Assembly: GCF_022846255.1 (NCBI RefSeq) | Contig: NZ_AP025682.1 | Length of the DNA stretch: 64,000 bases | Strand: one strand, 5' to 3' | Origin: Escherichia coli | Lineage (GTDB): Bacteria; Pseudomonadota; Gammaproteobacteria; Enterobacterales; Enterobacteriaceae | Shown here: positions 1 to 64,000 of the stretch, piece by piece | Position numbering within the stretch: the stretch's first letter is position 1 | Layout of the letters: the number at the start of each line of letters is the position of its first letter | The notes under the pieces: generated by a model | What the model was told of the DNA's origin: nothing | The model's input: only the letters and a program-made list of their open reading frames with translations | Database searches by the model: none | Program-made: the position numbers and the translations under genes

Positions 1-245
1 ATAAACGGTTCCAGTCCTTTGAGCTTACGCATGATCAGCGTGCGGTGTGCCCACGGGCAGGCGAGTGAAACATAGAGATAATAACGATCTTTCTCTGCGG
101 CAAAACCGCCTTTGCCAGTGGGGCCTGGCGCGCCATCGGCAGTGAGCCAGTTACGAAATGCGGAAGCTGAACGTTGAAATTTACCGCCGGTGGATTTGGT
201 ATCGTACCAGGTGTCATGCCAGACGCCGTCAATCAGTTGACCCAT
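1..245 (-). CDS. yqjG: Glutathionyl-hydroquinone reductase YqjG (Xi-class GST), N-terminal part only; gene runs off the window start
   Basis: Reverse-strand ATG at 245..243 translates MGQLIDGVWHDTWYDTKSTGGKFQRSASAFRNWLTADGAPG... and stays open to position 1. Absent from ORF track because truncated by the window edge. Confidence 0.85.
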   Translation of the reverse strand, partial: MGQLIDGVWHDTWYDTKSTGGKFQRSASAFRNWLTADGAPGPTGKGGFAAEKDRYYLYVSLACPWAHRTLIMRKLKGLEPF

Positions 246-314
246 TTTTCTATCCTCCAATAGCAAAAACGAGGAGCTTCCCCCTCGTTTTTTATCGTTA
301 AGTATAGCGCGTGC

Positions 315-707
315 TTACCACTTTTTATTCAGCAGGCGGTCGATGCTGAATGCGCCTGGACCGGTAATTGCCAGCAGCAGGAATCCGCCAGAAATAGTCA
401 GGTTTTTCATGAACATCAGCGAGTTGACGCCTTCAGCAAAGTTGCTGTGAAATAAAAATGCCGTCAGCAGCGTAAAGCCAGCAGTAAACAGGGCTGTGGT
501 ACGTGTCAGGAAACCGAACAGGATTGCCAGACCACCACCAAACTCAAGCAGAATCACCAGCGGCAGCATAAAGCCGGGGACGCCCATTGCTTCCATATAT
601 TGTTGGGTACCCGCGTAGCCAGTAATTTTTCCCCAGCCTGCCGTAATAAACAGAATCGGCATTAAAATACGCGCTACCAGTACACCAACATCTTCTAATT
701 TTTTCAT
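315..707 (-). CDS. yqjF: DoxX-family inner membrane protein YqjF
   Basis: ORF 315..797; likely start is the internal ATG at 707 (MKKLEDVGVLVARILMPILF...), preceded by a GGAG-type RBS, giving about 130 aa with hydrophobic DoxX-like segments. Confidence 0.85.
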   Translation of the reverse strand: MKKLEDVGVLVARILMPILFITAGWGKITGYAGTQQYMEAMGVPGFMLPLVILLEFGGGLAILFGFLTRTTALFTAGFTLLTAFLFHSNFAEGVNSLMFMKNLTISGGFLLLAITGPGAFSIDRLLNKKW

Positions 708-893
708 CATACTCTCCACTGCGCCGCTCAGGCTGCTGATTGTTTTTTTGTGCAAGGGCGCGCTATTAGCGTCGTTGCTGTCGATGGAGAGAATCATAAA
801 CGTGACGAAGCGTGATTGTTAGCAAGGAAAACTGTCAAATATTTTCAAAAAATTTGAGGGATAAGGCCGGAATTTCTCCGGCCAGAGAGGAAG

Positions 894-1193
894 TTAACCG
901 CGAAGCTGTTGTTGCTTGAGGGTTGTTTTCACCAGACGCCAGGCGCTCCATACACCAAAACCGCGTCTGGCCCAGCGGACCAGCATATTAGGATGGCGAA
1001 TCGTCCAGATAGCCATCACGCTACTGCCAACCAGCGCCCAGGAGCGCAGACTCAACAGCATATTCCAGCGACGATCGTAAGCGCCTGTTGCCTCCAGCCA
1101 TTCACGACGAGTGGCGGAAAGATCCAGCCGTTGTTGCTGGATCTGGCTAAGCAGTTGCGCCTTACGTCGTTCACGTTCGACTTTACTGCTCAC
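894..1193 (-). CDS. yqjK: Small uncharacterised protein YqjK
   Basis: ORF 894..1295; recognised protein begins VSSKVERERRKAQLLSQIQQQ at a GTG (1193..1191). Overlaps the yqjE 3' end by 11 nt, suggesting translational coupling. Confidence 0.7.
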   Translation of the reverse strand: MSSKVERERRKAQLLSQIQQQRLDLSATRREWLEATGAYDRRWNMLLSLRSWALVGSSVMAIWTIRHPNMLVRWARRGFGVWSAWRLVKTTLKQQQLRG

Positions 1194-1587
1194 GGGACTC
1201 CTCCTCGAGCAGCTGCCGATCGTTTGCCAGCTCATGGCGCGTGTGGCGCAGCAACGTAGACTTACGCGATTTACGTAACGTCCAGATGCCGCCAATCAGT
1301 GCCAGTAGCAGCAACACCACGGTGGTGGCAATCATCGCATTCAGGCGATATTGCGGATCAACCGCCCAGATAACTAGCACCATCAGGCTCATAAGACCAA
1401 ATGCAGCGAAAAGCATCGTCAGGCCCAGCATCAGTAAAAGTTGAAAGAGATTCGCTTTTTCCTCTTCCAGCTCCACCACCGCCAGCCGCAGACGTGTCTC
1501 CACCATTTCAACCATGATGGAAACAATTCGCTGCCCGATGCCCAGAACGCTTTTACCGGGCCCTTGCGCGTGATGAGTGTCCGCCAT
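1183..1587 (-). CDS. yqjE: DUF1469 inner membrane protein YqjE
   Basis: ORF 1183..1656; recognised start MADTHHAQGPGKSVLGIGQRIV at internal ATG 1587; two hydrophobic helices. Confidence 0.85.
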   Translation of the reverse strand: MADTHHAQGPGKSVLGIGQRIVSIMVEMVETRLRLAVVELEEEKANLFQLLLMLGLTMLFAAFGLMSLMVLVIWAVDPQYRLNAMIATTVVLLLLALIGGIWTLRKSRKSTLLRHTRHELANDRQLLEEESREQ

Positions 1588-1589
1588 AA

Positions 1590-1895
1590 TTAACGACGCG
1601 ACAGCAGAACGCCGAGCACTACACCGATTGCTGCGCCAATGCCCACGCCCGTCCACGGATTTTCACGCACATACTCATCGGCACGCGCCGCCGCGACACG
1701 GGTTTGTTTGGCAATGGCATCACCGGTTTCACCCAGGCGATAACGGCTCTGTTTCAGTGCCTGCTCCGCTTTGCTACGAATCTTACTCAACTCTTCTTTT
1801 GACTTCTCGCCAGATGAGCTAAGCACCTCTTCCAGCGTATCGGAAAGGGATTTCAACTCAGCACGCAGATGTTCCGTAGTGTGTTCTTTCGACAT
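1590..1895 (-). CDS. yqjD: Ribosome-associated, membrane-anchored protein YqjD (ElaB/YgaM family)
   Basis: 101-aa ORF MSKEHTTEHLRAELKSLSDTLEEVL... with C-terminal TM anchor GVGIGAAIGVVLGVLLSRR; 2 nt from yqjE start. Confidence 0.9.
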   Translation of the reverse strand: MSKEHTTEHLRAELKSLSDTLEEVLSSSGEKSKEELSKIRSKAEQALKQSRYRLGETGDAIAKQTRVAAARADEYVRENPWTGVGIGAAIGVVLGVLLSRR

Positions 1896-1932
1896 AGTTT
1901 TCTCCAGGTGAGTAAGTAGTGACTATTGTGAG

Positions 1933-2301
1933 TTAGTAGTCGCGCGCTTTCAGCTTTTTCAGCTCTTCCTGCGCTTCTGCCAGTTTCCGTTCGCGTTTGG
2001 CAATCTTATCTGCATCGCCTTTTTGCTTCGCCTCGGCTAAATCTTGCTGGCGTTCCGCCACCTCATCTTTCTGCTTTGCGATTTTCTTCTGATGATCGGC
2101 ACGCAGCTGGCTATCTGAACAGTTGGCCCGGACTTCACTCAGGGCTTTATTCAGACCGTCAATACGATTCTGGTTTTGGTGTTTTTCGGCATAGCTGATC
2201 TCCTTAAGGATATTTTGCTCCTTTTCCTGACACAGGGTAGTGGCATAACTACCGGCACTAAGAGCAAAGAGAGAAACAGCTAAAGCGATGCGGTATTTCA
2301 T
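1933..2301 (-). CDS. yqjC: Periplasmic DUF1090 protein YqjC
   Basis: ORF 1933..2316; preferred start ATG 2301 (MKYRIALAVSLFALSAGSYA signal peptide) with GGAAGG RBS 7 nt upstream; lysine/glutamate-rich coiled-coil body. Confidence 0.85.
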   Translation of the reverse strand: MKYRIALAVSLFALSAGSYATTLCQEKEQNILKEISYAEKHQNQNRIDGLNKALSEVRANCSDSQLRADHQKKIAKQKDEVAERQQDLAEAKQKGDADKIAKRERKLAEAQEELKKLKARDY

Positions 2302-2447
2302 TCTTGAACCTTCCATTGTGATTCGGACCTATTACAAAGGAACGATTGTCCAGACAACGAAGCGGTAGTGTTAACCACCGCCTCATTAATCATAGACAGT
2401 TACGGTGAAATCACCAAAGTGAGTGATCTGTTTCGGATAACAGGAAG

Positions 2448-2831
2448 TTATCCGAAGCGATGAGAGTTATCCCGCAACCGGGTCAGCCACTGCATAGCCT
2501 GACTGTTATTGTCCTGCTGCGCAATGATGTAGCCATGGGGCAATGTTCTGTCGAGGACCGCTTTTGCGGCGGCGCTCTGGTCGCTGGAGTCAAAGGTAAT
2601 TAACAGAGTGTCGTTTTTGGGGGTGATACTTTTGAAAGGAATGCCGTGAGCGTCAAGGTGATGCCAGATTGAAAAACCGTCTGGCATCGTTGTCCCTTGA
2701 TGAACGGCACGAATCGCCAGCGTAGACTCTTGCTGGCGAACCGCGGACCAGGCCAGCAATAGTGTGCTGACCAGAAGTAAAACAGCGCCGGACCAGGCTA
2801 GCTGGCGAAGTGACATGCGAGGTATTTGCAT
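2448..2831 (-). CDS. mzrA: Modulator of EnvZ/OmpR, MzrA
   Basis: 127-aa ORF with N-terminal TM segment ([21 protein letters not shown]) and periplasmic domain; matches MzrA as recalled. Confidence 0.9.
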
Positions 2832-2834
2832 CCC

Positions 2835-3497
2835 TTACCCCCGATTTCCATATTTCTTTTTCCATAACACGACCAGAGAACCTGCCAGGCCAAACACCAG
2901 CAGCACCACCGGGAGCAGCATCAGGCATGACATCAGCTGGTCCTCGTACTTTAAAAATACCGGCGTTTTGCCGAGCATGTAACCCAGAGTTGTCAGGATC
3001 AACACCCACAGCAGACCACTCATCCAGTTGAAGAACTGAAAGCGCGCGTTATTCAGCCCTGATAACCCGGCAATCGTCGGCAGCAGTGTTCTGACAAACG
3101 CAATAAAGCGACCAATTAACAGCGCCGATAAACCGTGTTTATGAAAAAGATGGTGTGCGCGTTGATGATAATGCGCGGGTAAATGAGATAGCCAGTTTTG
3201 TACTGTGCGGGTATTGCCCAGCCATCGCCCCTGAATATAGCTGACCCAGCAACCGAGGCTGGCGGCAACGGTCAGCAGCAGAATCGTTTGCGGATAGCCC
3301 ATCGCGCCTTTCGCAATCAATACGCCGACCAACACCAGTAAACTGTCGCCCGGTAAAAAGGCCGCCGGAAGCAAGCCGTTTTCAAGGAACAAAATTACAA
3401 ACAAGACAAAATACAACATGCCAATCATCGACGGATTGGCCAGGGTTTCAAAATCCTGCGCCCACAGGGCTTGCAGCAATTGGGTCAAAAGTTCCAT
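2835..3497 (-). CDS. yqjA: DedA-family inner membrane protein YqjA
   Basis: 220-aa [27 protein letters not shown]...; multi-pass membrane protein, DedA/SNARE-associated family. Confidence 0.92.
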
Positions 3498-3841
3498 TCA
3501 TTATTCCTGGTGAATCGGTTAACGCCACGCTGGTTTTAAAAGATGCACTACCGCAATGTTATTGCTGTTTTGGTATGTTTTGCGGGTTTGATACATCAAC
3601 ACAGCCTGAACTATTCCCTGTTAAATCGTGAGATAAGAAAGCATTCAAAAGCATAAATTCAAATTGAATCTAATTGTAACAAAGGTCAACGTTGTTCGTT
3701 ATCAAAATTACATGTCCGTAGAGTCTGATTTTGCTGATTGCAGGGGAGGGTGGCGAGAGGATTTACACAGGCTGACACTTTATACTTTTCGCTTACCGAC
3801 GAAGCAAACAGGCGCATTGCAGCGCCTGTCGGATGGAAATT

Positions 3842-4618
3842 TCATTTGCTGCCGCTGGTGGCCGTATCGAGATGCACTACCGGGTTTTCTGCGAACAGAT
3901 AGCGGTCGGCATTGAACTCGAAATCGTCGCTGGTTTCGTTAAATAACATGATTTTGGTGTTTTCCAGATGCTGCCACATTGCCAGCTTAGCAGCATGAGG
4001 ATCTTTGCGAATTAACGCCTTGAGGATCTGATCGTGGTCATCGCACCAGTTATCGACAGTACGGGCATCAATGTGTTCGTGTAGTTTTTTCCAGTACGGG
4101 TTATGGCTACGTTGGGTCCACATTTTTTCCACGATAGCCGCCAGGGCGGAGTTCTGCGTCGCCAGAGCTACCTGAATGTGGAACTGCAAATCCCACTCGG
4201 AATCACGGAAGCATTGTTCGCCGCGCGCCTGCTCCTGGATGGCCATCAATTTCATGATGTCCTGTTTCGTTACCTGAGTTGCCGCGAACTCGGCAATATT
4301 ACTTTCGATGAGCTGGCGAGCCTGGAGCAACTCAAACGGACCGTAATTGGCGAATTCCATATTATTGTCCGCCGCCTGCTGATGACGCGGCTGGTTGGAA
4401 ACCACGTGAATACCTGAACCTTTACGCACCTCCACATAGCCTTCAACTTCCAGCATGATGATGGCTTCACGAACCACGGTGCGGCTGACGTTTTTTTCAT
4501 CGGCAATAAAGCGCTCAGCAGGCAGTTTATCACCCACCAGATAGACGCCCTGTTCGATGCGCTCTTTCAGATCAGCGGCAAGTTGTTGATACAAACGGCG
4601 TGGTTCAGTGATTTCCAT
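3842..4618 (-). CDS. exuR: GntR/FadR-family repressor of hexuronate genes, ExuR
   Basis: ORF 3842..4633; recognised start [26 protein letters not shown] at ATG 4618; N-terminal GntR HTH, FadR-like C-terminal domain. Confidence 0.93.
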
Positions 4619-4747
4619 ATGCGCTCCAGGCATGATACGGCAGACTATATTTGTTATACCACTTTTGCGAGTTTAGCTCTACTCACAGTGATGAAAAAGC
4701 CGCCTGAGAAGGCGGCTTTGAAGGGAAACTAAAACTTACACGAAGCC

Positions 4748-6046
4748 TTAATGTTGCGGTGCGGGATCGTTATGTGATTCCTGCGCCACCTCAATCGCCG
4801 GTTTGTTCTGCAACACGGTCCAGATAACCAGCGCACCTAACAGGTCGAACACTGCCAGAACTGCGAACAGCGGGCTGAAGCCGATGGTGTCAGCCAGTGC
4901 ACCGACTACCAGTGCAAACAGCGTACTTGCCAGCCATGCGGACATCCCGGTTAAACCGTTCGCCGTCGCCACTTCGTTACGACCGAACACGTCAGAAGAG
5001 AGCGTAATCAGTGCGCCAGACAGTGCCTGGTGAGCAAAACCACCGATACACAGCAGCATAATCGCGACATACGGGTTGGTGAACAGACCGATCATACCCG
5101 GGCCAATCATCAGCACCGCACCCAGCGTTACGACCATCTTACGGGAAACGATCAGGTTCACACCAAACCAACGCTGGAACAGCGGCGGCAGGTAACCACC
5201 GAGGATACAACCGAGGTCAGCAAACAGCATCGGCATCCAGGCAAACATCGCGATCTCTTTCAGGTTAAAGCCGTAAACTTTAAACATGAACAGCGGGATC
5301 CACGCGTTAAAAGTACCCCAGGCCGGTTCTGCCAGGAAACGCGGCAGCGCGATACCCCAGAACTGACGGTTACGCAGGATCTGACCAACGGACATTTTCT
5401 TCGCCGTGCTCACCTGGTGCTGGGCTTCCTGACCATTAATAATGTAGTCGCGTTCTTCATCGGTCAGATGCTTCTGGTCGCGCGGATGTTTATAGAAAAT
5501 CAGCCATGCCATCGCCCAGATAAAGCTCAACGCACCGGAGATGATAAATGCCATCTGCCAGCTGTGCATTACGATTGCCCATACCACCAGCGGCGGCGCA
5601 ATCATCGCACCAATCGAAGAACCTACGTTAAAGTAGCCTACTGCGATGGAACGCTCTTTCGCCGGGAACCATTCGGAGCTGGCTTTCAGACCCGCCGGAA
5701 TCATCGCGGCTTCCGCGGCACCGACCGCACCACGAGCAACAGCCAGGCCACCCCAGCTACCAGCCAGCGCGGTTGCACCACAGAACACGGCCCACAGTAC
5801 AGCAAACATTGCATAACCGATTTTCGTACCCAGCACATCCAGTACATAACCCGCTACCGGTTGCATGACCGTATAAGCAGCAGAATACGCTGCGATGATA
5901 TAGGAATACTGTTGGGTGGAGATGTTTAACTCTTCCATCAGAGTTGGCGCAGCTGCCGCCACAGTGTTACGCGTCAGGTAACCAAGCACGGTGCCGAGCG
6001 TCACCAGTGCGATCATATACCAACGTAACCCTTTAATTTTACGCAT
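4748..6046 (-). CDS. exuT: Hexuronate MFS transporter ExuT
   Basis: ORF 4748..6166; start at ATG 6046 (MRKIKGLRWYMIALVTLGTVLGY...) with GAGG RBS; 432 aa, 12-TM MFS profile. Confidence 0.93.
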   Translation of the reverse strand: MRKIKGLRWYMIALVTLGTVLGYLTRNTVAAAAPTLMEELNISTQQYSYIIAAYSAAYTVMQPVAGYVLDVLGTKIGYAMFAVLWAVFCGATALAGSWGGLAVARGAVGAAEAAMIPAGLKASSEWFPAKERSIAVGYFNVGSSIGAMIAPPLVVWAIVMHSWQMAFIISGALSFIWAMAWLIFYKHPRDQKHLTDEERDYIINGQEAQHQVSTAKKMSVGQILRNRQFWGIALPRFLAEPAWGTFNAWIPLFMFKVYGFNLKEIAMFAWMPMLFADLGCILGGYLPPLFQRWFGVNLIVSRKMVVTLGAVLMIGPGMIGLFTNPYVAIMLLCIGGFAHQALSGALITLSSDVFGRNEVATANGLTGMSAWLASTLFALVVGALADTIGFSPLFAVLAVFDLLGALVIWTVLQNKPAIEVAQESHNDPAPQH

Positions 6047-6277
6047 GTAAAACCTCATCGTTTTGTTATATCCGCAGGAAGCGCGGCCATCATCCCGCCA
6101 GAGGCTGAAGATGTTAGTTACGACCGGGTAACCGAAAAAAAACCGGCACGCCCCGAACGTTGCCATGAAAGTTTCGTGCTAATTCGGCTTCCGTACCGGT
6201 TAACCCGATTCATCTAACAAATGAATGAATCGGCAATTTGCATTCCGTCGACTTATGATTTGCGACGGCAGAAAGAT

Positions 6278-6294
6278 AACTTGTCATACAACTT
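6278..6294. promoter_or_regulatory. Imperfect palindrome AACTTGTCATACAACTT in exuT-uxaC divergent control region; candidate ExuR/UxuR-type operator
   Basis: Seen in sequence; half-sites match 6 of 7. Position between divergent hexuronate genes fits known ExuR control; operator assignment is inference. Confidence 0.35.
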
Positions 6295-6426
6295 TAAAAG
6301 GTGAGAGCCATCACAAATGTGCGAATATTTGTAGGGACATTACCTGACGACGGCGAGGCCAGTACTGGCGCGGCCTGCAGCGAGATTTACCACTTTGAGA
6401 GTAATTTTTTTAACTACGTTTATTGA

Positions 6427-7941
<1,515 letters not shown>

Positions 7942-7955
7942 GGTCTGGGGTTGAT

Positions 7956-9443
7956 ATGCAATACATCAAGATCCATGCGCTGGATAACGTCGCGGTTGCT
8001 TTAGCGGATTTGGCTGAAGGCACAGAAGTCAGTGTCGATAACCAGACTGTTACGCTGCGCCAGGATGTTGCTCGTGGACATAAATTTGCGTTAACGGATA
8101 TCGCAAAAGGGGCCAACGTCATTAAATATGGCCTGCCGATTGGTTATGCATTGGCGGATATTGCGGCGGGGGAACACGTCCACGCCCACAATACGCGCAC
8201 GAATCTGAGCGATCTGGATCAGTATCGCTATCAACCTGATTTTCAGGAGCTGCCTGCGCAAGCGGCAGATCGTGAAGTGCAGATCTATCGTCGCGCTAAC
8301 GGCGATGTCGGGGTGCGTAATGAGCTGTGGATCCTGCCAACCGTGGGCTGTGTCAACGGCATCGCGCGGCAGATCCAAAATCGTTTCCTGAAAGAGACCA
8401 ACAACGCCGAAGGTACTGACGGCGTGTTCCTCTTCAGCCACACCTACGGCTGCTCACAGCTGGGCGACGATCACATCAATACCCGCACCATGCTGCAAAA
8501 CATGGTGCGCCACCCGAACGCAGGCGCAGTGCTGGTGATTGGTCTGGGCTGTGAAAACAACCAGGTTGCCGCATTCCGTGAAACGCTGGGCGATATCGAT
8601 CCTGAACGCGTTCATTTCATGATCTGCCAACAGCAGGATGATGAGATCGAGGCCGGGATCGCGCATTTGCATCAGCTGTATAACGTGATGCGCAATGACA
8701 AGCGTGAGCCGGGCAAACTCAGCGAGCTGAAGTTTGGTCTGGAGTGCGGCGGTTCCGACGGTCTTTCTGGTATTACTGCTAACCCAATGCTGGGGCGTTT
8801 CTCTGATTACGTCATCGCTAACGGCGGCACTACCGTGCTGACCGAAGTACCGGAAATGTTCGGCGCAGAGCAGTTGCTGATGGACCATTGCCGCGACGAA
8901 GCAACGTTTGAAAAACTGGTCACCATGGTCAACGACTTCAAACAGTACTTTATTGCCCATGACCAGCCGATCTACGAAAACCCATCACCGGGGAACAAAG
9001 CAGGCGGTATCACCACGCTGGAAGATAAATCGCTTGGCTGTACCCAGAAAGCGGGTTCCAGTGTCGTGGTTGACGTGCTGCGTTACGGCGAGCGTCTGAA
9101 AACGCCGGGGCTGAACTTGTTAAGTGCGCCGGGTAACGATGCCGTAGCGACCAGCGCCCTGGCGGGTGCGGGCTGCCATATGGTGCTGTTCAGTACTGGT
9201 CGTGGCACGCCGTATGGTGGATTTGTGCCGACGGTGAAAATCGCCACCAACAGTGAACTGGCGGCGAAGAAAAAACACTGGATCGACTTTGACGCGGGTC
9301 AGCTGATCCACGGTAAAGCGATGCCGCAGTTGCTGGAAGAATTTATCGACACCATCGTTGAGTTTGCCAATGGTAAACAAACCTGCAACGAGCGTAACGA
9401 CTTCCGCGAACTGGCGATCTTCAAAAGCGGCGTAACGCTATAA
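7956..9443 (+). CDS. uxaA: Altronate dehydratase UxaA
   Basis: 495-aa ORF MQYIKIHALDNVAVALADLAEG..., 14 nt downstream of uxaC (operon). Confidence 0.95.
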   Translation: MQYIKIHALDNVAVALADLAEGTEVSVDNQTVTLRQDVARGHKFALTDIAKGANVIKYGLPIGYALADIAAGEHVHAHNTRTNLSDLDQYRYQPDFQELPAQAADREVQIYRRANGDVGVRNELWILPTVGCVNGIARQIQNRFLKETNNAEGTDGVFLFSHTYGCSQLGDDHINTRTMLQNMVRHPNAGAVLVIGLGCENNQVAAFRETLGDIDPERVHFMICQQQDDEIEAGIAHLHQLYNVMRNDKREPGKLSELKFGLECGGSDGLSGITANPMLGRFSDYVIANGGTTVLTEVPEMFGAEQLLMDHCRDEATFEKLVTMVNDFKQYFIAHDQPIYENPSPGNKAGGITTLEDKSLGCTQKAGSSVVVDVLRYGERLKTPGLNLLSAPGNDAVATSALAGAGCHMVLFSTGRGTPYGGFVPTVKIATNSELAAKKKHWIDFDAGQLIHGKAMPQLLEEFIDTIVEFANGKQTCNERNDFRELAIFKSGVTL

Positions 9444-9525
9444 AGTCGAAATGAGTTGTTAATAAAAAACGGCGTTTCATAATGTGAAGCGCCGTTTGCT
9501 TTTCCATACCTGCTAAGGATTTATC

Positions 9526-10077
9526 ATGACCGCGTATTGGCTGGCCCAGGGCGTGGGTGTCATCGCCTTTCTGATTGGTATCACAACATTTTTCAATCGT
9601 GACGAACGTCGCTTCAAAAAGCAACTTTCGGTCTATAGCGCCGTTATTGGCGTACATTTTTTTCTTCTGGGCACCTATCCTGCCGGTGCCAGTGCCATCC
9701 TTAATGCCATTCGTACATTGATTACCTTACGCACGCGCAGCTTATGGGTAATGGCGATTTTTATTGTGCTGACTGGCGGAATTGGCCTCGCGAAGTTCCA
9801 TCATCCTGTCGAACTATTGCCGGTAATCGGCACGATTGTCAGTACCTGGGCGCTGTTCCGCTGTAAAGGGCTGACCATGCGCTGCGTAATGTGGTTTTCA
9901 ACGTGTTGCTGGGTGATTCACAACTTCTGGGCGGGGTCGATAGGCGGCACGATGATTGAAGGCAGTTTTCTGCTGATGAATGGCCTGAATATCATTCGTT
10001 TCTGGCGTATGCAGAGAAGGGGAATTGATCCGTTTAAAGTGGAGAAAACCCCTTCCGCCGTAGACGAAAGGGGCTAA
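9526..10077 (+). CDS. ygjV: Inner membrane protein YgjV
   Basis: 183-aa hydrophobic ORF MTAYWLAQGVGVIAFLIGITTFF...; convergent with sstT with a 3-nt gap. Confidence 0.85.
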   Translation: MTAYWLAQGVGVIAFLIGITTFFNRDERRFKKQLSVYSAVIGVHFFLLGTYPAGASAILNAIRTLITLRTRSLWVMAIFIVLTGGIGLAKFHHPVELLPVIGTIVSTWALFRCKGLTMRCVMWFSTCCWVIHNFWAGSIGGTMIEGSFLLMNGLNIIRFWRMQRRGIDPFKVEKTPSAVDERG

Positions 10078-10080
10078 GTA

Positions 10081-11325
10081 TTAGTTACGCAGGGCGCTAT
10101 TTGCCAGACGATCGTCTTCCGCCTGGCAAGCTGCCGCAGTGAACAGCACGTCAGTTGACGAGTTCAGCGCGGTTTCACAGGAGTCCTGCAATACGCCGAT
10201 AATAAAGCCGACAGCAACCACCTGCATGGCGATATCGTTCGAAATACCGAACATATTACAGGCCAGTGGGATCAGCAACAGAGACCCCCCCGCCACGCCG
10301 GATGCGCCACAGGCACACAGAGAAGCCACTACGCTCAACAGCAGCGCTGTGGGCAGATCAACCGGAATACCCAGCGTATTAACCGCAGCTAGCGTCAACA
10401 CGGTAATGGTGATTGCTGCGCCTGCCATATTGATGGTGGCTCCCAGCGGAATAGAAACGGAATAGGTATCGCGATCCAGATTCAGCTTTTCACACAGCGC
10501 CATATTCACCGGAATGTTCGCCGCAGAGCTGCGGGTGAAGAAGGCATACACGCCGCTTTCGCGCAGGCACAGCAGCACCAGCGGGAACGGGTTACGACGA
10601 ATTTTCCACCATACCAGCAGTGGGTTAACCACCAGCGCCACCAGCAGCATACAGCCAACCAGTACCACCAGCAGTTGCGCGTAGCCCCACAGCGTGGAGA
10701 AACCGGTGGTTGCCAGGGTAGAAGAAACCAGACCAAAAATACCGATCGGTGCGAAGTGAATCACCAGTTTCACCATAAAGGTAACGGCATTCGACATATC
10801 GTTGACCAGGTTTTTGGTGGTTTCGTTACCGTGACGCAGTGCGAAACCGAGGCCAATTGCCCACACCAGGATCCCGATATAGTTACCTTTCAGCAGCGCG
10901 TCAATGGGGTTGGAAACCATGCTCATTACCAGCCCGCGCATCACTTCTACAATGCCTGACGGCGGCGAAATATCACCCGCGCTACTGGACAAGTGCAGGG
11001 TAGAAGGGAAGGCAAAACTGAAGATTACTGCGGCCAGAGCAGCAGAGAAGGTGCCCAGCAGATAGAGGAACAAAATAGGGCGGATATTGGTTTTCTGCCC
11101 GTGCTGGTGGTTAGCAATAGATGCCATTACCAGCATCAACACCAGGATGGGGGCAACGGCTTTCAGTGCGCCGACGAACAAAGTGCCTAACAGACCAACA
11201 GCTTCTGCCGCCGGTTTTGAGATCCATGCCAGAAGAATCCCCAGAACAAGGCCGACCAGGATTTGTTTTACCAGGCTGCCATGAGCCAGACGCCGGAATA
11301 GCCCCGGTGAACGTTGCGTAGTCAT
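10081..11325 (-). CDS. sstT: Na+-coupled serine/threonine symporter SstT
   Basis: 414-aa [32 protein letters not shown]...; DAACS-family transporter. Confidence 0.93.
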
Positions 11326-11648
11326 TTTTCGATCCTTTCATTGTGTTGTCGCACATCCCTGGTGCGTTCTGTCGACGCATCTTTCAGGATGTAACAAAGT
11401 GTTTGCAAGGTCGAGTATAAGGAAAGTTACAGCTTCGGGAAGCGAAAAATGCTGGATTTTAAAGAGAGGTTATATTTCGCAACTTAATGGTTACATTTAT
11501 TTAACATAAAAATAAAGCCCAACGTGCGGCTTCCAGACTGATGACAACGTCAAAAAAGTACTCGGTCAGTCCCCTCGCCCCTTTTGGGGAGAGGGAGAAA
11601 ACGGTGCTCATGTTGATGACAGAGTACACGGCTTAGGCAGATTAAAAA

Positions 11649-12614
11649 TTATTCTACCCGCTGCTTATCATGCCGATAATTCACCCAGGCGTTGATAATA
11701 AACGTCATCACCAGAATGCCAAACACCACGCCCAGCGAGACGGCGATCGGAATATGGTAGAAGTCGACAATCAGCATCTTGATACCGATAAACACCAGAA
11801 TCACCGCCAGACCATATTTGAGCATCGAGAAACGCTCTGCCACACCTGCCAGCAGGAAATACATCGCACGCAGGCCGAGGATCGCAAACAGGTTTGAGGT
11901 CAGCACAATAAACGGATCGGTGGTCACGGCGAAGATAGCCGGAATACTATCCACGGCGAAAATCACGTCGCTCAACTCCACCAGAATCAGCACCAGCATC
12001 AGCGGCGTGGCATACAACAAACCATTTTTACGCACAAAGAAATGCTCGTTGTCGATGGTGTCGGTCATGCGCAAATGACCGCGTAGCCAGCGCACCAGCG
12101 GCTTGTCGCCAATGCCTGATTCATCTTCATGAGCGAGCGCCATCTTCACGCCGGTAAACAGCAGGAAGGCTCCGAAGATATACAGGATCCAGTCGAACTG
12201 TGAAATCAGCCAGCTACCAGTGAAGATCATGATGGTACGCAGAACAATCGCCCCGAGTACGCCATACACCAGCACGCGGCGTTGTAATGCCGCCGGAACA
12301 GAGAAATAGCTGAACAACATCAGCCAGACAAAGACGTTATCGACCGCCAGCGATTTCTCAATCAGATAACCGGTGAGGAAGGCCAGTGCCTGTGGATCGG
12401 CAACGGCGCGACCTTCGGTTTGCACCAGATACCACCAGAAAGCGGCGTTAAACAGTAACGACAGCGTCACCCAGACCAGCGACCAGGCCGCAGCCTGTTT
12501 CATGGTCATGGCATGTGCCCCACGACGCCCCTGCAACAACAGGTCGATAGCCAGCATAATGGCGACAACAACAGCGAATCCGCCCCATAGCAACGGCGTG
12601 CCGACAGTATTCAT
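11649..12614 (-). CDS. alx: TerC-family membrane protein Alx
   Basis: 321-aa [29 protein letters not shown]...; ATG at 12614 preceded by AAGGAA. Confidence 0.9.
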
Positions 12615-35602: not shown

Positions 35603-37444
35603 TTAATCGTCCAGGAAGCTACGCAGCACTTCAGAACGGCTCGGGTGACGCAGTTTGCGCAGCGCCTTCGCTTCGATCTGACGGATACGTTCGCGGGTAA
35701 CGTCGAACTGTTTACCCACTTCTTCCAGCGTGTGGTCGGTGTTCATATCGATACCGAAACGCATACGCAGAACTTTCGCTTCACGCGCGGTCAGGCCAGC
35801 CAGCACGTCGTGCGTTGCCGCACGCAGGCTTTCGGTGGTCGCAGAATCCAGCGGCAGCTCGAGGGTGGTATCCTCGATGAAATCCCCCAGATGCGAATCT
35901 TCATCATCACCGATCGGCGTTTCCATGGAGATTGGCTCTTTGGCGATCTTCAGCACTTTGCGGATCTTGTCTTCCGGCATCAGCATACGTTCAGCCAGTT
36001 CTTCCGGCGTCGGTTCACGGCCCATCTCTTGCAGCATCTGGCGAGAAATACGGTTGAGTTTGTTGATAGTCTCAATCATATGCACCGGAATACGGATGGT
36101 GCGCGCCTGATCCGCGATAGAACGGGTGATCGCCTGACGGATCCACCAGGTTGCGTAGGTGGAGAACTTGTAACCACGGCGGTATTCGAATTTATCAACC
36201 GCTTTCATCAGGCCGATGTTACCTTCCTGAATCAGGTCAAGGAACTGCAAGCCACGGTTGGTGTATTTCTTGGCGATAGAAATAACCAGACGTAAGTTCG
36301 CTTCAACCATCTCTTTCTTCGCACGGCGGGCTTTCGCTTCACCGATGGACATACGACGGTTGATATCTTTAACCTGCTCGATGGTCAGGCCGGTTTCTTC
36401 TTCAATCTGCTGCAGTTTCTGCAGGGCGCGATGCACTTCTTCAGAGACATCGTGCAGTTTTTCCGACCACGGCTTGTTCATCGCAATTGCCGCGTTGAAC
36501 CAGGTATCGCTGGTTTCGTTGCCGGTAAACAGGGTAATGAAGTTTTTCTTCGGCATTTTGCACTGCTCAACGCAGAGCTTCATGATCAGACGTTCTTGCG
36601 TACGAACGCGGTCCATCATGACGCGCATGCTGTTGACCAGGTAGTCAAACTGCTTTGGCACCAGGCGGAACTGTTTGAATACTTCAGACAGTTTCAGGAT
36701 CTCTTCCTGAGCGGCAGCGTGACTGCGACCTTTCGCTTTGATGGTGTCACGCGTTACAACGTACTGAGCGCGCAGTTCCGCAAATTTTTCGCGAGCCAGT
36801 TCCGGGTCGATGCTGTTGTCATCATCGGCGCTGTCGTCATCGCCATCTTCTTCGTCTTCATCTTCGTCATCGTCCAGATCTTCCTGGGAAAGCTCAGAAC
36901 CGACGTGAGTGGCGGTAGGTGCCAGATCTTCTTCTGCGTTCGGGTCAACAAAGCCGGTGATCAGATCGGACAGACGCGCTTCTTCTGCTTCAACACGATC
37001 GTACTGTTCCAGCAGATAGGTGATCGCTTCCGGATATTCAGCAACGGAGCATTGAACCTGGTTGATCCCGTCTTCAATACGCTTAGCGATGTCAATTTCG
37101 CCTTCGCGGGTCAACAGTTCAACGGTGCCCATTTCACGCATGTACATGCGTACCGGGTCAGTCGTGCGCCCGATTTCAGATTCCACGCTGGAAAGCACCT
37201 GCGCGGCGGCTTCGGCAGCATCTTCGTCCGCGGTGTTTTCAGCCAGCATCAGATCATCGGCATCCGGTGCTTCTTCCATCACCTGAATGCCCATGTCGTT
37301 GATCATTTGGATGATGTCTTCGATCTGATCTGAATCGACGATATCTTCCGGCAGATGGTCATTGACCTCGGCATAGGTCAGATAGCCTTGCTCCTTACCA
37401 CGGGTGACAAGAAGTTTCAGCTGTGACTGCGGGTTTTGCTCCAT
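35603..37444 (-). CDS. rpoD: RNA polymerase sigma-70 factor RpoD
   Basis: 613-aa [39 protein letters not shown]... with acidic linker ([14 protein letters not shown]) and conserved regions 2 to 4. Confidence 0.97.
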
Positions 37445-37638
37445 AAGACGGTATCCACACTTATTTCATGAGGTTGGTGTTGGGCGATTGACCCGATGTC
37501 CTTCAGCCGTTAACGCTGAAATCCAACGGTTGTTTACCGCCAACGATAATTACGAGGGCGTACTTATATATTTGCCGCTGCCTCTCAGTGCGGCTGTCGG
37601 GGGCTTCCCGATCGCTCTTCGGCACTTAAGCCGTTAAA

Positions 37639-39384
37639 TCACTTTTTCGCCAGCTCCTGGTTTAATGTCCAGAGCTCCAGGCGTTCTTCGTTGCTTAAAC
37701 CATGCGTGCGCTCACGAGCGATTAACTCTTCCTGGCGCAGTTCAAGCAGCGAATCAAACATATGGTTGAGTGAGTCGGTGAAGGTTTGCTCAGCAATATT
37801 CTTATCTGCTATATCGTCCCACATCGACAGTTTTTCAAGGGTGGCAGCATTATTTGTACCACGATAGTGCTCTAAAAGTTGCCCGGTGGTCAGACCTGGC
37901 TGGGAGAGACAAGTGTTGACCAGTTCTCTGAATAAGCCAAGTCCAGGGAGCTTATTTTCATCCAGATTCTCAAGCGGCGGGACCAACGTCGCTAATTCTG
38001 GATTTTGCACCAGCAACCCTATAAGTATACGCATGGTCGTGCGTTTTAGCTGCGGAACAGGGCGAGAAACGCCGCTCTCTGCCGCTTTTGGCATTAATCG
38101 TTCAAGCTGGCTGTCATCAAGTATGCCTAATTTGTTGCCTAATTCCTGACGAAGATATATTCGCAGCGTTTCGCCCGGCACTTGCGATATCAGTGGCAGT
38201 GCCAGCGTACTCAAACGTGCGCGCCCGTCAGGGGTACTCAGATCAACTTGCGGCATCAGACTGTTAAACAGAAATGCGGAGAGTGGCATCGCCTGCTCCA
38301 TCCGCGCTTCAAACGCTTCTTTACCTTCTTTTCGTACCAGCGTGTCAGGGTCTTCGCCATCCGGCAAAAACATAAAGCGTAGCTGACGGCCGTCTGTCAT
38401 GTAAGGCAGCGCCGTTTCCAGCGCTCGCCAGGCGGCATCGCGGCCTGCACGGTCGCCGTCATAACAGCAAATGACATTGTTGGTCGCGCGGAACAACAGT
38501 TGTATGTGATCGGCGGTGGTTGACGTACCTAACGACGCAACGGCGTAATTAATGCCGTATTGCGCCAGCGCCACCACGTCCATATAGCCTTCGACCACAA
38601 GCAGACGATTGGGTTCAGCGTTATCCTGCTGCGCTTCATAAAGACCGTAAAGCTGGCGGCCTTTATGGAAAATGTCCGTTTCCGGCGAGTTCAGGTATTT
38701 GGGGGTATCGTTGCCCAGCACACGCCCGCCAAAACCAATCACCCGACCGCGTTTATCGCGAATGGGGAACATCACCCGCTCGCGGAAACGATCGTAACTG
38801 CGTCCCTGATCGTTAGTGACCAACATCCCCGCATCAATCAATGACTGGCGATTTTCTGGATTGCCGCCAAACCGCTTCAGGACGTTGTCCCAGCCGGGGG
38901 GCGCAAAACCAATCGCAAAGCGAGCGATAACCTCGTGGCTTAATCCGCGTTTTTCCAGATACTGGCGCGCAGACGTGGCAACAGGTTGCTGTAAAGATTG
39001 TTGGTAAAACGTATTCAGACCGTCCATCAACTGATAAAGCGTTTGCCGTTGATGGCGCTCGATCTGGTTGGGGCCGCTACCTGCTTCAAATGGCACTTCA
39101 AGATTGTGCATTGCTGCCAGCTCTTCGACCGTTTCGACGAACTCAAGCTTGTCGTAGTTCATCAGGAAGTCGATCGCGTTGCCGTGCGCGCCACATCCAA
39201 AGCAGTGGTAAAACTGTTTCTCACCGTTAACGGTGAATGACGGGGTTTTCTCGTTGTGGAATGGACAACACGCGTGGAAATTCTTGCCCTGCTTTTTCAG
39301 CTTCACACGGGCATCGATCAGATCGACGATGTCAGTGCGTGCCAGCAGATCATTAATGAATACGCGTGGGATTCGTCCAGCCAT
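37639..39384 (-). CDS. dnaG: DNA primase DnaG
   Basis: 581-aa ORF MAGRIPRVFINDLLARTDIVDLIDARVKLKKQGKNFHACCPFHNEKTPSF...; zinc-ribbon CCPFH and TOPRIM domain. Confidence 0.96.
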   Translation of the reverse strand: MAGRIPRVFINDLLARTDIVDLIDARVKLKKQGKNFHACCPFHNEKTPSFTVNGEKQFYHCFGCGAHGNAIDFLMNYDKLEFVETVEELAAMHNLEVPFEAGSGPNQIERHQRQTLYQLMDGLNTFYQQSLQQPVATSARQYLEKRGLSHEVIARFAIGFAPPGWDNVLKRFGGNPENRQSLIDAGMLVTNDQGRSYDRFRERVMFPIRDKRGRVIGFGGRVLGNDTPKYLNSPETDIFHKGRQLYGLYEAQQDNAEPNRLLVVEGYMDVVALAQYGINYAVASLGTSTTADHIQLLFRATNNVICCYDGDRAGRDAAWRALETALPYMTDGRQLRFMFLPDGEDPDTLVRKEGKEAFEARMEQAMPLSAFLFNSLMPQVDLSTPDGRARLSTLALPLISQVPGETLRIYLRQELGNKLGILDDSQLERLMPKAAESGVSRPVPQLKRTTMRILIGLLVQNPELATLVPPLENLDENKLPGLGLFRELVNTCLSQPGLTTGQLLEHYRGTNNAATLEKLSMWDDIADKNIAEQTFTDSLNHMFDSLLELRQEELIARERTHGLSNEERLELWTLNQELAKK

Positions 39385-39426
39385 AGGCCCCGATTTTTAG
39401 CAATTCATAAACGAAAATAAGCCGCG

Positions 39427-39456
39427 CATTCCTTTCGGAAGCACGGCCTTACAACT
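39427..39456 (-). terminator. Internal attenuator/terminator hairpin between rpsU and dnaG
   Basis: GCCGCGCATTCCTTTCGGAAGCACGGC dyad in the 110-nt rpsU-dnaG spacer, followed on the transcript strand by a T-rich run; fits the known partial terminator of this operon. Confidence 0.4.
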
Positions 39457-39494
39457 ACAACTCGGTCTGATCGGAGAGCAACGCTCTCGGGGAA

Positions 39495-39749
<255 letters not shown>

Positions 39750-39947
39750 TCAACGCCAGCTTATTTCAAAATGGTGCGGAATTTTACTGCAATTGCTGCT
39801 GCTTTGTAAAGCACCGCGGCCTTTTTTGAAAGGGACTTTTATAAGGGTGAGGAGTATACACGAGGCTTTCTCCAGGGGCGAACAAAGTTTTACATCAACC
39901 CGCATTGGTCCTACACTGCGCGGTAATAAAGCGAGGTAAAACAAGTC

Positions 39948-40961
39948 ATGCGTGTACTGGGTATTGAAACTTCCTGCGATGAAACCGGCATCGCCATTTA
40001 CGACGATGAAAAAGGTTTGTTAGCCAACCAATTGTATAGTCAGGTGAAATTGCACGCTGACTACGGCGGCGTCGTGCCTGAACTGGCCTCCCGCGATCAC
40101 GTGCGTAAAACCGTACCGTTGATCCAGGAGGCGCTAAAGGAGTCTGGTTTAACGGCAAAAGACATTGATGCTGTGGCCTATACCGCAGGCCCAGGATTAG
40201 TCGGCGCACTGCTGGTTGGCGCGACCGTGGGGCGTTCTCTGGCGTTTGCCTGGGACGTTCCGGCAATCCCGGTACATCATATGGAAGGACATCTGTTAGC
40301 GCCGATGCTGGAAGATAACCCACCGGAATTTCCGTTTGTCGCGCTGCTGGTTTCCGGCGGTCATACGCAGTTAATCAGCGTGACTGGCATTGGTCAGTAC
40401 GAGCTGCTCGGAGAGTCTATCGATGATGCGGCTGGTGAAGCGTTTGATAAAACCGCGAAGCTGCTGGGGCTGGATTATCCTGGCGGGCCATTACTGTCGA
40501 AAATGGCGGCTCAGGGTACTGCCGGGCGCTTTGTCTTCCCGCGCCCGATGACCGACCGTCCGGGGCTGGATTTCAGCTTTTCTGGTCTGAAAACCTTCGC
40601 GGCAAATACCATACGTGACAACGGCACTGACGATCAGACGCGTGCCGATATCGCCCGCGCCTTTGAAGATGCAGTGGTCGATACGTTGATGATTAAGTGT
40701 AAGCGAGCACTGGATCAGACGGGCTTCAAGCGTCTGGTAATGGCGGGCGGCGTGAGTGCTAACCGCACACTGCGGGCGAAACTGGCGGAAATGATGAAAA
40801 AGCGTCGTGGCGAAGTGTTCTACGCGCGTCCGGAATTTTGCACTGATAACGGTGCGATGATCGCCTATGCCGGAATGGTGCGGTTTAAAGCAGGCGCGAC
40901 GGCGGATCTCGGCGTGAGTGTGCGTCCGCGCTGGCCGCTGGCGGAGTTACCGGCTGCGTAA
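39948..40961 (+). CDS. tsaD: tRNA N6-threonylcarbamoyladenosine synthase TsaD (Kae1/Gcp family)
   Basis: 337-aa [54 protein letters not shown]...; divergent from rpsU. Confidence 0.95.
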
Positions 40962-40969
40962 AACTATTA

Positions 40970-40994
40970 GGTGCCGGAGAGCAACTTCCGGCAC
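40970..40994. terminator. Hairpin terminator between convergent tsaD and ttdT
   Basis: GGTGCCGGA-GAGCAACT-TCCGGCACC 9-bp stem. Confidence 0.45.
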
Positions 40995-41003
40995 CGTCCT
41001 CAC

Positions 41004-42467
41004 TTAAAGCAACACCACGGGCATCCACAGTAAGCCGGTAATCACCAGCAATACGAGGAATATCAGCCCAAAAATCGCCCCCAGTCGCCAGTAATCCGCC
41101 GTTGGCAGATAACCACTGCCGTAGTAAATCGGACTGGGTCCGGTGGCGTATGGTGTAAGAATGCTCCCCAGACCAATTGCCGCACCAACCATCAGGCAGA
41201 ACACCGGCAGCGGGATTTCCTGCATCGCCAGCGCGGCGGCAATCATCATCGGTGCGAGAGCGGAGGTATACGCTGTGGCGCTGGCAAAAAAGTAGCGCAG
41301 CAGATAAAAGACCACAATCAACGCTACCATCACTATCGTTGGCGAATAACCGCTTAAGCTGCCTGCTAACAGTTTGCCAAACCAGCTAATAAAACCGGTG
41401 TTGTTGAGTCCGGTAGCGAGGGTGATAAGCGAGGCCAGCCAGAAGAAAACGTTCCACGCCGCTTTATTACTGACAATGTCGTCCCAACTGATAATGCGCA
41501 GAAGCAGCATCAGCGCCACCACGCTGTAACCGACCATCGCGGCATCGATATAATCACCGCCAAAAATCCACAGCACCAGTGCGCCTACCATCAGCCCCAG
41601 CATCCGTTTTTCACGCGAACAGAGCGGGCCCATTGCCTGCAGTTCCGTCTCTGCCCAGCGCGGCACCTGATCGCCAGACTTCAGTACCGGCGGGTACAGC
41701 ACGTAAGCCAGCCAGGGAACCAGCAGAACCAGTAAAATGCTGAGCGGCAACATCCCGAGGAACCAGTCGCCCCAGCTCAGCGTGGCGTGAGATGCGCTTT
41801 TCATCAGTCCAATTAACAGCAAATTTGGAGCCATCGCCGTCAGGAAAATGGCGCTGGTCACGCAATCGGCAACAATCCCCATCCACATGATGTACGAGCC
41901 AATGCTGCGCGAACTGCTGTCGTTTGGTTGTGATTGATAGAGCGGTGGCAGGTTACGGATGATGGGATAGATAATCCCCGCACCACGCGCCGAGTTGGAC
42001 GGTGTTACAGGCGCGAGTATCAGCTCGGAGAACATCACTGCATAGCCGAGAAACAGCGTGCGATGCCCCATTTTTTTCACCAGAATCAGCGCGATGCGAC
42101 GTCCAAGCCCGGTTTTTTCATAGCCCGTACCAAACATAAAGGCGGCGAAAATAAGCCAGATAACTGAATTAGAAAAACCAGAAACCGCCCAGGAGAGGGA
42201 TTTGGCGGTGAACTTAAAACCTGGCTGGGCGAGCTGCTCCGGGCTAAACAGCAGCCACGGCGAAAGAATGGCGATGATGGATATACCCACCATCGCCACC
42301 ACGGCACCCGGCACGGGTTCGAGGATCAGTCCAACGATCACGCCAGTAAAAACGGCAAAGTAGAGCCAGGTATGACTCTCCAGCCCTGCGGGAAGCGGAA
42401 GTAGAGCAATAATGGCGATGACCGCCAGCGGCGCAAGGTATCGCCACCATTCAGTGGAAGGTTTCAT
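41004..42467 (-). CDS. ttdT: L-tartrate/succinate antiporter TtdT (DASS family)
   Basis: ORF 41004..42665; recognised start MKPSTEWWRYLAPLAVIAIIALLPL at internal ATG 42467 (487 aa); the longer track ORF would overlap ttdB. Confidence 0.9.
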   Translation of the reverse strand: MKPSTEWWRYLAPLAVIAIIALLPLPAGLESHTWLYFAVFTGVIVGLILEPVPGAVVAMVGISIIAILSPWLLFSPEQLAQPGFKFTAKSLSWAVSGFSNSVIWLIFAAFMFGTGYEKTGLGRRIALILVKKMGHRTLFLGYAVMFSELILAPVTPSNSARGAGIIYPIIRNLPPLYQSQPNDSSSRSIGSYIMWMGIVADCVTSAIFLTAMAPNLLLIGLMKSASHATLSWGDWFLGMLPLSILLVLLVPWLAYVLYPPVLKSGDQVPRWAETELQAMGPLCSREKRMLGLMVGALVLWIFGGDYIDAAMVGYSVVALMLLLRIISWDDIVSNKAAWNVFFWLASLITLATGLNNTGFISWFGKLLAGSLSGYSPTIVMVALIVVFYLLRYFFASATAYTSALAPMMIAAALAMQEIPLPVFCLMVGAAIGLGSILTPYATGPSPIYYGSGYLPTADYWRLGAIFGLIFLVLLVITGLLWMPVVLL

Positions 42468-42514
42468 CGTGTTATGCCTGCGAAAAAGGAGAGGGGCGAG
42501 CCTCTCCGGGAGGG

Positions 42515-43120
42515 TTATTTGATGTAGTGGACGTGCTCGCAAATCTCTTCCACGATGGGATCGCGGCGTTCGGCGAACAGCTTTTTGTTTTCGGCTATCA
42601 GGTTGTTGCCGTGGGTATCTATAGAGACAATCAGCGGGCCAAACTCTTTGACCCGGCAGACCCACAGCGACTCTGGCATCCCGAGTTCTGTCCAGTGTAC
42701 CTCTTCAATCTCTTCCACTTGAGTTGCCGCCAGTACCGCACAGCCAGCCGGGAAAATCACATGCAGCGCCTTGAATTTCTGGCAGCCTTCTTCGGTCAGC
42801 GGCCCCATTCCGCCTTTGCCGACCACCAGTTTCACGCCGGTCTGCTCGATAAATTCACGTTCAAAACTTTCCATACGCATACTGGTTGTCGGGCCGACGG
42901 ACACCATCTCCCATTTGTCGCCGTTTTTGCGCACGATGGGGCCAGCGTGGAAAATCGCTTTGCCGTTGAGATCGTAAGGGATCGGACGTTTCAGTTCGAT
43001 CAATCGGCGGTGACAAACGTCACGGCAGGTCACCAGCGTACCGGTCAGGTAGATCACATCGCCGACGCGAATATCTTGCAGATCTTCAGCTTTGATCGGG
43101 GTTGTCAGGATCTTTTTCAT
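42515..43120 (-). CDS. ttdB: L(+)-tartrate dehydratase beta subunit TtdB
   Basis: 201-aa [43 protein letters not shown]...; overlaps ttdA stop by 4 nt. Confidence 0.93.
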
Positions 43121-44028
43121 AACGCGCTCCGGGTATGAGACAGATTTTCAAAGGTGAGATCGGCATGAACTCGCAGTGTGCCGCGACGATGCGCCCAGCA
43201 GCCGGTAGAAACAGCAACGCCGATGGTTGACGGATGGCGAGCGGCAGATTCGATATGCACGCCCATCACTGAACTGTTGCCAGTCAGCCCTTGTGGACCA
43301 ATCCCCAGACGGTTGAGTCCTTCTTCCAGGCGTAGCTCCAGCTCTGCCGCTTTTGGATTGGGATGGCGGCTGCCAATCGGGCGCAAAATGGCTTTACGCG
43401 AGAGCACTGCGGCGGTTTCCACCGAGGTAGCGATGCCAACGCCCACAAGTACCGGCGGACAGGCGTTTACGGCGAGGGTGGAGATATTTTCGAAGACGAA
43501 TTTCACTACACCTTCGTAGCCTTCTGACGGCATTAACACTTTCGATCGGCCAGGTAGCGTGCAGCCGCCGCCTGCCATGTAAACTTCGATTTCCGCATCG
43601 TCACCGTCGGGGACGATATCCCAGGTGACCCACGGTACGCCGCTGCCGGTATTTTTGCCGGTGTTTACTTCGTCAAAAATTTCTACCGCATTGTGACGCA
43701 GTGGCGCTTTGACGGTTGCCTCTTCCACGGCTTGTTTGAGTATGCTTTGCAGCTCGCCAAGCAGTGGGAAGCGGGAACCGACTTTAACGAAGAACATAAT
43801 CTCCCCGGTGTCCTGACAGGCAGGACGATTCAGGTCAATCGCTTTTTGCATGTTGTCGAACATCGTATGGTAGATAATTTTCCCCATCGACGACGTTTCG
43901 GCATCCTTTAGCTGTTTTAGTTTATCCACCACGTCATCAGGCATTCGGGTAGAAATCATGGCGGTAAAGTTAGCGACAATCTCCGTCAACTTATTCACTG
44001 CCTGTTGCTTATTACTTTCGCTCATCAT
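43117..44028 (-). CDS. ttdA: L(+)-tartrate dehydratase alpha subunit TtdA
   Basis: ORF 43117..44082; start at ATG 44028 ([21 protein letters not shown]...) with GGAG RBS; 303 aa, Fe-S hydrolyase family. Confidence 0.93.
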
Positions 44029-44234
44029 GGCAACTCCAGTTTCTTTATTTGTCTGGAAAAATTCACCGCCACAAACTACCACTAAAAATGTGGTTTTATA
44101 TTTTTTGCCACCGTGAATATGTAATTAACAGTTCGTGAATCAACGCGAAAATAAGAATGAATATTGCGCCAGAGCAGGGAATGGCAATGTTTTGCGAAAT
44201 ACACTGCGCTTATCAAAACTGCGGATATTTAACA

Positions 44235-45167
44235 ATGCTAAATAGCTGGCCTTTAGCCAAAGACTTGCAGGTACTGGTGGAAATCGTCCATAGCGGGAGT
44301 TTTAGTGCTGCAGCGGCGACGCTTGGGCAAACGCCTGCATTTGTCACCAAGCGGATCCAAATCCTTGAAAATACGCTGGCAACAACTCTGCTGAACCGCT
44401 CCGCTCGCGGCGTGGCGCTGACTGAAAGTGGCCAGCGTTGTTACGAACATGCGCTGGAAATCCTCACCCAATATCAGCGACTGGTCGATGACGTCACGCA
44501 AATCAAAACGCGCCCGGAGGGGATGATCCGCATTGGTTGCAGTTTTGGTTTTGGGCGCAGCCATATTGCGCCAGCTATTACCGAACTGATGCGCAATTAT
44601 CCTGAGTTACAGGTGCATTTTGAATTGTTCGATCGACAAATTGATTTAGTGCAGGATAATATTGATCTGGATATTCGTATTAATGACGCAATTCCTGATT
44701 ATTATATTGCGCATCTTTTGACAAAAAATAAAAGAATATTATGCGCAGCACCTGAGTATCTGCAAAAATATCCGCAGCCACAATCCTTACAGGAATTAAG
44801 TCGTCATGACTGCCTGGTGACCAAAGAGCGCGATATGACCCACGGAATATGGGAGTTGGGGAACGGTCAGGAGAAAAAATCGGTGAAGGTAAGTGGACAT
44901 CTTTCCTCCAATAGCGGCGAGATTGTGCTGCAATGGGCGCTGGAGGGCAAAGGGATTATGCTGCGTTCCGAGTGGGATGTGTTGCCGTTTCTGGAGAGTG
45001 GCAAACTGGTGCGAGTATTGCCGGAGTATGCACAAAGCGCCAATATCTGGGCTGTTTACCGGGAGCCGCTCTATCGCAGCATGAAATTACGTGTCTGTGT
45101 GGAATTTCTGGCGGCATGGTGCCAGCAACGGCTGGGCAAGCCCGACGAAGGCTATCAGGTCATGTAG
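44235..45167 (+). CDS. ttdR: LysR-family activator of ttd operon, TtdR
   Basis: ORF 44157..45167; recognised start [41 protein letters not shown] at ATG 44235 (310 aa); divergent from ttdA. Confidence 0.9.
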
Positions 45168-45179
45168 ATCCACCAGAAA

Positions 45180-45797
45180 TCACTCGGGATCCTTTTCGCG
45201 CTTTCTTTTGAATTTCGTCCAGATTTTTGTCTCCTGGCGACGCCACAGACGCTGGATGTTGTCATGATGACGCAGCAGGATCAGGCAAGAGAGCATCGAA
45301 ACCGGGAAGGTGAATTGTGGCTTAAACCACCAGACATAAAACGGAGCAATCAGTGCACTGACAATCGCTCCCAGCGACGAGTAACCACTCAATAGCACGG
45401 TCAGTAACCAGGTTCCCGCCATTACTCCAGTGAGATCCCAGCCAATTGGTGCGATGGCACCAAAAGCGGTAGCAACGCCTTTTCCTCCTTTAAAACCGAA
45501 GAAAACGGGCCAGATGTGTCCAAGACAGGCGGCGATGGCAATTAAGCCTAGCCAGAAGGGGCTGACACCTAATTCATACGCGCCCCAGACGGGCAACATT
45601 CCTTTCAGAACGTCGAAAATCAGTACTGCTACGGCTGCTCCCTTGCCACCGATACGTAACACATTGGTTGCGCCTGGATTGCCGGAGCCGCTGGTTCGCG
45701 GATCGGGCAACCCACACAAGCGGCAAACCAGAATGGCACTGGAAATGGAGCCGCAGAGGTACGCGATGAGGATCATTCCAGGCGCGATTGCACTCAT
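45180..45797 (-). CDS. plsY: Glycerol-3-phosphate acyltransferase PlsY
   Basis: 205-aa membrane [54 protein letters not shown]... Confidence 0.93.
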
Positions 45798-45901
45798 AAG
45801 CTGTTCCGTTTTGAAAATTCGTGTTCAACGATGAATCTGTGGATAATACGCACATTTCGCCGGAAGTGGTATCCGGTTAGCCAAAAAGCAGGCAGGACGT
45901 G

Positions 45902-46270
45902 ATGGATATTGTATTTATAGAGCAACTTTCGGTAATCACCACTATTGGTGTTTACGACTGGGAACAGACCATCGAACAGAAGTTAGTGTTCGATATCGAA
46001 ATGGCGTGGGATAACCGTAAAGCGGCGAAAAGTGATGATGTGGCGGATTGCCTCAGTTACGCTGACATTGCAGAAACGGTGGTCAGCCACGTCGAGGGAG
46101 CGCGTTTTGCGCTGGTGGAACGCGTGGCTGAAGAGGTGGCGGAGCTGCTGTTAGCACGCTTCAACTCGCCGTGGGTGCGTATCAAACTCAGCAAGCCAGG
46201 CGCAGTGGCGCGGGCGGCGAATGTTGGCGTCATCATTGAGCGTGGCAATAATCTGAAAGAAAATAATTAA
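45902..46270 (+). CDS. folB: Dihydroneopterin aldolase FolB
   Basis: ORF 45899..46270; start ATG 45902 (MDIVFIEQLSVITTIGVYDWEQTIEQKL...), 122 aa. Confidence 0.93.
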   Translation: MDIVFIEQLSVITTIGVYDWEQTIEQKLVFDIEMAWDNRKAAKSDDVADCLSYADIAETVVSHVEGARFALVERVAEEVAELLLARFNSPWVRIKLSKPGAVARAANVGVIIERGNNLKENN

Positions 46271-46360
46271 TTTTACAGCTGTTAAACCAAACGATTATAA
46301 CCTGGTCATACTGCAGTAGTTCGGACAAGCGTTACATTTTTATAATTTAGGGGTTTATTG

Positions 46361-47182
46361 ATGAGCGATATGCACTCGCTGCTGATAGCGGCAATATTGG
46401 GTGTGGTCGAAGGATTGACAGAATTTCTGCCGGTATCCAGCACGGGCCATATGATTATTGTCGGTCACTTGTTGGGGTTTGAGGGCGACACGGCGAAAAC
46501 CTTTGAAGTCGTGATCCAGTTAGGATCAATTCTGGCGGTAGTAGTGATGTTCTGGCGGCGTCTGTTTGGCCTGATTGGCATCCACTTTGGTCGCCCGTTG
46601 CAGCACGAAGGAGAAAGCAAAGGTCGTTTAACGCTGATCCACATCTTGCTGGGGATGATTCCGGCGGTGGTACTGGGGCTGTTGTTCCACGACACGATTA
46701 AATCATTGTTTAACCCGATAAATGTCATGTATGCACTGGTCGTTGGCGGTCTGTTGCTGATTGCCGCCGAATGCCTGAAGCCGAAAGAGCCGCGTGCGCC
46801 GGGTCTTGATGATATGACCTATCGTCAGGCGTTTATGATTGGCTGTTTCCAGTGTCTGGCGCTGTGGCCGGGTTTCTCCCGTTCCGGGGCGACCATTTCA
46901 GGTGGGATGCTGATGGGGGTGAGCCGTTACGCTGCTTCCGAGTTCTCGTTCCTGCTGGCGGTGCCGATGATGATGGGCGCAACGGCGCTCGATCTCTACA
47001 AAAGCTGGGGCTTCCTGACTACCGGCGATATCCCGATGTTTGCCGTTGGGTTTATCACCGCTTTTGTGGTGGCGCTGATAGCGATTAAAACCTTCCTGCA
47101 ATTGATTAAGCGCATTTCGTTTATCCCGTTCGCCATTTATCGCTTTATTGTGGCGGCTGCGGTGTACGTTGTGTTCTTTTGA
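46361..47182 (+). CDS. uppP: Undecaprenyl-diphosphate phosphatase UppP (BacA)
   Basis: Track ORF starts at TTG 46358; real start ATG 46361 ([33 protein letters not shown]...), 273 aa. Confidence 0.93.
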
Positions 47183-47204
47183 TGTGAAGAACAGTGTCGG
47201 ATAT

Positions 47205-47365
47205 GATGCTGACGCGTCTTATCAGATTGCGTAGGCCGGATAAGGCGTTCACGCCGCATCCGGCAATCAACGCCTGATGCGACGCTCGCGCGTCTTATCA
47301 GGCCTACAACTGTCGTTGACATGTAGCCGGATAAGACGCTTACGTCGCATCCGGCAAAATATCCA
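47205..47365. repeat. REP/BIME cluster (at least 3 palindromic units) between uppP and cca
   Basis: Repeated units GCCGGATAAGGCGTTCACGCCGCATCCGGC, GCGTCTTATCAGGCCTAC and GCCGGATAAGACGCTTACGTCGCATCCGGC in alternating orientation. Confidence 0.75.
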
Positions 47366-47369
47366 ACAC

Positions 47370-48608
47370 TCACTCAGGTTTTGGGCAACGCTGTTCCTTC
47401 CAGCCAGCCACCGCCGCAATCCGCCGTCGGGTCAGCTCCTCGCGAATCTCCACACCTTTAAATCCCGCTTCAACGACGGCTTTTGTCGGCACTGACTGTG
47501 CCACTTCCCAGGCTTCGCGCAACCAGCGGCCTTGCGGGTAGTCGGCTGATTCAAAACCGGTTCTGCCGCGCACATCAGCCTCGCTGGTCAGCGCCAGTTG
47601 CTCGACACGCTGCGGTTTACGCCAGGCGTCGATGGAATCAAATAGTTTGACGATGGTTTTTGGGTTCAGCATTGGGAAGGTGTGGATGAGATCGTGAAAC
47701 TCAGCCACCAGTCTGGCTAAATCGCGAATTTCATTTGGCACGCGCAGACGCTGGCATAGTTGTTCCACTAACTTCACACCCGCCGGGCCATGACCATGAT
47801 GACGCGGCCAAAGTTCTGGTGGCGTCAGTCCTTTACCGAGATCGTGGCATAACGTTGCGAAACGGACATCGACCTGCGGACTCAGCATCGCCGCCATTGA
47901 GAGCGTCATTAAGGTATGAATACCGGTGTCGATTTCCGGATGCCACCTGGCAGGGGCCGGAACGCCAAACAGGGCGTCAATTTCCGGGAATAAAACGCGC
48001 AGTGCGCCGCAATCGCGCAGTACCTGGAAGAACACCTGGGGATTGCGGGTGGTGAGGGCGTTTTCCGTCTCTTTCCATACCCGTTCAGGCGTCAGGTGTT
48101 CCAGTTCACCCGCATGGGTCATCTCGCGCATCAGCGCCAGAGTTTCATCGGCAATACGGAAACAGAGGTGGGCATAACGCGCAGCAAAACGCGCTACGCG
48201 CAACACGCGTAACGGATCTTCGCCAAAAGCGGGGGAAACATGGCGCAACAGACGATTTTGCAGATCGCCCAGACCGTTGTACGGGTCGATAATCTCGCCG
48301 TTATCGTCCTGGGCCAGCGCATTAATGGTCAGATCGCGACGCTTAAGATCATCTTCCAGCGTGACATCCGGTGCGGCATAGCAGGTAAAACCGGTGTAAC
48401 CGGAACCGGATTTCCGTTCGGTACGTGCCAGTGCATACTCTTCATGCGTTTGCGGATGCAGAAACACAGGAAAATCGCGGCCTACCTGCTGGTAGCCCGC
48501 GTCGAGCATCTCCTGTGGCGTACTGCCGACCACCACCCAATCTCTGTCTTTGACCGGTAGCCCTAACAATGCATCCCGAACAGCACCACCGACCAGATAA
48601 ATCTTCAC
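47370..48608 (-). CDS. cca: CCA-adding tRNA nucleotidyltransferase (with HD phosphohydrolase domain)
   Basis: 412-aa [55 protein letters not shown]... Confidence 0.93.
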
Positions 48609-48671
48609 GCCATCATCCCTTCGTCAAATACACAATTCCTAATAATAAGACAGTGCAACGAAGAAGGCGAT

Positions 48672-49292
48672 TTAGTTCATCCAGCGATCTTTGCGTTTGC
48701 GGCTTGGGATCAGGTGCGGCAGTACCAGACCGAGCAGCAAGCCAAGCCCCAGCACGCCACCGCCATACATAAACCACTGCATGATGATGGTGCGCTGTTT
48801 GTCATCCAGCTGTACGCTGGCGGCATCGACCTTTTTCTGCGCGACAATCAGCTCGTTTTTCAGTTTCTGATTTTCTTCTTTTAACCCGTTGATCACGCTG
48901 TCGCTCTGCGCCACTTTTTGCTGCATTTCTGCGGTGCGCTGATTCCAGGTGTTATCGATATTGGTGAGTTTATCGGTCAGGGTTTTGACCTGATTTTCCA
49001 GATCTGGCACACGGGAGCGCAGGCTTGGCTCAGTGCTAAGTTGTTTCAACGGGATCCAGGCGGTACGGCCAGAGCTGTCTTTCACCTGGGCATAATTGGT
49101 GTTGGCGTCAGTTTGTAATAAGGTCACTTCCTCGCCGGCGTTAACCGTGCCCACGAGGCGATAATGATCTCCCGGACCGCTACGGACCCAGGTATTCAGT
49201 TCATCAGAAACATAGCGCGTTTCTTCAGCGTGTGAGACGGCAGTGGCGCTAAGTGCGAGTAAAGTTAATCCGATCAGGCGTAATTTTGGCAT
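48672..49292 (-). CDS. ygiM: SH3-domain membrane-anchored protein YgiM
   Basis: 206-aa ORF with signal peptide MPKLRLIGLTLLALSATAVSHA, SH3b-like region, coiled coil and C-terminal TM segment. Confidence 0.88.
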   Translation of the reverse strand: MPKLRLIGLTLLALSATAVSHAEETRYVSDELNTWVRSGPGDHYRLVGTVNAGEEVTLLQTDANTNYAQVKDSSGRTAWIPLKQLSTEPSLRSRVPDLENQVKTLTDKLTNIDNTWNQRTAEMQQKVAQSDSVINGLKEENQKLKNELIVAQKKVDAASVQLDDKQRTIIMQWFMYGGGVLGLGLLLGLVLPHLIPSRKRKDRWMN

Positions 49293-49533
49293 CAGGCTGT
49301 CGTTATTGTCATGGAAAGTGGAACGATAGTAGTGGCATCAGTGTCGCTACGCAAAGCATTCGACATCAATCGGAATCCTCTGTGTCAGGTCTTGCCACTG
49401 CTTCAAACTTTTACGCCCGTCAAATTGCCCGTTGCATGGCAATTTGGCGCAAAATACTATCTACTGACAAAAAAGATCGCATTAAGTTCGCCGTTCATCG
49501 TCACTTATGTGACATAACCGATAAGTAAAGGCT

Positions 49534-50835
49534 ATGGCTCAGGAAATCGAATTAAAGTTTATTGTTAATCACAGTGCCGTTGAGGCGCTGCGTGACCATC
49601 TCAATACGCTGGACGGCGAGCACCATGACCCCGTGCAGTTGCTGAATATTTACTACGAAACGCCGGATAACTGGCTGCGTGGGCACGATATGGGCTTGCG
49701 TATTCGTGGCGAAAACGGTCGCTATGAGATGACCATGAAAGTTGCAGGAAGAGTGACAGGCGGCTTACACCAGCGCCCGGAATATAACGTGGCGTTGAGC
49801 GCACCGACGCTCGACCTGGCGCAGTTACCGACGGAAGTCTGGCCGAACGGCGAATTGCCTGCCGATCTCGCTTCCCGCGTACAACCGCTGTTCAGCACCG
49901 ATTTTTATCGCGAAAAGTGGCTGGTAGAGGTTGATGGTAGCCAAATTGAAATCGCCCTCGACCAGGGGGAAGTGAAAGCGGGTGAATTTGCTGAACCTAT
50001 CTGTGAGCTGGAACTGGAACTGCTTAGCGGCGACATGCGTGCGGTGCTGAAACTGGCGAACCAACTGGTATCGCAAACCGGATTACGCCAGGGCAGCCTG
50101 AGCAAAGCAGCGCGTGGCTATCATCTGGCGCAGGGCAATCCGGCGCGTGAAATCAAACCGACCACCATTTTGCATGTTGCGGCAAAAGCTGATGTGGAAC
50201 AGGGGCTGGAAGCGGCGCTCGAGCTGGCGTTAGCGCAATGGCAGTATCATGAAGAACTGTGGGTACGCGGCAACGATGCGGCGAAAGAGCAGGTGCTGGC
50301 AGCCATTAGCCTGGTCCGTCATACACTGATGCTGTTCGGCGGTATCGTGCCGCGTAAAGCGAGCACTCACTTACGTGATCTGCTGACTCAATGCGAGGCG
50401 ACCATTGCTTCTGCGGTTTCTGCCGTAACGGCGGTCTACTCTACCGAAACGGCAATGGCGAAGCTGGCGTTGACCGAATGGCTGGTAAGCAAAGCCTGGC
50501 AGCCGTTTTTAGATGCCAAAGCGCAGAGTAAAATGAGCGATTCCTTCAAACGCTTTGCCGATATCCATCTTTCCCGCCATGCTGCTGAACTTAAAAGCGT
50601 TTTCTGCCAGCCGTTAGGCGATCGCTACCGTGACCAATTGCCACGCCTGACGCGTGATATTGACTCAATACTGTTGCTGGCGGGTTACTACGATCCTGTC
50701 GTCGCGCAAGCCTGGCTGGAGAACTGGCAGGGGCTGCGTCACGCTATTGCGACCGGGCAACGCATTGAAATTGAACATTTCCGTAATGAGGCAAACAATC
50801 AGGAACCGTTCTGGTTGCACAGCGGAAAACGTTAA
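49534..50835 (+). CDS. ygiF: Inorganic triphosphatase YgiF (CYTH plus CHAD domains)
   Basis: 433-aa [63 protein letters not shown]... with the CYTH EIELKF signature. Confidence 0.9.
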
Positions 50836-50857
50836 TCAGGCAAGGATAAAATCGCTT

Positions 50858-53698
50858 ATGAAGCCGCTCTCTTCACCGTTACAGCAGTACTGGCAGACCG
50901 TTGTTGAGCGGCTGCCAGAGCCTTTAGCCGAGGAATCACTTAGCGCACAGGCGAAGTCAGTACTTACTTTCAGTGATTTTGTGCAGGACAGCGTGATTGC
51001 GCATCCAAAGTGGCTGACGGAACTGGAAAGCCAACCGCCGCAGGCCGACGAATGGCAGCATTACGCTGCATGGTTGCAGGAGGCGCTCAGTAATGTGAGT
51101 GACGAAGCCGGGTTAATGCGCGAGCTGCGGCTATTCCGGCGGCGCATTATGGTGCGCATCGCCTGGGCGCAAACGCTGGCTCTGGTTACTGAAGAGAGCA
51201 TATTGCAGCAGCTCAGCCATCTGGCGGAGACGCTGATTGTTGCGGCGCGTGACTGGCTGTATGACGCCTGCTGCCGCGAATGGGGAACGCCGTGCAATGC
51301 GCAGGGCGAAGCGCAACCGCTGCTGATTTTAGGCATGGGTAAGCTGGGCGGCGGGGAACTGAATTTCTCCTCTGATATCGATCTGATTTTTGCCTGGCCG
51401 GAACATGGTTGTACCCAGGGTGGACGCCGGGAACTGGATAACGCGCAGTTTTTTACCCGCATGGGGCAGCGGCTGATTAAAGTGCTGGATCAACCTACGC
51501 AGGATGGCTTCGTCTATCGCGTGGATATGCGGCTGCGTCCGTTTGGTGAAAGTGGCCCGCTGGTGCTGAGTTTTGCGGCGCTGGAAGATTATTACCAGGA
51601 GCAGGGGCGCGACTGGGAGCGTTACGCGATGGTCAAGGCGCGGATTATGGGGGATAGCGACGGCGTCTATGCTAACGAGTTGCGTGCGATGCTGCGTCCG
51701 TTTGTTTTCCGTCGTTACATCGATTTCAGCGTGATTCAGTCGCTGCGCAACATGAAAGGAATGATTGCCCGTGAAGTGCGTCGACGCGGTTTGACCGACA
51801 ACATCAAACTTGGCGCAGGCGGCATTCGCGAAATTGAATTTATCGTCCAGGTGTTCCAGCTCATTCGCGGCGGGCGCGAACCGTCGCTGCAATCGCGCGC
51901 TTTACTGCCAACGCTCAGCGCCATTGCCGCGCTGCATCTGCTTTCTGAAAACGATGCTGAACAATTGCGAGTGGCGTATCTGTTCCTGCGGCGTCTGGAA
52001 AACCTGCTGCAAAGCATTAACGACGAACAAACCCAGACGCTTCCTTCTGATGAGCTTACCCGTGCGCGGCTGGCGTGGGCGATGGACTTTGCTGACTGGC
52101 CGCAATTGACCGGGGTGCTGACCGCACATATGGCCAATGTGCGCCGGGTGTTTAATGAATTGATTGGCGACGACGAAAGTGAAACTCAGGAAGAGTCGCT
52201 GTCGGAACAGTGGCGTGAGCTGTGGCAGGATGCGTTGCAGGAAGATGACACCACGCCAGTGCTGGCGCATCTTAGCGAGGATGATCGCAAACAGGTGCTA
52301 ATGCTGATTGCTGATTTTCGCAAAGAGCTGGATAAGCGCACTATCGGGCCGCGAGGACGTCAGGTGCTCGACCATCTGATGCCACATCTGCTAAGTGATG
52401 TCTGTGCGCGTGAAGACGCTGCTGTCACGCTGTCGCGCATTACCGCCTTGCTGGTGGGGATTGTTACTCGCACCACTTATCTTGAGCTGCTTAGTGAATT
52501 CCCTGCGGCGCTTAAGCATTTGATTTCTCTGTGTGCTGCATCGCCGATGATTGCCAGCCAGCTAGCGCGTTATCCATTATTGCTGGATGAATTGCTCGAT
52601 CCAAATACCCTCTACCAACCAACGGCGACGGATGCCTACCGTGATGAACTGCGCCAGTATTTGCTGCGCGTGCCGGAAGATGACGAAGAACAACAGCTTG
52701 AGGCGCTGCGTCAGTTCAAACAGGCGCAGCTGTTACGCATTGCGGCAGCGGATATCGCCGGTACGCTACCGGTAATGAAAGTGAGCGATCACTTAACCTG
52801 GCTGGCAGAAGCCATGATTGATGCCGTCGTTCAGCAGGCGTGGGTTCAAATGGTTGCCCGCTACGGTAAGCCAAATCACCTGAACGAACGCGAAGGGCGT
52901 GGTTTTGCGGTGGTCGGCTACGGCAAGCTGGGTGGCTGGGAGTTAGGCTACAGTTCCGATCTTGACCTGATCTTCCTCCATGATTGCCCAATGGATGCGA
53001 TGACTGACGGCGAGCGGGAAATCGACGGGCGACAGTTTTATCTGCGTCTGGCGCAACGCATTATGCATCTGTTCAGTACGCGAACCTCTTCCGGCATTTT
53101 GTATGAAGTGGATGCACGACTGCGTCCGTCCGGGGCGGCGGGAATGCTGGTGACATCCGCAGAAGCATTTGCTGATTATCAGAAAAACGAGGCCTGGACG
53201 TGGGAGCATCAGGCGCTGGTGCGTGCGCGTGTAGTGTACGGCGATCCGCAGCTCACCGCGCACTTTGACGCGGTGCGTCGCGAGATTATGACGCTGCCGC
53301 GCGAAGGCAAAACCCTGCAAACAGAAGTGCGGGAAATGCGCGAGAAAATGCGTGCCCATCTCGGCAATAAACATCGCGATCGCTTTGATATCAAAGCCGA
53401 TGAAGGCGGAATTACCGATATCGAATTTATTACTCAATATCTGGTGTTGCGCTACGCTCACGAAAAACCGAAGTTAACGCGCTGGTCAGACAACGTGCGC
53501 ATTCTGGAACTACTGGCGCAAAACGACATTATGGAAGAGCAGGAAGCGATGGCGCTGACCCGTGCTTACACGACGCTGCGCGATGAACTTCATCATCTGG
53601 CATTACAGGAATTGCCGGGCCATGTGTCGGAGGATTGCTTCACCGCAGAGCGTGAACTGGTGCGGGCAAGCTGGCAGAAGTGGCTGGTGGAAGAATGA
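50858..53698 (+). CDS. glnE: Glutamine synthetase adenylyltransferase/adenylyl-removing enzyme GlnE
   Basis: ORF 50654..53698; recognised start [22 protein letters not shown] at ATG 50858 (946 aa); two nucleotidyltransferase domains ([16 protein letters not shown] and [16 protein letters not shown]). Confidence 0.95.
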
Positions 53699-53745
53699 AG
53701 TATGGTATTATCGCGCGCAAATTTTGAATCTCTCAGGAGACAGGA

Positions 53746-55179
53746 ATGAAAGTAACGCTGCCAGAGTTTGAACGTGCAGGAGTGATGGTGGTTGGTGATG
53801 TGATGCTGGATCGTTACTGGTACGGTCCCACCAGCCGTATCTCGCCGGAAGCGCCGGTGCCCGTGGTTAAAGTGAATACCATCGAAGAACGTCCGGGCGG
53901 CGCGGCTAACGTGGCGATGAATATCGCTTCTCTCGGTGCTAATGCACGCCTGGTCGGGTTGACGGGCATTGACGATGCGGCGCGCGCGCTGAGTAAATCT
54001 CTGGCCGACGTCAACGTCAAATGCGACTTCGTTTCTGTACCGACGCATCCGACCATCACCAAATTACGGGTACTTTCCCGCAACCAACAGCTGATCCGTC
54101 TGGATTTTGAAGAAGGTTTCGAAGGGGTTGATCCGCAGCCGCTGCACGAGCGGATTAATCAGGCGCTGAGTTCGATTGGCGCGCTGGTGCTCTCTGACTA
54201 CGCCAAAGGTGCGCTGGCAAGCGTGCAGCAGATGATCCAACTGGCGCGTAAAGCGGGCGTTCCGGTGCTGATTGATCCAAAAGGTACCGATTTTGAGCGC
54301 TACCGCGGCGCTACGCTGTTAACGCCGAATCTCTCGGAATTTGAAGCTGTTGTCGGTAAATGTAAGACCGAAGAAGAGATTGTTGAGCGCGGCATGAAAC
54401 TGATTGCCGATTACGAACTCTCGGCTCTGTTAGTGACCCGTTCCGAACAGGGTATGTCGCTGCTGCAACCGGGTAAAGCGCCGCTGCATATGCCAACCCA
54501 GGCGCAGGAAGTGTATGACGTTACCGGTGCGGGCGACACGGTGATTGGCGTCCTGGCGGCAACGCTGGCAGCGGGTAATTCGCTGGAAGAAGCCTGCTTC
54601 TTTGCCAATGCGGCGGCTGGTGTGGTGGTCGGCAAACTGGGGACATCCACGGTTTCGCCGATCGAGCTGGAAAACGCAGTACGTGGACGTGCAGATACCG
54701 GCTTTGGCGTGATGACCGAAGAGGAACTGAAGCTTGCTGTAGCGGCAGCGCGTAAACGCGGTGAAAAAGTGGTGATGACCAATGGCGTCTTTGACATCCT
54801 GCACGCCGGACACGTCTCTTATCTGGCAAATGCCCGTAAACTGGGTGACCGTTTGATTGTCGCCGTCAACAGCGATGCCTCCACCAAACGGCTGAAAGGG
54901 GATTCCCGCCCCGTTAACCCGCTCGAACAGCGTATGATTGTGCTGGGCGCACTGGAAGCGGTCGACTGGGTGGTGTCGTTTGAAGAAGACACGCCGCAGC
55001 GCTTGATCGCCGGGATCCTGCCAGACCTGCTGGTGAAAGGCGGCGATTATAAACCAGAAGAGATTGCCGGGAGTAAAGAAGTCTGGGCCAATGGTGGCGA
55101 AGTGCTGGTGCTCAACTTTGAAGACGGTTGCTCGACCACTAACATTATCAAGAAGATCCAACAGGATAAAAAAGGCTAA
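53746..55179 (+). CDS. hldE: Bifunctional D-glycero-beta-D-manno-heptose-7-phosphate kinase / heptose-1-phosphate adenylyltransferase HldE
   Basis: 477-aa [46 protein letters not shown]...; ribokinase-like N domain plus cytidylyltransferase-like C domain. Confidence 0.95.
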
Positions 55180-55223
55180 CCGGAAAGCGCTTCACAGTTC
55201 TCGCGTTGTGCCGGATAGACCTA

Positions 55224-55252
55224 TTGACGCTGTTGTTTTTTCAACCTAAAGT
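55224..55252 (+). promoter_or_regulatory. Near-consensus sigma70 promoter (TTGACG-17-TAAAGT) driving the Sib antisense sRNA
   Basis: -35 TTGACG at 55224..55229, 17-nt spacer, -10 TAAAGT at 55247..55252; predicted TSS about 55259, 40 nt downstream of the ibs stop on the opposite strand. Confidence 0.5.
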
Positions 55253-55258
55253 AAAGGA

Positions 55259-55400
55259 ACAAGGGTAAGGGAGGATTTCTCCCCCCTCTGATGAGTTGTT
55301 AGTAAGTCGGGAAACTTAACAGTAACAACACAACCAGTATGATGACGAACTTCATCATAACCCTTTCCTTCTATAAGGCCCCTTCCTCGGGAGGGGCTTT
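55259..55400 (+). ncRNA. Sib-family antisense sRNA (type I antitoxin; SibD/SibE-like), ends approximate
   Basis: Transcript from the promoter above would cover the whole ibs ORF on the opposite strand and end at a GC-rich hairpin (CCCCTTCC-TC-GGGAGGGG, about 55380..55397) followed by CTTTCCCGTTT; about 140 nt, the size I recall for Sib RNAs. Confidence 0.55.
55299..55358 (-). CDS. Ibs-family type I toxin, 19-aa hydrophobic peptide MMKFVIILVVLLLLSFPTY
   Basis: ATGATGAAGTTCGTCATCATACTGGTTGTGTTGTTACTGTTAAGTTTCCCGACTTACTAA on the reverse strand with RBS GGAAAGGG 5 nt upstream; matches the Ibs consensus (MMK.VIIL..LLL.SF..Y). Below the ORF-track size cut-off. Confidence 0.8.
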   Translation of the reverse strand: MMKFVIILVVLLLLSFPTY

Positions 55401-55597
55401 CCCGTTTCAGCCCCTTGCTGACTCCCCGATTGTTGATGAGCGCCGGACTCCGCGCAACGCTTTCCCAGAGGCAGTTTTGCCTTCCCCGAGCAGTCACGCA
55501 AAACGCTGCAACAGCCTGATCATTTGCACCTTTTTGCGGAACGCAGATATAAAAAATCCCCGGCTTTTTGGGCCAGGGATTATTCATAGAAGAGGGT

Positions 55598-57259
55598 TTA
55601 CTCTGTTTTTTCTTCGACGGGAGTTGTTGAGGTTAAGGGGGAAGTCAATGCCGCCAGTGAGCCGCCTGAAACGCCAATTTCATTGAGCAAGGAGTCAATC
55701 AGCGGTGCCTGTGTGCGGTAAGAAAGGGCGGCAGACAATGCCTGTTCTGCCAGGTTTCCGCCACTAACGCTGCCTGATGCCGCATCCCCCGCAGCACCAC
55801 CTCGGTTTAATCCATCGACCTGAATAATCTTGATGCCGTCGATAGACTTCATCGGCTCAACGGATTTCTCTATTACTGCAGGTAACGACTGTAATAGCGC
55901 CAGTTTGAATTTAAGGCTGGTTTGTTCATCAGAAAGTACGTTGATAGCGTCGTTCAGCGCACGTTGCGCTTCTGCTTCCGCCAGACCCTTTTTACGCGTA
56001 GCTTCGGCTAACTCAACGATTGCCGCCGCCTGCATCTCTGCGGCTTCTTTCTCTGCTTTCGCCCGCACGGTCAATTCAACCGCTTTGGTTTCTGCATCCT
56101 GCGCGGCAGCGATTAGGGCAACTTGTTTAGCACGATCGGCTTCTGCGGTCTGGCGAGTTGTTTCTACGTTTTGCTGGGCGCTTACCGCTTCTGCAAGTGC
56201 AAGGTTGGCACGCGCTTCCGCTTGTGACTGCTGTTCCGATTTGGCGGCAATAGCGATCGATTTCGTCTGGTTGGCGATTTCGGTGACCTGCTGCTGTTCG
56301 ATCTCTTTAATGCGAACTTCACGTTCAGCTTCAACTTTTCTGGAACGGACGGCCTGTTCGCGGTCGATTTCCGTTTCCTGAATCTGTCGTTCAGCCAGAA
56401 TTCGCGTCTGCTCTGCTTCCCGACGACGCTCGGCCTCAAAAGCTGCAATTTTCGCATTCTGCTCAGCGGTACGGGTTTTAACCTGCTGCTCCTGTTCAAG
56501 CGTCATAAACGCTTCTTGTTGTTCAATCTCCAGCTTCCGCGAAAGCGCATCACGGTTTTTCTCACGCACCGCAACTTCTACATCCTGTTCAACTTCGTTA
56601 CGTTCGCGACGACGGCGCTCCGTCTCCTGCGTCAGCTTGGTCAAACCTTCGGCGTCAAAGGCGTTGTTAGGATTGAAATGTTCTTTCGACGTCTGGTTAA
56701 AGTTGGTAAGTGAAACGCTTTCCAGTTCCAGGCCGTTTTTTGACAGATCCTCAGCTACGGTATTTTGTACCCCCTGCACGAAGTTCTCGCGGGTATCCTG
56801 TAACTCATGCATGGTCATTTGTGCCGCTGTTGCACGGAGGGCATCGACAAATTTATCTTCAACCAACATACGTAAGTCTTCAGGCGACAGGGTGCGTTGC
56901 CCCAGCGTCTGGGCGGCGGTGGCAATACCTTCCACTGACGGTTTTACCCGTACAAAGAAAGCGACAACGACATCGACGCGCATACGATCTTTCGTAATCA
57001 GGCTATCAATGGTTGAGCGGCTGACTTCCAGCTTCAGAGTATTCATATTGATGGGGATTATTTCATGAAAGATCGGCATCACGATTGCGCCACCGCTCAT
57101 TACCACTTTTTGCCCACCTAAACCAGTACGAACAAAAGCTTGCTCTGCCGAAGCGCGACGATAGAGCCTGGCGAAAATAATTCCAATAATAAACAGAATG
57201 CATACGGCAATAATCGCGGTAAACATCCAGGAGGGCACAGAATTAACAATATCATCCAT
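55598..57259 (-). CDS. yqiK: Flotillin-like SPFH/band-7 membrane protein YqiK
   Basis: 553-aa ORF MDDIVNSVPSWMFTAIIAVCILFIIGIIFARLYRRASAEQAFVRTGLGGQKVV...; N-terminal TM, SPFH domain, long Ala/Glu-rich coiled coil. Confidence 0.9.
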   Translation of the reverse strand: MDDIVNSVPSWMFTAIIAVCILFIIGIIFARLYRRASAEQAFVRTGLGGQKVVMSGGAIVMPIFHEIIPINMNTLKLEVSRSTIDSLITKDRMRVDVVVAFFVRVKPSVEGIATAAQTLGQRTLSPEDLRMLVEDKFVDALRATAAQMTMHELQDTRENFVQGVQNTVAEDLSKNGLELESVSLTNFNQTSKEHFNPNNAFDAEGLTKLTQETERRRRERNEVEQDVEVAVREKNRDALSRKLEIEQQEAFMTLEQEQQVKTRTAEQNAKIAAFEAERRREAEQTRILAERQIQETEIDREQAVRSRKVEAEREVRIKEIEQQQVTEIANQTKSIAIAAKSEQQSQAEARANLALAEAVSAQQNVETTRQTAEADRAKQVALIAAAQDAETKAVELTVRAKAEKEAAEMQAAAIVELAEATRKKGLAEAEAQRALNDAINVLSDEQTSLKFKLALLQSLPAVIEKSVEPMKSIDGIKIIQVDGLNRGGAAGDAASGSVSGGNLAEQALSAALSYRTQAPLIDSLLNEIGVSGGSLAALTSPLTSTTPVEEKTE

Positions 57260-57285
57260 TATTAAATTTCCTTTTGATTAATAAA

Positions 57286-57915
57286 TTACAATATTTGGGG
57301 CCAGGGATTGTTTTCCGCCAAATATCGCGTTGCAGAAAGTCGGCAAATAATTAACACTTTGTCTCCTTTAGTGAAAATTTTTCCTTCTTCAGGCTCCAGT
57401 AGTAAATAATGTATTTGGCCAAATTGATCGGTGAGTTTTCCTTCGCAGGGATTACCTGAAGTGGCTTGATGACCGGTAATTAACGCCATGCTACCAATAT
57501 ATTCTTCTTCTGTAATAGCTGAGCTGTGATCGCGTGGAATCCAGGGCGCAACTATTTTACCGGTATAATGCACCGCAATAATCGTAAACAGTAAACTGAC
57601 AGGAACCACAAACAGGTTCGAGAGTGGTGATTGCCAGACCATGATGCAGGTATGCTGCAACAGGATGCCAATAAGACCAAAAAAAACAGCCAGTAAGCAG
57701 AGAACGACGAGAGCTGGCAATCTTCCGATATTGAGATAATGAAGTGCCTGGCTAATATGACCTGTGGTTATGGAATCATAATGGTCAAGATGTGCATCAA
57801 GAGCACCGGAGAGCATGTGACCGCAGATAAGCGCAAAAATTTCTAAAAGGCCGATCAACAGTACAAAGGAAATAGCGAAAAGATAAGGGGTGTTATAGTC
57901 GGCGAATAAAATCAT
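57286..57915 (-). CDS. yqiJ: NfeD-like inner membrane protein YqiJ (partner of YqiK)
   Basis: 209-aa [37 protein letters not shown]...; multi-TM N-terminus plus C-terminal OB-fold-like region; 26 nt upstream of yqiK. Confidence 0.85.
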
Positions 57916-58183
57916 ATGTCACTCCGATGTCCATTTAGTGACGCAATATTTACTTTAGGGTAGTTTCCTTGCTTACATTTATCTTTGTTAATAATAACAC
58001 ATGTTAGAGAAGTTCTGGAAGAGAAAGTCTTTTAATATGGTTTTTTATTTTTCACTAAAAAGTGTGATCGGGGACAATATATTTACGCACGTTATGTTTA
58101 AAGGCACTACACTGATTGGGGAATACTGAAATCAGAAAAAGCATATGGCCTTAAAAGGTATGCGATAACCGGAGGATGTGCTT

Positions 58184-58384
58184 ATGGATCATAGTCTTAA
58201 TTCTTTAAATAATTTCGATTTCCTGGCGCGTAGTTTTGCCAGAATGCACGCAGAAGGTCGCCCGGTCGATATTCTGGCCGTTACTGGTAACATGGATGAA
58301 GAACATAGAACCTGGTTTTGCGCACGTTATGCCTGGTATTGCCAACAGATGATGCAAACCAGAGAACTTGAATTAGAACACTGA
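58184..58384 (+). CDS. glgS: Surface composition regulator GlgS
   Basis: Track ORF starts at GTG 58178; real start ATG 58184 ([45 protein letters not shown]...), 66 aa, GGAGGA RBS. Confidence 0.9.
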
Positions 58385-58388
58385 TATT

Positions 58389-58410
58389 ACGGGCCGTCTG
58401 GCCCGTTTTT
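58389..58410 (+). terminator. Rho-independent terminator of glgS
   Basis: ACGGGCCGTCTGGCCCGT hairpin followed by TTTTT, 5 nt after the glgS stop and 8 nt before the convergent ubiK stop. Confidence 0.6.
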
Positions 58411-58418
58411 GTGATGCT

Positions 58419-58718
58419 TTATTCTGCTTTATCAATAGGCGGGATAGCCGGAGGAGATTGAAGATCTGCTACCGAATTATTGCGCGCTTCCAGTTCACTG
58501 ATGCGCTGCTCCAGTAACGCCAGTTTTTCACGAGTCCGTAACAGGACTTGCGTCTGAACGTCGAATTCTTCGCGGCTTACCAGATCGAGACGCGTCAGCT
58601 GCGCTTGTAGGGTTTGGCGGATTTTTTTCTCCACATCTTCCCCGAACTCCCTGATTCCTTTAGGCATTGATTCGTGAACCTGGCGAGCGATTTGCTCAAT
58701 TTTTTTCGGGTCAATCAT
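58419..58718 (-). CDS. ubiK: Ubiquinone biosynthesis accessory factor UbiK (YqiC, BMFP family)
   Basis: ORF 58419..58778; recognised start [41 protein letters not shown] at ATG 58718; coiled-coil protein of about 99 aa. Confidence 0.88.
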
Positions 58719-58839
58719 TGTAGTTTCCCTGTACTGATAGGTGTTGAGTGCCATTGTAGTGCGATAAGGGTAAGTCATAAACCAGAATTATGTGAAGCTA
58801 TGCGTTGCTGCCGCTAATCATTAGCGTTATAGTGAATCC

Positions 58840-59085
58840 GCTTATTCTCAGGGCGGGGCGAAATTCCCCACCGGCGGTAAATCAACTCAGTTGAAAGCCC
58901 GCGAGCGCTTTGGGTATGAACTCAAAGGACAGCAGATCCGGTGTAATTCCGGGGCCGACGGTTAGAGTCCGGATGGGAGAGAGTAACGATTCTGTCGGGC
59001 ATGGACCCGCTCACGTTATTTTGGCTATATGCCGCCACTCCTAAGACTGCCCTGATTCTGGTAACCATAATTTTAGTGAGGTTTT
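58840..59085 (+). promoter_or_regulatory. FMN riboswitch (RFN element) in ribB leader
   Basis: Conserved RFN blocks visible: GGGCGGGGCGAAATTCCCCACCGGCGGTAAA ... CCGACGGTTAGAGTCCGGATGGGAGAGAGTAACG, followed by an expression platform reaching the ribB SD (GAGG at about 59078). Confidence 0.8.
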
Positions 59086-59091
59086 TTTACC

Positions 59092-59745
59092 ATGAATCAG
59101 ACGCTACTTTCCTCTTTTGGTACGCCTTTCGAACGTGTTGAAAATGCACTGGCTGCGCTGCGTGAAGGACGCGGTGTAATGGTGCTTGATGATGAAGACC
59201 GTGAAAACGAAGGCGATATGATCTTCCCGGCAGAAACCATGACCGTTGAGCAGATGGCGCTGACCATTCGCCACGGTAGCGGTATTGTTTGCCTGTGCAT
59301 TACTGAAGATCGCCGTAAACAACTCGACCTGCCAATGATGGTAGAAAATAACACCAGCGCCTATGGCACCGGTTTTACCGTGACCATTGAAGCGGCTGAA
59401 GGTGTGACTACCGGTGTTTCTGCCGCTGACCGTATTACGACCGTTCGCGCAGCGATTGCCGATGACGCAAAACCTTCTGATCTGAATCGCCCGGGCCACG
59501 TTTTCCCACTTCGCGCGCAGGCAGGTGGAGTACTGACGCGTGGCGGTCATACTGAAGCAACTATTGATCTAATGACGCTGGCAGGCTTTAAACCGGCTGG
59601 TGTGCTGTGTGAGCTGACTAATGACGATGGCACGATGGCGCGTGCACCAGAGTGCATTGAGTTTGCCAATAAACACAATATGGCGCTCGTGACTATTGAA
59701 GACCTGGTGGCATACCGTCAGGCACATGAGCGTAAAGCCAGCTGA
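59092..59745 (+). CDS. ribB: 3,4-dihydroxy-2-butanone-4-phosphate synthase RibB
   Basis: 217-aa [54 protein letters not shown]... Confidence 0.95.
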
Positions 59746-59778
59746 AAACCGCTGCTTAATTTACTGCCTTAATCAAGA

Positions 59779-59812
59779 AACCGAAGTTGTAGCAGGCTTC
59801 GGTTTTTATTTT
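59779..59812 (+). terminator. Rho-independent terminator of ribB
   Basis: AAACCGAAG-TTGTAGCAGG-CTTCGGTTTTTATTTT: stem plus U-tract 33 nt after ribB stop. Confidence 0.6.
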
Positions 59813-60006
59813 TCCCTGCTATGCAAGATGTTAATTCCGCTTCTCTTTCTATGAGAAAATTTCATTAATATCAGGCATTCTTTTTCATTATGATCAAAAT
59901 CATATAATTGTTCCGTTATTATGCGACCATATGAATATATCCGAAAAAGGATATGTGAAATTTATGCGCTAAATGTTTAGTATTGTTAAATATTAAGGGT
60001 AAAAGG

Positions 60007-60177
60007 ATGTTTATCGCCTGGTACTGGATTGTATTGATTGCTCTTGTTGTTGTGGGTTATTTCCTGCATTTGAAACGTTATTGTCGGGCGTTTCGCCAGG
60101 ACAGAGACGCACTGCTTGAAGCGCGGAACAAATACTTAAACAGTACGAGAGAAGAGACAGCCGAAAAGGTAGAATAA
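60007..60177 (+). CDS. Small single-TM membrane protein (56 aa), uncharacterised
   Basis: ATG 60007 with AAAGGA RBS; MFIAWYWIVLIALVVVGYFLHLKRYCRAFRQDRDALLEARNKYLNSTREETAEKVE, one N-terminal TM helix then a charged tail. Track lists a longer TTG-initiated version from 59983. May correspond to a K-12 small protein between ribB and zupT, but I cannot confirm the name. Confidence 0.5.
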   Translation: MFIAWYWIVLIALVVVGYFLHLKRYCRAFRQDRDALLEARNKYLNSTREETAEKVE

Positions 60178-60234
60178 GGCTTTAGTGAAGCTGGCAGAAG
60201 TTGTCCATGCGCTGGACAACTTCTGATGTTGCTT

Positions 60235-61008
60235 TTAACCAATTCCCGCCGTTTGTAGCAGCACTAAACTGAATCCCATCACTGACATTCCACATAGTAC
60301 GCCATAGCTGGGGTTATTATTGGGGTCAATCTCTTTGGCGAGCGGCATTAATTCGTCAACGGAGAGCGCCACCATAATTCCTGCAACCGCCGCCATGATT
60401 GCCGCCATGACCACCGGAGAAATCATGCTACCGAGGATTAACCATGCCAGCACACCACCAAGAATTTCTGCCAGCCCGGAAATGCCCGCCCACAGAATCG
60501 CGGTACGTTTCGATCCTGTTGCAGCGTAAACCGGGCCTGCAACCGCCAGACCTTCAGGAATATTGTGCAACGCTACGGCCAGGGCGATGCCAAATCCCAG
60601 CTCCAGGTTGCTGCTCGCCGTGACAAAGGTGGCAATCCCTTCCGGGAAGTTATGCAGACTGATGCCGAGAGTGAGCAGAATGGCTGTGCGCTTGATCGAT
60701 TTTGGCAACGGCTGCACCGATTTTTGCATTAAATCCTGCGGATGCGCATGTGGCAACATGCGGTCCAGGCCAAAATAGCCAAGCAGACCGAAGATAAACA
60801 TTCCATAACCCAACACAGGTGACATTCCTTCGGCGGCTAATGCGGCAGGAAGCATTTCCATTAATGAGATGAGCAACATGATCCCCGCCGCAAATCCTAG
60901 CGAAAACGCCAGTAAGCGGTTCGAGGGTTTTTGCCCGAGAACGCCGAGAAACGCGCCAATAAACGTGGCTGCCCCCGCCAGTATGGTCAGAATGAGAGGT
61001 ACTGACAT
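60235..61008 (-). CDS. zupT: Zinc transporter ZupT (ZIP family)
   Basis: ORF 60235..61050; start ATG 61008 ([29 protein letters not shown]...) with AAGGAG RBS; 257 aa. Confidence 0.93.
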
Positions 61009-61150
61009 CGACAACTCCTTATAAATCTTCACCTTCAGGCAGATCGTCAAAATAACTGATGATCATCATCATTGTTATCCGGGTTCTTACTCCGCCGAAC
61101 AAGCGTATTGTGAGGATATCAAAATGACACCTTTAGTTAAGGATATCATC

Positions 61151-61939
61151 ATGTCTTCAACACGTATGCCAGCATTGTTTTTAGGTCACGGTAGTCCGAT
61201 GAACGTGCTGGAAGATAATTTGTATACCCGCAGCTGGCAGACGTTGGGGATGACATTGCCACGCCCGCAAGCAATAGTGGTGGTTTCGGCTCACTGGTTT
61301 ACCCGTGGAACAGGAGTGACCGCGATGGAGACGCCGCCCACGATTCATGACTTTGGTGGCTTCCCGCAGGCGCTGTACGATACGCATTATCCTGCTCCGG
61401 GTTCACCTGCGCTGGCACAGCATCTGGTTGAGCTGTTAGCGCCGGTCCCTGTGACGCTGGATAAAGAAGCCTGGGGCTTCGACCACGGCTCGTGGGGCGT
61501 ACTGATTAAGATGTATCCTGACGCCGATATCCCGATGGTGCAGTTGAGTATCGACAGTAGCAAACCTGCCGCCTGGCATTTCGAAATGGGGCGCAAACTC
61601 GCGGCGCTGCGTGATGAAGGGATAATGTTGGTCGCCAGTGGCAACGTGGTGCATAACCTGCGTACAGTGAAGTGGCACGGTGATAGTTCACCGTATCCGT
61701 GGGCGACGTCGTTTAATGAGTATGTGAAAGCGAATCTGACGTGGCAAGGGCCGGTGGAACAACATCCTCTGGTGAATTATCTCGACCATGAAGGTGGCGC
61801 GTTATCGAACCCAACGCCAGAGCACTATCTGCCGTTGTTGTATGTCTTAGGTGCGTGGGATGGGCAGGAGCCAATTACCATTCCGGTCGATGGTATAGAA
61901 ATGGGCAGTTTAAGTATGCTGTCGGTGCAGATAGGTTAA
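61151..61939 (+). CDS. ygiD: Extradiol ring-cleavage dioxygenase family protein YgiD (4,5-DOPA dioxygenase-like)
   Basis: ORF 61124..61939; two plausible starts, ATG 61124 (271 aa) and ATG 61151 (MSSTRMPALFLGHGSPMNVLEDN..., 262 aa), each with an RBS. The shorter is reported; either is possible. Confidence 0.85.
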   Translation: MSSTRMPALFLGHGSPMNVLEDNLYTRSWQTLGMTLPRPQAIVVVSAHWFTRGTGVTAMETPPTIHDFGGFPQALYDTHYPAPGSPALAQHLVELLAPVPVTLDKEAWGFDHGSWGVLIKMYPDADIPMVQLSIDSSKPAAWHFEMGRKLAALRDEGIMLVASGNVVHNLRTVKWHGDSSPYPWATSFNEYVKANLTWQGPVEQHPLVNYLDHEGGALSNPTPEHYLPLLYVLGAWDGQEPITIPVDGIEMGSLSMLSVQIG

Positions 61940-61984
61940 TAAAAGAACCCGAAGCCAGAATGACTGGCTTCGGGTGTTGCTGAG

Positions 61985-62656
61985 TTAGCCTCTGATGATT
62001 TTAAGTGCCCATGCGCCACTCATAATGACCAGCAGCACCAGACACATACCAAAAGCCAGCATACAAGCCTGAGCCATATTCATAAAATGCCATGGTGGTA
62101 GCAGATACCAGCCTTCAGATTGCTGATACATTTCCACAAACCACTGTTGCGTGCTGCTCAGTGTGACGCCATCAGGAACGATTGGTGCGTCATAGCCACA
62201 ATCCCCGGTAGGCTTGAACCAATTTGGTGCCCACTGTGCCAGCGGCAGGTTAAAGGGAAAAGTTGGATCGGTAGAGCAACCCTGTACGCCAAACAGTGAA
62301 TCGGGATCCGGATTATGTACTGCATGGTGGATATCGTTCAGTTTGAGCGAAAACTTCAGTCCCAAAATGCTGCCGTAAAATGCCATCACGCAGCCAATTA
62401 GCTTTAGGATGATGTTCTTTGGGTTGATCGCTGCAACCAATCCTCCAATAACCATCACAAACATGGCGTAGCGAATGTATACACATTGCTCACAGGGTGC
62501 CATGTAGAGATAGATCTGGAAGAAAGAGTGCGCCAGGATAATTAACGCGCCCATCGCAACGGCCATTAACAACCACAACAAGCGTTGCTCCTGCCATCTG
62601 ACCAGTGTGTCAACTGGTGATGTGCGAAGATCTTTCCACATTCCCTTAATACCCAT
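61985..62656 (-). CDS. dsbI: DsbB-family membrane thiol oxidase DsbI
   Basis: 223-aa ORF with 4 TM segments and a periplasmic Cys pair in PCEQCVY, DsbB-like topology; last gene of the assT-dsbL-dsbI operon. Not in K-12 at this position by recall. Confidence 0.88.
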
Positions 62657-62670
62657 AGCCTGTTTCCCTG

Positions 62671-63339
62671 TTATTTGCTTGCTAACTCACGGATAAGGTC
62701 TGCCATCGCGTCGATGGATTTGATGCTCTTGGTGTAGATCAAGTACTTACCATTAACGACATAGGCTGGAACCCCCTGGATTTTGGCGACATCATAAGAG
62801 GCTTTCCATTTTTCCAGTGTTTCTTGAACCGCTGGTTCTTTCAGTGCCGCTTCAAAATCCGCCTGACTCATACCTGCGGCATCCAGACCGGTTTTGATAA
62901 AAGCAGCCGGATCTTTACCGTCAGACCAGCGTTCTTTTTTGTCGTGATAAGCCACGTAGTAGGCAAACTTGGCTTTCTTAAACTGAGAGTTAGCATCAAA
63001 TAAGGAAATGCCTGCTGCTTTATCTTTATTGATCAAGACCGCAAAGACTTCGCTTGCTTGTTTGCCGTATTCACCTTTGGTTTCCAGATGGAACGGCGTG
63101 AAAGCAACGATATCTTTCACTTTTTCCGATACCGGACCGGTAACCGCTTTGTCGTACTTGTAACAGAACGGGCAGGCGTAGCTGAATACCTTAATCAGCG
63201 TTTTGTCTGCATTCGGAATAGGTTTTTCCAGAACCATGTAATCCGTGCCTTCGGTAAATGCAGAAGCGGTAAATGAAACAGCCAAAGCTGCGGTAAGCAG
63301 TATGCTTTTAAATAGTGATGAGATCCCTAATTTCGACAT
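62671..63339 (-). CDS. dsbL: Periplasmic thioredoxin-fold oxidoreductase DsbL (DsbA paralogue)
   Basis: 222-aa ORF with signal peptide [27 protein letters not shown] and CPFC active-site motif ([11 protein letters not shown]); 14 nt upstream of dsbI. Confidence 0.88.
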
Positions 63340-63356
63340 TTTTATTCCCTTCTTAA

Positions 63357-64000
63357 TTATTTGAACATCTGTTGTGGACGGACTAACAATGCACGATAGT
63401 GAGTCTGATTGGGTTTATCTGACAGCACGTCGATTTCCACTTTCACTTCTTTGGTTTTGTAATCGATTTCGTTCAACTTACCGACGGTTGGCTGCCCGAC
63501 ATCGAACAAATGAATAGAACCACCGAAGCCAAACATGGTGTTACGGTCGGCTTGATATTCAATGATGGAGGTGATTGGGCTATAGAAATCGTAGCCACGT
63601 TCTTTACCGTATTCCCACACTTGCTGAACGGTGCCTTTCTTCTCATCAATCTTATATTCCACAAAGCGGGAATATTTCATGGTTGGTAAGGCAGGTTGTT
63701 CCAGATGACGACCATCGCCATTATCAAAAATGGTGAGCGTTCCTTTGCTGGAAATCCAGGCGGTATGCTGGGTGTAGGTAAAGTCGAAGTCTGAGTTTTC
63801 GCACAGGCCATTTTCGTTACAGGTAATTGGCTTACCGTTAGCATCAACCGGTTTCAGCAGCTTGCTGGCCAGAGGTTTTTCCCAACCTTTAGAGGGCGCA
63901 AGGATCCATTTCACTTGCTTATCACGACCAATCTTCACAACACCCTGGTGGCGAGAGGAGAGGATGATAGAGTCATCTTTTGCGTCATAGGCGATAGAGT
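63357..64000 (-). CDS. assT: Arylsulfate sulfotransferase AssT, C-terminal part only; gene continues beyond window end
   Basis: Reverse-strand frame is open from the window end (...YDAKDDSIILSSRHQGVVKIGRDKQVKWILAPSKGWEKPL...) to the stop at 63357; the 193-aa track entry is only the part after an internal GTG. Beta-propeller sulfotransferase by recalled similarity. Confidence 0.88.
   Translation of the reverse strand, partial: SIAYDAKDDSIILSSRHQGVVKIGRDKQVKWILAPSKGWEKPLASKLLKPVDANGKPITCNENGLCENSDFDFTYTQHTAWISSKGTLTIFDNGDGRHLEQPALPTMKYSRFVEYKIDEKKGTVQQVWEYGKERGYDFYSPITSIIEYQADRNTMFGFGGSIHLFDVGQPTVGKLNEIDYKTKEVKVEIDVLSDKPNQTHYRALLVRPQQMFK

Follow-up and report, generated by a model that had tools for sequence, protein, structure and literature searches.

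The window analysed here, a 64,000-nucleotide stretch of the Escherichia coli chromosome, carries the previously described yqjCDEK stationary-phase operon. The conserved, ancient coupled unit within it is yqjD-yqjE-yqjK rather than the four-gene set, and yqjC is a later enterobacterial addition. An operon with a coupled D-E-K core, in which YqjE and YqjK act with YqjD, explains the whole best (probability roughly 70%). The operon itself, its two sigma-S promoters and rpoS dependence, its CsrA sites, the role of YqjD, and the synteny of yqjE- and yqjK-like genes with DUF883 genes are already known. Added here are the D-E-K core, the junction anatomy, the origin of the overlap, the lack of phage support for the holin name and a null AlphaFold2 result.

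The four genes are as follows.
1933-2301, minus strand: yqjC, 122 aa; DUF1090 (Pfam PF06476, 118.8 bits against a cut-off of 24.4).
1590-1895, minus strand: yqjD, 101 aa; N-terminal DUF883 helical domain (PF05957, 49.5 bits against 25.4, residues 8-60) and C-terminal glycine-zipper transmembrane anchor (PF19029, 57 bits against 27, residues 72-101).
1183-1587, minus strand: yqjE, 134 aa; Phage_holin_3_6 (PF07332, 75.3 bits against 28.4).
894-1193, minus strand: yqjK, 99 aa, GTG start at 1193-1191; YqjK domain (PF13997, 87.5 bits against 28.1, residues 14-86).

All four products pass the Pfam gathering thresholds (DUF1090, DUF883 with DUF883_C, Phage_holin_3_6 and YqjK). Gene coordinates are identical to RefSeq/PGAP annotation of strain D8 (100% identical) and of K-12 MG1655 (b3097-b3100). 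From the open reading frame list and the sequence, the junctions are +37 nt (yqjC to yqjD), +2 nt (yqjD to yqjE, TAA-TT-ATG) and -11 nt (yqjE/yqjK, 1183-1193, GTGAGCAGTAA). The tight packing and GTG start described in the first-pass annotation are thus exact to the base and agree with RefSeq. The region is found in 5,422 of 5,426 complete E. coli genomes, and all four genes are present and co-oriented at the loci of 81/81 Enterobacteriaceae species, which argues that the four frames are real genes and not chance. The expected yqjE-yqjK synteny was likewise found, the pair being adjacent and co-oriented in all 81 species. An Rfam scan of positions 1-4000 detected no known RNA families. Envelope genes encoded near yqjCDEK in the window include the DedA-family gene yqjA, mzrA and the DoxX gene yqjF.

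The DNA is about 98% identical to that of K-12 (33 differences in 1,601 aligned bases). The K-12 operon (PMC10746276) has the same genes, order, junctions, GTG, promoters and CsrA sites BS1, BS2 and BS4. It differs at BS3, which is GGA in K-12 and GAA here (YqjC E118K), and in the frame above the yqjK GTG, which is closed by TAG in K-12 and open to an ATG here. By nucleotide alignment, all four differences within yqjD fall at third codon positions and are seemingly synonymous.

Two sigma-S promoters have been reported, one upstream of yqjC and one within yqjC for yqjDEK (PMC10746276, Pourciau et al., mBio 2023). CsrA represses yqjCDEK through GGA motifs in the ribosome-binding regions of yqjC and yqjD, and a transcription start upstream of yqjE/yqjK is known from global mapping (both PMC10746276). 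Osmotic shock induces the operon in E. coli (10.1101/2025.05.13.653802). The published promoter and CsrA positions map exactly onto the window sequence.
2388..2396, minus strand: extended -10 (TCTATGATT) of the yqjC(DEK) sigma-S promoter, placed by our own reading; sequence as in K-12.
2383, minus strand: A, transcription start of the yqjC(DEK) promoter, -82 from the yqjC ATG.
2312..2316, minus strand: CsrA site BS1 (AUGGA), which overlaps the Shine-Dalgarno region of yqjC; the A at -15 (2316) fits the A(-15)G BS1 mutation of PMC10746276.
1996..2010, minus strand: internal yqjDEK sigma-S promoter in yqjC, with the -10-like GATAAGATT at 2010-2002.
2000-1996, minus strand: CCAAA start region of the internal yqjDEK promoter, -105 to -101 from the yqjD ATG; start published (PMC10746276), coordinates placed on the sequence.
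1969-1967, minus strand: GGA of CsrA site BS2, 61 nt to BS4, in agreement with PMC10746276.
1951-1949, minus strand: CsrA site BS3, 43 nt to BS4, in agreement with PMC10746276; GAA here.
1903..1905, minus strand: CsrA site BS4 (GGA) in the yqjD Shine-Dalgarno CTGGAGA, from the sequence and PMC10746276.

A core Shine-Dalgarno (SD) tetramer precedes yqjD in 81/81 species. The BS3 change is an A at 1950 (alignment with K-12, column 511) and is the same substitution that produces YqjC E118K. The exact window 60-mer at this allele occurs in 456 of 5,422 E. coli genomes, a minority allele.

Two features lie at the junctions downstream of yqjD.
1585..1592, minus strand: yqjD/yqjE junction TAA-TT-ATG, with a 2-nt spacer and no SD before yqjE.
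1198..1206, minus strand: yqjK SD GAGGAGGAG, 4 nt upstream of the GTG and written in Glu codons of the yqjE C-terminus.

The yqjD-to-yqjE gap is +2 in 58 of the Enterobacteriaceae species, +1 in 22 and -1 in one, and ranges from -1 to +14 nt in 11 distant loci. An SD before yqjE was found in none of the 81 species, where even the most stable anti-SD duplex does not go below -1.7 kcal/mol. Because yqjE lacks an SD and starts 1-2 nt past the yqjD stop, its translation would depend almost entirely on ribosomes that have just terminated at the end of yqjD. The yqjE-to-yqjK junction lies between -11 and +2 nt in 81/81 species, most commonly as a 4-nt overlap (51/81). The SD of yqjK lies within yqjE codons in 80/81 species, with a median duplex of -9.3 kcal/mol. 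Glutamate is encoded by GAG and GAA in a ratio of 118:25 in the last 11 yqjE codons and 1160:1715 elsewhere, a seven-fold GAG enrichment (odds ratio) in counts that ignore shared ancestry. This codon bias argues that the SD inside yqjE is maintained. The GTG or ATG of yqjK, abutting or overlapping the yqjE stop, would use this strong SD in the last yqjE Glu codons.

In the junction alignment, the overlap classes of -11 and -8 carry a 1-nt gap, and a 1-nt deletion shifts the yqjE stop two codons downstream. The 11-nt overlap of Escherichia derives from the usual 4-nt GTGA/ATGA overlap by such a deletion; it is lineage-specific and not special. The gene pairs trpE-trpD and trpB-trpA are classical coupled pairs with ATGA/GTGA 4-nt overlaps. 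As in those pairs, the upstream stop overlaps or abuts the downstream start, and the SD of the second gene is embedded in the coding region of the first; the Escherichia yqjE/yqjK overlap differs in being 11 nt rather than 4 nt, lengthened by the 1-nt deletion. The yqjD/yqjE junction is of the SD-less termination-reinitiation type, whereas the classical pairs are SD-assisted, and coupling at yqjCDEK is read from sequence. Both the 11-nt overlap and the GTG are real but ordinary, since bacterial genes commonly overlap at their starts or begin with GTG.

A predicted structure also covers the yqjK start.
1185..1213, minus strand: predicted 8-bp RNA hairpin, GCUGCUCG...UGAGCAGU, with the yqjK SD in the loop and a 3' arm made of the UG of GUG and the yqjE end.

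The 100-nt segment folded around it has a minimum free energy (MFE) of -41.9 kcal/mol (z = -3.72), and z ranges from -2.1 to -2.9 in Escherichia loci. A family-wide conserved hairpin masking the yqjK start was rejected, as the median z is -0.09, paired cells number 73.0% against 73.3% in shuffled alignments, and no covariation was found. It is possible that the predicted hairpin serves as a coupling element in Escherichia only. Its lack of conservation beyond Escherichia counts against coupling by this route.

Translational coupling had been thought likely in the first-pass annotation, and comparative anatomy points strongly the same way, with tight D-to-E and E-to-K junctions in 81/81 species and a matching SD pattern. 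Junctions are tight or overlapping in most distant loci as well. Coupling may not be the sole route to YqjE and YqjK expression, because a transcription start has been reported upstream of yqjE/yqjK.

Distant loci separate the core from yqjC. A related-locus search with a 10-sequence YqjE alignment returned only Enterobacteriaceae. The distant sample is therefore small and comprises 12 YqjE loci of 28-42% identity that were picked singly, mostly on metagenomic contigs. Immediately before yqjE there is a DUF883 gene in 11/12, and immediately after it a small third gene in 11/12. The third gene is YqjK-like in 9/12 by Pfam or by our own iterative profile, four of these being Pfam matches. The matches to our profile include an uncalled open reading frame (L086, 34 bits) and the third gene of L097 (24.6 bits), a locus left out of profile building. 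The third gene often escapes Pfam detection. In one lineage (L091/L092) a rhomboid intramembrane protease stands in place of YqjK. A DoxX gene adjoins the D-E pair in L091, a metagenomic locus at 28% identity.

A DUF1090 gene was found beside the D-E-K genes in 0/12 of these loci. The yqjC-to-yqjD gap is variable (12-85 nt) even where yqjC is present. The YqjC N-terminus (MKYRIALAVSLFALSAGSYA) reads as signal-peptide-like, and YqjC would be a periplasmic DUF1090 protein encoded by a lineage-specific first gene of the operon. Of the proposed compact four-gene cluster, the junctions hold; a uniform unit does not, given that yqjC is an enterobacterial add-on with a variable gap and an internal promoter.

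The Pseudomonas aeruginosa operon PA3040-PA3041-PA3042 is similar: homologues of YqjD (DUF883) and YqjE are encoded next to a small third gene, the spacing is below 15 bp, and induction occurs in stationary phase and envelope stress (PMC11302039). It differs in being under AlgU rather than RpoS/CsrA control and in not being toxic when over-expressed (PMC11302039). Deletion of the yqjD or yqjE homologue gave no phenotype, and deletion of PA3042, which has no recognised domain, did (PMC11302039). Given where it lies, and because other Pfam-negative third genes match the YqjK profile, PA3042 is probably a divergent YqjK.

YqjD has a single hydrophobic segment (residues 80-100). The K-12 protein is C-tail-anchored, binds ribosomes and inhibits translation as a ribosome-hibernation factor (Njenga et al., bioRxiv 10.1101/2024.08.16.608256). 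It forms dimers, binds to the tunnel exit of the 50S subunit and renders ribosomes silent at the inner membrane (10.1101/2024.08.16.608256). Binding of stationary-phase ribosomes at the membrane is credited to Yoshida 2012 as cited in PMC11302039. The earlier description of YqjD as an ElaB-family protein that tethers such ribosomes to the membrane is therefore upheld by the Pfam DUF883 match and by both sources, the second as it is cited. As in the YqjD/ElaB/YgaM family, YqjD carries the two DUF883 domains, with a glycine-zipper anchor at its C-terminus. ElaB and YgaM are encoded by stand-alone genes without E or K partners, whereas yqjD has both partners. Adjacency of yqjD to yqjE-like and yqjK-like genes has been reported, and YqjD was therefore termed the family archetype (10.1101/2024.08.16.608256).

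YqjE is predicted to be an inner-membrane protein in which an amphipathic helix at the N-terminus is followed by a transmembrane hairpin of two helices and then by a charged tail. Its hydrophobic segments span residues 45-78 and 80-105, and the hairpin is modelled by AlphaFold2 with pLDDT of about 86-91. YqjK is very basic (pI 11.95), and its most hydrophobic 19-residue window scores 1.35. The description of the two as small membrane or basic proteins fits this two-helix YqjE and basic YqjK. Over-production of YqjE arrests growth and increases persistence by a factor of 100 to 400, and the ordinary membrane proteins PntA and FocA were also toxic when over-produced in the same screen (PMC4738310). 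Over-production of YqjD alone stops growth as well (PMC10746276).

As published, two sigma-S promoters serve the operon in stationary phase and under osmotic stress, and CsrA represses it in growing cells. In the proposed mechanism, the two-helix membrane hairpin YqjE would be made alongside YqjD, and so would YqjK, in which a weakly hydrophobic segment comes after a basic helix; the amounts of both would be set by YqjD translation. Both would act with YqjD in the membrane, where their most likely role is to modulate how it assembles or works, or to limit its toxicity. A need for balanced co-production fits the growth arrest caused by YqjD or YqjE over-production alone (PMC10746276; PMC4738310). 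Against the mechanism, YqjE and YqjK are not needed for basic ribosome binding, because ElaB and YgaM bind ribosomes without adjacent E or K (10.1101/2024.08.16.608256). The lack of a deletion phenotype for the P. aeruginosa YqjD and YqjE homologues, and of toxicity on over-expression there, also counts against it (PMC11302039).

The small envelope-anchored complex proposed in the first-pass annotation is suggested by co-translation and synteny. Predicted YqjE/YqjK complexes are mentioned in PMC10746276 (its reference 68). AlphaFold2 runs on linker-fused paired alignments gave pTM of 0.28 for D-E-K and 0.33 for E-K and no support for a complex; the test was weak, as it used a linker and 31-32 sequences, most of them enterobacterial, and gave no contact read-out. 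The YqjD anchor has pLDDT below 50 in the fused models.

Three other readings were weighed against the coupled core. In the least credible, the overlap and GTG are annotation artefacts and yqjK starts elsewhere or is no gene. An in-frame ATG at 1235, 14 codons above the GTG with no stop between, leaves the frame open in this strain, the Pfam family YqjK is functionally uncharacterised, and YqjK hydrophobicity peaks at only 1.35. However, the same ATG, the sole upstream in-frame ATG in K-12, is followed there directly by TAG, and no SD precedes it here. The start codon keeps a fixed homologous position in 81 species, with GTG (44), ATG (35) and TTG (2) interchanging at one site, and the SD and protein are conserved with it. 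The Pfam domain begins at residue 14, no other start codon lies between the GTG and Met-44, and YqjK-like genes follow yqjE in distant lineages. ATG 1235 was rejected as the yqjK start, the proposed GTG stands, and the artefact reading, with hardly any chance of being right, is effectively refuted.

A phage origin fares little better. YqjE, as a holin-like pore-former or a toxin, would then depolarise the membrane and induce dormancy, with YqjK or YqjD as antagonist, in a domesticated phage lysis or toxin-antitoxin-like cassette. The Phage_holin_3_6 match (75.3 bits), the RefSeq name "phage holin family protein", the small size with two transmembrane helices, and the growth arrest and persistence on over-production (PMC4738310) all favour it, although the toxicity of PntA and FocA makes over-production a non-specific signal (PMC4738310). 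None of the four cluster proteins matches any of 38,880 PHROG families. A tblastn search of 50,697 phage records gave only two matches, both mislabelled bacterial fragments. There is no endolysin or spanin nearby, and yqjE is a core, single-copy gene, syntenic in 5,422/5,426 E. coli genomes and all sampled Enterobacteriaceae. YqjE thus shares with PF07332 holins ("putative actinobacterial holin-X") the family match and the small two-helix build, and differs from phage holins in its core chromosomal position outside any phage context or lysis cassette. The family name is a bioinformatic label, and of the effects expected of a holin only growth arrest on over-production is on record (PMC4738310). 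With no PHROG match, true phage homologue or lysis cassette, a phage or holin origin was rejected and is very improbable. The third reading, unlikely but the most serious competitor, holds that YqjE and YqjK have nothing to do with ribosomes. The triad would be a general envelope or membrane stress module in which YqjE and YqjK stabilise or remodel the inner membrane under osmotic or stationary-phase stress, ribosome binding by YqjD would be a side or separate activity, and co-translation would merely ensure joint delivery to the membrane. In P. aeruginosa, PA3040-3042 belong to the AlgU envelope-stress regulon, stationary phase and D-cycloserine both induce them, and the biofilm, tobramycin and growth phenotypes map to the third gene, not the YqjD homologue (PMC11302039). 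Induction by osmotic shock in E. coli (10.1101/2025.05.13.653802), the envelope genes yqjA, mzrA and yqjF in the window and the recurrence of DoxX at L091 point the same way. Against this, ribosome binding and translation inhibition by YqjD are biochemically shown (10.1101/2024.08.16.608256), and in all lineages sampled YqjE synthesis is tied to translation of YqjD by the SD-less D/E junction, a sign of a shared task. The literature searched contained no membrane phenotype for yqjE or yqjK mutants of E. coli.

A narrower form of the coupled-core reading, in which YqjE and YqjK act with YqjD, makes them dedicated membrane regulators of YqjD. They would be made only with YqjD and would act on its glycine-zipper anchor, setting the dimerisation needed for ribosome inactivation or release at regrowth, and the fast-evolving third gene would include PA3042, alone in its triad in having deletion phenotypes. 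We regard this form as speculative and rather improbable. If it is true, the rhomboid replacing YqjK in L091/L092 hints at a third component that acts inside the membrane, on the anchor helix.

The remaining value of the locus lies in two y-ome proteins, YqjE and YqjK, which accompany YqjD from the enteric bacteria out to lineages with as little as 28% identity. The junction anatomy provides a clean experimental handle, and yqjD stop-codon mutants are predicted to abolish YqjE. Polar and stoichiometric effects on YqjE and YqjK should be considered in YqjD over-expression and deletion studies. The product name "phage holin" is misleading for YqjE and merits correction.

A stem-loop follows the last gene.
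865..883, minus strand: stem-loop GGCCGGA-GAAAU-UCCGGCC, 11 nt past the yqjK stop; MFE -15 kcal/mol, z = -2.9.

This is probably the 3' end of the operon, either a terminator or an RNA-stabilising hairpin. A consensus terminator scan made no call at 865..883 because the T-run is not adjacent. Relative to K-12, the stem is kept and the loop is changed.

The yqjCDEK cluster is an ordinary, well-annotated stress operon. Bases 800–2400 of the window have 100% identity to E. coli strain D8 and other strains, and the region was found in 5,422 of 5,426 complete E. coli genomes. The ORF list and sequence give four genes, each with matches above Pfam thresholds, followed by a stem-loop:

1933–2301, minus strand: yqjC, DUF1090
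1590–1895, minus strand: yqjD, DUF883 and DUF883_C glycine zipper
1183–1587, minus strand: yqjE, Phage_holin_3_6
894–1193, minus strand: yqjK, YqjK family
865–883, minus strand: stem-loop (−15 kcal/mol, z = −2.9) with a 7-bp GC-rich stem, 11 nt past the yqjK stop

Genes yqjC and yqjD are separated by 37 nt and yqjD and yqjE by 2 nt (TAA-TT-ATG), and yqjE overlaps yqjK by 11 nt (GTGAGCAGTAA). The first-pass annotation had given this gene order, these junctions and a GTG start for yqjK, and was exact, as ORFs, junctions, Pfam matches and the RefSeq coordinates of strain D8 and K-12 (b3097–b3100) agree. Its interpretation is largely right but not new: a full-text search showed that the operon, its regulation and the role of YqjD are already published. 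The DoxX gene yqjF lies downstream, and mzrA, the DedA-family gene yqjA and exuR lie upstream. Between yqjA and exuR, directly upstream of yqjA, is an 84-nt annotated gene with a 27-aa product (~3519–3602; L001:5720–5803 and L002:3669–3752 in the reference loci), named yqiM in K-12 and "hypothetical protein" in D8. The stem of the 865–883 stem-loop is the same in K-12, with loop GAAAU here and GCCAU there. The 13-nt distance to the T-run kept the terminator scan from calling it.

Pourciau et al. (mBio 2023, PMC10746276) located two sigma-S-dependent starts: one lies at −82 of yqjC, and the other, from a promoter within yqjC, lies at −101 to −105 of yqjD and yields a yqjDEK transcript. The CsrA sites they defined number four, with BS1 at the yqjC Shine-Dalgarno sequence (SD), BS2 and BS3 in the last part of yqjC, and BS4 at the yqjD SD. 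The published positions map exactly onto the window:

2383, minus strand: yqjC transcription start (A), below TCTATGATT at 2396–2388
2000–1996, minus strand: second start region (CCAAA), for yqjDEK
2314–2312, 1969–1967, 1951–1949 and 1905–1903, minus strand: GGA positions of the CsrA-site motifs

BS3 (1950, minus strand; in yqjC, 55 nt before the yqjD ATG) reads GAA here versus GGA in K-12, and the change also converts YqjC Glu118 to Lys. Since a GGA-to-AGA mutation of BS3 increased yqjD expression (PMC10746276), the window strain may be partly derepressed for yqjD. The window's exact 60-mer occurs in 456 of 5,422 E. coli genomes; among the records listed, all 11 non-exact ones are one base apart from it in the aligned stretch.

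A genome scan with the YqjE alignment gave 80 species-level loci, all Enterobacteriaceae, and K-12 brought the set to 81. The four genes share one strand and yqjE-yqjK synteny is kept in all 81.

Junction lengths in 81 loci (negative values are overlaps, in nt)
yqjC to yqjD: 12 to 85, variable
yqjD to yqjE: +2 in 58, +1 in 22, −1 in 1
yqjE to yqjK: −4 in 51, −1 in 12, −11 in 9, −8 in 6, +2 in 3

Among these loci the 11-nt overlap occurs only in Escherichia, the Citrobacter amalonaticus/sedlakii group and Intestinirhabdus. In the junction alignment yqjK always starts at the same place. Loci of the −11 and −8 classes have lost 1 nt between SD and start; the ancestral stop, the TGA in GTGA, is then no longer in frame, and YqjE runs on for a few more residues. 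On this alignment the length of the overlap is thus an incidental by-product and not a designed feature.

The yqjK start is GTG at 1193–1191, with the Pfam domain beginning at residue 14; from the GTG to Met-44 the frame offers no alternative start codon. An SD, GAGGAGGAG (1206–1198), stops 4 nt short of it. At the homologous position the 81 loci have GTG (44), ATG (35) or TTG (2). An in-frame ATG lies 14 codons earlier (1233–1235, minus strand) with an open frame between; no SD precedes it, and in K-12 ATG-AGT-TAG closes the upstream frame at the same place. A mis-annotated start or overlap is effectively excluded by the conserved start position in the 81 loci and by the K-12 TAG after an upstream ATG that has no SD; comparison across loci indicates that both GTG start and overlap are genuine.

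All 81 species lack an SD before yqjE, where the best anti-SD duplex is never stronger than −1.7 kcal/mol. A core SD tetramer is present before yqjD in all 81 and before yqjK in 80 (median duplex −9.3 kcal/mol). The yqjK SD is encoded by the final Glu codons of yqjE, where GAG:GAA is 118:25 versus 1160:1715 elsewhere in the four genes (odds ratio 7.0, Fisher p = 9e-24, ignoring shared ancestry of the species). This pattern is the apparent signature of two kinds of coupling, termination-reinitiation for yqjE and an SD inside the upstream gene for yqjK. Comparative anatomy (tight junctions, no yqjE SD, and a yqjK SD within yqjE) strongly supports the earlier proposal that yqjE and yqjK are translationally coupled to yqjD. 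A predicted 8-bp RNA hairpin (1213–1185) encloses the yqjK SD in E. coli, with the start codon's UG base-paired (z = −3.7 for its 100-nt window). A conserved hairpin was rejected: across 81 species the median z is −0.09 and covariation shows no excess (paired cells 73.0% versus 73.3% in column shuffles). It may aid coupling in Escherichia.

Exhaustive searching without a profile turned up 359 YqjE relatives, counted at the 50%-identity-cluster level, and contigs of 12 representatives (YqjE identity 28–42%) were inspected. A DUF883 gene lies directly upstream of the yqjE homologue in 11 of 12 (gaps −1 to +14 nt), a small gene lies directly downstream in 11 of 12, mostly overlapping, and none has DUF1090.

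Third gene in the distant loci (L-numbers denote contigs)
L093, L100: YqjK by Pfam (precomputed); L093 59.2 bits in our scan
L083, L089: 26.5 and 27.5 bits, slightly under the Pfam threshold of 28.1
L086: uncalled ORF, 34 bits against the enterobacterial YqjK profile built here
L099, L090: weak first-round matches to that profile
L097: 24.6 bits, second round, with L097 left out of profile building
L096: 11.5 bits, second round
L094: 61-aa product, no family assigned
L091 (and sibling contig L092): Rhomboid-family gene, 4-nt overlap with yqjE
L098: contig ends before the gene

Because distant loci keep the DUF883 and third genes and none has DUF1090, the ancient unit, judged by gene content, is yqjD-yqjE-yqjK, with yqjC added later. 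Domain databases often miss YqjK because it diverges fast, which probably explains why PA3042 was reported with "no recognised domains" (PMC11302039). In L091:1605–2258 and L092:953–1033 (metagenomic, YqjE 28% identity) a gene for a Rhomboid-family intramembrane protease (PF01694) stands where yqjK would be, and a DoxX gene just upstream of the DUF883 gene recalls yqjF beside yqjK in E. coli. In L086 no DUF883 gene lies upstream; the yqjE homologue overlaps at its end with the missed YqjK-like ORF, and the next gene fuses a CsbD general-stress domain to a DUF883_C anchor (L086:2898–3200 and L086:3227–3475). This looks like a variant where another stress domain shares the same glycine-zipper anchor. 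L100 alone has a long yqjE-yqjK gap (80 nt), crossed by an other-frame ORF (L100:2332–2480, Halomonas-type contig; 17–24 bits against YqjK profiles) for which a frameshift, a remnant and similarity due to low complexity are candidate explanations.

What YqjE and YqjK do is the remaining question, and the literature already poses it. YqjE is neutral in pI, with two transmembrane helices; in YqjK (pI 11.95) the N-terminal helix is basic and conserved, and the middle segment is weakly hydrophobic. The name "phage holin family protein" is without contextual support, as none of the four proteins matches a PHROG family and no true phage homologue of YqjE turned up among 50,697 phage records. With YqjE as query, tblastn matched two of these records: OR845630.1, an unannotated fragment of 1.9 kb that bears the name Escherichia phage ECO95 1-6-1, and AGRM01000002.1, a Salmonella enterica contig of 691 kb placed among the phages. 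Both look like bacterial DNA, and a holin or toxin reading of YqjE can effectively be set aside. Over-produced YqjE causes growth arrest and more persistence (PMC4738310).

YqjD, ElaB and YgaM are C-tail-anchored inhibitors of translation that bind 50S at the tunnel exit, an activity requiring the N-terminus and dimerisation, and yqjE-like and yqjK-like genes are conserved beside DUF883 genes across the whole family (Njenga et al., bioRxiv 10.1101/2024.08.16.608256). Osmotic shock induces the operon (10.1101/2025.05.13.653802). As published, the operon is transcribed by sigma-S and repressed by CsrA, with YqjD as a membrane-anchored ribosome silencer; from comparative anatomy, yqjE translation would depend on ribosomes terminating at yqjD and yqjK would initiate from a selected SD inside yqjE. 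We give this operon and coupling description a probability of about 95%. YqjE and YqjK may act with YqjD in the inner membrane, where they would likely modulate its assembly or temper its toxicity. Such a direct physical or functional partnership is tentative, at somewhat less than even odds. AlphaFold2 models from paired linker-fused alignments (31–32 mostly close sequences, without contact read-out) gave pTM 0.28 for YqjD-YqjE-YqjK and 0.33 for YqjE-YqjK, with pLDDT 86–91 for the YqjE transmembrane hairpin and <50 for the YqjD anchor; these values speak neither for nor against the small envelope-anchored complex proposed in the first-pass annotation. The chief competing reading gives YqjE and YqjK a role in envelope stress, independent of ribosomes, and is favoured by the envelope-related neighbour genes and by Pseudomonas data. 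In P. aeruginosa the homologous triad operon PA3040–3042 is AlgU-controlled (PMC11302039), unlike the sigma-S and CsrA control in E. coli.

Other RNA elements in the window are naRNA4 (47234–47304, plus strand), a Sib antitoxin RNA (55224–55373, plus strand) and an FMN riboswitch (58840–58988, plus strand). A tRNA with a CAT anticodon (34818–34893, minus strand) was typed Met by ARAGORN; by its E. coli position it may be ileX, a lysidine-modified tRNA-Ile.

Follow-up and report, generated by a model that had tools for sequence, protein, structure and literature searches.

The spacer between the bacA (uppP) and cca genes of the window analysed here, which is a 64-kb stretch of Escherichia coli DNA, raises the question of what the palindromic repeats that fill it are, and what they would do between two genes that converge. 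According to the sequence and the list of open reading frames, this spacer comprises 187 bp from stop codon to stop codon (positions 47183-47369); the TGA stop codon of bacA occupies positions 47180-47182, and the stop codon of cca, read on the minus strand, positions 47372-47370. The region of 587 bp around the spacer is 100% identical to the corresponding region of E. coli ATCC 11775 (NZ_CP033092.2), in which bacA and cca are annotated by RefSeq as convergent genes. Three short open reading frames of this region, two on the minus strand (47137..47373 and 47267..47419) and one on the plus strand (47277..47495), were rejected as genes; they cross the repeats and are absent from the RefSeq annotation. 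The RefSeq annotation table of K-12 contains no REP repeat_region features for the bacA-cca spacer.

The first-pass annotation of the window described this spacer as a REP/BIME cluster with three or more REP palindromes that alternate in orientation, and results of our analysis support both parts of this description, as well as the extent of the cluster, the coordinates of which are exactly those of the spacer. The whole window was searched on both strands with an nhmmer profile built from the published consensus sequences of Y, Z1, and Z2 REPs (Bachellier, Gilson). This REP-specific search, which had been proposed together with the original description, recovered the REP units in the spacer (Table 1). 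There are four of them, in the order Z2'(+), Y(-), Z2(+), Y(-), i.e., in strict alternation; three are intact (REP-B, REP-C, and REP-D) and one is a remnant (REP-A). The consensus sequences used are supported by the perfect match of REP-B and by a match to an Rfam model that is independent of them.

Table 1. Coordinates of the genes, REP units, and other repeat-associated features of the window
Feature	Position	Strand	Basis and remarks
REP pair after rlmG (stop 16456), first unit, Y-like	16471-16505	+	nhmmer E = 7e-5; conserved in K-12 and ATCC 11775
REP pair after rlmG, second unit	16524-16559	-	nhmmer E = 8e-4; conserved in K-12 and ATCC 11775
higB 3' remnant, 78 bp	16653..16730	+	Alignment with K-12, K-12 annotation
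Perfect palindrome GCGCCGGATGCG-T-CGCATCCGGCGC, similar to REPs, in the higA-fadH spacer	17148..17176		Weak nhmmer matches; hairpin -24.7 kcal/mol
nfeR(yqjI)-nfeF(yqjH) divergent spacer, Y unit	33813-33847	-	nhmmer E = 1.5e-7; K-12 arrangement same
nfeR(yqjI)-nfeF(yqjH) divergent spacer, decayed Z2-like unit	33860-33889	+	nhmmer E = 0.19; K-12 arrangement same
Single Y-like REP, between mug terminator hairpin (35527-35551) and rpoD stop (35603)	35566..35599	+	nhmmer E = 0.0018; K-12 identical
bacA (uppP), undecaprenyl-diphosphate phosphatase	46361..47182	+	ORF list; RefSeq annotation of identical ATCC 11775 stretch
REP-A, decayed Z2-like	47196..47230 (core 47196-47225, degenerate tail ATTGC)	+	nhmmer E = 0.5, non-significant alone; 27/37 to Z2
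REP-B, Y-type	47231..47265	-	nhmmer E = 3.3e-8; 35/35 to Y consensus
Linker ATCAAC, 6 nt, joins non-GTAG ends of REP-B and REP-C	47266..47271		Sequence
REP-C, Z2-type	47272..47307	+	nhmmer E = 1.9e-7; 35/37 to Z2
Linker AACTGTCGTTGACAT, 15 nt, joins GTAG/CTAC ends of REP-C and REP-D	47308..47322		Sequence; K-12 identical
REP-D, Y-like	47323..47356 (nhmmer match 47326-47356)	-	nhmmer E = 5.7e-6; 30/35 to Y
cca, tRNA nucleotidyltransferase, converges on bacA	47370..48608	-	ORF list; RefSeq annotation

The GTAG/CTAC tetranucleotide is present in all three intact units. In REP-B, it is found as GTAG at positions 47231-47234 of the plus strand, and in REP-C as CTAC at positions 47304-47307; of the two mismatches of REP-C to Z2, one lies in the core and the other is the base that precedes the core. 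REP-D (GTAGCCGG vs. the canonical GTAGGCCGG) has a 1-nt tail deletion, through which its GTAG (47323-47326) is joined to the stem, and on the cca mRNA this stem starts 14 nt past the cca stop codon. The remnant REP-A, which starts 13 nt past the stop codon of bacA and is linked to REP-B by about 0-5 nt, has ATTGC in place of the tetranucleotide; in the 79-bp allele of the spacer that is described below, its position holds an intact homologue. REP-B and REP-D form direct repeats of 32 nt (88% identity) with a spacing of 91 bp. Parts of the query used in our genome search recur at a median of at least 36 places per E. coli genome, with at least 40 matching pieces in 2090 records, and plasmid-borne matches account for 110 of about 177,000 REP-containing ones; an example is the perfect 35-nt copy of REP-B, i.e., of the Y consensus, on the 167-kb E. 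coli plasmid NZ_CP074995.1 (3070-3104). The spacer shows the features by which REPs are recognized, namely, a match of 30-40 nt to the consensus, a mismatch bulge, GTAG, a location outside genes, and numerous copies per genome. The cluster is real, and it is an ordinary E. coli REP/BIME of a kind that is already known. Descriptions of such clusters 3' of E. coli genes date back to the 1980s, and there is ample documentation of how their length varies among strains.

As RNA of either strand, REP-B, REP-C, and REP-D have folding energies between -19 and -22 kcal/mol (z from -4.6 to -5.4), the hairpins reaching -21, -21.7, and -19.6 kcal/mol, respectively, and stems in which 7-8 bp are followed by an internal loop and 4-5 bp, which is the mismatch bulge typical of REPs. 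The hairpin of REP-A is weak (-11.8 kcal/mol, z = -1.6, and -6.9 kcal/mol). The folding energy of the entire spacer is -87.2 kcal/mol (z = -7.9) for the plus strand and -91.5 kcal/mol (z = -7.3) for the minus strand. In a scan of the whole window for 38-nt hairpins, the energies of the REP hairpins were among approximately the lowest 0.5%; about 90 further sites have values of -17 kcal/mol or lower, and hence it is the match to a sequence family, and not the stability of the hairpin alone, that singles out the REPs.

The L linker of BIME-1 carries an IHF site. Elements of this type have one Y/Z1 pair, joined by a long L linker, those of the BIME-2 type have tandem Y/Z2 pairs with a short S linker and s/l/r flanks, and atypical BIMEs represent chimeras between BIME-1 and BIME-2 (PMC3333891). 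None of the units in the bacA-cca spacer matches Z1 best, and the linkers of 6 and 15 nt leave no place for a long L motif. The composition is that of BIME-2, with Y and Z2 units in inverse orientation and in tandem. Given Y and Z2 units, no Z1, and such short linkers, the element is, judging by its sequence, a Y/Z2 BIME that is either BIME-2-like or atypical; as the assignment counts unit types and linker lengths alone, the designation 'atypical BIME' may be the proper one. With the BIME-2 and atypical BIMEs of E. coli described by Gilson, Bachellier, and Hofnung (PMC3333891), it shares the alternation of Y and Z2, the GTAG/CTAC tetranucleotides and the 2-nt mismatch bulge, as well as the tandem arrangement of units, the extragenic location 3' of genes, and the copy number that varies among strains. 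Unlike in a typical BIME-2, the array comprises no more than about two units, REP-A is decayed, and REP-D lacks 1 nt of its tail.

The explanation of the spacer as a Y/Z2 BIME of the structure Z2'(decayed)-Y-Z2-Y is proposed with high confidence; judging by what is published on other REPs, its most likely role between the two genes would be that of a two-way hairpin element of 3' untranslated regions. Since bacA and cca converge, the transcripts of both enter the cluster. Its hairpins would block 3'->5' exonucleases on both mRNAs and would cause partial, largely Rho-dependent, termination. As a consequence, the 3' ends of both mRNAs would be defined and stabilised, and convergent read-through would be limited, in a spacer that is devoid of a U-tract terminator. 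Such activities are known for other REPs, which shield upstream mRNA from 3'->5' decay and serve as partial Rho-dependent terminators; in particular, the REP325 array both causes partial Rho-dependent termination and stabilises the mRNA upstream of it (bioRxiv 10.64898/2026.03.23.713779). According to the same study, about 30% of convergent spacers of E. coli carry a REP, which correlates with higher expression of both genes, and nearly 40% of the REPs in convergent spacers fall in catalogued bidirectional terminators. The effects of REPs reported there are context-dependent, and the half-lives of mRNAs are not uniformly changed. Among the data of that study, a search for the names of the two flanking genes (bacA or uppP, and cca) gave one match only, an unrelated RNA-seq row for cca.

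Two further activities of the cluster are plausible. As cited in PMC12306157, Liang, Rudd and Deutscher (2015) reported that REPs located up to 15 nt from a stop codon stall ribosomes and reduce translation. Both outer units of the spacer lie within this distance, REP-D at 14 nt from the stop codon of cca and the decayed REP-A at 13 nt from that of bacA. REP-D might therefore plausibly stall terminating ribosomes and damp the translation of cca; on the bacA side, such stalling is doubtful because of the decay of REP-A. The other activity concerns the cluster as DNA. Gyrase binds to BIME-2 more strongly than to BIME-1 (PMC1475751, PMC2817692), and an element of the gyrase-binding class would suit this spacer, since convergent transcription accumulates positive supercoils. 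It is plausible that the Y/Z2 array binds gyrase.

The copy number of REPs at this place differs strongly among strains, as revealed by a comparison of 5,426 complete E. coli genomes, in which coverage of at least 80% of the 587-bp query defined the BIME class; a comparison of REP copy number among strains had also been suggested in the first-pass annotation. At least five alleles of the spacer were found, and 5,382 of the 5,426 genomes fall into three classes. The BIME class comprises 2,841 genomes (52%) with forms of three to four REPs in a spacer of 180-187 bp, together with a one-REP form of 89 bp. The left junction of the window, in which the REP-A remnant abuts REP-B in a spacer of 187 bp, is shared by 353 genomes (6.5%), which are a subset of this class and include B2 strains, such as UM146 and ATCC 11775. 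K-12 has a spacer of 180 bp with REP-B, REP-C, REP-D, and a REP-A more decayed than that of the window. In the second class (1,281 genomes, 24%; e.g., uk_P46212), the spacer of 79-80 bp contains one different intact REP (GTCGGATATGACGC...GCGTCTTATCCGAC) that is homologous to REP-A. In the third (1,260 genomes, 23%; e.g., O104:H4-like strains), the spacer of 162 bp contains no REP and is occupied by an inverted BoxC/TMECO pair. The alleles appear to follow lineages. One convergent spacer with three unrelated kinds of repeats, present in roughly 52%, 24%, and 23% of genomes, could serve as a natural comparison for REP function.

The rare 89-bp allele of strain SW071619 is the K-12 form shortened by exactly 91 bp. 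Since this is the spacing of REP-B and REP-D, the allele represents a clean deletion between these two direct Y repeats. Derivation of the 79-bp allele from the four-REP one by a simple deletion was rejected, as the right half of the 79-bp allele is non-homologous to the window. The 'exceptional length polymorphism' of BIMEs is known from previous studies (PMC2817692, PMC3333891), as is the ability of TnpA-REP, the Y1 HUH transposase, to bind, cleave, and recombine BIMEs, the number of which per locus differs among strains (PMC3333891). Also in the case of the bacA-cca cluster, the origin and the changes of copy number might be explained by the handling of non-autonomous REPs by such a REP-associated tyrosine transposase (RAYT, TnpA-REP), the gene for which lies elsewhere in the genome; recombination between repeats would likewise alter the number of units. 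With the REPIN/RAYT (TnpA-REP/YafM) system, the cluster shares inverted REP pairs with the GTAG and the bulge that are needed for TnpA-REP binding and cleavage, and a copy number that varies from locus to locus and from strain to strain. It differs from that system in that the only clean event at the spacer, the 91-bp deletion, is equally explained by direct-repeat recombination or by slippage. No RAYT gene was found in the annotated portion of the window that was examined.

The BoxC motifs were named by comparison with Table 1 of PMC4666352. Like REPs, BoxC/TMECO elements are short, GC-rich, palindromic, and dispersed, and one such pair occupies the bacA-cca spacer in about 23% of genomes; they belong to an unrelated sequence family (CCCTCGCCCC...GGGGAGAGGG...GGGTGAGGGG) and are absent from the spacer of the window. 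In E. coli 2012EL-2448, the inverted pair in the spacer is of this intrastrand-triplex type, and the element is found at a median of five places per genome. A pattern search of the window revealed no full copy of a BoxC arm. A partial BoxC-like motif, CCCTCGCCCCTTTTGGGGAGAGGG, in which the third block GGGTGAGGGG is missing, is present in the sstT-alx intergenic region (11572-11595); in K-12, a tandem inverted BoxC pair is reported near the map position of this motif (Table 1 of PMC4666352).

This variety of repeats bears on the question of whether the cluster has a function at all. If the spacer is simply permissive, the cluster could be a selfish, non-functional, and decaying REPIN/BIME insertion that is tolerated between convergent genes. 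The finding that unrelated elements (a BIME, a single REP, a BoxC pair) fill the spacer in different lineages points in this direction, as do the decay of REP-A, the 1-nt tail deletion of REP-D, and the documented RAYT-mediated mobility of BIMEs (PMC3333891, PMC2817692). We nevertheless regard the lack of function as unlikely. REP-B matches the Y consensus at every position, REP-C has only one core mismatch, both units keep the bulge and the GTAG/CTAC tetranucleotides, and none of the alleles seen is without a strong palindrome in the spacer, which suggests that some hairpin is needed there. The selfish origin is compatible with a two-way hairpin element, as the two explanations agree on where the cluster came from and differ only on its present function. 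As about 47% of complete E. coli genomes are without a Y/Z2 array at this place, the role of the BIME in the spacer would have to be dispensable or replaceable.

The lineage-specific forms of the spacer, i.e., the four-unit BIME, the three-unit BIME, the single Y REP, the single different REP, and the BoxC pair, might, as a tentative and speculative extension, form a natural allelic series, the members of which would differ in the levels of Cca and BacA that they set by way of 3'-end stability, read-through, and ribosome stalling near the stop codon. Were this true, the series would be a ready-made test of REP function between convergent genes.

An RNA of its own may seem to be indicated by the match of positions 47234-47304, i.e., of the REP-B/REP-C pair, to the Rfam family RF02564 (naRNA4), which scores 83.1 bits vs. 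the gathering score of 59.5 and extends over the model from end to end (positions 1-77 of 77). The pair would then be a gene for a naRNA4-type, nucleoid-associated non-coding RNA that, in concert with HU, would bridge cruciform DNA and condense the chromosome. According to Qian et al. (2015), the majority of REPs are transcribed, and DNA is condensed by naRNA4 with HU (PMC4550694), and both the bacA-cca cluster and REP325 are 3'-UTR BIME-2 arrays, the former with a pair that aligns to the full Y-linker-Z2 model at 83 bits. However, naRNA4 is the product of the 12-unit REP325 array in the yjdM-yjdN spacer (PMC4550694), that is, of a locus other than bacA-cca. The cluster studied here has four units instead of 12, is placed between convergent and not tandem genes, and has an internal linker that is 6 nt shorter, as ATCAAC aligns to the linker of the naRNA4 model with a 6-nt deletion. 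The model itself is a plain Y-linker-Z2 sequence, and as the BIME from the bacA-cca spacer of K-12 scores 79.3 bits with it, RF02564 is not specific for a locus. In practice, the model detects any Y-Z2 unit of BIME-2, so that the match in the spacer is a generic one and does not indicate a second naRNA4 gene; this clarification of the match is one of the uses of our analysis. Moreover, the nucleoid role of REP325/naRNA4 is now disputed, as neither a measurable effect on nucleoid compaction nor HU-dependent REP-REP contacts were found in a study by a group to which one of the authors of the original paper belongs (bioRxiv 10.64898/2026.03.23.713779). A naRNA4-type function of the REP-B/REP-C pair is thus highly improbable.

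Equally hard to maintain is the view that these palindromes merely look like REPs and are in fact bidirectional terminators of the ordinary intrinsic (Rho-independent) type: their location 3' of both convergent genes, their very stable GC-rich hairpins, and the presence of 78 REPs inside 306 catalogued bidirectional terminators (bioRxiv 10.64898/2026.03.23.713779) would fit it, but no T-run follows any of the hairpins on either strand, a simple consensus scan for U-tract terminators in the region 46900-47700 yielded 0 sites on both strands vs. 1.1 expected in shuffles, and the units belong to a dispersed family with sequences at or near the consensus and dozens of copies per genome, which would not be the case with a locus-specific terminator.

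Besides the bacA-cca spacer, the only places of the 64-kb window with nhmmer matches to REPs of E < 0.01 are those downstream of rlmG, between nfeR and nfeF, and between mug and rpoD. The REP units that the first-pass annotation had listed after rlmG, in the yqjI-yqjH spacer, and after the mug-rpoD terminator were all confirmed by both nhmmer and inspection of the sequence. Its further claim that REP sites are prone to rearrangement is supported for the bacA-cca spacer, which varies among strains in this way, with its five or more alleles and the 91-bp deletion between REP-B and REP-D; at the remaining three places, the number of units is the same as in K-12, and thus the presence of REPs alone does not mean instability. 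In the first unit of the pair after rlmG (16471-16505), one of the changes relative to the K-12 counterpart is compensatory, and the mismatch bulge is erased: in the window and in ATCC 11775, the unit is a perfect palindrome (GCCAGATAAGGCG/CGCCTTATCTGGC), and in K-12, it has the bulged form (GCCGGATGCGGCG/CGCCTTATCCGGC). Loss of the bulge is known to abolish the binding of TnpA-REP (PMC3333891).

The REP pair after rlmG had also been said to coincide with a breakpoint in higB, and this claim needs to be corrected. Alignment with K-12 shows that the window has a deletion of 325 bp, which comprises 88 bp upstream of higB and the first 237 bp of higB. The junction (16652/16653), where microhomology amounts to about 1 nt, is located 93 nt to the right of the end of the REP pair (16559), and since the sequence between them is homologous to that of K-12, the breakpoint is not at the REP. 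CFT073 carries this deletion too, as do many unrelated strains; it was seen in about a third of the sampled records. The higA gene of the window (16727-17143) is intact, and because the higB promoter is removed together with the first 237 bp of that gene, it is left without a promoter region of its own.

The idea of rearrangement at REPs has merit at the higBA locus for a different allele, that of the ATCC 11775 type, and not for the breakpoint that had been named. A direct repeat of 14 nt, GCGTCGCATCCGGC, brackets higBA, with one copy in an arm of the REP (16545-16558) and the other in the REP-like palindrome that follows higA (17159-17172). In the ATCC 11775-type allele, the whole higBA cassette is missing, and the missing segment is exactly the 614 bp between the two copies of GCGTCGCATCCGGC. 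This allele without higBA is either a product of REP-REP deletion or the ancestral empty site. In about 1,060 genomes (20%), coverage of the rlmG-fadH query is below 80%; of five chromosomal rows sampled from among them, four have the 237-bp form similar to that of ATCC 11775. As compared with ATCC 11775, rlmG of the window is found 500 bp earlier than predicted from ATCC coordinates, and higA is present. The best match of the window in the rlmG-fadH region, with an identity of 99.4%, is to an ST80 strain.

Elsewhere in the window, two further matches reach the Rfam gathering threshold, namely, a Sib antitoxin RNA (55224-55373), which adjoins the annotated ibsE toxin gene, and an FMN riboswitch (58840-58988) upstream of ribB, both of which are expected for this region.

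Follow-up and report, generated by a model that had tools for sequence, protein, structure and literature searches.

A single SibE-type Ibs/Sib toxin–antitoxin unit between hldE and yqiK of Escherichia coli

Introduction

Does the spacer between hldE and yqiK in this Escherichia coli genome hold a genuine Ibs/Sib type I toxin–antitoxin unit, and how did it come to hold one where K-12 MG1655 holds two? The question arises from a first-pass annotation of the DNA analysed here, a stretch of 64,000 nucleotides that we refer to as the window, in which a single, unlisted unit of this kind had been noticed. The module itself is already known: RefSeq annotates the exact ORF as ibsE, and the family, its mechanism and its variable copy number have been published. 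Our observations concern the sequence of the unit, its match to the family covariance model, its synteny, the integrity of its ORF and its distribution in the population. We conclude with high confidence that the spacer carries one intact Ibs/Sib unit, the ortholog of K-12 sibE/ibsE, and that the single-unit state is a real haplotype, most likely reached through loss of a D-type unit.

Results

One full-length Sib unit in the spacer

The hldE gene extends to 55179 and the minus-strand gene yqiK ends at 55598, which leaves a spacer of 418 bp (55180..55597), the length given in the first-pass annotation. That annotation had also suggested a covariance-model search as a check on the identity of the module. 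Using the Rfam model SIB_RNA (RF00113), we found a match at 55224..55373 (+) with a score of 142.2 bits, compared to a gathering score of 56 (E = 2.2e-29), which covers model positions 1–147 of 147 and thus the full length of the model. It is the sole Sib match in the whole 64-kb window, and its score lies in the same range as those of the two K-12 units (142.1 and 147.7 bits). Together with a toxin ORF identical to K-12 IbsE at 18 of 19 residues, this match bears out the proposed Ibs/Sib identity. At the sequence level the unit is complete, with promoter, +1 A, closing stem, hairpins, terminator, ORF, Shine-Dalgarno region and double ATG all present. Its outer limits are defined by two features.

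55224..55580: repeat-unit body of 357 bp, from the Sib -35 to the end of the CAGGGAT within the yqiK terminator hairpin, with homology to both K-12 units
55555..55581 (-): yqiK intrinsic terminator hairpin and T-tract, found by terminator scan; the right end of the repeat unit

The yqiK terminator hairpin is duplicated at the unit junction of two-unit strains and is present in the K-12 junction sequence.

Judged from its sequence, the unit is the hldE-proximal, E-type unit of the known sibD/sibE locus, because its Sib RNA is 97.2% identical to K-12 SibE and its peptide differs from IbsE only by L4F. It shares with K-12 MG1655 sibE/ibsE (b4611/b4666) the position 80 nt past the hldE stop on the hldE-proximal side, the orientation, the 144-nt RNA, and the length and frame of the ORF. 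Besides L4F in the toxin, the window differs from K-12 sibE/ibsE in its -10 (TAAAGT, compared to TAGAGT), in two substitutions in the CTTCTATAAGG stretch aligned with TRD2 and in one substitution in the terminator stem. Furthermore, the window unit is directly followed by the yqiK terminator, whereas K-12 sibE/ibsE is followed by the sibD/ibsD unit. The latter (b4447/b4664), the tandem partner absent from the window, belongs to the same family and intergenic region and has the same unit architecture, but the K-12 SibD core is 84.7% identical to the window, a value probably lowered by a 1-nt indel in the 144-nt extraction (other D units reach ~90%). The differences cluster at Sib nt 33-63 and 113-118, and the C-terminus of IbsD reads SFAAY where that of the window reads SFPTY.

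The Sib RNA gene

The forward strand of the unit comprises a promoter, an RNA and a terminator.

55224..55252 (+): Sib promoter, -35 TTGACG (55224..55229), 17-nt spacer, -10 TAAAGT (55247..55252), 9 of 12 consensus positions
55259..55402 (+): predicted Sib antitoxin small RNA of the SibE type, 144 nt with +1 A, projected from MG1655 sibE
55375..55400 (+): Sib intrinsic terminator hairpin, 11-bp GC-rich stem and 4-nt loop, in both the minimum-free-energy and the centroid structures

The promoter TTGACG-17-TAAAGT had been described before as near-consensus, and is indeed present. Its -35 is invariant in four aligned units (from the window, K-12 and AVS0747); among the same four, the -10 is TAAAGT in the window and in K-12 SibD, and only K-12 SibE differs, with TAGAGT. 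Position 1 of RF00113 coincides with the Sib -35, so the promoter stretch belongs to the model. In a consensus scan, the region contained two promoter-like sites, compared to 0.4 expected from shuffles. The second of them lies inside the Sib gene at 55316..55343 (+) (TTAACA-16-TATGAT) and, with 10 of 12 positions, comes closer to the consensus than the Sib promoter does. On the opposite strand, its -10 reads as the ibs start codons; the site may be a chance match or the start of a short 3' Sib fragment.

The RNA ends were projected from MG1655 sibE, where the 144-nt RNA starts 80 nt past the hldE stop. Because of this annotation and since the aligned stretch contains no indels, the RNA of the window is placed at 55259..55402. 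It folds at -51.8 kcal/mol (z = -3.84), a stability that none of 200 shuffles reached, and the predicted fold consists of a closing stem, internal hairpins and the terminator. SibC, SibD and SibE begin with a +1 A and carry an NAD cap in stationary phase (PMC12956327); the window unit retains this +1 A, which the capping requires. The GC-rich hairpin that the first-pass annotation had placed at the end of the forward unit was recovered as an 11-bp stem, followed on its 3' side by a weak TTTCCCGTTT tail. A simple terminator scan made no call at this hairpin because its T-tract is interrupted. The forward strand is thus predicted to hold an independent unit of ~140 nt that has a sigma-70 promoter and an intrinsic terminator of its own. 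As had been noticed before, it fully overlaps the reverse-strand ORF and its ribosome-binding site: Sib (55259..55402, +) contains both the whole ibs ORF (55299..55358, -) and the Shine-Dalgarno region (55361..55370, -).

The Ibs toxin gene

The elements of the toxin gene are located on the opposite strand.

55299..55358 (-): ibs toxin ORF, IbsE F4 allele, 19 codons and a stop, MMKFVIILVVLLLLSFPTY; translation confirmed
55361..55370 (-): ibs Shine-Dalgarno region AAGGAAAGGG, 2 nt upstream of the tandem ATG ATG, read from the sequence
55429..55457 (-): putative ibs mRNA promoter, -35 TTGCGC (55457..55452), 17-nt spacer, -10 AACAAT (55434..55429), read by eye

The 19-codon reverse-strand ORF with its own ribosome-binding site was therefore found as reported, running from 55358 to 55299. 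The antisense of the Shine-Dalgarno region, CATCATAACCCTTTCCTT, is an exact 18-mer kept in the Sib units of Escherichia, Citrobacter, Salmonella, Kluyvera, Phytobacter and Pseudocitrobacter. In strain 2016C-3878, which has an identical spacer, RefSeq (PGAP) annotates a CDS at the same position as ibsE, WP_001387082.1, 'type I toxin-antitoxin system Ibs family toxin', and this protein is also named ibsE in strains with a near-identical spacer. We took the family name of the 19-aa toxin from RefSeq, the peptide being shorter than the Pfam and NCBIfam minima (30 and 20 aa). The peptide follows the family pattern MM[KRH]x[VI]IIL..LL..SF..Y of 18-19 residues, is almost entirely hydrophobic, and aligns gap-free with 24 other Ibs peptides from Escherichia, Citrobacter, Kluyvera and Phytobacter.

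Studies on related toxins allow the individual residues to be placed. The N-terminal residues of IbsC are dispensable for toxicity except for V5, while residues 6-19 matter (PMC8309996). The L4F of the window allele falls in the N-terminal part that IbsC can lose while staying toxic, with V5 kept. The 19-residue IbsA of Salmonella Typhimurium requires a positive residue at position 3 and Leu11 (bioRxiv 10.1101/2025.05.26.656083), which are matched here by K3 and L11. As K3, V5 and L11 are present and residues 5-19 are identical to those of K-12 IbsE, there is, by analogy with these relatives, no reason to think the peptide of the window inactive. The F4 allele is also found in unit 1 of E. albertii and in two- and three-unit arrays of E. 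coli.

The ibs promoter at 55429..55457 remains putative, having been placed by analogy with ibsC and ibsD. Its consensus match is weak and fell below the threshold of the consensus scan; its -10 region is invariant in the four aligned units. It predicts an mRNA start near 55423, ~20 nt past the Sib 3' end. The ibsC mRNA has an 18-nt 5' overhang past the Sib 3' end and ibs mRNAs measure ~160 nt (PMC2943612), and the predicted start agrees with both values.

The state of the unit bears on whether it might be a decaying, non-functional remnant, in which L4F, the altered -10 and the altered TRD2 region inactivate toxin or antitoxin. Four substitutions do separate its 144-nt RNA from K-12 sibE, including the L4F codon and the two in the TRD2-aligned stretch, one further substitution lies in the -10, and frameshifted ibs copies occur elsewhere, for example in unit 1 of strain FCI48. 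However, the ORF is intact, the unit and K-12 SibE score equally against the covariance model, and K-12 SibD has the same -10, TAAAGT. Sib being a cis-encoded RNA, any substitution stays complementary on both RNAs. Moreover, all E-type arrays that we sampled, those of the K-12 and O157 lineages aside, encode WP_001387082.1, F4 is common to E. albertii and may thus be the older state, and the match of an E-type probe to 4,911 of 5,426 genomes argues for retention. We consider decay very improbable and regard the unit as intact.

A proposed mode of action

Transcription, toxicity and repression are described here by analogy with homologs. The main basis is K-12 sibC/ibsC, which belongs to the same family and has been dissected experimentally (PMC2943612, PMC8309996), but which occupies a different chromosomal locus and is of a different specificity type, the experiments having addressed this pair rather than the E-type F4 allele. 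Sib RNAs are abundant, measure ~140 nt and repress only the cognate ibs mRNA; recognition at TRD1 and TRD2 spreads to an extended duplex, which is cleaved by RNase III in vitro (PMC2943612). IbsC is an α-helical peptide whose overproduction depolarises the membrane within minutes and kills the cells (PMC8309996). IbsA of Salmonella Typhimurium is bacteriostatic and lowers ATP and membrane potential, the former via binding to the Fo subunits a and b (bioRxiv 10.1101/2025.05.26.656083). Its ibsA/sibA system belongs to a different species and locus, and the ATP synthase Fo a/b target and the virulence role were reported for IbsA, not for any E. coli IbsE.

Following these models, the minus strand of the window unit would give rise to an mRNA of ~160 nt encoding the 19-residue hydrophobic IbsE (F4 allele). 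As in its relatives, the toxin would insert into the inner membrane, collapse membrane potential and ATP, and arrest growth. On the plus strand, a constitutive sigma-70 promoter would drive the 144-nt Sib, perfectly complementary to the whole ORF and the ribosome-binding site. Pairing between Sib and the ibs mRNA would start at TRD1, in the 3' part of the ORF, and at TRD2, in the translation initiation region. It would block ibs translation and form a duplex that is a substrate for RNase III in vitro, so that no toxin would be made while Sib is abundant.

The ldr/rdl and zor/orz systems similarly combine a small hydrophobic toxin with an antisense RNA, are repeated within one intergenic region and vary in copy number between strains, but their toxin and RNA families are unrelated to Ibs/Sib. 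In several systems of this type, the antitoxins are divergently encoded rather than fully overlapping. The zor/orz genes (Z3289/Z3290) are found repeated in tandem or as lone genes, depending on the strain (PMC2887945).

Two long ORFs across the spacer are artefacts

Two longer reading frames are also open across the spacer of the window.

55246..55587 (-): long ORF, 113 aa
55339..55686 (+): long ORF, 115 aa

If they were real protein genes, the Sib/Ibs reading would be secondary. Apart from both frames being open, this idea finds some support in one strain, E200086, where PGAP called a similar plus-strand ORF a 'hypothetical protein'. Across 11 other strains, however, the plus-strand frame measures 27-101 aa, and the minus-strand frame measures 36, 95, 113 or 115 aa or lacks a start motif. 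Neither ORF is annotated in the records of 2016C-3878, whose spacer is identical, or in those of 536, Nissle or K-12. In addition, the last 89 nt of the plus-strand ORF overlap the 3' end of yqiK, which is read in the other direction, and the region is wholly explained by a curated RNA family (E = 2e-29). Because their length and start change from strain to strain and they are absent from the reference annotation, both ORFs are artefacts, as the first-pass annotation had judged almost certain; we give next to no credence to their being genes.

One unit is a common state of the locus

A permissive scan (E <= 10) of 54800..56000 revealed no second Sib unit or Ibs ORF, its sole additional match being a weak echo of the unit on the reverse strand, and covariance-model scans of the window found no D-type sequence. 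The earlier statement that the unit is single therefore holds at permissive thresholds. The two tandem units that the first-pass annotation gave for K-12 at this site could likewise be confirmed in MG1655, where sibE/ibsE lies on the hldE side and sibD/ibsD on the yqiK side. Alignment with a K-12 derivative, whose hldE–yqiK spacer measures 794 bp and contains two units 375 bp apart, placed one unit in the 418 bp of the window against two in K-12; the K-12-type tandem pair is thus missing here.

We then surveyed complete E. coli genomes for both arrangements. The one-unit arrangement was counted with a 1,018-bp query anchored in both flanking genes, for which a contiguous alignment was required, and was found in 1,325 of 5,425 genomes (24%). 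In the remaining genomes, the alignment of this query breaks at the end of the first unit. A probe of 75 nt across the K-12 unit junction (>=80% coverage) matches 3,930 genomes, which accordingly carry two or more units, with ~170 genomes resolved by neither query. In 15 genomes the junction probe matches twice, and one of these, SMN152SH1, contains three units in the order E-D-D. A single unit is also present in the finished genomes of 536 and Nissle 1917, both B2 strains, and 12 of the 15 single-unit genomes among the matches listed carry the ibsE label. The suspected variation in copy number between strains is thus borne out by 1,325 genomes with one unit and ~3,930 with two or more. That strains differ in how many type I toxin loci they carry, including Ibs genes, had already been published (PMC2887945), and the single-unit state is a common, real haplotype and an already catalogued strain difference.

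Tandem repeats can collapse in short-read assemblies, and a single copy might in principle reflect such a collapse of the 375-bp repeat. Yet the same 418-bp spacer, letter for letter, occurs in a complete genome, the one-unit arrangement is seen in 1,325 complete genomes, and ordinary reads easily tell apart 375-bp units whose E and D types diverge by ~10%. The chance that the single copy is an assembly artefact is negligible.

Origin of the single unit

Relatives of the locus were sampled by scanning species-representative genomes for exact matches to the 18-mer and then applying blastn and Rfam searches. Seventeen 18-mer loci in unrelated phyla lacked Sib similarity and were set aside as chance matches. 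All six non-Escherichia loci with both flanking genes contain one unit between hldE and yqiK: two from Citrobacter, one from Kluyvera, two from Phytobacter and one from a further enterobacterium. E. albertii and Escherichia sp. E1V33, on the other hand, contain two units each, and the order in E. albertii is E-D, the same as in K-12.

A neighbour-joining tree of the 144-nt cores (145 columns), whose bootstrap values are moderate and which gene conversion or recombination between strains could distort, joins E. albertii unit 1 with E-type units from E. coli (85% bootstrap) and its unit 2 with D-type units (81%), while the two E. albertii units appear as sisters in 0% of the replicates. Because the E. 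albertii units group by type and never together, we infer that the module is old at the hldE–yqiK site and that the E/D duplication predates the split between E. coli and E. albertii. As the duplication predates this split, the E-only state of the window most likely arose secondarily, when an ancestral E-D pair lost its yqiK-proximal, D-type member.

Alternatively, one unit could be the ancestral state of E. coli, never duplicated in the lineage of the window, with the two-unit strains having gained their second unit later. The single units at the six non-Escherichia loci would fit this scenario, as would the absence of a chimeric breakpoint from the window unit. Against it stand the E-D order shared by E. 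albertii and K-12 and the orthology of the units by type (85% and 81%, compared to 0% for a species-specific duplication). Furthermore, single-unit E. coli genomes differ in the type they keep, E, D, D' or Q, and several independent losses account for this more easily than one ancestral single copy. We regard ancestral single copy as unlikely and favour secondary loss of the D-type unit.

In the 357-bp body of the window unit we found no recombination scar or significant internal E/D breakpoint (p = 0.51), so that the presumed deletion left no trace that we could detect; of 31 informative sites, 28 agree with unit 1, the E type, in strain U1. An apparent chimera, unit-1-like on the left and unit-2-like on the right as expected from an unequal crossover, disappeared once the comparison was restricted to the 357-bp repeat, because the rightmost 'unit 2' sites belonged to the unique yqiK flank. 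Strain M114, by comparison, has a real internal breakpoint (p < 0.0005).

The D-type Sib core of E. albertii (L016:586-729) is 98.6-99.3% identical to E. coli D units (L014 units 2 and 3), compared to only 90% and 87% identity to the window for the adjacent 3' ends of hldE and yqiK. This high identity could reflect very strong constraint on both strands or a recent exchange.

Unit types and their order

The units fall into five types, told apart mainly by two Sib segments, nt 33-63 and nt 113-118, and by the Ibs C-terminus. In SibC, these segments correspond roughly to the location of TRD1 and TRD2, the determinants of cognate recognition. They were counted in 5,426 complete genomes with type-specific probes of 50-51 nt.

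Type E: Ibs C-terminus SFPTY, 4,911 of 5,426 genomes
Type D: SFAAY, 3,952 of 5,426, 15 of them twice
Type D': SFATY, 285 of 5,426
Type Q: SFQAY, 279 of 5,426
Type H: SFHAY, 13 of 5,426

We dropped the derivation of E-only, D-only and Q-only totals from these counts after a single unit of the D' type broke the assumed array classes.

In the direction from hldE to yqiK, our sample comprised the arrays E, D, D', Q, E-D, E-D', D-Q, Q-H and E-D-D. No array departs from the order E, D/D', Q, H in this small sample of ~25 (loci including L002, L003, L007, L011-L014, L016, L051 and L081-L087). In FCI48 (L087:541-599), the hldE-proximal ibs is annotated as frameshifted while the second copy, of the Q type, is intact, which represents toxin decay within an array.

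Tentatively, the array might comprise four or more specificity types in a fixed sequence (E, D/D', Q, H), of which any one genome retains one to three neighbouring units, although we would not call this probable. An alternative origin of the order is recombination with other Escherichia clades, where Q-H occurs.

Other features of the window

Apart from Sib, Rfam matches at the gathering threshold in the window were limited to three: an FMN riboswitch (RF00050, 58840..58988, +, 120.9 bits) upstream of ribB (59092..59745), which is expected and ordinary; a naRNA4/REP-type element (RF02564, 47234..47304, +, 83.1 bits); and a tRNA gene (34821..34893, -, 73.1 bits). In the region 58178..58778, glgS (58178..58384, +) is directly followed by ubiK (58419..58778, -). 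The ygiL-yqiGHI fimbrial operon, which lies between these genes in K-12 and 2016C-3878, is absent from the window, as it is from strain 536.

Discussion

The value of these findings lies mostly in annotation: the two long ORFs should be dropped, and the 19-codon ibs CDS and the Sib ncRNA added. PGAP records give the ibs CDS but lack the Sib RNA.

If the locus is indeed an ordered series of types, a longer ancestral array would have been trimmed differently in each lineage by unequal crossover. Strains would then differ in which non-cross-reacting toxin–antitoxin pairs they carry, and the window would represent an 'E only' end state.

The two-unit state of K-12 is not representative of the species, given that about one in four complete E. 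coli genomes carries a single unit, those of B2 strains 536 and Nissle 1917 among them. The unit types present in a given strain therefore matter when 'all sib/ibs loci' are to be deleted, or when NAD capping of SibD and SibE, persistence or cross-talk is studied.

Follow-up and report, generated by a model that had tools for sequence, protein, structure and literature searches.

A probable ancestral glgS–ubiK junction in Escherichia coli at the site of the Yqi-like fimbrial genes of K-12

The window analysed here is a stretch of 64,000 nucleotides from Escherichia coli (NCBI RefSeq assembly GCF_022846255.1, contig NZ_AP025682.1). Its glgS–ubiK junction very probably represents the ancestral enterobacterial arrangement, into which nothing was ever inserted, and the fimbrial block that occupies the same site in K-12 would be a later import by homologous recombination. 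The adjacency of the two genes, the conservation of this adjacency in outgroups, the breakpoints relative to K-12, the step in divergence at these breakpoints and the frequencies of the two states in the population were all observed directly.

The glgS and ubiK genes of the window

An initial annotation of this DNA had described glgS and ubiK as convergent genes with only 34 bp between their stop codons, and our analysis confirmed this arrangement (58385–58418). The outer ends given at that time, 58178 and 58780, turned out to be those of the longest open reading frames (GTG at 58178 and ATG at 58778); the annotated starts are at 58184 and 58718. Both genes are annotated by RefSeq in a 99.8%-identical genome. 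The first encodes a member of the GlgS family, with a match to PF08971 over residues 1–66 (E = 1.1e-45, 153.9 bits against a cut-off of 32.2), and the second encodes UbiK (YqiC), with a match to the BMFP domain PF04380 over residues 1–78 (96.2 bits against a cut-off of 37.2). The left-hand neighbour, yqiJ, is collinear with K-12 and with the outgroups. On the other side, ubiK and ribB, the latter with its FMN riboswitch, are divergently oriented, an arrangement found likewise in all of the at least 80 related loci. This region of the window was matched in 5,425 of 5,426 complete E. coli genomes. The genes and signals are as follows.

57286–57915, minus strand: yqiJ, an open reading frame so annotated in near-identical genomes, with tblastn matches in outgroups
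58184–58384, plus strand: glgS, 66 aa, Pfam PF08971 and RefSeq annotation of the 99.8%-identical genome (L002)
58385–58418: intergenic spacer, 34 bp from stop to stop, read from the sequence
58389–58411, plus strand: intrinsic-terminator-like hairpin and T run, with stem 58389–58395/58400–58406 and loop GTCT
58419–58718, minus strand: ubiK (yqiC), 99 aa, Pfam BMFP PF04380 and RefSeq annotation in L002
58840–58988, plus strand: FMN riboswitch upstream of ribB, Rfam RF00050, 120.9 bits
59092–59745, plus strand: ribB, from the open reading frame and annotation; its 3′ end borders a second fimbrial site, which is empty too

Comparison of the junction with K-12

The initial annotation had placed fimbrial genes and a copy of IS2 between glgS and ubiK in K-12. 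The annotation of MG1655 bears this out, the order there being glgS, yqiI, yqiH, the usher gene (yqiG), IS2, ygiL and ubiK. We carried out the K-12 alignment that had been proposed as a check and found that glgS and ubiK are not adjacent in that strain. Instead, 6,639 bp of K-12 DNA (L001 2362–9000) take the place of 74 bp of the window (58414–58487). In these blastn comparisons, positions 57000–58413 of the window align to K-12 until 13 bp before the yqiI stop codon, and positions 58488–60000 align from a point within ubiK, which places the right breakpoint inside that gene. The 74 bp take in 5 bp at the end of the spacer, the stop codon of ubiK and its codons 78–99, which specify the C-terminal tail. 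The C-termini of the two UbiK proteins differ, the window protein having 99 aa and the K-12 protein 96 aa, and the Pfam domain, ending at residue 78, does not include the variable tail. On either side of the 74 bp is a short tract of raised divergence, as listed below.

58342–58413: left diverged tract, containing the hairpin and the final ~14 codons of glgS; 13 of 72 positions mismatch K-12 (18%)
58414–58487: segment of 74 bp without an alignable K-12 counterpart, defined by the blastn breakpoints and the comparison of UbiK tails
58488–58592: right diverged tract, containing ubiK codons 43–77; 15 of 105 positions mismatch K-12 (14%)

The junction had been called seamless, a description that does not hold in comparison with K-12, as the polymorphic segment (58342–58592) runs into both genes. 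As read from these alignments, the difference between the window and K-12 is an allelic replacement; it does not amount to the mere gain or loss of DNA between two intact genes. Searches of the 64-kb window with tblastn and blastn detected no remnant of the Yqi-like block, of the EA/I block described below or of IS2. The usher, chaperone, major subunit and adhesin genes that make up a Yqi-like locus between glgS and ubiK are absent from the window.

One way to arrive at such a junction would be a clean deletion, in which a block of ~6.6 kb was precisely excised from a K-12-like arrangement. The absence of the block and the tidiness of the junction are all that speak for it, and we consider it extremely unlikely. 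The explanation fails because the removal of K-12-like DNA cannot produce positions 58414–58487 of the window, 74 bp that encode the conserved tail and are absent from K-12. Conversely, the K-12 UbiK tail and the flanking tracts that are 14–18% diverged are absent from the window, and no class of genomes with the K-12-type tail and a direct glgS junction appeared in our counts. The window was therefore rejected as a deletion derivative of the K-12 arrangement; it has the ancestral tail and ancestral-type tracts.

The borders of the K-12 block were also inspected for target-site duplications and direct repeats, as the initial annotation had advised, and none were present. Neither direct nor inverted repeats flank the block, and the only repeats found were the inverted repeats of IS2 itself. 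Judged as a mobile genomic island, the K-12 block lacks an integrase, a tRNA target and bracketing repeats. Its annotation consists of fimbrial genes and IS2 only, and the block is AT-rich (37–41% GC versus 52% for the window).

Conservation of the junction in outgroups

Species-representative genomes were scanned with UbiK, which yielded at least 80 loci; this sample did not extend to the E. coli type strain or to E. fergusonii, E. marmotae and E. ruysiae. Among the loci listed, direct convergence of glgS and ubiK with a spacer of 28–73 bp was found in Escherichia, Citrobacter, Salmonella, Raoultella, Klebsiella and Pseudocitrobacter. Spacer lengths in these outgroups, and in the E. coli strain APEC O18, were as follows.

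E. albertii: 28 bp
L003, a divergent E. coli-labelled genome (92% identical): 34 bp
APEC O18: 34 bp
Citrobacter, at least 8 genomes: 32–33 bp
Raoultella: 31 bp
K. spallanzanii: 58 bp
S. enterica subsp. arizonae and Pseudocitrobacter: 72–73 bp

The UbiK tail gave the same picture as the spacer. The tail motif of the window protein, PAIPP[VI]D, is present in more than 25 other species, from genera that include Citrobacter, Salmonella, Enterobacter, Kosakonia, Phytobacter, Superficieibacter and Leclercia, among others. In contrast, the K-12 UbiK tail showed no resemblance to the tail of any of the at least 76 other species with which it was compared. Because the outgroups share the junction, the hairpin and the tail motif, we assign the ancestral ubiK allele to the window. 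Thus, of the two origins between which the initial annotation had left the choice open, an ancestral empty site agrees with the outgroup adjacency, the hairpin and the UbiK tail, whereas a clean deletion does not.

Divergence at the breakpoints and import of the K-12 block

Mismatches between the window and K-12 are concentrated in the two tracts that adjoin the 74 bp. Inside the tracts 28 of 177 positions differ, compared with 37 of 2,750 outside (Fisher p = 3e-18). Divergence from K-12 in the surrounding intervals was as follows.

57000–57999: 19/1000 (1.9%)
58000–58341: 1/342 (0.3%)
58593–58890: 0/298 (0%)
58891–60000: 17/1110 (1.5%)

Nearly all of the changes between the window and K-12 in ubiK codons 43–77 are synonymous, with a dS of ~0.96; the tracts that underlie these divergence estimates are short (72 and 105 bp). 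For the same codons, dS is 0.41 between the window and L003 and 0.54 between the window and E. albertii. Codons 1–42 are identical in the window and K-12 (dS 0). As the species tree predicts, the window allele in the right tract is nearest to those of L003 and E. albertii, whereas the K-12 allele is about equally far from the window, L003 and E. albertii. Strain CEC15 has a yqi-like allele only ~95% identical to that of K-12, yet its breakpoints and diverged flanks match those of K-12. The two yqi-like alleles, which are mutually only 94.5–95% identical, thus have common breakpoints.

As to the direction and mechanism of the arrival of the K-12 block, we infer import from an unsampled donor. 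A diverged glgS′–yqi-like–′ubiK haplotype would have been imported once, by homologous recombination, from a distant donor that is not among the genomes sampled, with crossovers inside the 3′ end of glgS (~58342) and inside ubiK (~58592, codon 42/43). Such an import would also have replaced the last third of ubiK, giving K-12 a non-ancestral UbiK C-terminus, and the K-12-type block (ygiL–usher–yqiH–yqiI) would have been added in E. coli and Shigella only. K-12 ubiK is thus likely to be a mosaic, in which codons 43–96, the Yqi-like block and the last ~14 glgS codons were imported together from a donor about as distant as another genus (dS ~1). We did not find the donor among the YqiI relatives: those with at least 83% identity belonged exclusively to E. 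coli and Shigella, and identity fell to 36% in the relatives that came after them, from Enterobacter, Trabulsiella and Salmonella. In the 3′ part of K-12 ubiK (L001 8941–9133), codons 78–96 form an unrelated-looking tail that occurs in no other species sampled.

Homologous recombination within conserved genes on either side can bring accessory blocks into genomes, as at other variable loci of E. coli. Like blocks gained in this way, the K-12 block has no integrase, tRNA or terminal repeats, and flank divergence jumps at its borders. Unlike them, one of its proposed crossovers is in a small housekeeping-type gene, ubiK, and would have changed the C-terminus of the protein. If acquired as proposed, the K-12 block would be a clean example of an island gained via flanking homology.

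Two other explanations were weighed. In the first, an ancient balanced polymorphism, both haplotypes would have been kept in E. coli since before the split from E. albertii, and an outside donor would not be required. This explanation accommodates the absence of a donor species for the block from our searches, the fact that both haplotypes are common (38% and 62%), and the finding of two alleles, ~5% apart, of the yqi-like block itself. However, E. albertii and the divergent genome L003 have the empty type only, divergence changes in one sharp step at the edges of the tracts, without gradual decay, and the tract dS of ~1 exceeds the distance between E. coli and E. albertii. We therefore judge a long-maintained polymorphism to be improbable.

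The second explanation is a secondary restoration, in which a once-occupied lineage lost the block by recombination with empty-site DNA, so that the ancestral allele and UbiK tail were swapped in. The sharp mosaic boundaries indicate that the locus recombines. Moreover, the window and K-12, which carries the block, differ by 1 mismatch in 640 bp just outside the tracts versus ~1.7% further out. This near-identity could reflect a fairly recent exchange here in either lineage, possibly that of the window. It is also explicable by strong conservation, however, as the window has ubiK codons 1–42 and a leader identical to those of K-12, CEC15 and O18. The window tract differs from the B2-type empty allele of APEC O18 at 7 of ~251 positions (~2.8%), which argues against a recent copy. 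In addition, the complete genomes nearest to the window over 24–25 kb are empty-site strains close to B2 (for example F11 and 536), and the doubly empty state, in which the ribB-proximal site is vacant as well, is found in one fifth of all complete genomes. On balance, a loss and restoration of this kind seems unlikely, and we favour descent of the window junction from the ancestral empty site with import of the block on the K-12 side.

A conserved hairpin between the converging stop codons

The 34-bp gap was said in the initial annotation to be occupied by a single terminator hairpin, and we did find one GC-rich hairpin with a T run there. The terminator scan placed the hairpin ACGGGCC-GTCT-GGCCCGT at 58389–58406, followed by TTTTTGTG, with 7 pairs of which 6 are G–C. 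Its folding energy is −16.5 kcal/mol (z-score −3.1 versus shuffled sequences). On the plus strand, in the direction of glgS, it has both the GC-rich stem-loop and the T run of an intrinsic (Rho-independent) terminator. As for a bidirectional terminator, the scan gave no site on the minus strand; read in the direction of ubiK, the hairpin is followed by AATATCAG. From its sequence the hairpin is predicted to terminate glgS transcription, and it is possible that the same hairpin serves ubiK as well.

Convergent gene pairs may share one intrinsic terminator hairpin. The glgS–ubiK pair resembles such pairs in having a single GC-rich hairpin between the converging stop codons that is conserved across genera, and differs from them in that the hairpin has a good T run in the glgS direction only. 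Among the loci listed, the stem ACGGGCC…GGCCCGT is kept in Escherichia, Citrobacter, Salmonella, Raoultella and K. spallanzanii, and the loop varies. The hairpin stays beside glgS in K-12 and likewise in the other block carriers, in which ygiL is co-directional with ubiK and downstream of it. A simple scan, which provides weak evidence on this point, detected no terminator between ubiK and ygiL of K-12.

Frequency of the two junctions in E. coli

We determined the distribution of the two junctions in a population set of 5,426 complete E. coli genomes. The contiguous ancestral glgS–ubiK junction is present in 2,066 of them (38%), and the K-12-type ygiL–ubiK junction with its tail in 3,362 (62%). 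At least 80% of the yqiI-to-usher block was found in 3,268 of the 5,426 genomes (about 60%). Since 2,066 and 3,362 together account for approximately all 5,426 genomes, the type of UbiK tail and the block are completely linked. The EA/I operon was found in 993/5,426 genomes. A further 1,080/5,426 (~20%) are “double-empty”, being collinear with the window from yqiJ to zupT and having neither operon. The difference between 2,066 and 1,080 is 986, which is near 993; EA/I is thus almost confined to genomes with an empty glgS–ubiK site.

If the mosaic reading is true, 62% of E. coli would have a UbiK C-terminus of foreign origin, in perfect linkage with fimbrial type. If, in turn, the tail matters for UbiK function, results obtained with UbiK/YqiC of K-12 and of Salmonella may not be interchangeable.

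Measured against K-12, the yqiI-to-usher block falls into two identity classes, one at ≥99% and the other at ~94.5%. The two classes (L001 2362–6671 versus CEC15, L083 4001–8287) are far more diverged than the flanking core genes. Between them, YqiH and YqiI are ~93% identical and YgiL is 99.5% identical.

Over stretches of 24–25 kb from window positions 15001–64000, none of the 5,426 complete genomes is more than 98.9% identical to the window. The source lineage of the window appears to be poorly represented among complete genomes.

The EA/I site and published fimbrial systems

The second fimbrial site, at the 3′ end of ribB, is also empty in the window.

59744–59888: empty EA/I site, 145 bp between ribB and yqiD, defined by blastn breakpoints and the annotation of APEC O18 (L085)

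In APEC O18, a 5,482-bp block with the EA/I chaperone-usher operon replaces these 145 bp and starts at the ribB stop codon. The window does not have the four genes between yqiD and ribB that constitute the EA/I (Yqi) locus. The K-12 block has the same four-gene layout as EA/I and is paralogous to it, with 37–59% protein identity. The two differ in their insertion points, that of EA/I being the 3′ end of ribB, ~1 kb from the glgS–ubiK site.

The EA/I (ExPEC adhesin I, ‘yqi’) cluster of APEC and UPEC was described as absent from K-12 and intestinal pathotypes (Antão et al. 2009, PMC2771359). A later study reported that Yqi and Yqi-like fimbriae are related, that they are encoded at different loci and exclude each other, and that their distribution accords with phylogroup, B2 on the one hand and A, B1, D and E on the other (Wurpel et al. 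2013, PMC3559732). The K-12 operon, a clade-specific accessory locus, would correspond to the “Yqi-like” fimbriae of that study, a match based on the phylogroups named there. The presence/absence polymorphism and the mutual exclusivity are thus already known. The searched portions of PMC3559732 contain no mention of glgS, ribB, the junction sequences, the ancestral state or an altered 3′ end of ubiK, and the rest of the literature searched yielded nothing relevant on the junction or on a mosaic ubiK.

The main value of the present analysis is therefore one of annotation, that of a strain without either of the Yqi-family operons that flank the ribB–ubiK pair. To this we make the small addition of a proposed direction and mechanism, by which the arrival of the K-12 block would also have rewritten the 3′ third of ubiK. 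The new detail is that the 3′ third of K-12 ubiK, together with the UbiK tail, would be a recombinant import linked to the block.

Same-family four-gene operons, convergent on ribB, are found at the EA/I position in Citrobacter, Enterobacter, Lelliottia, Pseudocitrobacter and Klebsiella (L011, L016, L020, L023, L024, L026, L029–L031, L055, L074 and L076, at about 3000–7900). Their protein identity to EA/I is mostly 42–49%, and up to 71% for the usher of K. spallanzanii. Enterobacter sp. MGH 24 (L029) has two such operons in tandem downstream of ribB. Either rapid evolution after vertical inheritance or successive replacements at a hot spot may account for these operons.

Other features of the window

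Between hldE and yqiK, the window has one copy of the SIB RNA/ibs type I toxin–antitoxin system (55224–55373), and CEC15 has two copies at the same place (L083 436–585 and 812–961).

At the right-hand end of the window, the minus strand after ygiD (61985–64000) contains dsbI (61985–62656), a DsbA/DsbL-like gene (62671–63339) and the end of an aryl-sulfate sulfotransferase gene. In K-12, ygiC–ygiB–tolC come directly after ygiD; positions 61985–64000 of the window are therefore another accessory block that is absent from K-12.

Follow-up and report, generated by a model that had tools for sequence, protein, structure and literature searches.

The FMN riboswitch in the ribB leader of Escherichia coli and the conservation of its switching segment across Enterobacterales

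Results

The ribB locus and its leader

The window, by which we mean the whole 64,000-nt stretch of Escherichia coli DNA that was analysed (contig NZ_AP025682.1), contains ribB, an ORF whose product scores 287.7 bits against TIGR00506 (cut-off 177), and the gene is preceded on the same strand by a 252-nt leader that begins with an FMN riboswitch aptamer and runs for a further ~103-104 nt from the aptamer end to the ribB AUG (Table 1). A promoter for sroG and ribB was read from the sequence immediately upstream of the leader, with a -35 element TTGCTG (58805-58810), a 17-nt spacer, and a -10 element TATAGT (58828-58833) that ends 6 nt before the +1 position. This promoter is absent from the list given by a consensus promoter scan, and its -35 element matches the consensus at only three of six positions; the assignment as a probable sigma-70 promoter is made because of the spacing, the conservation across genera, and the published transcription start site of sroG. 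The TATAGT element and the TTG of the -35 element are invariant in E. coli, two species of Klebsiella, Salmonella, and Proteus, and the sroG transcription start site has been mapped experimentally, with sroG placed in an operon with ribB (PMC2760140).

Table 1 Features of the ribB leader and gene. Positions are those of the window; nt, transcript position counted from +1 (58840).
Feature	Position	Strand	Basis and remarks
Probable sigma-70 promoter of sroG-ribB	58805-58833	+	Read from sequence, spacing, and conservation
FMN riboswitch aptamer (RFN element, helices P1-P6)	58840-58988	+	RF00050; nt 1-149
P1 5' strand UUAUUCUC	58842-58849	+	Partner 58979-58986 in the FMN-bound state; cmscan structure line
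P1 3' strand GAGAGUAA	58979-58986	+	Common to the competing anti*-P1 helix (58980-58988)
Linker hairpin CGGG/CCCG	58996-59009	+	nt 157-160/167-170; present in the MFE
C-rich, G-poor stretch, candidate rut region	59000-59069	+	nt 161-230; C/G 1.6-2.0 in 40-nt windows
anti*-P1 3' strand CGUUAUUUU	59014-59022	+	nt 175-183; partner 58980-58988 in the FMN-free state
Switching segment CCCUGAUUCUGGUAA	59050-59064	+	nt 211-225; duplex and constrained folds
Shine-Dalgarno GAGG	59078-59081	+	nt 239-242; part of a weak hairpin (nt 230-235/239-244) inside the sequestering stem
Sequestering stem 3' strand UUACCAUGAAUCAG	59087-59100	+	nt 248-261; includes AUG 59092-59094 and codons 2-3
ribB, 3,4-dihydroxy-2-butanone-4-phosphate synthase, 217 aa	59092-59745	+	ORF; TIGR00506; the regulated gene
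ribB intrinsic terminator, 13-bp stem then T-run	59776-59817	+	Terminator scan

Three ORFs in the leader, 58910-59044 (+), 59001-59141 (+), and 58922-59068 (-), were considered as genes and rejected, as they sit inside the aptamer or the linker that follows it. The linker (nt 150-196) contains indels and has zero invariant columns across genera, and the ATG at 59001 is missing in Klebsiella. Downstream of the gene, a full-length, sub-threshold match to the Salmonella sRNA candidate STnc240 (59744-59814, + strand; 29.1 bits against a gathering threshold of 55, E 0.07) overlaps the hairpin of the ribB terminator (59776-59807) and may represent either a 3'-UTR fragment or a resemblance to the terminator. 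A small ORF between ribB and zupT (60007-60177, + strand, 56 aa) is annotated as yqiD, which has a hydrophobic N-terminus and no match in NCBIfam.

Several other features lie elsewhere in the window. The Sib antitoxin RNA (RF00113, 142 bits) is found at 55224-55373 (+), and opposite to it an Ibs-type toxin ORF of 19 aa, MMKFVIILVVLLLLSFPTY, is found at 55299-55358 (-); the two form a type I toxin-antitoxin pair beside yqiK. A single Sib copy was detected in the window, and K-12 presumably carries two tandem copies (SibD/SibE) at this locus. There is also a naRNA4/CssrE match (RF02564, 83 bits) at 47234-47304 (+), which is a REP/BIME-type palindrome pair, and a single tRNA-Met (CAT) gene at 34818-34893 (-).

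Identification of the aptamer

An Rfam scan of the whole window with cmscan gave four matches at the gathering threshold, among them RF00050 (FMN) at 58840-58988 (+), with 120.9 bits against a gathering score of 66.2 and an E value of 1.1e-27. The match is full-length (model positions 1-138 of 138, no truncation), and when the cmscan structure line was mapped onto the sequence, 27 of the 28 consensus pairs were canonical in the window aptamer. The sequence-only reading of this DNA had proposed an FMN riboswitch upstream of ribB from canonical RFN sequence blocks in a leader of about 250 nt, with an Infernal scan as the suggested check; the scan scores the element at almost double the gathering score and puts it on the ribB strand, within the 5' UTR of that gene, and both the identification and the sequence blocks are borne out, while the measured 252 nt agree with the estimate and the riboswitch accounts for the long ribB leader. 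The extent that had been given, 58840-59085, holds at its 5' end, which coincides with the start of the Rfam match as well as with the published +1, and is slightly short at its 3' end. Since the AUG and codons 2-3 lie in the 3' strand of the sequestering stem, the functional unit reaches ~59100; it also takes in the promoter.

The element is well represented and already annotated. A 321-nt query comprising the promoter, the leader, and the start of ribB was found at 95% identity or above in 5425 of 5426 complete E. coli genomes, and at 99% identity or above in 4928 of them; the genome features that lie under these matches are annotated as "riboswitch | ribB". In the case of strain AR_0077, which is 100% identical to the window over the query, PGAP has placed an "FMN riboswitch" at the equivalent of 58840-58988, with yqiK, yqiJ, glgS, and ubiK on one side and ribB, yqiD, zupT, and ygiD on the other. 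The expectation that this was a known element worth annotating is thus matched by a RefSeq/PGAP feature at the same coordinates. The riboswitch is already known, being publicly annotated and extensively characterised, and there is nothing unusual in the window copy. Matches of the query in a plasmid collection were considered as a sign of mobility and discarded, as the records are mislabelled chromosomes or chromids, all of them non-mobilizable.

In a permissive local Rfam scan of both strands, only sub-threshold chance matches were found around the riboswitch besides the FMN match itself. One sub-threshold candidate, AdoCbl-II at 58918-58986 (22.3 bits against a gathering threshold of 36.5), overlaps the FMN match and was rejected as a chance resemblance. 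That the RF00050 match might in turn be a chance resemblance, or a decayed relic without function, has a negligible probability in our judgement, given an E value of 1e-27 at nearly twice the gathering score, the 5425 E. coli genomes that carry the element at 95% identity or above, and its conservation together with ribB in more than 100 species of Enterobacterales.

Correspondence with the K-12 riboswitch

The riboswitch of ribB in E. coli K-12 is said to have been studied in Winkler 2002, Hollands 2012, Pedrolli 2015, and Bastet 2017, and the K-12 ribB FMN riboswitch/SroG (RF00050) is the same element as that in the window, with a numbering that maps 1:1. From the start of ubiK to the stop of ribB there are 16 differences between the window and K-12 MG1655, and the leader differs at two positions only, nt 77-78 (58916-58917), which are AU for GC and lie in the P3 apical loop. 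No difference is present in the promoter, in the rest of the aptamer, anywhere in the expression platform, or in the start region. As the leader is identical to that of K-12 save for two loop bases, the published K-12 experiments apply here. The construct of Eschbach 2024 (PMC11571811) is 282 nt long and ends after codon 10, which sets the AUG at +253 = 59092 and +1 at 58840, and the residues that were mutated in that study land correctly in the window (C175/G176 at C59014/G59015, and U181 at U59020).

Both strains have ubiK / ribB / yqiD / zupT in this order, though they differ beyond ubiK, where K-12 has the ygiL-yqiGHI fimbrial operon that is absent in the window strain, a difference with no bearing on the riboswitch. 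In the window (58184-58718), as well as in AR_0077 and in Klebsiella, ubiK adjoins glgS directly; in K-12 MG1655 (3184840-3189865), ubiK is followed by ygiL-yqiGHI, with an IS2 inserted in yqiG.

Anatomy of the expression platform

The unconstrained MFE of the 282-nt RNA contains anti*-P1 as a 9-bp helix that is exactly the published stem nt 141-149/175-183, and it extends this helix by pairing 58975-58979 with 59038-59042. The same MFE contains a sequestering stem of 13 bp, formed by 59052-59064 with 59087-59100 (nt 213-225/248-261), which pairs two of the three AUG bases. A further pairing can be drawn between the 5' side of P1 and the switching segment, where UCAGGG (nt 9-14, 58848-58853) is perfectly complementary to CCCUGA (nt 211-216, 59050-59055), with a possible 5-bp extension between nt 3-7 and nt 221-225. 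We infer that the pairing of nt 9-14 with nt 211-216 is probably the core of the ON-state anti-P1 helix; it is read this way because the 5' and 3' extremities of the aptamer are both reported to be engaged in helices in the ON state (PMC11571811).

The experiments on the K-12 leader place several landmarks on these strands. RNA polymerase pauses in a first region at nt 175 and 181, within the anti*-P1 strand, and in a second region at nt 247-249, at the 5' edge of the 3' strand of the sequestering stem (PMC11571811). The sites of RNase H probes 137-146 (3' side of P1) and 218-227 are protected by FMN, with Kswitch values of 176 nM at P1 and 206 nM at the sequestering stem, and FMN sensing is good in the elongation complex at nt 175 (EC-175, Kswitch 23 nM) and poor at nt 247 (EC-247, about 7.7 μM) (PMC11571811). 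The authors of that study state that the structures of the platform are still to be clarified (PMC11571811).

Conservation across Enterobacterales

Species-representative genomes were scanned with one 40-nt pattern from the aptamer core, which was chosen to leave the platform unbiased, and at least 120 loci were found, nearly all in Enterobacterales. A RibB-like start is present downstream in 113 of the 120 matches listed, from which 109 full leaders were extracted; the comparative alignment consists of 110 leaders, which are close relatives as they were picked by an exact 40-nt pattern. A few genomes outside Enterobacterales, for example Mesobacillus harenae and a Firmicutes MAG, also contain the exact pattern with no RibB start after it, and in these the matches presumably belong to FMN riboswitches of other flavin genes, with platforms of another kind. 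Salmonella and some other genera have an insertion of ~50-60 nt in the apical loop of P2, apparently forming an extra hairpin, with the core intact.

The helices of the aptamer are 98.7-100% paired in the 110 leaders (P1 98.7%), except for P3 at 66.7%, where the consensus G-A position never makes a standard pair. Compensatory changes were found in P1 and in one other aptamer helix, and P3 has clean compensatory changes between E. coli and Klebsiella. For the OFF structure as a whole, 94.1% of cells are paired, as against 40-55% after a shift of the partners by 1-3 columns, a control that is inflated since the structure came from one of the aligned sequences; nine pairs are changed on both sides, a number that was reached in 0 of 500 shuffles. 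The ON structure is 93.6% paired, with the anti-P1 core at 100%, anti*-P1 at 91%, and its extension at 99%. Among the smaller elements, the linker hairpin at nt 157-170 is paired in 82.5% of cells with compensatory changes in all 4 pairs, and the inner hairpin that holds the Shine-Dalgarno sequence is only 76% paired across the 110 leaders.

The platform (nt 197-261, 59036-59100) is more conserved than much of the aptamer. In five genera taken from the mislabelled chromosomes of the plasmid collection, nt ~197-270 hardly change across the range from E. coli to Proteus and the linker at nt 150-196 is variable. In the 110 leaders, all 14 positions of the sequestering stem's 3' strand (nt 248-261) are invariant. 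The box GCCCUG.UUCUGGUA is invariant except at nt 216, and the segment nt 211-225 otherwise varies only at nt 225, which is A in 109 leaders and G in one. At nt 216 there is an A in 85 leaders and a G in 25, while its alternative partners, U9 in anti-P1 and U258 in the sequestering stem, are invariant; as only A and G occur, every variant keeps both pairings, as A-U or as G-U. The sequestering stem is 100% paired, and 11 of its 13 pairs never vary, as is likewise the case for 5 of the 6 anti-P1 pairs, and it is this near-invariance that leaves both stems without compensatory changes, so that covariation cannot prove either. All 110 leaders have AAT and CAG as codons 2 and 3 of ribB, and codons 4, 5, 7, 9, and 10 vary freely at synonymous sites, a pattern that indicates a constraint at the RNA level exactly at the stem.

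Such invariance might reflect an extra function of the platform, for example a site for Rho, NusG, or another protein, or a pairing site for an sRNA, or FMN-loaded SroG might act in trans. We regard this as quite improbable, since the overlap of a segment with two partners, the start codon, two further codons, and a pause site explains the invariance without an extra function.

Predicted order of the competing helices

At equilibrium, the sequestering stem forms alike when the aptamer is enforced and when P1 is forbidden, and the ON and OFF states are not separated; the probability of being unpaired is about 0.30-0.36 for the Shine-Dalgarno sequence and the AUG in every equilibrium case. When anti-P1 is forced, the fold lies about 4.5 kcal/mol above the MFE and the AUG opens only in part (unpaired probability 0.47-0.68), with the Shine-Dalgarno sequence unchanged. 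The stability of the entire leader is unremarkable (z = -0.9). Equilibrium two-state folding was dropped as a test of the switch, given that it leaves the accessibility of the Shine-Dalgarno sequence and AUG unaffected, and truncated transcripts were used instead. Across the truncation series, P1 is in the MFE at 150-160 nt and gone by 175 nt, anti*-P1 has replaced it at 185-195 nt, the anti-P1 core is found at 215-255 nt, and the full sequestering stem appears from 262 nt only. This predicted order, from P1 to anti*-P1 to anti-P1 to the sequestering stem, fits the reported kinetic, co-transcriptional switch.

Probable transcription termination in the leader

Hollands 2012 reportedly saw FMN- and Rho-dependent termination in the leader in purified transcription without ribosomes. 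Judged by composition, nt 161-230 are a candidate rut region; this composition and the lack of an intrinsic terminator agree with control by Rho but are not specific to it. The dependence of ribB on Rho has been reported from ChIP in a rho R66S mutant, with a Rho termination score of 3.1 (PMC5499598), and a 2025 review counts ribB among the cases in which FMN "likely unmasks" a rut site (PMC12360218).

A small hairpin at nt 230-244 is followed by seven consecutive U (59082-59088), which suggests the possibility of an attenuator with an intrinsic terminator similar to that of Bacillus subtilis ribD. The hairpin, however, is A/U-rich with 6 pairs including a G-U, it is the one whose pairs are conserved at only 76%, and the U-run belongs to the spacer between the Shine-Dalgarno sequence and the AUG; moreover, a terminator scan found zero intrinsic terminators on the + strand of 58840-59091, and E. 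coli riboswitches are described as being without them (PMC11571811). Taken with these points, an intrinsic attenuator is highly improbable.

A different possibility is that the riboswitch acts on translation only, and that the drop in ribB mRNA and Rho termination are indirect effects of a message left untranslated rather than of a rut site exposed by FMN, a coupling that has been shown for thiM (PMC5499598). No part of the leader is more conserved than the sequestering stem, which covers the AUG, as would suit a purely translational switch, and the composition gives a C-rich region in which no specific rut site has been located. FMN nevertheless raises the accessibility of nt 184-193, which is within the C-rich region (PMC11571811), and ribB is put in the class under direct control, with Hollands et al. 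2012 as the cited source (Fig. 7A of PMC5499598; PMC12360218). We consider the purely translational reading to be unlikely on this evidence, and the scheme discussed below gives Rho a part in the switch.

The leader fragment SroG

SroG was reportedly first described by Vogel et al. 2003, and we take 58840-58988 to be its annotated extent as well, with a 3' end at ~nt 149. The stable sRNA that the sequence-only reading had named as arising from the aptamer fragment is this RNA, and it is backed by the literature (PMC2760140, PMC7456131), where SroG is derived from the ribB leader and its function is described as unknown (PMC7456131). It is probably a by-product of termination or processing.

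One could propose instead that SroG is in the first place an sRNA gene of its own that acts in trans, and that the cis effect on ribB is secondary or additional, as SroG accumulates as a discrete species (PMC2760140, PMC7456131) and binds the predicted targets cdsA, cysJ, yfbR, yncD, mepM, potA, and pgl mRNAs in gel shifts in vitro (PMC6172242). Against this, one promoter and one transcript are common to sroG and ribB (PMC2760140, PMC7456131), the sequence of SroG is a full-length FMN aptamer, and the aptamer together with the switch helices accounts for the conservation; the support for the targets is in vitro only, and riboflavin production is derepressed when a 223-bp stretch ahead of the ribB ribosome-binding site, which is the FMN riboswitch, is deleted (PMC9885008). 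A primary role in trans is for these reasons very unlikely, and a by-product of the ribB leader is the reading that we retain for SroG.

Discussion

We conclude with high confidence that the element is the E. coli ribB FMN riboswitch, an FMN-controlled OFF switch, and that a fragment of its leader is the sRNA SroG. The scheme by which it would operate combines our own observations, namely the identity of the aptamer, the gene context, the strands of the helices with their conservation, and the order in which the helices become favourable, with published experiments on a near-identical sequence for FMN binding, for the protection of P1 and the sequestering stem, for the pause sites, and for Rho dependence. 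Transcription would start at ~58840, and the first 149 nt would form the FMN aptamer with its six helices. FMN that binds before RNA polymerase has left the leader, within the published sensing window (before ~nt 175-247, 59014-59086), would lock P1, leaving neither P1 strand free for the competitors downstream. The segment 59052-59064 would then pair with 59087-59100, so that the start codon is buried and the Shine-Dalgarno sequence enclosed, and the closed sequestering stem would block the initiation of translation. The untranslated C-rich leader may in turn let Rho end transcription early, which would leave short leader fragments such as SroG. When there is no FMN, 59014-59022 would capture the 3' strand of P1 to form anti*-P1, and 58848-58853 could pair with 59050-59055 as anti-P1, withholding the 5' strand of the sequestering stem; with this strand withheld, ribosomes would load and ribB would be made.

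The best comparators outside the K-12 element are the B. subtilis ribD riboswitch of the rib operon and the TPP riboswitches of E. coli. The ribD riboswitch shares the RF00050 aptamer, the FMN ligand, and an OFF logic over riboflavin biosynthesis, and it is likewise kinetically driven with pause sites (PMC11571811), but it uses an intrinsic terminator and antiterminator, whereas the window element would work by sequestration of the Shine-Dalgarno sequence and AUG together with Rho, without an intrinsic terminator. The thiM, thiC, and tbpA riboswitches belong to another aptamer class with another ligand, and resemble the window element, in the scheme given above, in combining translational repression with Rho-dependent termination, in having a co-transcriptional sensing window that is bounded by a pause near the start codon, and in having competitors of the anti-P1 type. 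In the case of thiM the effect of Rho is described as indirect, while ribB is classed as direct (PMC5499598).

What the comparative analysis adds is modest: the switching segment and the first three codons of ribB are frozen in 110 Enterobacterales leaders, and the principal variable site, nt 216, keeps both of its pairings, which supports the still-debated model of the ON state and is not a discovery. The ribB FMN riboswitch is among the best-characterised riboswitches and is an antibiotic target (roseoflavin, ribocil). For the window strain, the riboswitch accounts for the 252-nt ribB leader, the small ORFs in the leader are thereby not genes, and 58840-59100 is regulatory RNA rather than empty intergenic space.

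Follow-up and report, generated by a model that had tools for sequence, protein, structure and literature searches.

Introduction

The closest described system to the small open reading frame analyzed here is YqiD of Escherichia coli K-12, which has the identical 56-amino-acid sequence, likewise lies between ribB and zupT, and uses the same start codon; it is the same gene. VanOrsdel et al. (2018) printed the identical 56 residues (listed as yqiD, zupT/rib, 3183381-3183551), found the ORF to be positive in tetracycline-inhibited ribosome profiling, and saw the chromosomally tagged protein, YqiD-SPA, by immunoblot in aerobic rich-medium (LB) cultures (PMC6001520). The gene carries the identifiers b4756, YQID_ECOLI, and WP_000469266.1, with DUF4051 as a former label at some sources, and its EcoCyc entry, b4756, is cited for yqiD by a 2026 paper. 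In the literature matching the term yqiD, no function is assigned to the E. coli gene. Most of that literature concerns the yqiD of Bacillus subtilis (ispA), an unrelated gene of the same name, and the "YqiD" mentioned beside ElaB in a discussion of tail-anchored proteins (PMC5525287) is most likely a slip for YqjD.

Beyond the gene itself, two groups of small membrane proteins invite comparison. The modulators MgtS, MntS, AcrZ, and KdpF, with their respective partners MgtA, MntP, AcrB, and KdpABC, are like YqiD in size and in having a single transmembrane (TM) helix, but they share no homology with it, so that the likeness would be one of functional analogy and not of family membership. The genes of such small transporter modulators stand alone behind stress-responsive promoters of their own, an arrangement that may serve as a model for YqiD. 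A second precedent is offered by CydH and CydX, small proteins that join membrane complexes used at low oxygen. YnhF/CydH (a subunit of cytochrome bd-I), YncL, and Blr are, like YqiD, short single-helix proteins with FNR ChIP peaks at their gene regions (ynhF/purR, yncL/ydcX, and ydgJ/blr in Table S5 of PMC3688515); unlike them, YqiD has a much longer conserved tail, predicted to be cytoplasmic, and there is no sequence similarity between it and any of the three.

The locus studied here lies in a window of 64,000 nucleotides of E. coli DNA (the whole stretch that was analyzed; contig NZ_AP025682.1), in which the gene order is ubiK (-), FMN riboswitch, ribB (+), yqiD (+), zupT (-), and ygiD (+). 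The intergenic DNA of this strain is 99.0% identical to that of K-12.

Methods

An ortholog scan that took one genome per species yielded 30 loci encoding a YqiD relative, from Escherichia, Citrobacter, Salmonella, Intestinirhabdus, one Enterobacter, Phytobacter, and Kosakonia; together with four E. coli records these make up the set of 34 loci referred to below. Selection was assessed by Nei-Gojobori dN/dS over codons 1-44, using only pairs in which dS was unsaturated. An FNR position weight matrix (PWM) was built from 62 other ChIP-bound sites of Table S6 (part 1 of 2) of Myers et al. (PMC3688515), and these training sites score from 11.0 to 21.0. Coordinates from that study were placed on the window by means of the site TTGATCATAATGAA from the same table, which is the reverse complement of window positions 59884-59897.

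Results

Identity of the ORF. The ORF at 60007-60177 is an exact match, by exact-sequence look-up, to Swiss-Prot YQID_ECOLI ("Protein YqiD"), and the RefSeq CDS of K-12 MG1655, WP_000469266.1 ("protein YqiD"), has the same ATG start and the same length of 171 nt. It is the catalogued gene yqiD and not a new one; it has had a name, an annotation, and a detected protein product since 2018. Of 5426 complete E. coli genomes, 4432 match the region at 95% identity or above, and in 4424 RefSeq annotates yqiD. A preliminary description, made from the sequence alone, had remarked that genes of this kind are often missed by annotation; this one is present in RefSeq, Swiss-Prot, and EcoCyc, and finding the ORF re-discovers a known gene and adds nothing to the gene catalogue. 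The ribosome profiling and tagged-protein detection proposed there as checks had both already given positive results (PMC6001520).

Reading frame and selection. In the program-made list of ORFs, the maximal frame on the + strand runs from 59983 to 60177, opens with TTG, and encodes 64 amino acids. This start was rejected: in several strains the TTG is no longer in frame, owing to one-base insertions or deletions between the Shine-Dalgarno sequence and the ATG, so the ATG at 60007 is the start, and it is the one that RefSeq uses. The preliminary description had assigned a 56-residue product to 59983-60177; the 56-residue sequence stands and begins at the ATG, whereas the interval given corresponds to the 64-residue translation from TTG. 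It had also noted a good ribosome binding site, and AAGGG at 59995-59999 precedes the ATG by 7 nt. In 34 of 34 loci the ORF is intact, spans 56-70 codons, and opens with an ATG behind an SD-like purine run in the same place.

The length of the ORF lies within what chance would give, since 16-17% of shuffles of the 489-nt, 38% GC intergenic region produce one equally long, and the case for a gene therefore comes from conservation and from the published experiments. Among unsaturated pairs, dN/dS ranges from 0.029 to 0.110. The pooled pN/pS is 0.21 in the yqiD frame, as opposed to 1.15 and 1.47 in the other two frames, and the mean pairwise differences at codon positions 1, 2, and 3 are 0.19, 0.14, and 0.46, a third-position periodicity specific to this frame. 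The yqiD frame is thus shown to be under purifying selection, and its protein is made in E. coli K-12; the proposal of a genuine small-protein gene, together with the comparison of synonymous and nonsynonymous change on which it was to be judged, is borne out.

Protein architecture and family. YqiD is predicted to consist of one TM helix (residues 2-22) and a charged tail of 34 residues (23-56), in keeping with the earlier reading of one TM helix followed by a basic and acidic tail; the regulatory character suggested in that reading would be a guess at what the protein does. The best 19-residue hydropathy window, residues 2-20, has a mean Kyte-Doolittle value of 2.43 and no charge, and the tail contains 9 K/R and 7 D/E. 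Because there is no charge before the helix and there are four K/R in the next eight residues (K23, R24, R27, and R30), the positive-inside rule would place the N terminus in the periplasm and the tail in the cytoplasm. AlphaFold2 (AF2), supplied with the family alignment, returns one continuous helix over residues 2-55, with a mean pLDDT of 71.5 and values of 84-88 in the TM segment.

A profile search of 1.84 billion representatives recovered 24 proteins at E <= 0.001, all of them short and of the same design. Across 28 diverse members the invariant columns are M1, A28, R30, R33, and A35, and I3, W5, W7, and R24 are kept at 90% or above in family alignments. The family consensus reads MFIAWYW, a hydrophobic helix, KRYCRAFRQDRDALL, and then a variable charged tail; YqiD itself shows this pattern, an MFIAWYW helix and then [KR]R-x-C-[RK]-A-[FY]-R-[QH]-[DE]-R-[DE]-A, and the invariant Arg-rich motif of its tail adjoins the membrane segment. 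Searches of Pfam, NCBIfam, and PADLOC gave nothing above threshold for YqiD; the DUF4051 model is absent from the Pfam copy searched, and the sub-threshold HMM matches were DUF2621 (19.8 bits, against a cutoff of 27.7) and NF038143. The RefSeq name YqiD is evidently assigned by protein identity and not by an HMM in the libraries searched. A sequence search of the PDB with YqiD gave no match at E < 0.1.

Layout of the locus. The features on which the following sections draw are these, in window coordinates:
58840-58988, upstream of ribB as expected: FMN riboswitch (Rfam RF00050, 120.9 bits)
59745, + strand: stop of ribB (ORF list)
59776-59807, + strand: intrinsic terminator hairpin of ribB, a 13-pair stem followed by the T-run ATTTTT (terminator scan)
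59884-59897: FNR site predicted by Myers et al., TTGATCATAATGAA on the - strand (Table S6, 3181683 in U00096.2, "end zupT/ribB", at a ChIP-seq peak; PMC3688515)
59890-59903: conserved palindrome ATGATCAAAATCAT, core TGAT-N4-ATCA, of the FNR/CRP-family type (upstream alignment, PWM)
59922-59930, + strand: putative extended -10, TGcGACCAT, in the conserved block; family pattern TGC-[G/C]A-n-[T/C]AT (upstream alignment)
59935-59956, + strand: possible 5'-terminal mRNA stem-loop, arms ATATATCC and GGATATGT, -9.1 kcal/mol (single-sequence folds)
59995-59999, + strand: Shine-Dalgarno sequence AAGGG
60007-60177, + strand: yqiD CDS, 56 codons and stop (RefSeq, YQID_ECOLI match, dN/dS, AF2)
60195-60225: 13-bp stem-loop between the convergent yqiD and zupT stops (terminator scan)
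60235, - strand: stop of zupT (ORF list)

The ORF does sit alone between the ribB terminator and convergent zupT, as had been proposed, and that terminator is the left boundary of the yqiD unit and lies outside yqiD. On the other side, the hairpin at 60195-60225 has a T-rich tail on the + strand only and is likely to be the yqiD terminator; where its sequence differs in other Escherichia, Citrobacter, and Salmonella, both arms have changed together and the stem is preserved (e.g., GAAGTTG/CAACTTC versus GATGTTG/CAACATC). The region of the ribB terminator, 59744-59814, also resembles the enterobacterial sRNA STnc240 over the full length of the Rfam model, but below threshold (29.1 bits, where the gathering score is 55); this may reflect a fragment derived from the ribB 3' end.

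A probable promoter region of its own. The left neighbor of yqiD varies. In K-12-type genomes ribB is adjacent, but in 13 of the 34 loci ribB is not found within 3 kb upstream, and this holds for many of the Citrobacter and Salmonella loci. Insertions recur between ribB and yqiD, a hot spot that in B2 strains is occupied by a four-gene chaperone-usher fimbrial operon, which is present there in 989 E. coli genomes, including ATCC 25922 (L039, 5034-10008) and ST131. K-12 has a fimbrial cluster as well (ygiL, next to an IS2), located beyond ubiK. Whatever the left neighbor, be it ribB or the fimbrial operon, a conserved block of about 120 nt accompanies the ORF, which means that a promoter-sized unit moves with it, and this comparison gives fair support to yqiD having a separate promoter. 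In a 2025 preprint, DNA from upstream of yqiD was cloned before a GFP reporter, and yqiD was one of four genes in which the effect of a natural variant was concordant among GWAS, promoter model, and reporter (bioRxiv 10.1101/2025.06.10.658842).

Within E. coli the gene occurs as two alleles. The divergent one, which RefSeq still names "hypothetical protein" (a simple annotation inconsistency), is found in 989 of 5426 genomes (~18%) and is represented here by E. coli ATCC 25922 (L003 3721-3891) and ST131 (L004 3720-3890), both with WP_001296421.1, and by a chicken isolate (L002 3119-3289, WP_338928550.1). The B2-phylogroup allele (WP_001296421.1) is like the K-12 type in its length, its TM helix, the motif KRYC[KR]AFR[QH]DRDALL, its convergent zupT, and an FNR-type palindrome at -110/-111. 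It is unlike the K-12 type in having only ~68% protein identity, a different C-terminal tail, and the fimbrial operon before the gene. The two classes are similar in DNA from ~118 nt upstream of the ATG to near codon 36, and their dS of 1.56 is far above normal within-species divergence; this suggests that the divergent allele was imported by recombination together with the adjacent fimbrial operon. In enteroaggregative strain 042, a "DUF4051 family" hypothetical gene, orf3334, was higher by qRT-PCR in a mutant of aar, an AraC negative regulator, and was one of only three genes raised in that mutant (PMC5570504); orf3334 may be the yqiD ortholog.

From the putative extended -10, transcription would start near 59936-59938; the Cappable-seq supplements hold no coordinate matching a yqiD start. 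The stem-loop at 59935-59956 has changed arms that still pair in the C. amalonaticus group, but the C. freundii group and Salmonella form it weakly or not at all, and it is therefore not a family-wide feature. As to a structured leader or riboswitch, Rfam matches around yqiD were at chance level only (the FMN riboswitch is that of ribB), RNAalifold on the leader gave -0.88 kcal/mol with no covariation, and the single-sequence fold of the leader has a z-score of -1.48. A leader peptide was likewise discarded, there being no same-strand gene that follows yqiD. Two leader elements within 59950-59992, GTGTGAAAT and a direct repeat of AATGTTTAG/ATTGTTAAAT with 10-bp spacing, are conserved further than the FNR-type site and recur before distant homologs that do not have the palindrome (the L036 and L037 leaders). 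ArcA acting through this TGTTTA/TGTTAA repeat was considered and rejected, as the spacing is 10 bp and not 11, and zupT and ribB are absent from the supplements of an ArcA ChIP study (Park 2013). A Zur or Fur box upstream was rejected as well, the resemblance, judged by eye, extending to half-sites only.

An FNR-type palindrome and an orphan FNR peak. The palindrome at 59890-59903 takes the near-invariant form TATGATC(A/G)AAATCAT in the upstream alignment, and in Enterobacter kpr-6 its arms are kept while the spacer has changed, which is the usual mark of a site for a dimeric regulator. The FNR consensus is TTGAT-N4-ATCAA, and its core is the same as that of the palindrome, which matches 8 of the 10 positions, the core being perfect and the outermost positions being A and T. 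Scored with the PWM, the palindrome reaches 12.4, a value attained by only three sites in the 64-kb window. In each of the 31 loci from Escherichia, Citrobacter, Salmonella, and Intestinirhabdus it is the top match, lying 108-111 nt upstream of the ATG. It is not recognizable before the distant homologs of Phytobacter, Kosakonia, and the metagenomic loci L035-L038. The overlapping site that Myers et al. predicted scores 10.9 by the same matrix and occurs only in some Escherichia loci, being absent from most other genera. We consider the palindrome likely to be the functional FNR site.

The two further strong matches to this matrix are TTGATCTAACTCAC at 6423-6436 (score 15.4), in DNA annotated as uxaC, which read on the opposite strand is the ChIP-bound uxaC/exuT site of Table S6, and TTGGTGTAGATCAA at 62729-62742 (score 13.0), beyond ygiD, which is not among the sites in part 1 of 2 of Table S6 (PMC3688515).

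In Table S5 of Myers et al. (2013), an FNR peak "5' of zupT/ribB" is given at 3181647 (U00096.2), positive by MOSAiCS, NCIS, CisGenome, and ChIP-chip; Table S9 places its summit at 3181575 and its downstream target as "Unknown", and Table S2 has a sigma70 peak at 3181649 with a signal of 395 under aerobic and 1002 under anaerobic conditions, a 2.5-fold difference (PMC3688515). With TTGATCATAATGAA as anchor, the FNR and sigma70 peaks fall at approximately 59918-59933 of the window, 75-90 nt upstream of the yqiD ATG. The FNR peak lies ~17-43 nt downstream of the palindrome, and the sigma70 peak, at about 59918-59931, lies over the putative extended -10. The center of the palindrome, 59896.5, is at -40.5 or -41.5 from the start that this -10 predicts, the start being itself a prediction. 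The peak had no assigned target because yqiD was not annotated in 2013. The orphan peak is likely to sit on the yqiD promoter and to have yqiD as its target, and yqiD is probably FNR-activated; no paper linking yqiD with FNR was found in the literature searched.

The same study reports a weak FNR peak for ribB that MOSAiCS alone calls, and in its Table S12 the expression of ribB and yqiC/ubiK varies ~2-fold with oxygen (PMC3688515).

Discussion

The account that we favor, and regard as probable though by no means strongly so, is that yqiD is a translated 56-codon gene for a single-helix membrane protein, read from a class II FNR-dependent promoter, whose product docks on a larger inner-membrane protein. 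With the palindrome centered ~41 bp upstream of the predicted start, FNR would occupy the position of a class II activator, and yqiD would be turned up when oxygen is absent. Expression would not be strictly anaerobic, since YqiD-SPA is made in aerobic LB. Because YqiD is too small for an enzyme, we would look for its role in docking: speculatively, and by analogy with the small proteins described above, the helix and the invariant Arg-rich juxtamembrane stretch (R24, A28, R30, R33, and A35) might attach it to a larger inner-membrane protein, for which ZupT is a candidate by position only. The fuller proposal, that yqiD is an unrecognized member of the FNR regulon with the orphan peak as its promoter, and that anaerobically induced YqiD becomes part of, or modulates, a transporter or membrane complex that serves the cell without oxygen (ZupT being the positional candidate), is in our judgment as apt to hold as to fail. 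What is new is thus a physiological lead for YqiD, low oxygen and FNR, and a likely target for one orphan FNR ChIP peak.

Alternatively, FNR could occupy this region without controlling yqiD, or the palindrome could serve CRP or another dimeric regulator, with yqiD expressed constitutively as a small membrane protein. We consider this unlikely, though it deserves weight. The palindrome matches the CRP core, TGTGA-N6-TCACA, at 8 of 10 positions by simple counting, just as it does the FNR consensus; however, the position that departs from CRP is a G strongly conserved in its half-site, and the departures from FNR are at the outermost positions, which counts against CRP. The score of 12.4 is also within the range of the ChIP-bound FNR sites used to build the PWM. 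Constitutive expression would accord with the detection of YqiD-SPA in aerobic LB. The peak is listed in Table S9 among many FNR peaks without an expression effect (PMC3688515), but this "no change" entry is uninformative because no downstream gene was annotated in 2013, and the site has 2.5-fold more sigma70 bound under anaerobic conditions. A second FNR study, by ChIP-exo, mentions neither zupT nor ribB in its supplements (Federowicz 2014), which would fit an absence of FNR control.

One could also envision YqiD as a dedicated modulator of ZupT, acting like MgtS on MgtA or MntS on MntP and tuning the uptake of Zn/Fe(II) at low oxygen, a reading by analogy that we find rather improbable. In its favor, the yqiD homolog and zupT converge, with 20-70 nt between them, in 34 of 34 genome loci and in metagenomic locus L035, and in the loci examined the insertions occur on the ribB side of yqiD and never between yqiD and zupT. 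However, these genomes are closely related, so that local synteny is to be expected anyway, and convergent genes are not co-transcribed. Moreover, in L037 and L038, which carry one distant homolog, the gene lies beside ygiC and zupT is not nearby; the linkage to zupT is therefore not absolute.

A small, intergenic protein with a single hydrophobic helix also calls to mind the type I toxins (cf. Ibs, Ldr, TisB, and Hok), which would be restrained by an antisense RNA, and the convergent zupT transcript could enter the 3' end of yqiD. We hold this to be very improbable: yqiD is a core gene, present once and always at the same locus, and purifying selection on it is strong; YqiD-SPA builds up in normal cultures with no harm reported; a conserved charged tail of 34 residues sets the protein apart from minimal toxins; and the searches gave no Rfam antisense family at E <= 1 beyond chance-level matches and no PADLOC match. 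Lastly, an ORF standing open by chance in conserved non-coding DNA (the terminators or regulatory DNA of ribB and zupT), for which its unremarkable length would speak, is excluded, as selection is specific to the frame with pN/pS above 1 in the shifted frames, the ORF is intact in every one of the 34 loci though the C-terminal tails have diverged, and the protein has been detected experimentally (PMC6001520).

Two proteins from metagenome assemblies combine parts of YqiD with parts of its neighbors: P0123 (125 aa) has the first ~70 residues of ZupT joined to a YqiD-like C-terminal half, and P0103 (58 aa) has the N terminus of UbiK joined to a YqiD tail. The convergent orientation of zupT and yqiD makes it probable that both stem from chimeric assembly or from loci that have undergone rearrangement or deletion.

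Follow-up and report, generated by a model that had tools for sequence, protein, structure and literature searches.

The assT-dsbL-dsbI operon of Escherichia coli CFT073 was reportedly studied by Grimshaw et al. in 2008, by Malojcic et al. in 2008 and 2014, and by Totsika et al. in 2009. Biochemical and structural work on the operon dates back to 2008; it serves as a reporter in screens for DsbA inhibitors and is routinely named by annotation pipelines. It is tricistronic, and AssT is a substrate of DsbL/DsbI (PMC7810732, PMC13426309, PMC6067686); the CFT073 DsbI, which is identical to the protein described here, is reported to re-oxidise DsbL with quinones (Grimshaw 2008, as cited in PMC6067686, PMC13426309 and PMC7810732). 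The cluster of Salmonella Typhi is repressed by H-NS and activated by LeuO (PMC4264507), and the chromosomal copy of CFT073 (astA) is not expressed under laboratory conditions (PMC7810732).

The right edge of the window (the whole stretch of E. coli DNA analysed here, 64,000 nucleotides) carries, with a probability of about 95%, this known chromosomal operon of strains such as CFT073, and of Salmonella. The initial annotation had recognised a truncated arylsulfate sulfotransferase gene followed by genes for a DsbA-like protein with a CPFC motif and a DsbB-like membrane partner; the gene identities, their order, the minus strand, the spacing of 17 and 14 nt and the CPFC motif are all correct by sequence, profile searches and PDB matches. 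Its statement that DsbL and DsbI form an accessory redox pair for AssT in uropathogenic E. coli and Salmonella agrees with the literature (PMC6067686, PMC7810732, PMC13426309).

Gene content and layout of the operon

The features at the right edge of the window are as follows.

61124/61151-61939, plus strand: ygiD (4,5-DOPA extradiol dioxygenase; NF007914, 533 bits), core flank outside the cassette
61937..61975 (hairpin 61975-61947), minus strand: intrinsic terminator of the operon, with a 12-bp stem containing 8 G-C pairs, a 5-nt loop and the tail TCTTTTATTA
61943..64000, minus strand: part of a non-K-12 cassette of ~3.7 kb that lies within the window, between the core genes ygiD and ygiC
61985-62656, minus strand: dsbI, 223 aa (ORF list and raw sequence)
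62657-62670, minus strand: dsbL-dsbI spacer, 14 nt with a ribosome-binding site, reading TAA CAGGGAAACAGGCT ATG in the mRNA
62671-63339, minus strand: dsbL, 222 aa (ORF list and raw sequence)
63340-63356, minus strand: assT-dsbL spacer, 17 nt with a ribosome-binding site, reading TAA TTAAGAAGGGAATAAAA ATG in the mRNA
63357-64000, minus strand: 3' part of assT (stop codon 63357-63359), the gene continuing past the end of the window

Both spacers were read from the sequence and contain Shine-Dalgarno-like motifs (GAAGGG in the 17-nt gap and AGGGAA in the 14-nt gap). The layout is that of a tricistronic operon, with three co-oriented genes separated by short gaps, no internal terminator and one terminator at the end. 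This terminator begins 9 nt past the dsbI stop codon, its tail overlaps the stop codon of ygiD, which is convergent with dsbI and forms the left boundary of the cassette, and an equivalent hairpin was found in other Escherichia species. In the terminator scan it is the sole strong hairpin within 61000-64000, the remaining terminator-like matches being weak stems of 5-8 bp within coding sequence (6 against 3.0±1.8 expected). Promoter matches between 61 and 64 kb were no more numerous than in shuffled sequence, and an Rfam scan of 56-64 kb returned nothing but the FMN riboswitch upstream of ribB. Plus-strand ORFs inside assT, dsbL and dsbI, all of at most 72 aa, were regarded as spurious. The GC content of the cassette part within the window is 46.3%, compared with 52.2% elsewhere in the window; for the cassette as a whole the values are 45.6% against ~52% in the flanks, and in a 99.6%-identical relative the AT-rich region upstream of assT (477 bp) has a GC content of 28%.

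The matches of the dsbI, dsbL, assT and ygiD products lie far beyond chance. DsbL matches the crystal structure PDB 3C7M at 194 of 195 residues, with the Salmonella DsbL structure 3L9U as the second-best PDB match, and shares 220 of its 222 residues with CFT073 DsbL, the two substitutions being S12T, in the signal peptide, and V129A. The signal peptide, as read from the sequence, comprises 27 residues (…FTASA|FTEG, with the Ala-X-Ala site at 27), and the 3C7M chain begins at residue 28, the mature start. The active site CPFC is formed by Cys56 and Cys59, and the GVP cis-Pro loop motif lies in the C-terminal half. Against the housekeeping DsbA equivalogs DsbL scores 77 bits (cutoff 279), that is, it falls below the equivalog cutoffs although DsbA family models match, as expected of a paralogue. 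The dsbL product is thus a predicted periplasmic DsbA-like dithiol oxidase.

DsbI, which is 100% identical to its CFT073 counterpart, scores 417.7 bits against the NCBIfam equivalog NF003304 (cutoff 212; residues 3-222 on profile positions 2-217 of 221) and only 82.9 bits against the DsbB model (cutoff 157). It has a DsbB-type architecture, with four hydrophobic segments (about 23-51, 57-84, 81-104 and 191-223; topology from hydropathy only), a CEQC motif (Cys55/Cys58) in the first periplasmic loop and the pair Cys127/Cys153 in the long second loop (105-190). These features identify the dsbI product as a putative DsbB-like, quinone-linked oxidoreductase of the inner membrane.

An NCBIfam scan of the AssT fragment returned no family, and Pfam and PDB then gave an unambiguous identity: the fragment covers positions 179-374 of the 374-position PF05935 model (E=1.6e-75), and residues 359-571 of PDB 3ELQ (mature numbering), the C-terminus of the beta-propeller, match it at 100% identity. 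The C-terminal 213 aa are likewise 100% identical to CFT073 AssT. Residues R16, C60, C66, H78 and T143 of the fragment, all present, correspond to mature Arg374, Cys418, Cys424, His436 and Thr501, among which His436 is catalytic, Arg374 and Thr501 bind the sulfuryl group and Cys418-Cys424 form the disulfide (PMC13426309). The signal peptide, the beta-sandwich domain and His252, His356 and Asn358 are encoded beyond base 64000. The visible 213-214 codons are open up to base 64000, and the four E. coli relatives inspected have a complete assT (598 aa); the truncation seen here is probably due to the window edge alone and not biological. Run-off ORFs are absent from the ORF list, where assT is shown only by an internal GTG start.

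Proposed pathway and its specificity

The mechanism outlined here is based on established work on the CFT073 proteins, which match those encoded in the window fully or almost fully. The three genes would be expressed as a single transcript starting in the AT-rich region upstream of assT and ending at the 61975-61947 hairpin. AssT would be exported to the periplasm by its signal peptide, where DsbL, with its thioredoxin fold and CPFC motif, would introduce the single disulfide of AssT, Cys418-Cys424. Reduced DsbL would be re-oxidised by DsbI through its CEQC and Cys127/Cys153 pairs, and the electrons would pass from DsbI to the respiratory quinones. Folded AssT would then use phenolic sulfate esters, and not PAPS, as donors of the sulfuryl groups that it transfers to phenolic acceptors, in a ping-pong cycle with a sulfo-His436 intermediate. 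We infer the enzymology, the co-transcription and the H-NS/LeuO control, the last of which was shown in S. Typhi, from the literature.

The initial annotation had described DsbL/DsbI as a folding pair dedicated to AssT. That the pair serves AssT holds; "dedicated" is too strong since DsbA/DsbB fold AssT too (PMC7810732), and together with the laboratory silence of the CFT073 copy this qualifies both "dedicated" and "active" as descriptions of the system. The folding of AssT by DsbA/DsbB would fit an alternative in which DsbL/DsbI constitute a general back-up folding system, a second DsbA/DsbB, whose linkage to assT is incidental. We consider this alternative improbable: specificity for AssT has been reported (Grimshaw 2008, as cited in PMC6067686, PMC13426309 and PMC7810732), and in Enterobacterales, Sutterellaceae and Campylobacterota alike the DsbL-DsbI-AssT triad has kept its linkage despite changes in gene order, which argues for functional coupling.

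Distribution in E. coli and evolutionary origin

The cassette is a presence/absence feature of the species, found in 1508 of 5426 complete E. coli genomes (a 28% / 72% split); in each of the 1508 matches the query is covered to 80% or more. An empty K-12-type junction is found in 3917 genomes, so that the two states together account for 5425 of the 5426, and the zupT-ygiD stretch (window positions 60235-61984) matches the same number, 5425 of 5426. Within E. coli the cassette is a scar-free two-state polymorphism (1508 versus 3917 genomes). Its nucleotide identity to the best-matching complete genomes is 99.0-99.6%, never 100%. The absence of the three genes from K-12, claimed in the initial annotation, was borne out: in MG1655, ygiC and ygiD are 37 bp apart, homology to the window ends at 61942 and the spacer is a hairpin with no gene inside. 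In CFT073, by comparison, the same cassette occupies the same site, and DsbI and the AssT C-terminus are identical. CFT073, ST131 and ATCC 25922, all of phylogroup B2, carry the cassette, and K-12, of phylogroup A, does not; a literature search on the phylogroup distribution of the cassette found nothing specific.

The suggestion that the right edge opens an accessory segment continuing outside the window proved right in part. In the relatives inspected, a further ~1.6 kb follows, namely ~1.15 kb of assT and the 477-bp AT-rich region, but then comes core ygiC-ygiB-tolC and not a larger island; the accessory segment thus appears to span only about 3.7 kb. A larger pathogenicity island was ruled out, as core ygiC-ygiB-tolC lies directly next in every relative examined. 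The annotations of four genomes show neither an integrase nor an IS or tRNA between ygiD and ygiC, junction scars and direct repeats are absent, and the 37-bp spacer of K-12 resembles the cassette ends only by chance 7-10-mer matches. The hallmarks of a mobile genomic island (integrase/transposase, tRNA or att site, direct repeats) are accordingly missing.

A different concern is that in the source strain the cassette is decaying or silent, with a break in assT beyond the window edge or an operon that is never expressed. The 5' 1.15 kb of assT and the promoter lie outside the window, the CFT073 chromosomal astA is silent in the laboratory (PMC7810732), one E. coli genome has an IS150 within dsbL, and remnants occur in other genera. 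Such decay or silence nevertheless seems highly improbable, given that the 214 visible codons are open with a product 100% identical to the crystallised enzyme, that neither dsbL nor dsbI is damaged and the DsbI sequence is exactly that of CFT073, and that, besides the query coverage of at least 80% in all 1508 E. coli matches, the genes are annotated full-length in the records inspected.

Beyond E. coli, the cassette lies in the ygiC|ygiD slot in Escherichia sp. MOD1-EC7003, in E. whittamii, in an "E. coli" of ~91% identity that is probably another species, and in Pseudocitrobacter. Salmonella arizonae, seven Citrobacter genomes (with an intact cassette) and Intestinirhabdus carry it in the zupT|ribB slot, which in Salmonella and Citrobacter is two genes away from the E. 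coli slot; decayed remnants are found in S. diarizonae and Citrobacter On2M. The two slots lie on either side of the ygiD-zupT pair and the orientation is always the same. Linkage of the triad extends, with another gene order, to Edwardsiella, Budviciaceae, Sutterellaceae and Campylobacterota. In most comparisons the divergence of the cassette follows that of its flanks, the between-species identity (84-99%) being of the same order as for the flanking core genes. Two observations run counter to a loss scenario, namely the GC content of the cassette, which is below that of the flanks, and the greater divergence of dsbL and assT in MOD1-EC7003 (84-86% nucleotide identity against 92-96% for the flanks).

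Given the same site in other Escherichia and a nearby slot in Salmonella and Citrobacter, the cassette seems to have resided in the tolC-ribB neighbourhood of Enterobacteriaceae for a long time and to have been lost in K-12-type lineages, rather than to be a recent island. Since the K-12 spacer and the cassette ends have no sequence in common, the junctions give no direction of the event. Under the opposite polarity, the cassette would be a horizontally acquired islet inserted between ancestrally adjacent ygiC and ygiD in part of E. coli, K-12 would be ancestral and nothing would have been lost. The low GC content (45.6% against ~52%) and an upstream region of 28% GC, typical of H-NS-silenced foreign DNA, fit acquisition, as do the restriction of the cassette to 28% of E. 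coli genomes and the adjacency of ygiC and ygiD in Salmonella, Citrobacter and Intestinirhabdus, where a hairpin/REP-like spacer loosely resembles that of K-12. Acquisition is nonetheless rather unlikely in our estimate: at least three other Escherichia lineages and Pseudocitrobacter use the same insertion site, the cassette and the flanking core genes diverge to the same order between species, the borders lack mobility genes, direct repeats and tRNA, and loss does occur, as the remnants in S. diarizonae and Citrobacter On2M attest.

A further scheme can be put forward tentatively, as a possibility we do not favour strongly: an ancient local transposition, either of a 1.8-kb core block or of the cassette, followed by full-to-empty allelic replacement through homologous recombination, as opposed to classical island gain. 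If true, this would make the locus a natural example of small cassettes being shuffled and purged without mobile-element machinery.

The operon is already known; it is real but ordinary, and nothing found here alters the existing picture. Its main use is as a strain marker, as the initial annotation had proposed: the cassette identifies the source as an E. coli other than K-12, whose cassette proteins equal, or differ only slightly from, those of the uropathogen CFT073. The quantitative additions are modest, comprising only the 28% / 72% split, the 3.7-kb size without a mobility signature and the different slot in related genera.

Comparison with known systems

The closest match is the CFT073 operon, which has the same site (ygiC|assT dsbL dsbI|ygiD), order, strand and spacers; it differs in its surroundings, where CFT073 has a fimbrial operon between yqiD and ribB that is absent from this window. 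In Salmonella enterica (Typhimurium / Typhi) the cluster consists of these three genes as well, arranged and oriented alike with respect to tolC and ribB, and the S. arizonae cassette proteins are 85-88% identical to those encoded here. However, the Salmonella cluster occupies the zupT-ribB slot instead of the ygiC-ygiD slot, and H-NS/LeuO regulation has been shown only for Salmonella.

With DsbA/DsbB of K-12, the pair shares the combination of a periplasmic thioredoxin-fold CXXC oxidase and a four-helix membrane re-oxidant with two Cys pairs. DsbL has CPFC where K-12 DsbA has CPHC, the second periplasmic loop of DsbI is ~45 residues longer than that of DsbB, and dsbL and dsbI are adjacent and linked to a substrate gene, whereas dsbA and dsbB are not. 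The dsbA2-dsbB-astA loci of the Campylobacter type similarly link genes for a DsbA-like protein, a DsbB-like protein and an aryl sulfotransferase; in Campylobacteraceae and Helicobacter, DsbI is 55-62% identical and AssT ~40% identical to the proteins encoded here. These loci differ from the E. coli operon in the gene order, dsbL-dsbI-assT as opposed to assT-dsbL-dsbI, and in the much greater divergence of the sulfotransferase.

Organization of the operon and its products

Three genes follow ygiD on the reverse strand at the right edge of the window, with the spacing described in the initial annotation, namely 17 nt between assT and dsbL and 14 nt between dsbL and dsbI.

Features at the right edge of the window (ORF list, raw sequence and terminator scan)
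61124/61151-61939, + strand: ygiD, convergent with the cassette genes
61975-61947, - strand: intrinsic terminator
61985-62656, - strand: dsbI, 223-aa ORF
62671-63339, - strand: dsbL, 222-aa ORF
stop codon at 63357-63359, - strand: 3' part of assT, open for 214 codons to the window edge

Both gaps contain a purine-rich ribosome-binding motif, the mRNA junctions being TAA-CAGGGAAACAGGCT-ATG and TAA-TTAAGAAGGGAATAAAA-ATG. The only strong terminator in 61000-64000 starts 9 nt past the dsbI stop codon; its 12-bp stem contains 8 G-C pairs and runs into TCTTTTATTA. The remaining terminator-like matches in this interval are short stems inside coding sequence and show no enrichment over shuffled sequences. 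Promoter-like matches around the cassette are no commoner than in shuffled sequence, and the cassette promoter must lie outside the window, upstream of assT; in a relative with a 99.6%-identical cassette, this upstream region spans 477 bp and has a GC content of 28%. The three genes have been described as a tricistronic operon, the chromosomal copy of which is silent in the uropathogenic strain CFT073 under laboratory conditions (PMC7810732), and the S. Typhi cluster is under repression by H-NS, with LeuO as an activator (PMC4264507).

The identities initially proposed for the three products are borne out by profile and structure comparisons. The DsbB-like membrane protein scores 417.7 bits against the NCBIfam equivalog model of DsbI (cutoff 212) and well under the cutoff of the DsbB model; its hydropathy profile shows four hydrophobic segments, with CEQC (Cys55/58) after the first, and Cys127/Cys153 within a long loop (residues 105-190). 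The DsbA-like CPFC protein is DsbL, sharing 194 of 195 residues with the crystal structure of CFT073 DsbL (3C7M), the chain of which begins at residue 28, directly past the Ala-Ser-Ala signal-peptidase site; its matches to the NCBIfam models of housekeeping DsbA are far under their cutoffs. The truncated arylsulfate sulfotransferase covers positions 179-374 of the 374 in Pfam Arylsulfotrans (PF05935; E=1.6e-75) and shows 100% identity to the CFT073 structures 3ELQ, 3ETS and 3ETT over their residues 359-571. The visible fragment includes Arg374, Cys418, Cys424, His436 and Thr501, among which His436 is the transiently sulfated catalytic residue and Arg374 and Thr501 belong to the sulfuryl-coordinating residues (PMC13426309, a 2026 review).

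The ygiC-ygiD site and its surroundings in E. coli

In K-12 MG1655, ygiC (end 3181581) and ygiD (end 3181619) are separated solely by a 37-bp hairpin spacer, and K-12 homology to the window spans ygiD and ends at base 61942; the cassette is thus missing from K-12, as initially stated and as reported for the DsbL/DsbI pair in K-12-type strains (PMC6067686). Among 5426 complete RefSeq genomes of E. coli searched with the 2061-bp cassette region, 1508 contain it (all at coverage of at least 80%) and 3917 possess the K-12-type contiguous junction. Together they make 5425, exactly as many genomes as possess the locus at all, so the site exists in two clearly separate states; this exact total also makes a K-12 cassette copy elsewhere in the genome unlikely. 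Among the matches, one copy of the region resides in a plasmid record, two genomes carry it at two places each, and in strain ST2747 dsbL is interrupted by IS150.

As initially suggested, the accessory segment does continue past the right edge, but it is small, comprises three genes and stops shortly beyond that edge. In the relatives FDAARGOS_497, CFE299 and 28Eco12 and in CFT073, the gene order is ygiD / dsbI dsbL assT / ygiC ygiB tolC, the entire extra segment being ~3.7 kb; beyond the window, only ~1.15 kb of assT plus an upstream region of ~0.48 kb would precede the core genes. No integrase, transposase or tRNA gene was found at the segment in these four genomes, and no similarity was detected between the K-12 spacer and the cassette ends.

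The cassette proteins resemble those of CFT073; the source strain is clearly non-K-12 and probably belongs to a B2-like or related lineage. Among the 5426 genomes, the best match to the last 25 kb of the window does not exceed 98.7%. Divergence is concentrated in yqiK-yqiJ-glgS (55400-58300), which differs by 5-7% from the genomes matching best elsewhere and is closest to strain 536, at only 98.4%; the source genome appears to be mosaic and to come from a lineage that has been sparsely sampled.

The tolC-glgS stretch contains several alternative accessory slots. At 57900-58500 (ubiK/glgS), the window lacks the ygiL-yqiGHI fimbrial operon and IS2 found in K-12 between ubiK and glgS, K-12 homology starting only at 58488, within the ubiK 3' end. 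The fimbrial operon of CFT073 between yqiD and ribB is likewise missing; the ribB-zupT gap occupies 59746-60234, and an ordinary, expected FMN riboswitch (58840-58988; 120.9 bits) lies upstream of ribB. The exuR/exuT intergenic region (4630-4697) lacks the 5.4-kb CS1-type chaperone-usher fimbrial cluster of CFE299. In the region 16457-17143, the antitoxin gene higA (138 aa) is intact at 16727-17143, and higB, which encodes the toxin, seems to be truncated or missing, since only 270 bp separate higA from rlmG; the CFE299 annotation shows the same beside higA.

Distribution in other genera: gain or loss

A DsbI search of species-representative genomes yielded 42 loci, the neighboring genes of which were mapped by tblastn. 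The cassette occupies the ygiC/ygiD slot in Escherichia sp. MOD1-EC7003, E. whittamii, an 'E. coli' record with ~91% core identity and two Pseudocitrobacter genomes, and the zupT/ribB slot in Salmonella enterica subsp. arizonae, seven intact-cassette Citrobacter genomes and Intestinirhabdus. In the latter slot the orientation is the same as in Escherichia, but the cassette lies on the opposite side of the ygiD-zupT pair. It is also present in E. albertii, on a locus too short for the flanks to be seen.

Loci from the DsbI search assigned to each slot
ygiC/ygiD slot (Escherichia, Pseudocitrobacter): L004, L005, L007, L008, L010
zupT/ribB slot (Salmonella, Citrobacter, Intestinirhabdus): L009, L011, L013, L014, L016, L025, L042

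L004 (NZ_JAATUR010000001.1, labeled E. coli SCPM-O-B-8794), with core genes 90-95% identical to the window at the nucleotide level, probably represents an Escherichia other than E. coli (cryptic clade) under an E. coli label.

Remnants are found as well: S. diarizonae (L045) retains only a C-terminal piece of DsbI, beside ribB, and Citrobacter sp. On2M (L044) retains partial assT and dsbI. Between the window and the other Escherichia loci, the cassette genes have diverged at the nucleotide level to a degree comparable with ribB, zupT and ygiD, with mosaic exceptions in dsbL of 28Eco12 and in dsbL and assT of MOD1-EC7003. On balance, we infer that the cassette is an old resident of this neighborhood that was lost repeatedly, including in K-12-type E. 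coli lineages, although its lower GC content (45.6% versus ~52% in the flanks) and its junctions, which are uninformative on direction, weigh against this reading.

Farther afield, linkage of the DsbL-DsbI-AssT triad persists in Edwardsiella, Budvicia, Leminorella, Limnobaculum, Sutterellaceae, Helicobacter and Campylobacteraceae, often with the genes arranged as dsbL-dsbI-assT; this persistence supports functional coupling of the oxidase pair to the sulfotransferase.

Relation to the AssT system of CFT073

By analogy with CFT073, AssT would be exported to the periplasm, where DsbL would form the Cys418-Cys424 disulfide; DsbL would then be re-oxidized by DsbI, with electrons passing on to quinones, and AssT would transfer sulfuryl groups from one phenolic compound to another through sulfo-His436. 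The single disulfide of AssT is essential (PMC13426309). AssT can also be folded by DsbA/DsbB (PMC7810732), and therefore DsbL/DsbI, initially called a dedicated pair, do show a preference for AssT but are better described as accessory than as strictly required. The physiological donors and biological role of AssT are still unclear (PMC12809581), and AssT was reportedly dispensable for colonization of the mouse bladder (PMC7810732).

Altogether, the analysis bears out the initial observation and supports its interpretation, correcting it on two points, the extent of the segment and the status of the oxidase pair. The assT-dsbL-dsbI system is already known in detail, and the mechanism outlined here is transferred from the work on CFT073, from which the window differs in DsbL at two positions, S12T in the signal peptide and V129A, with no difference in DsbI or the AssT C-terminus.
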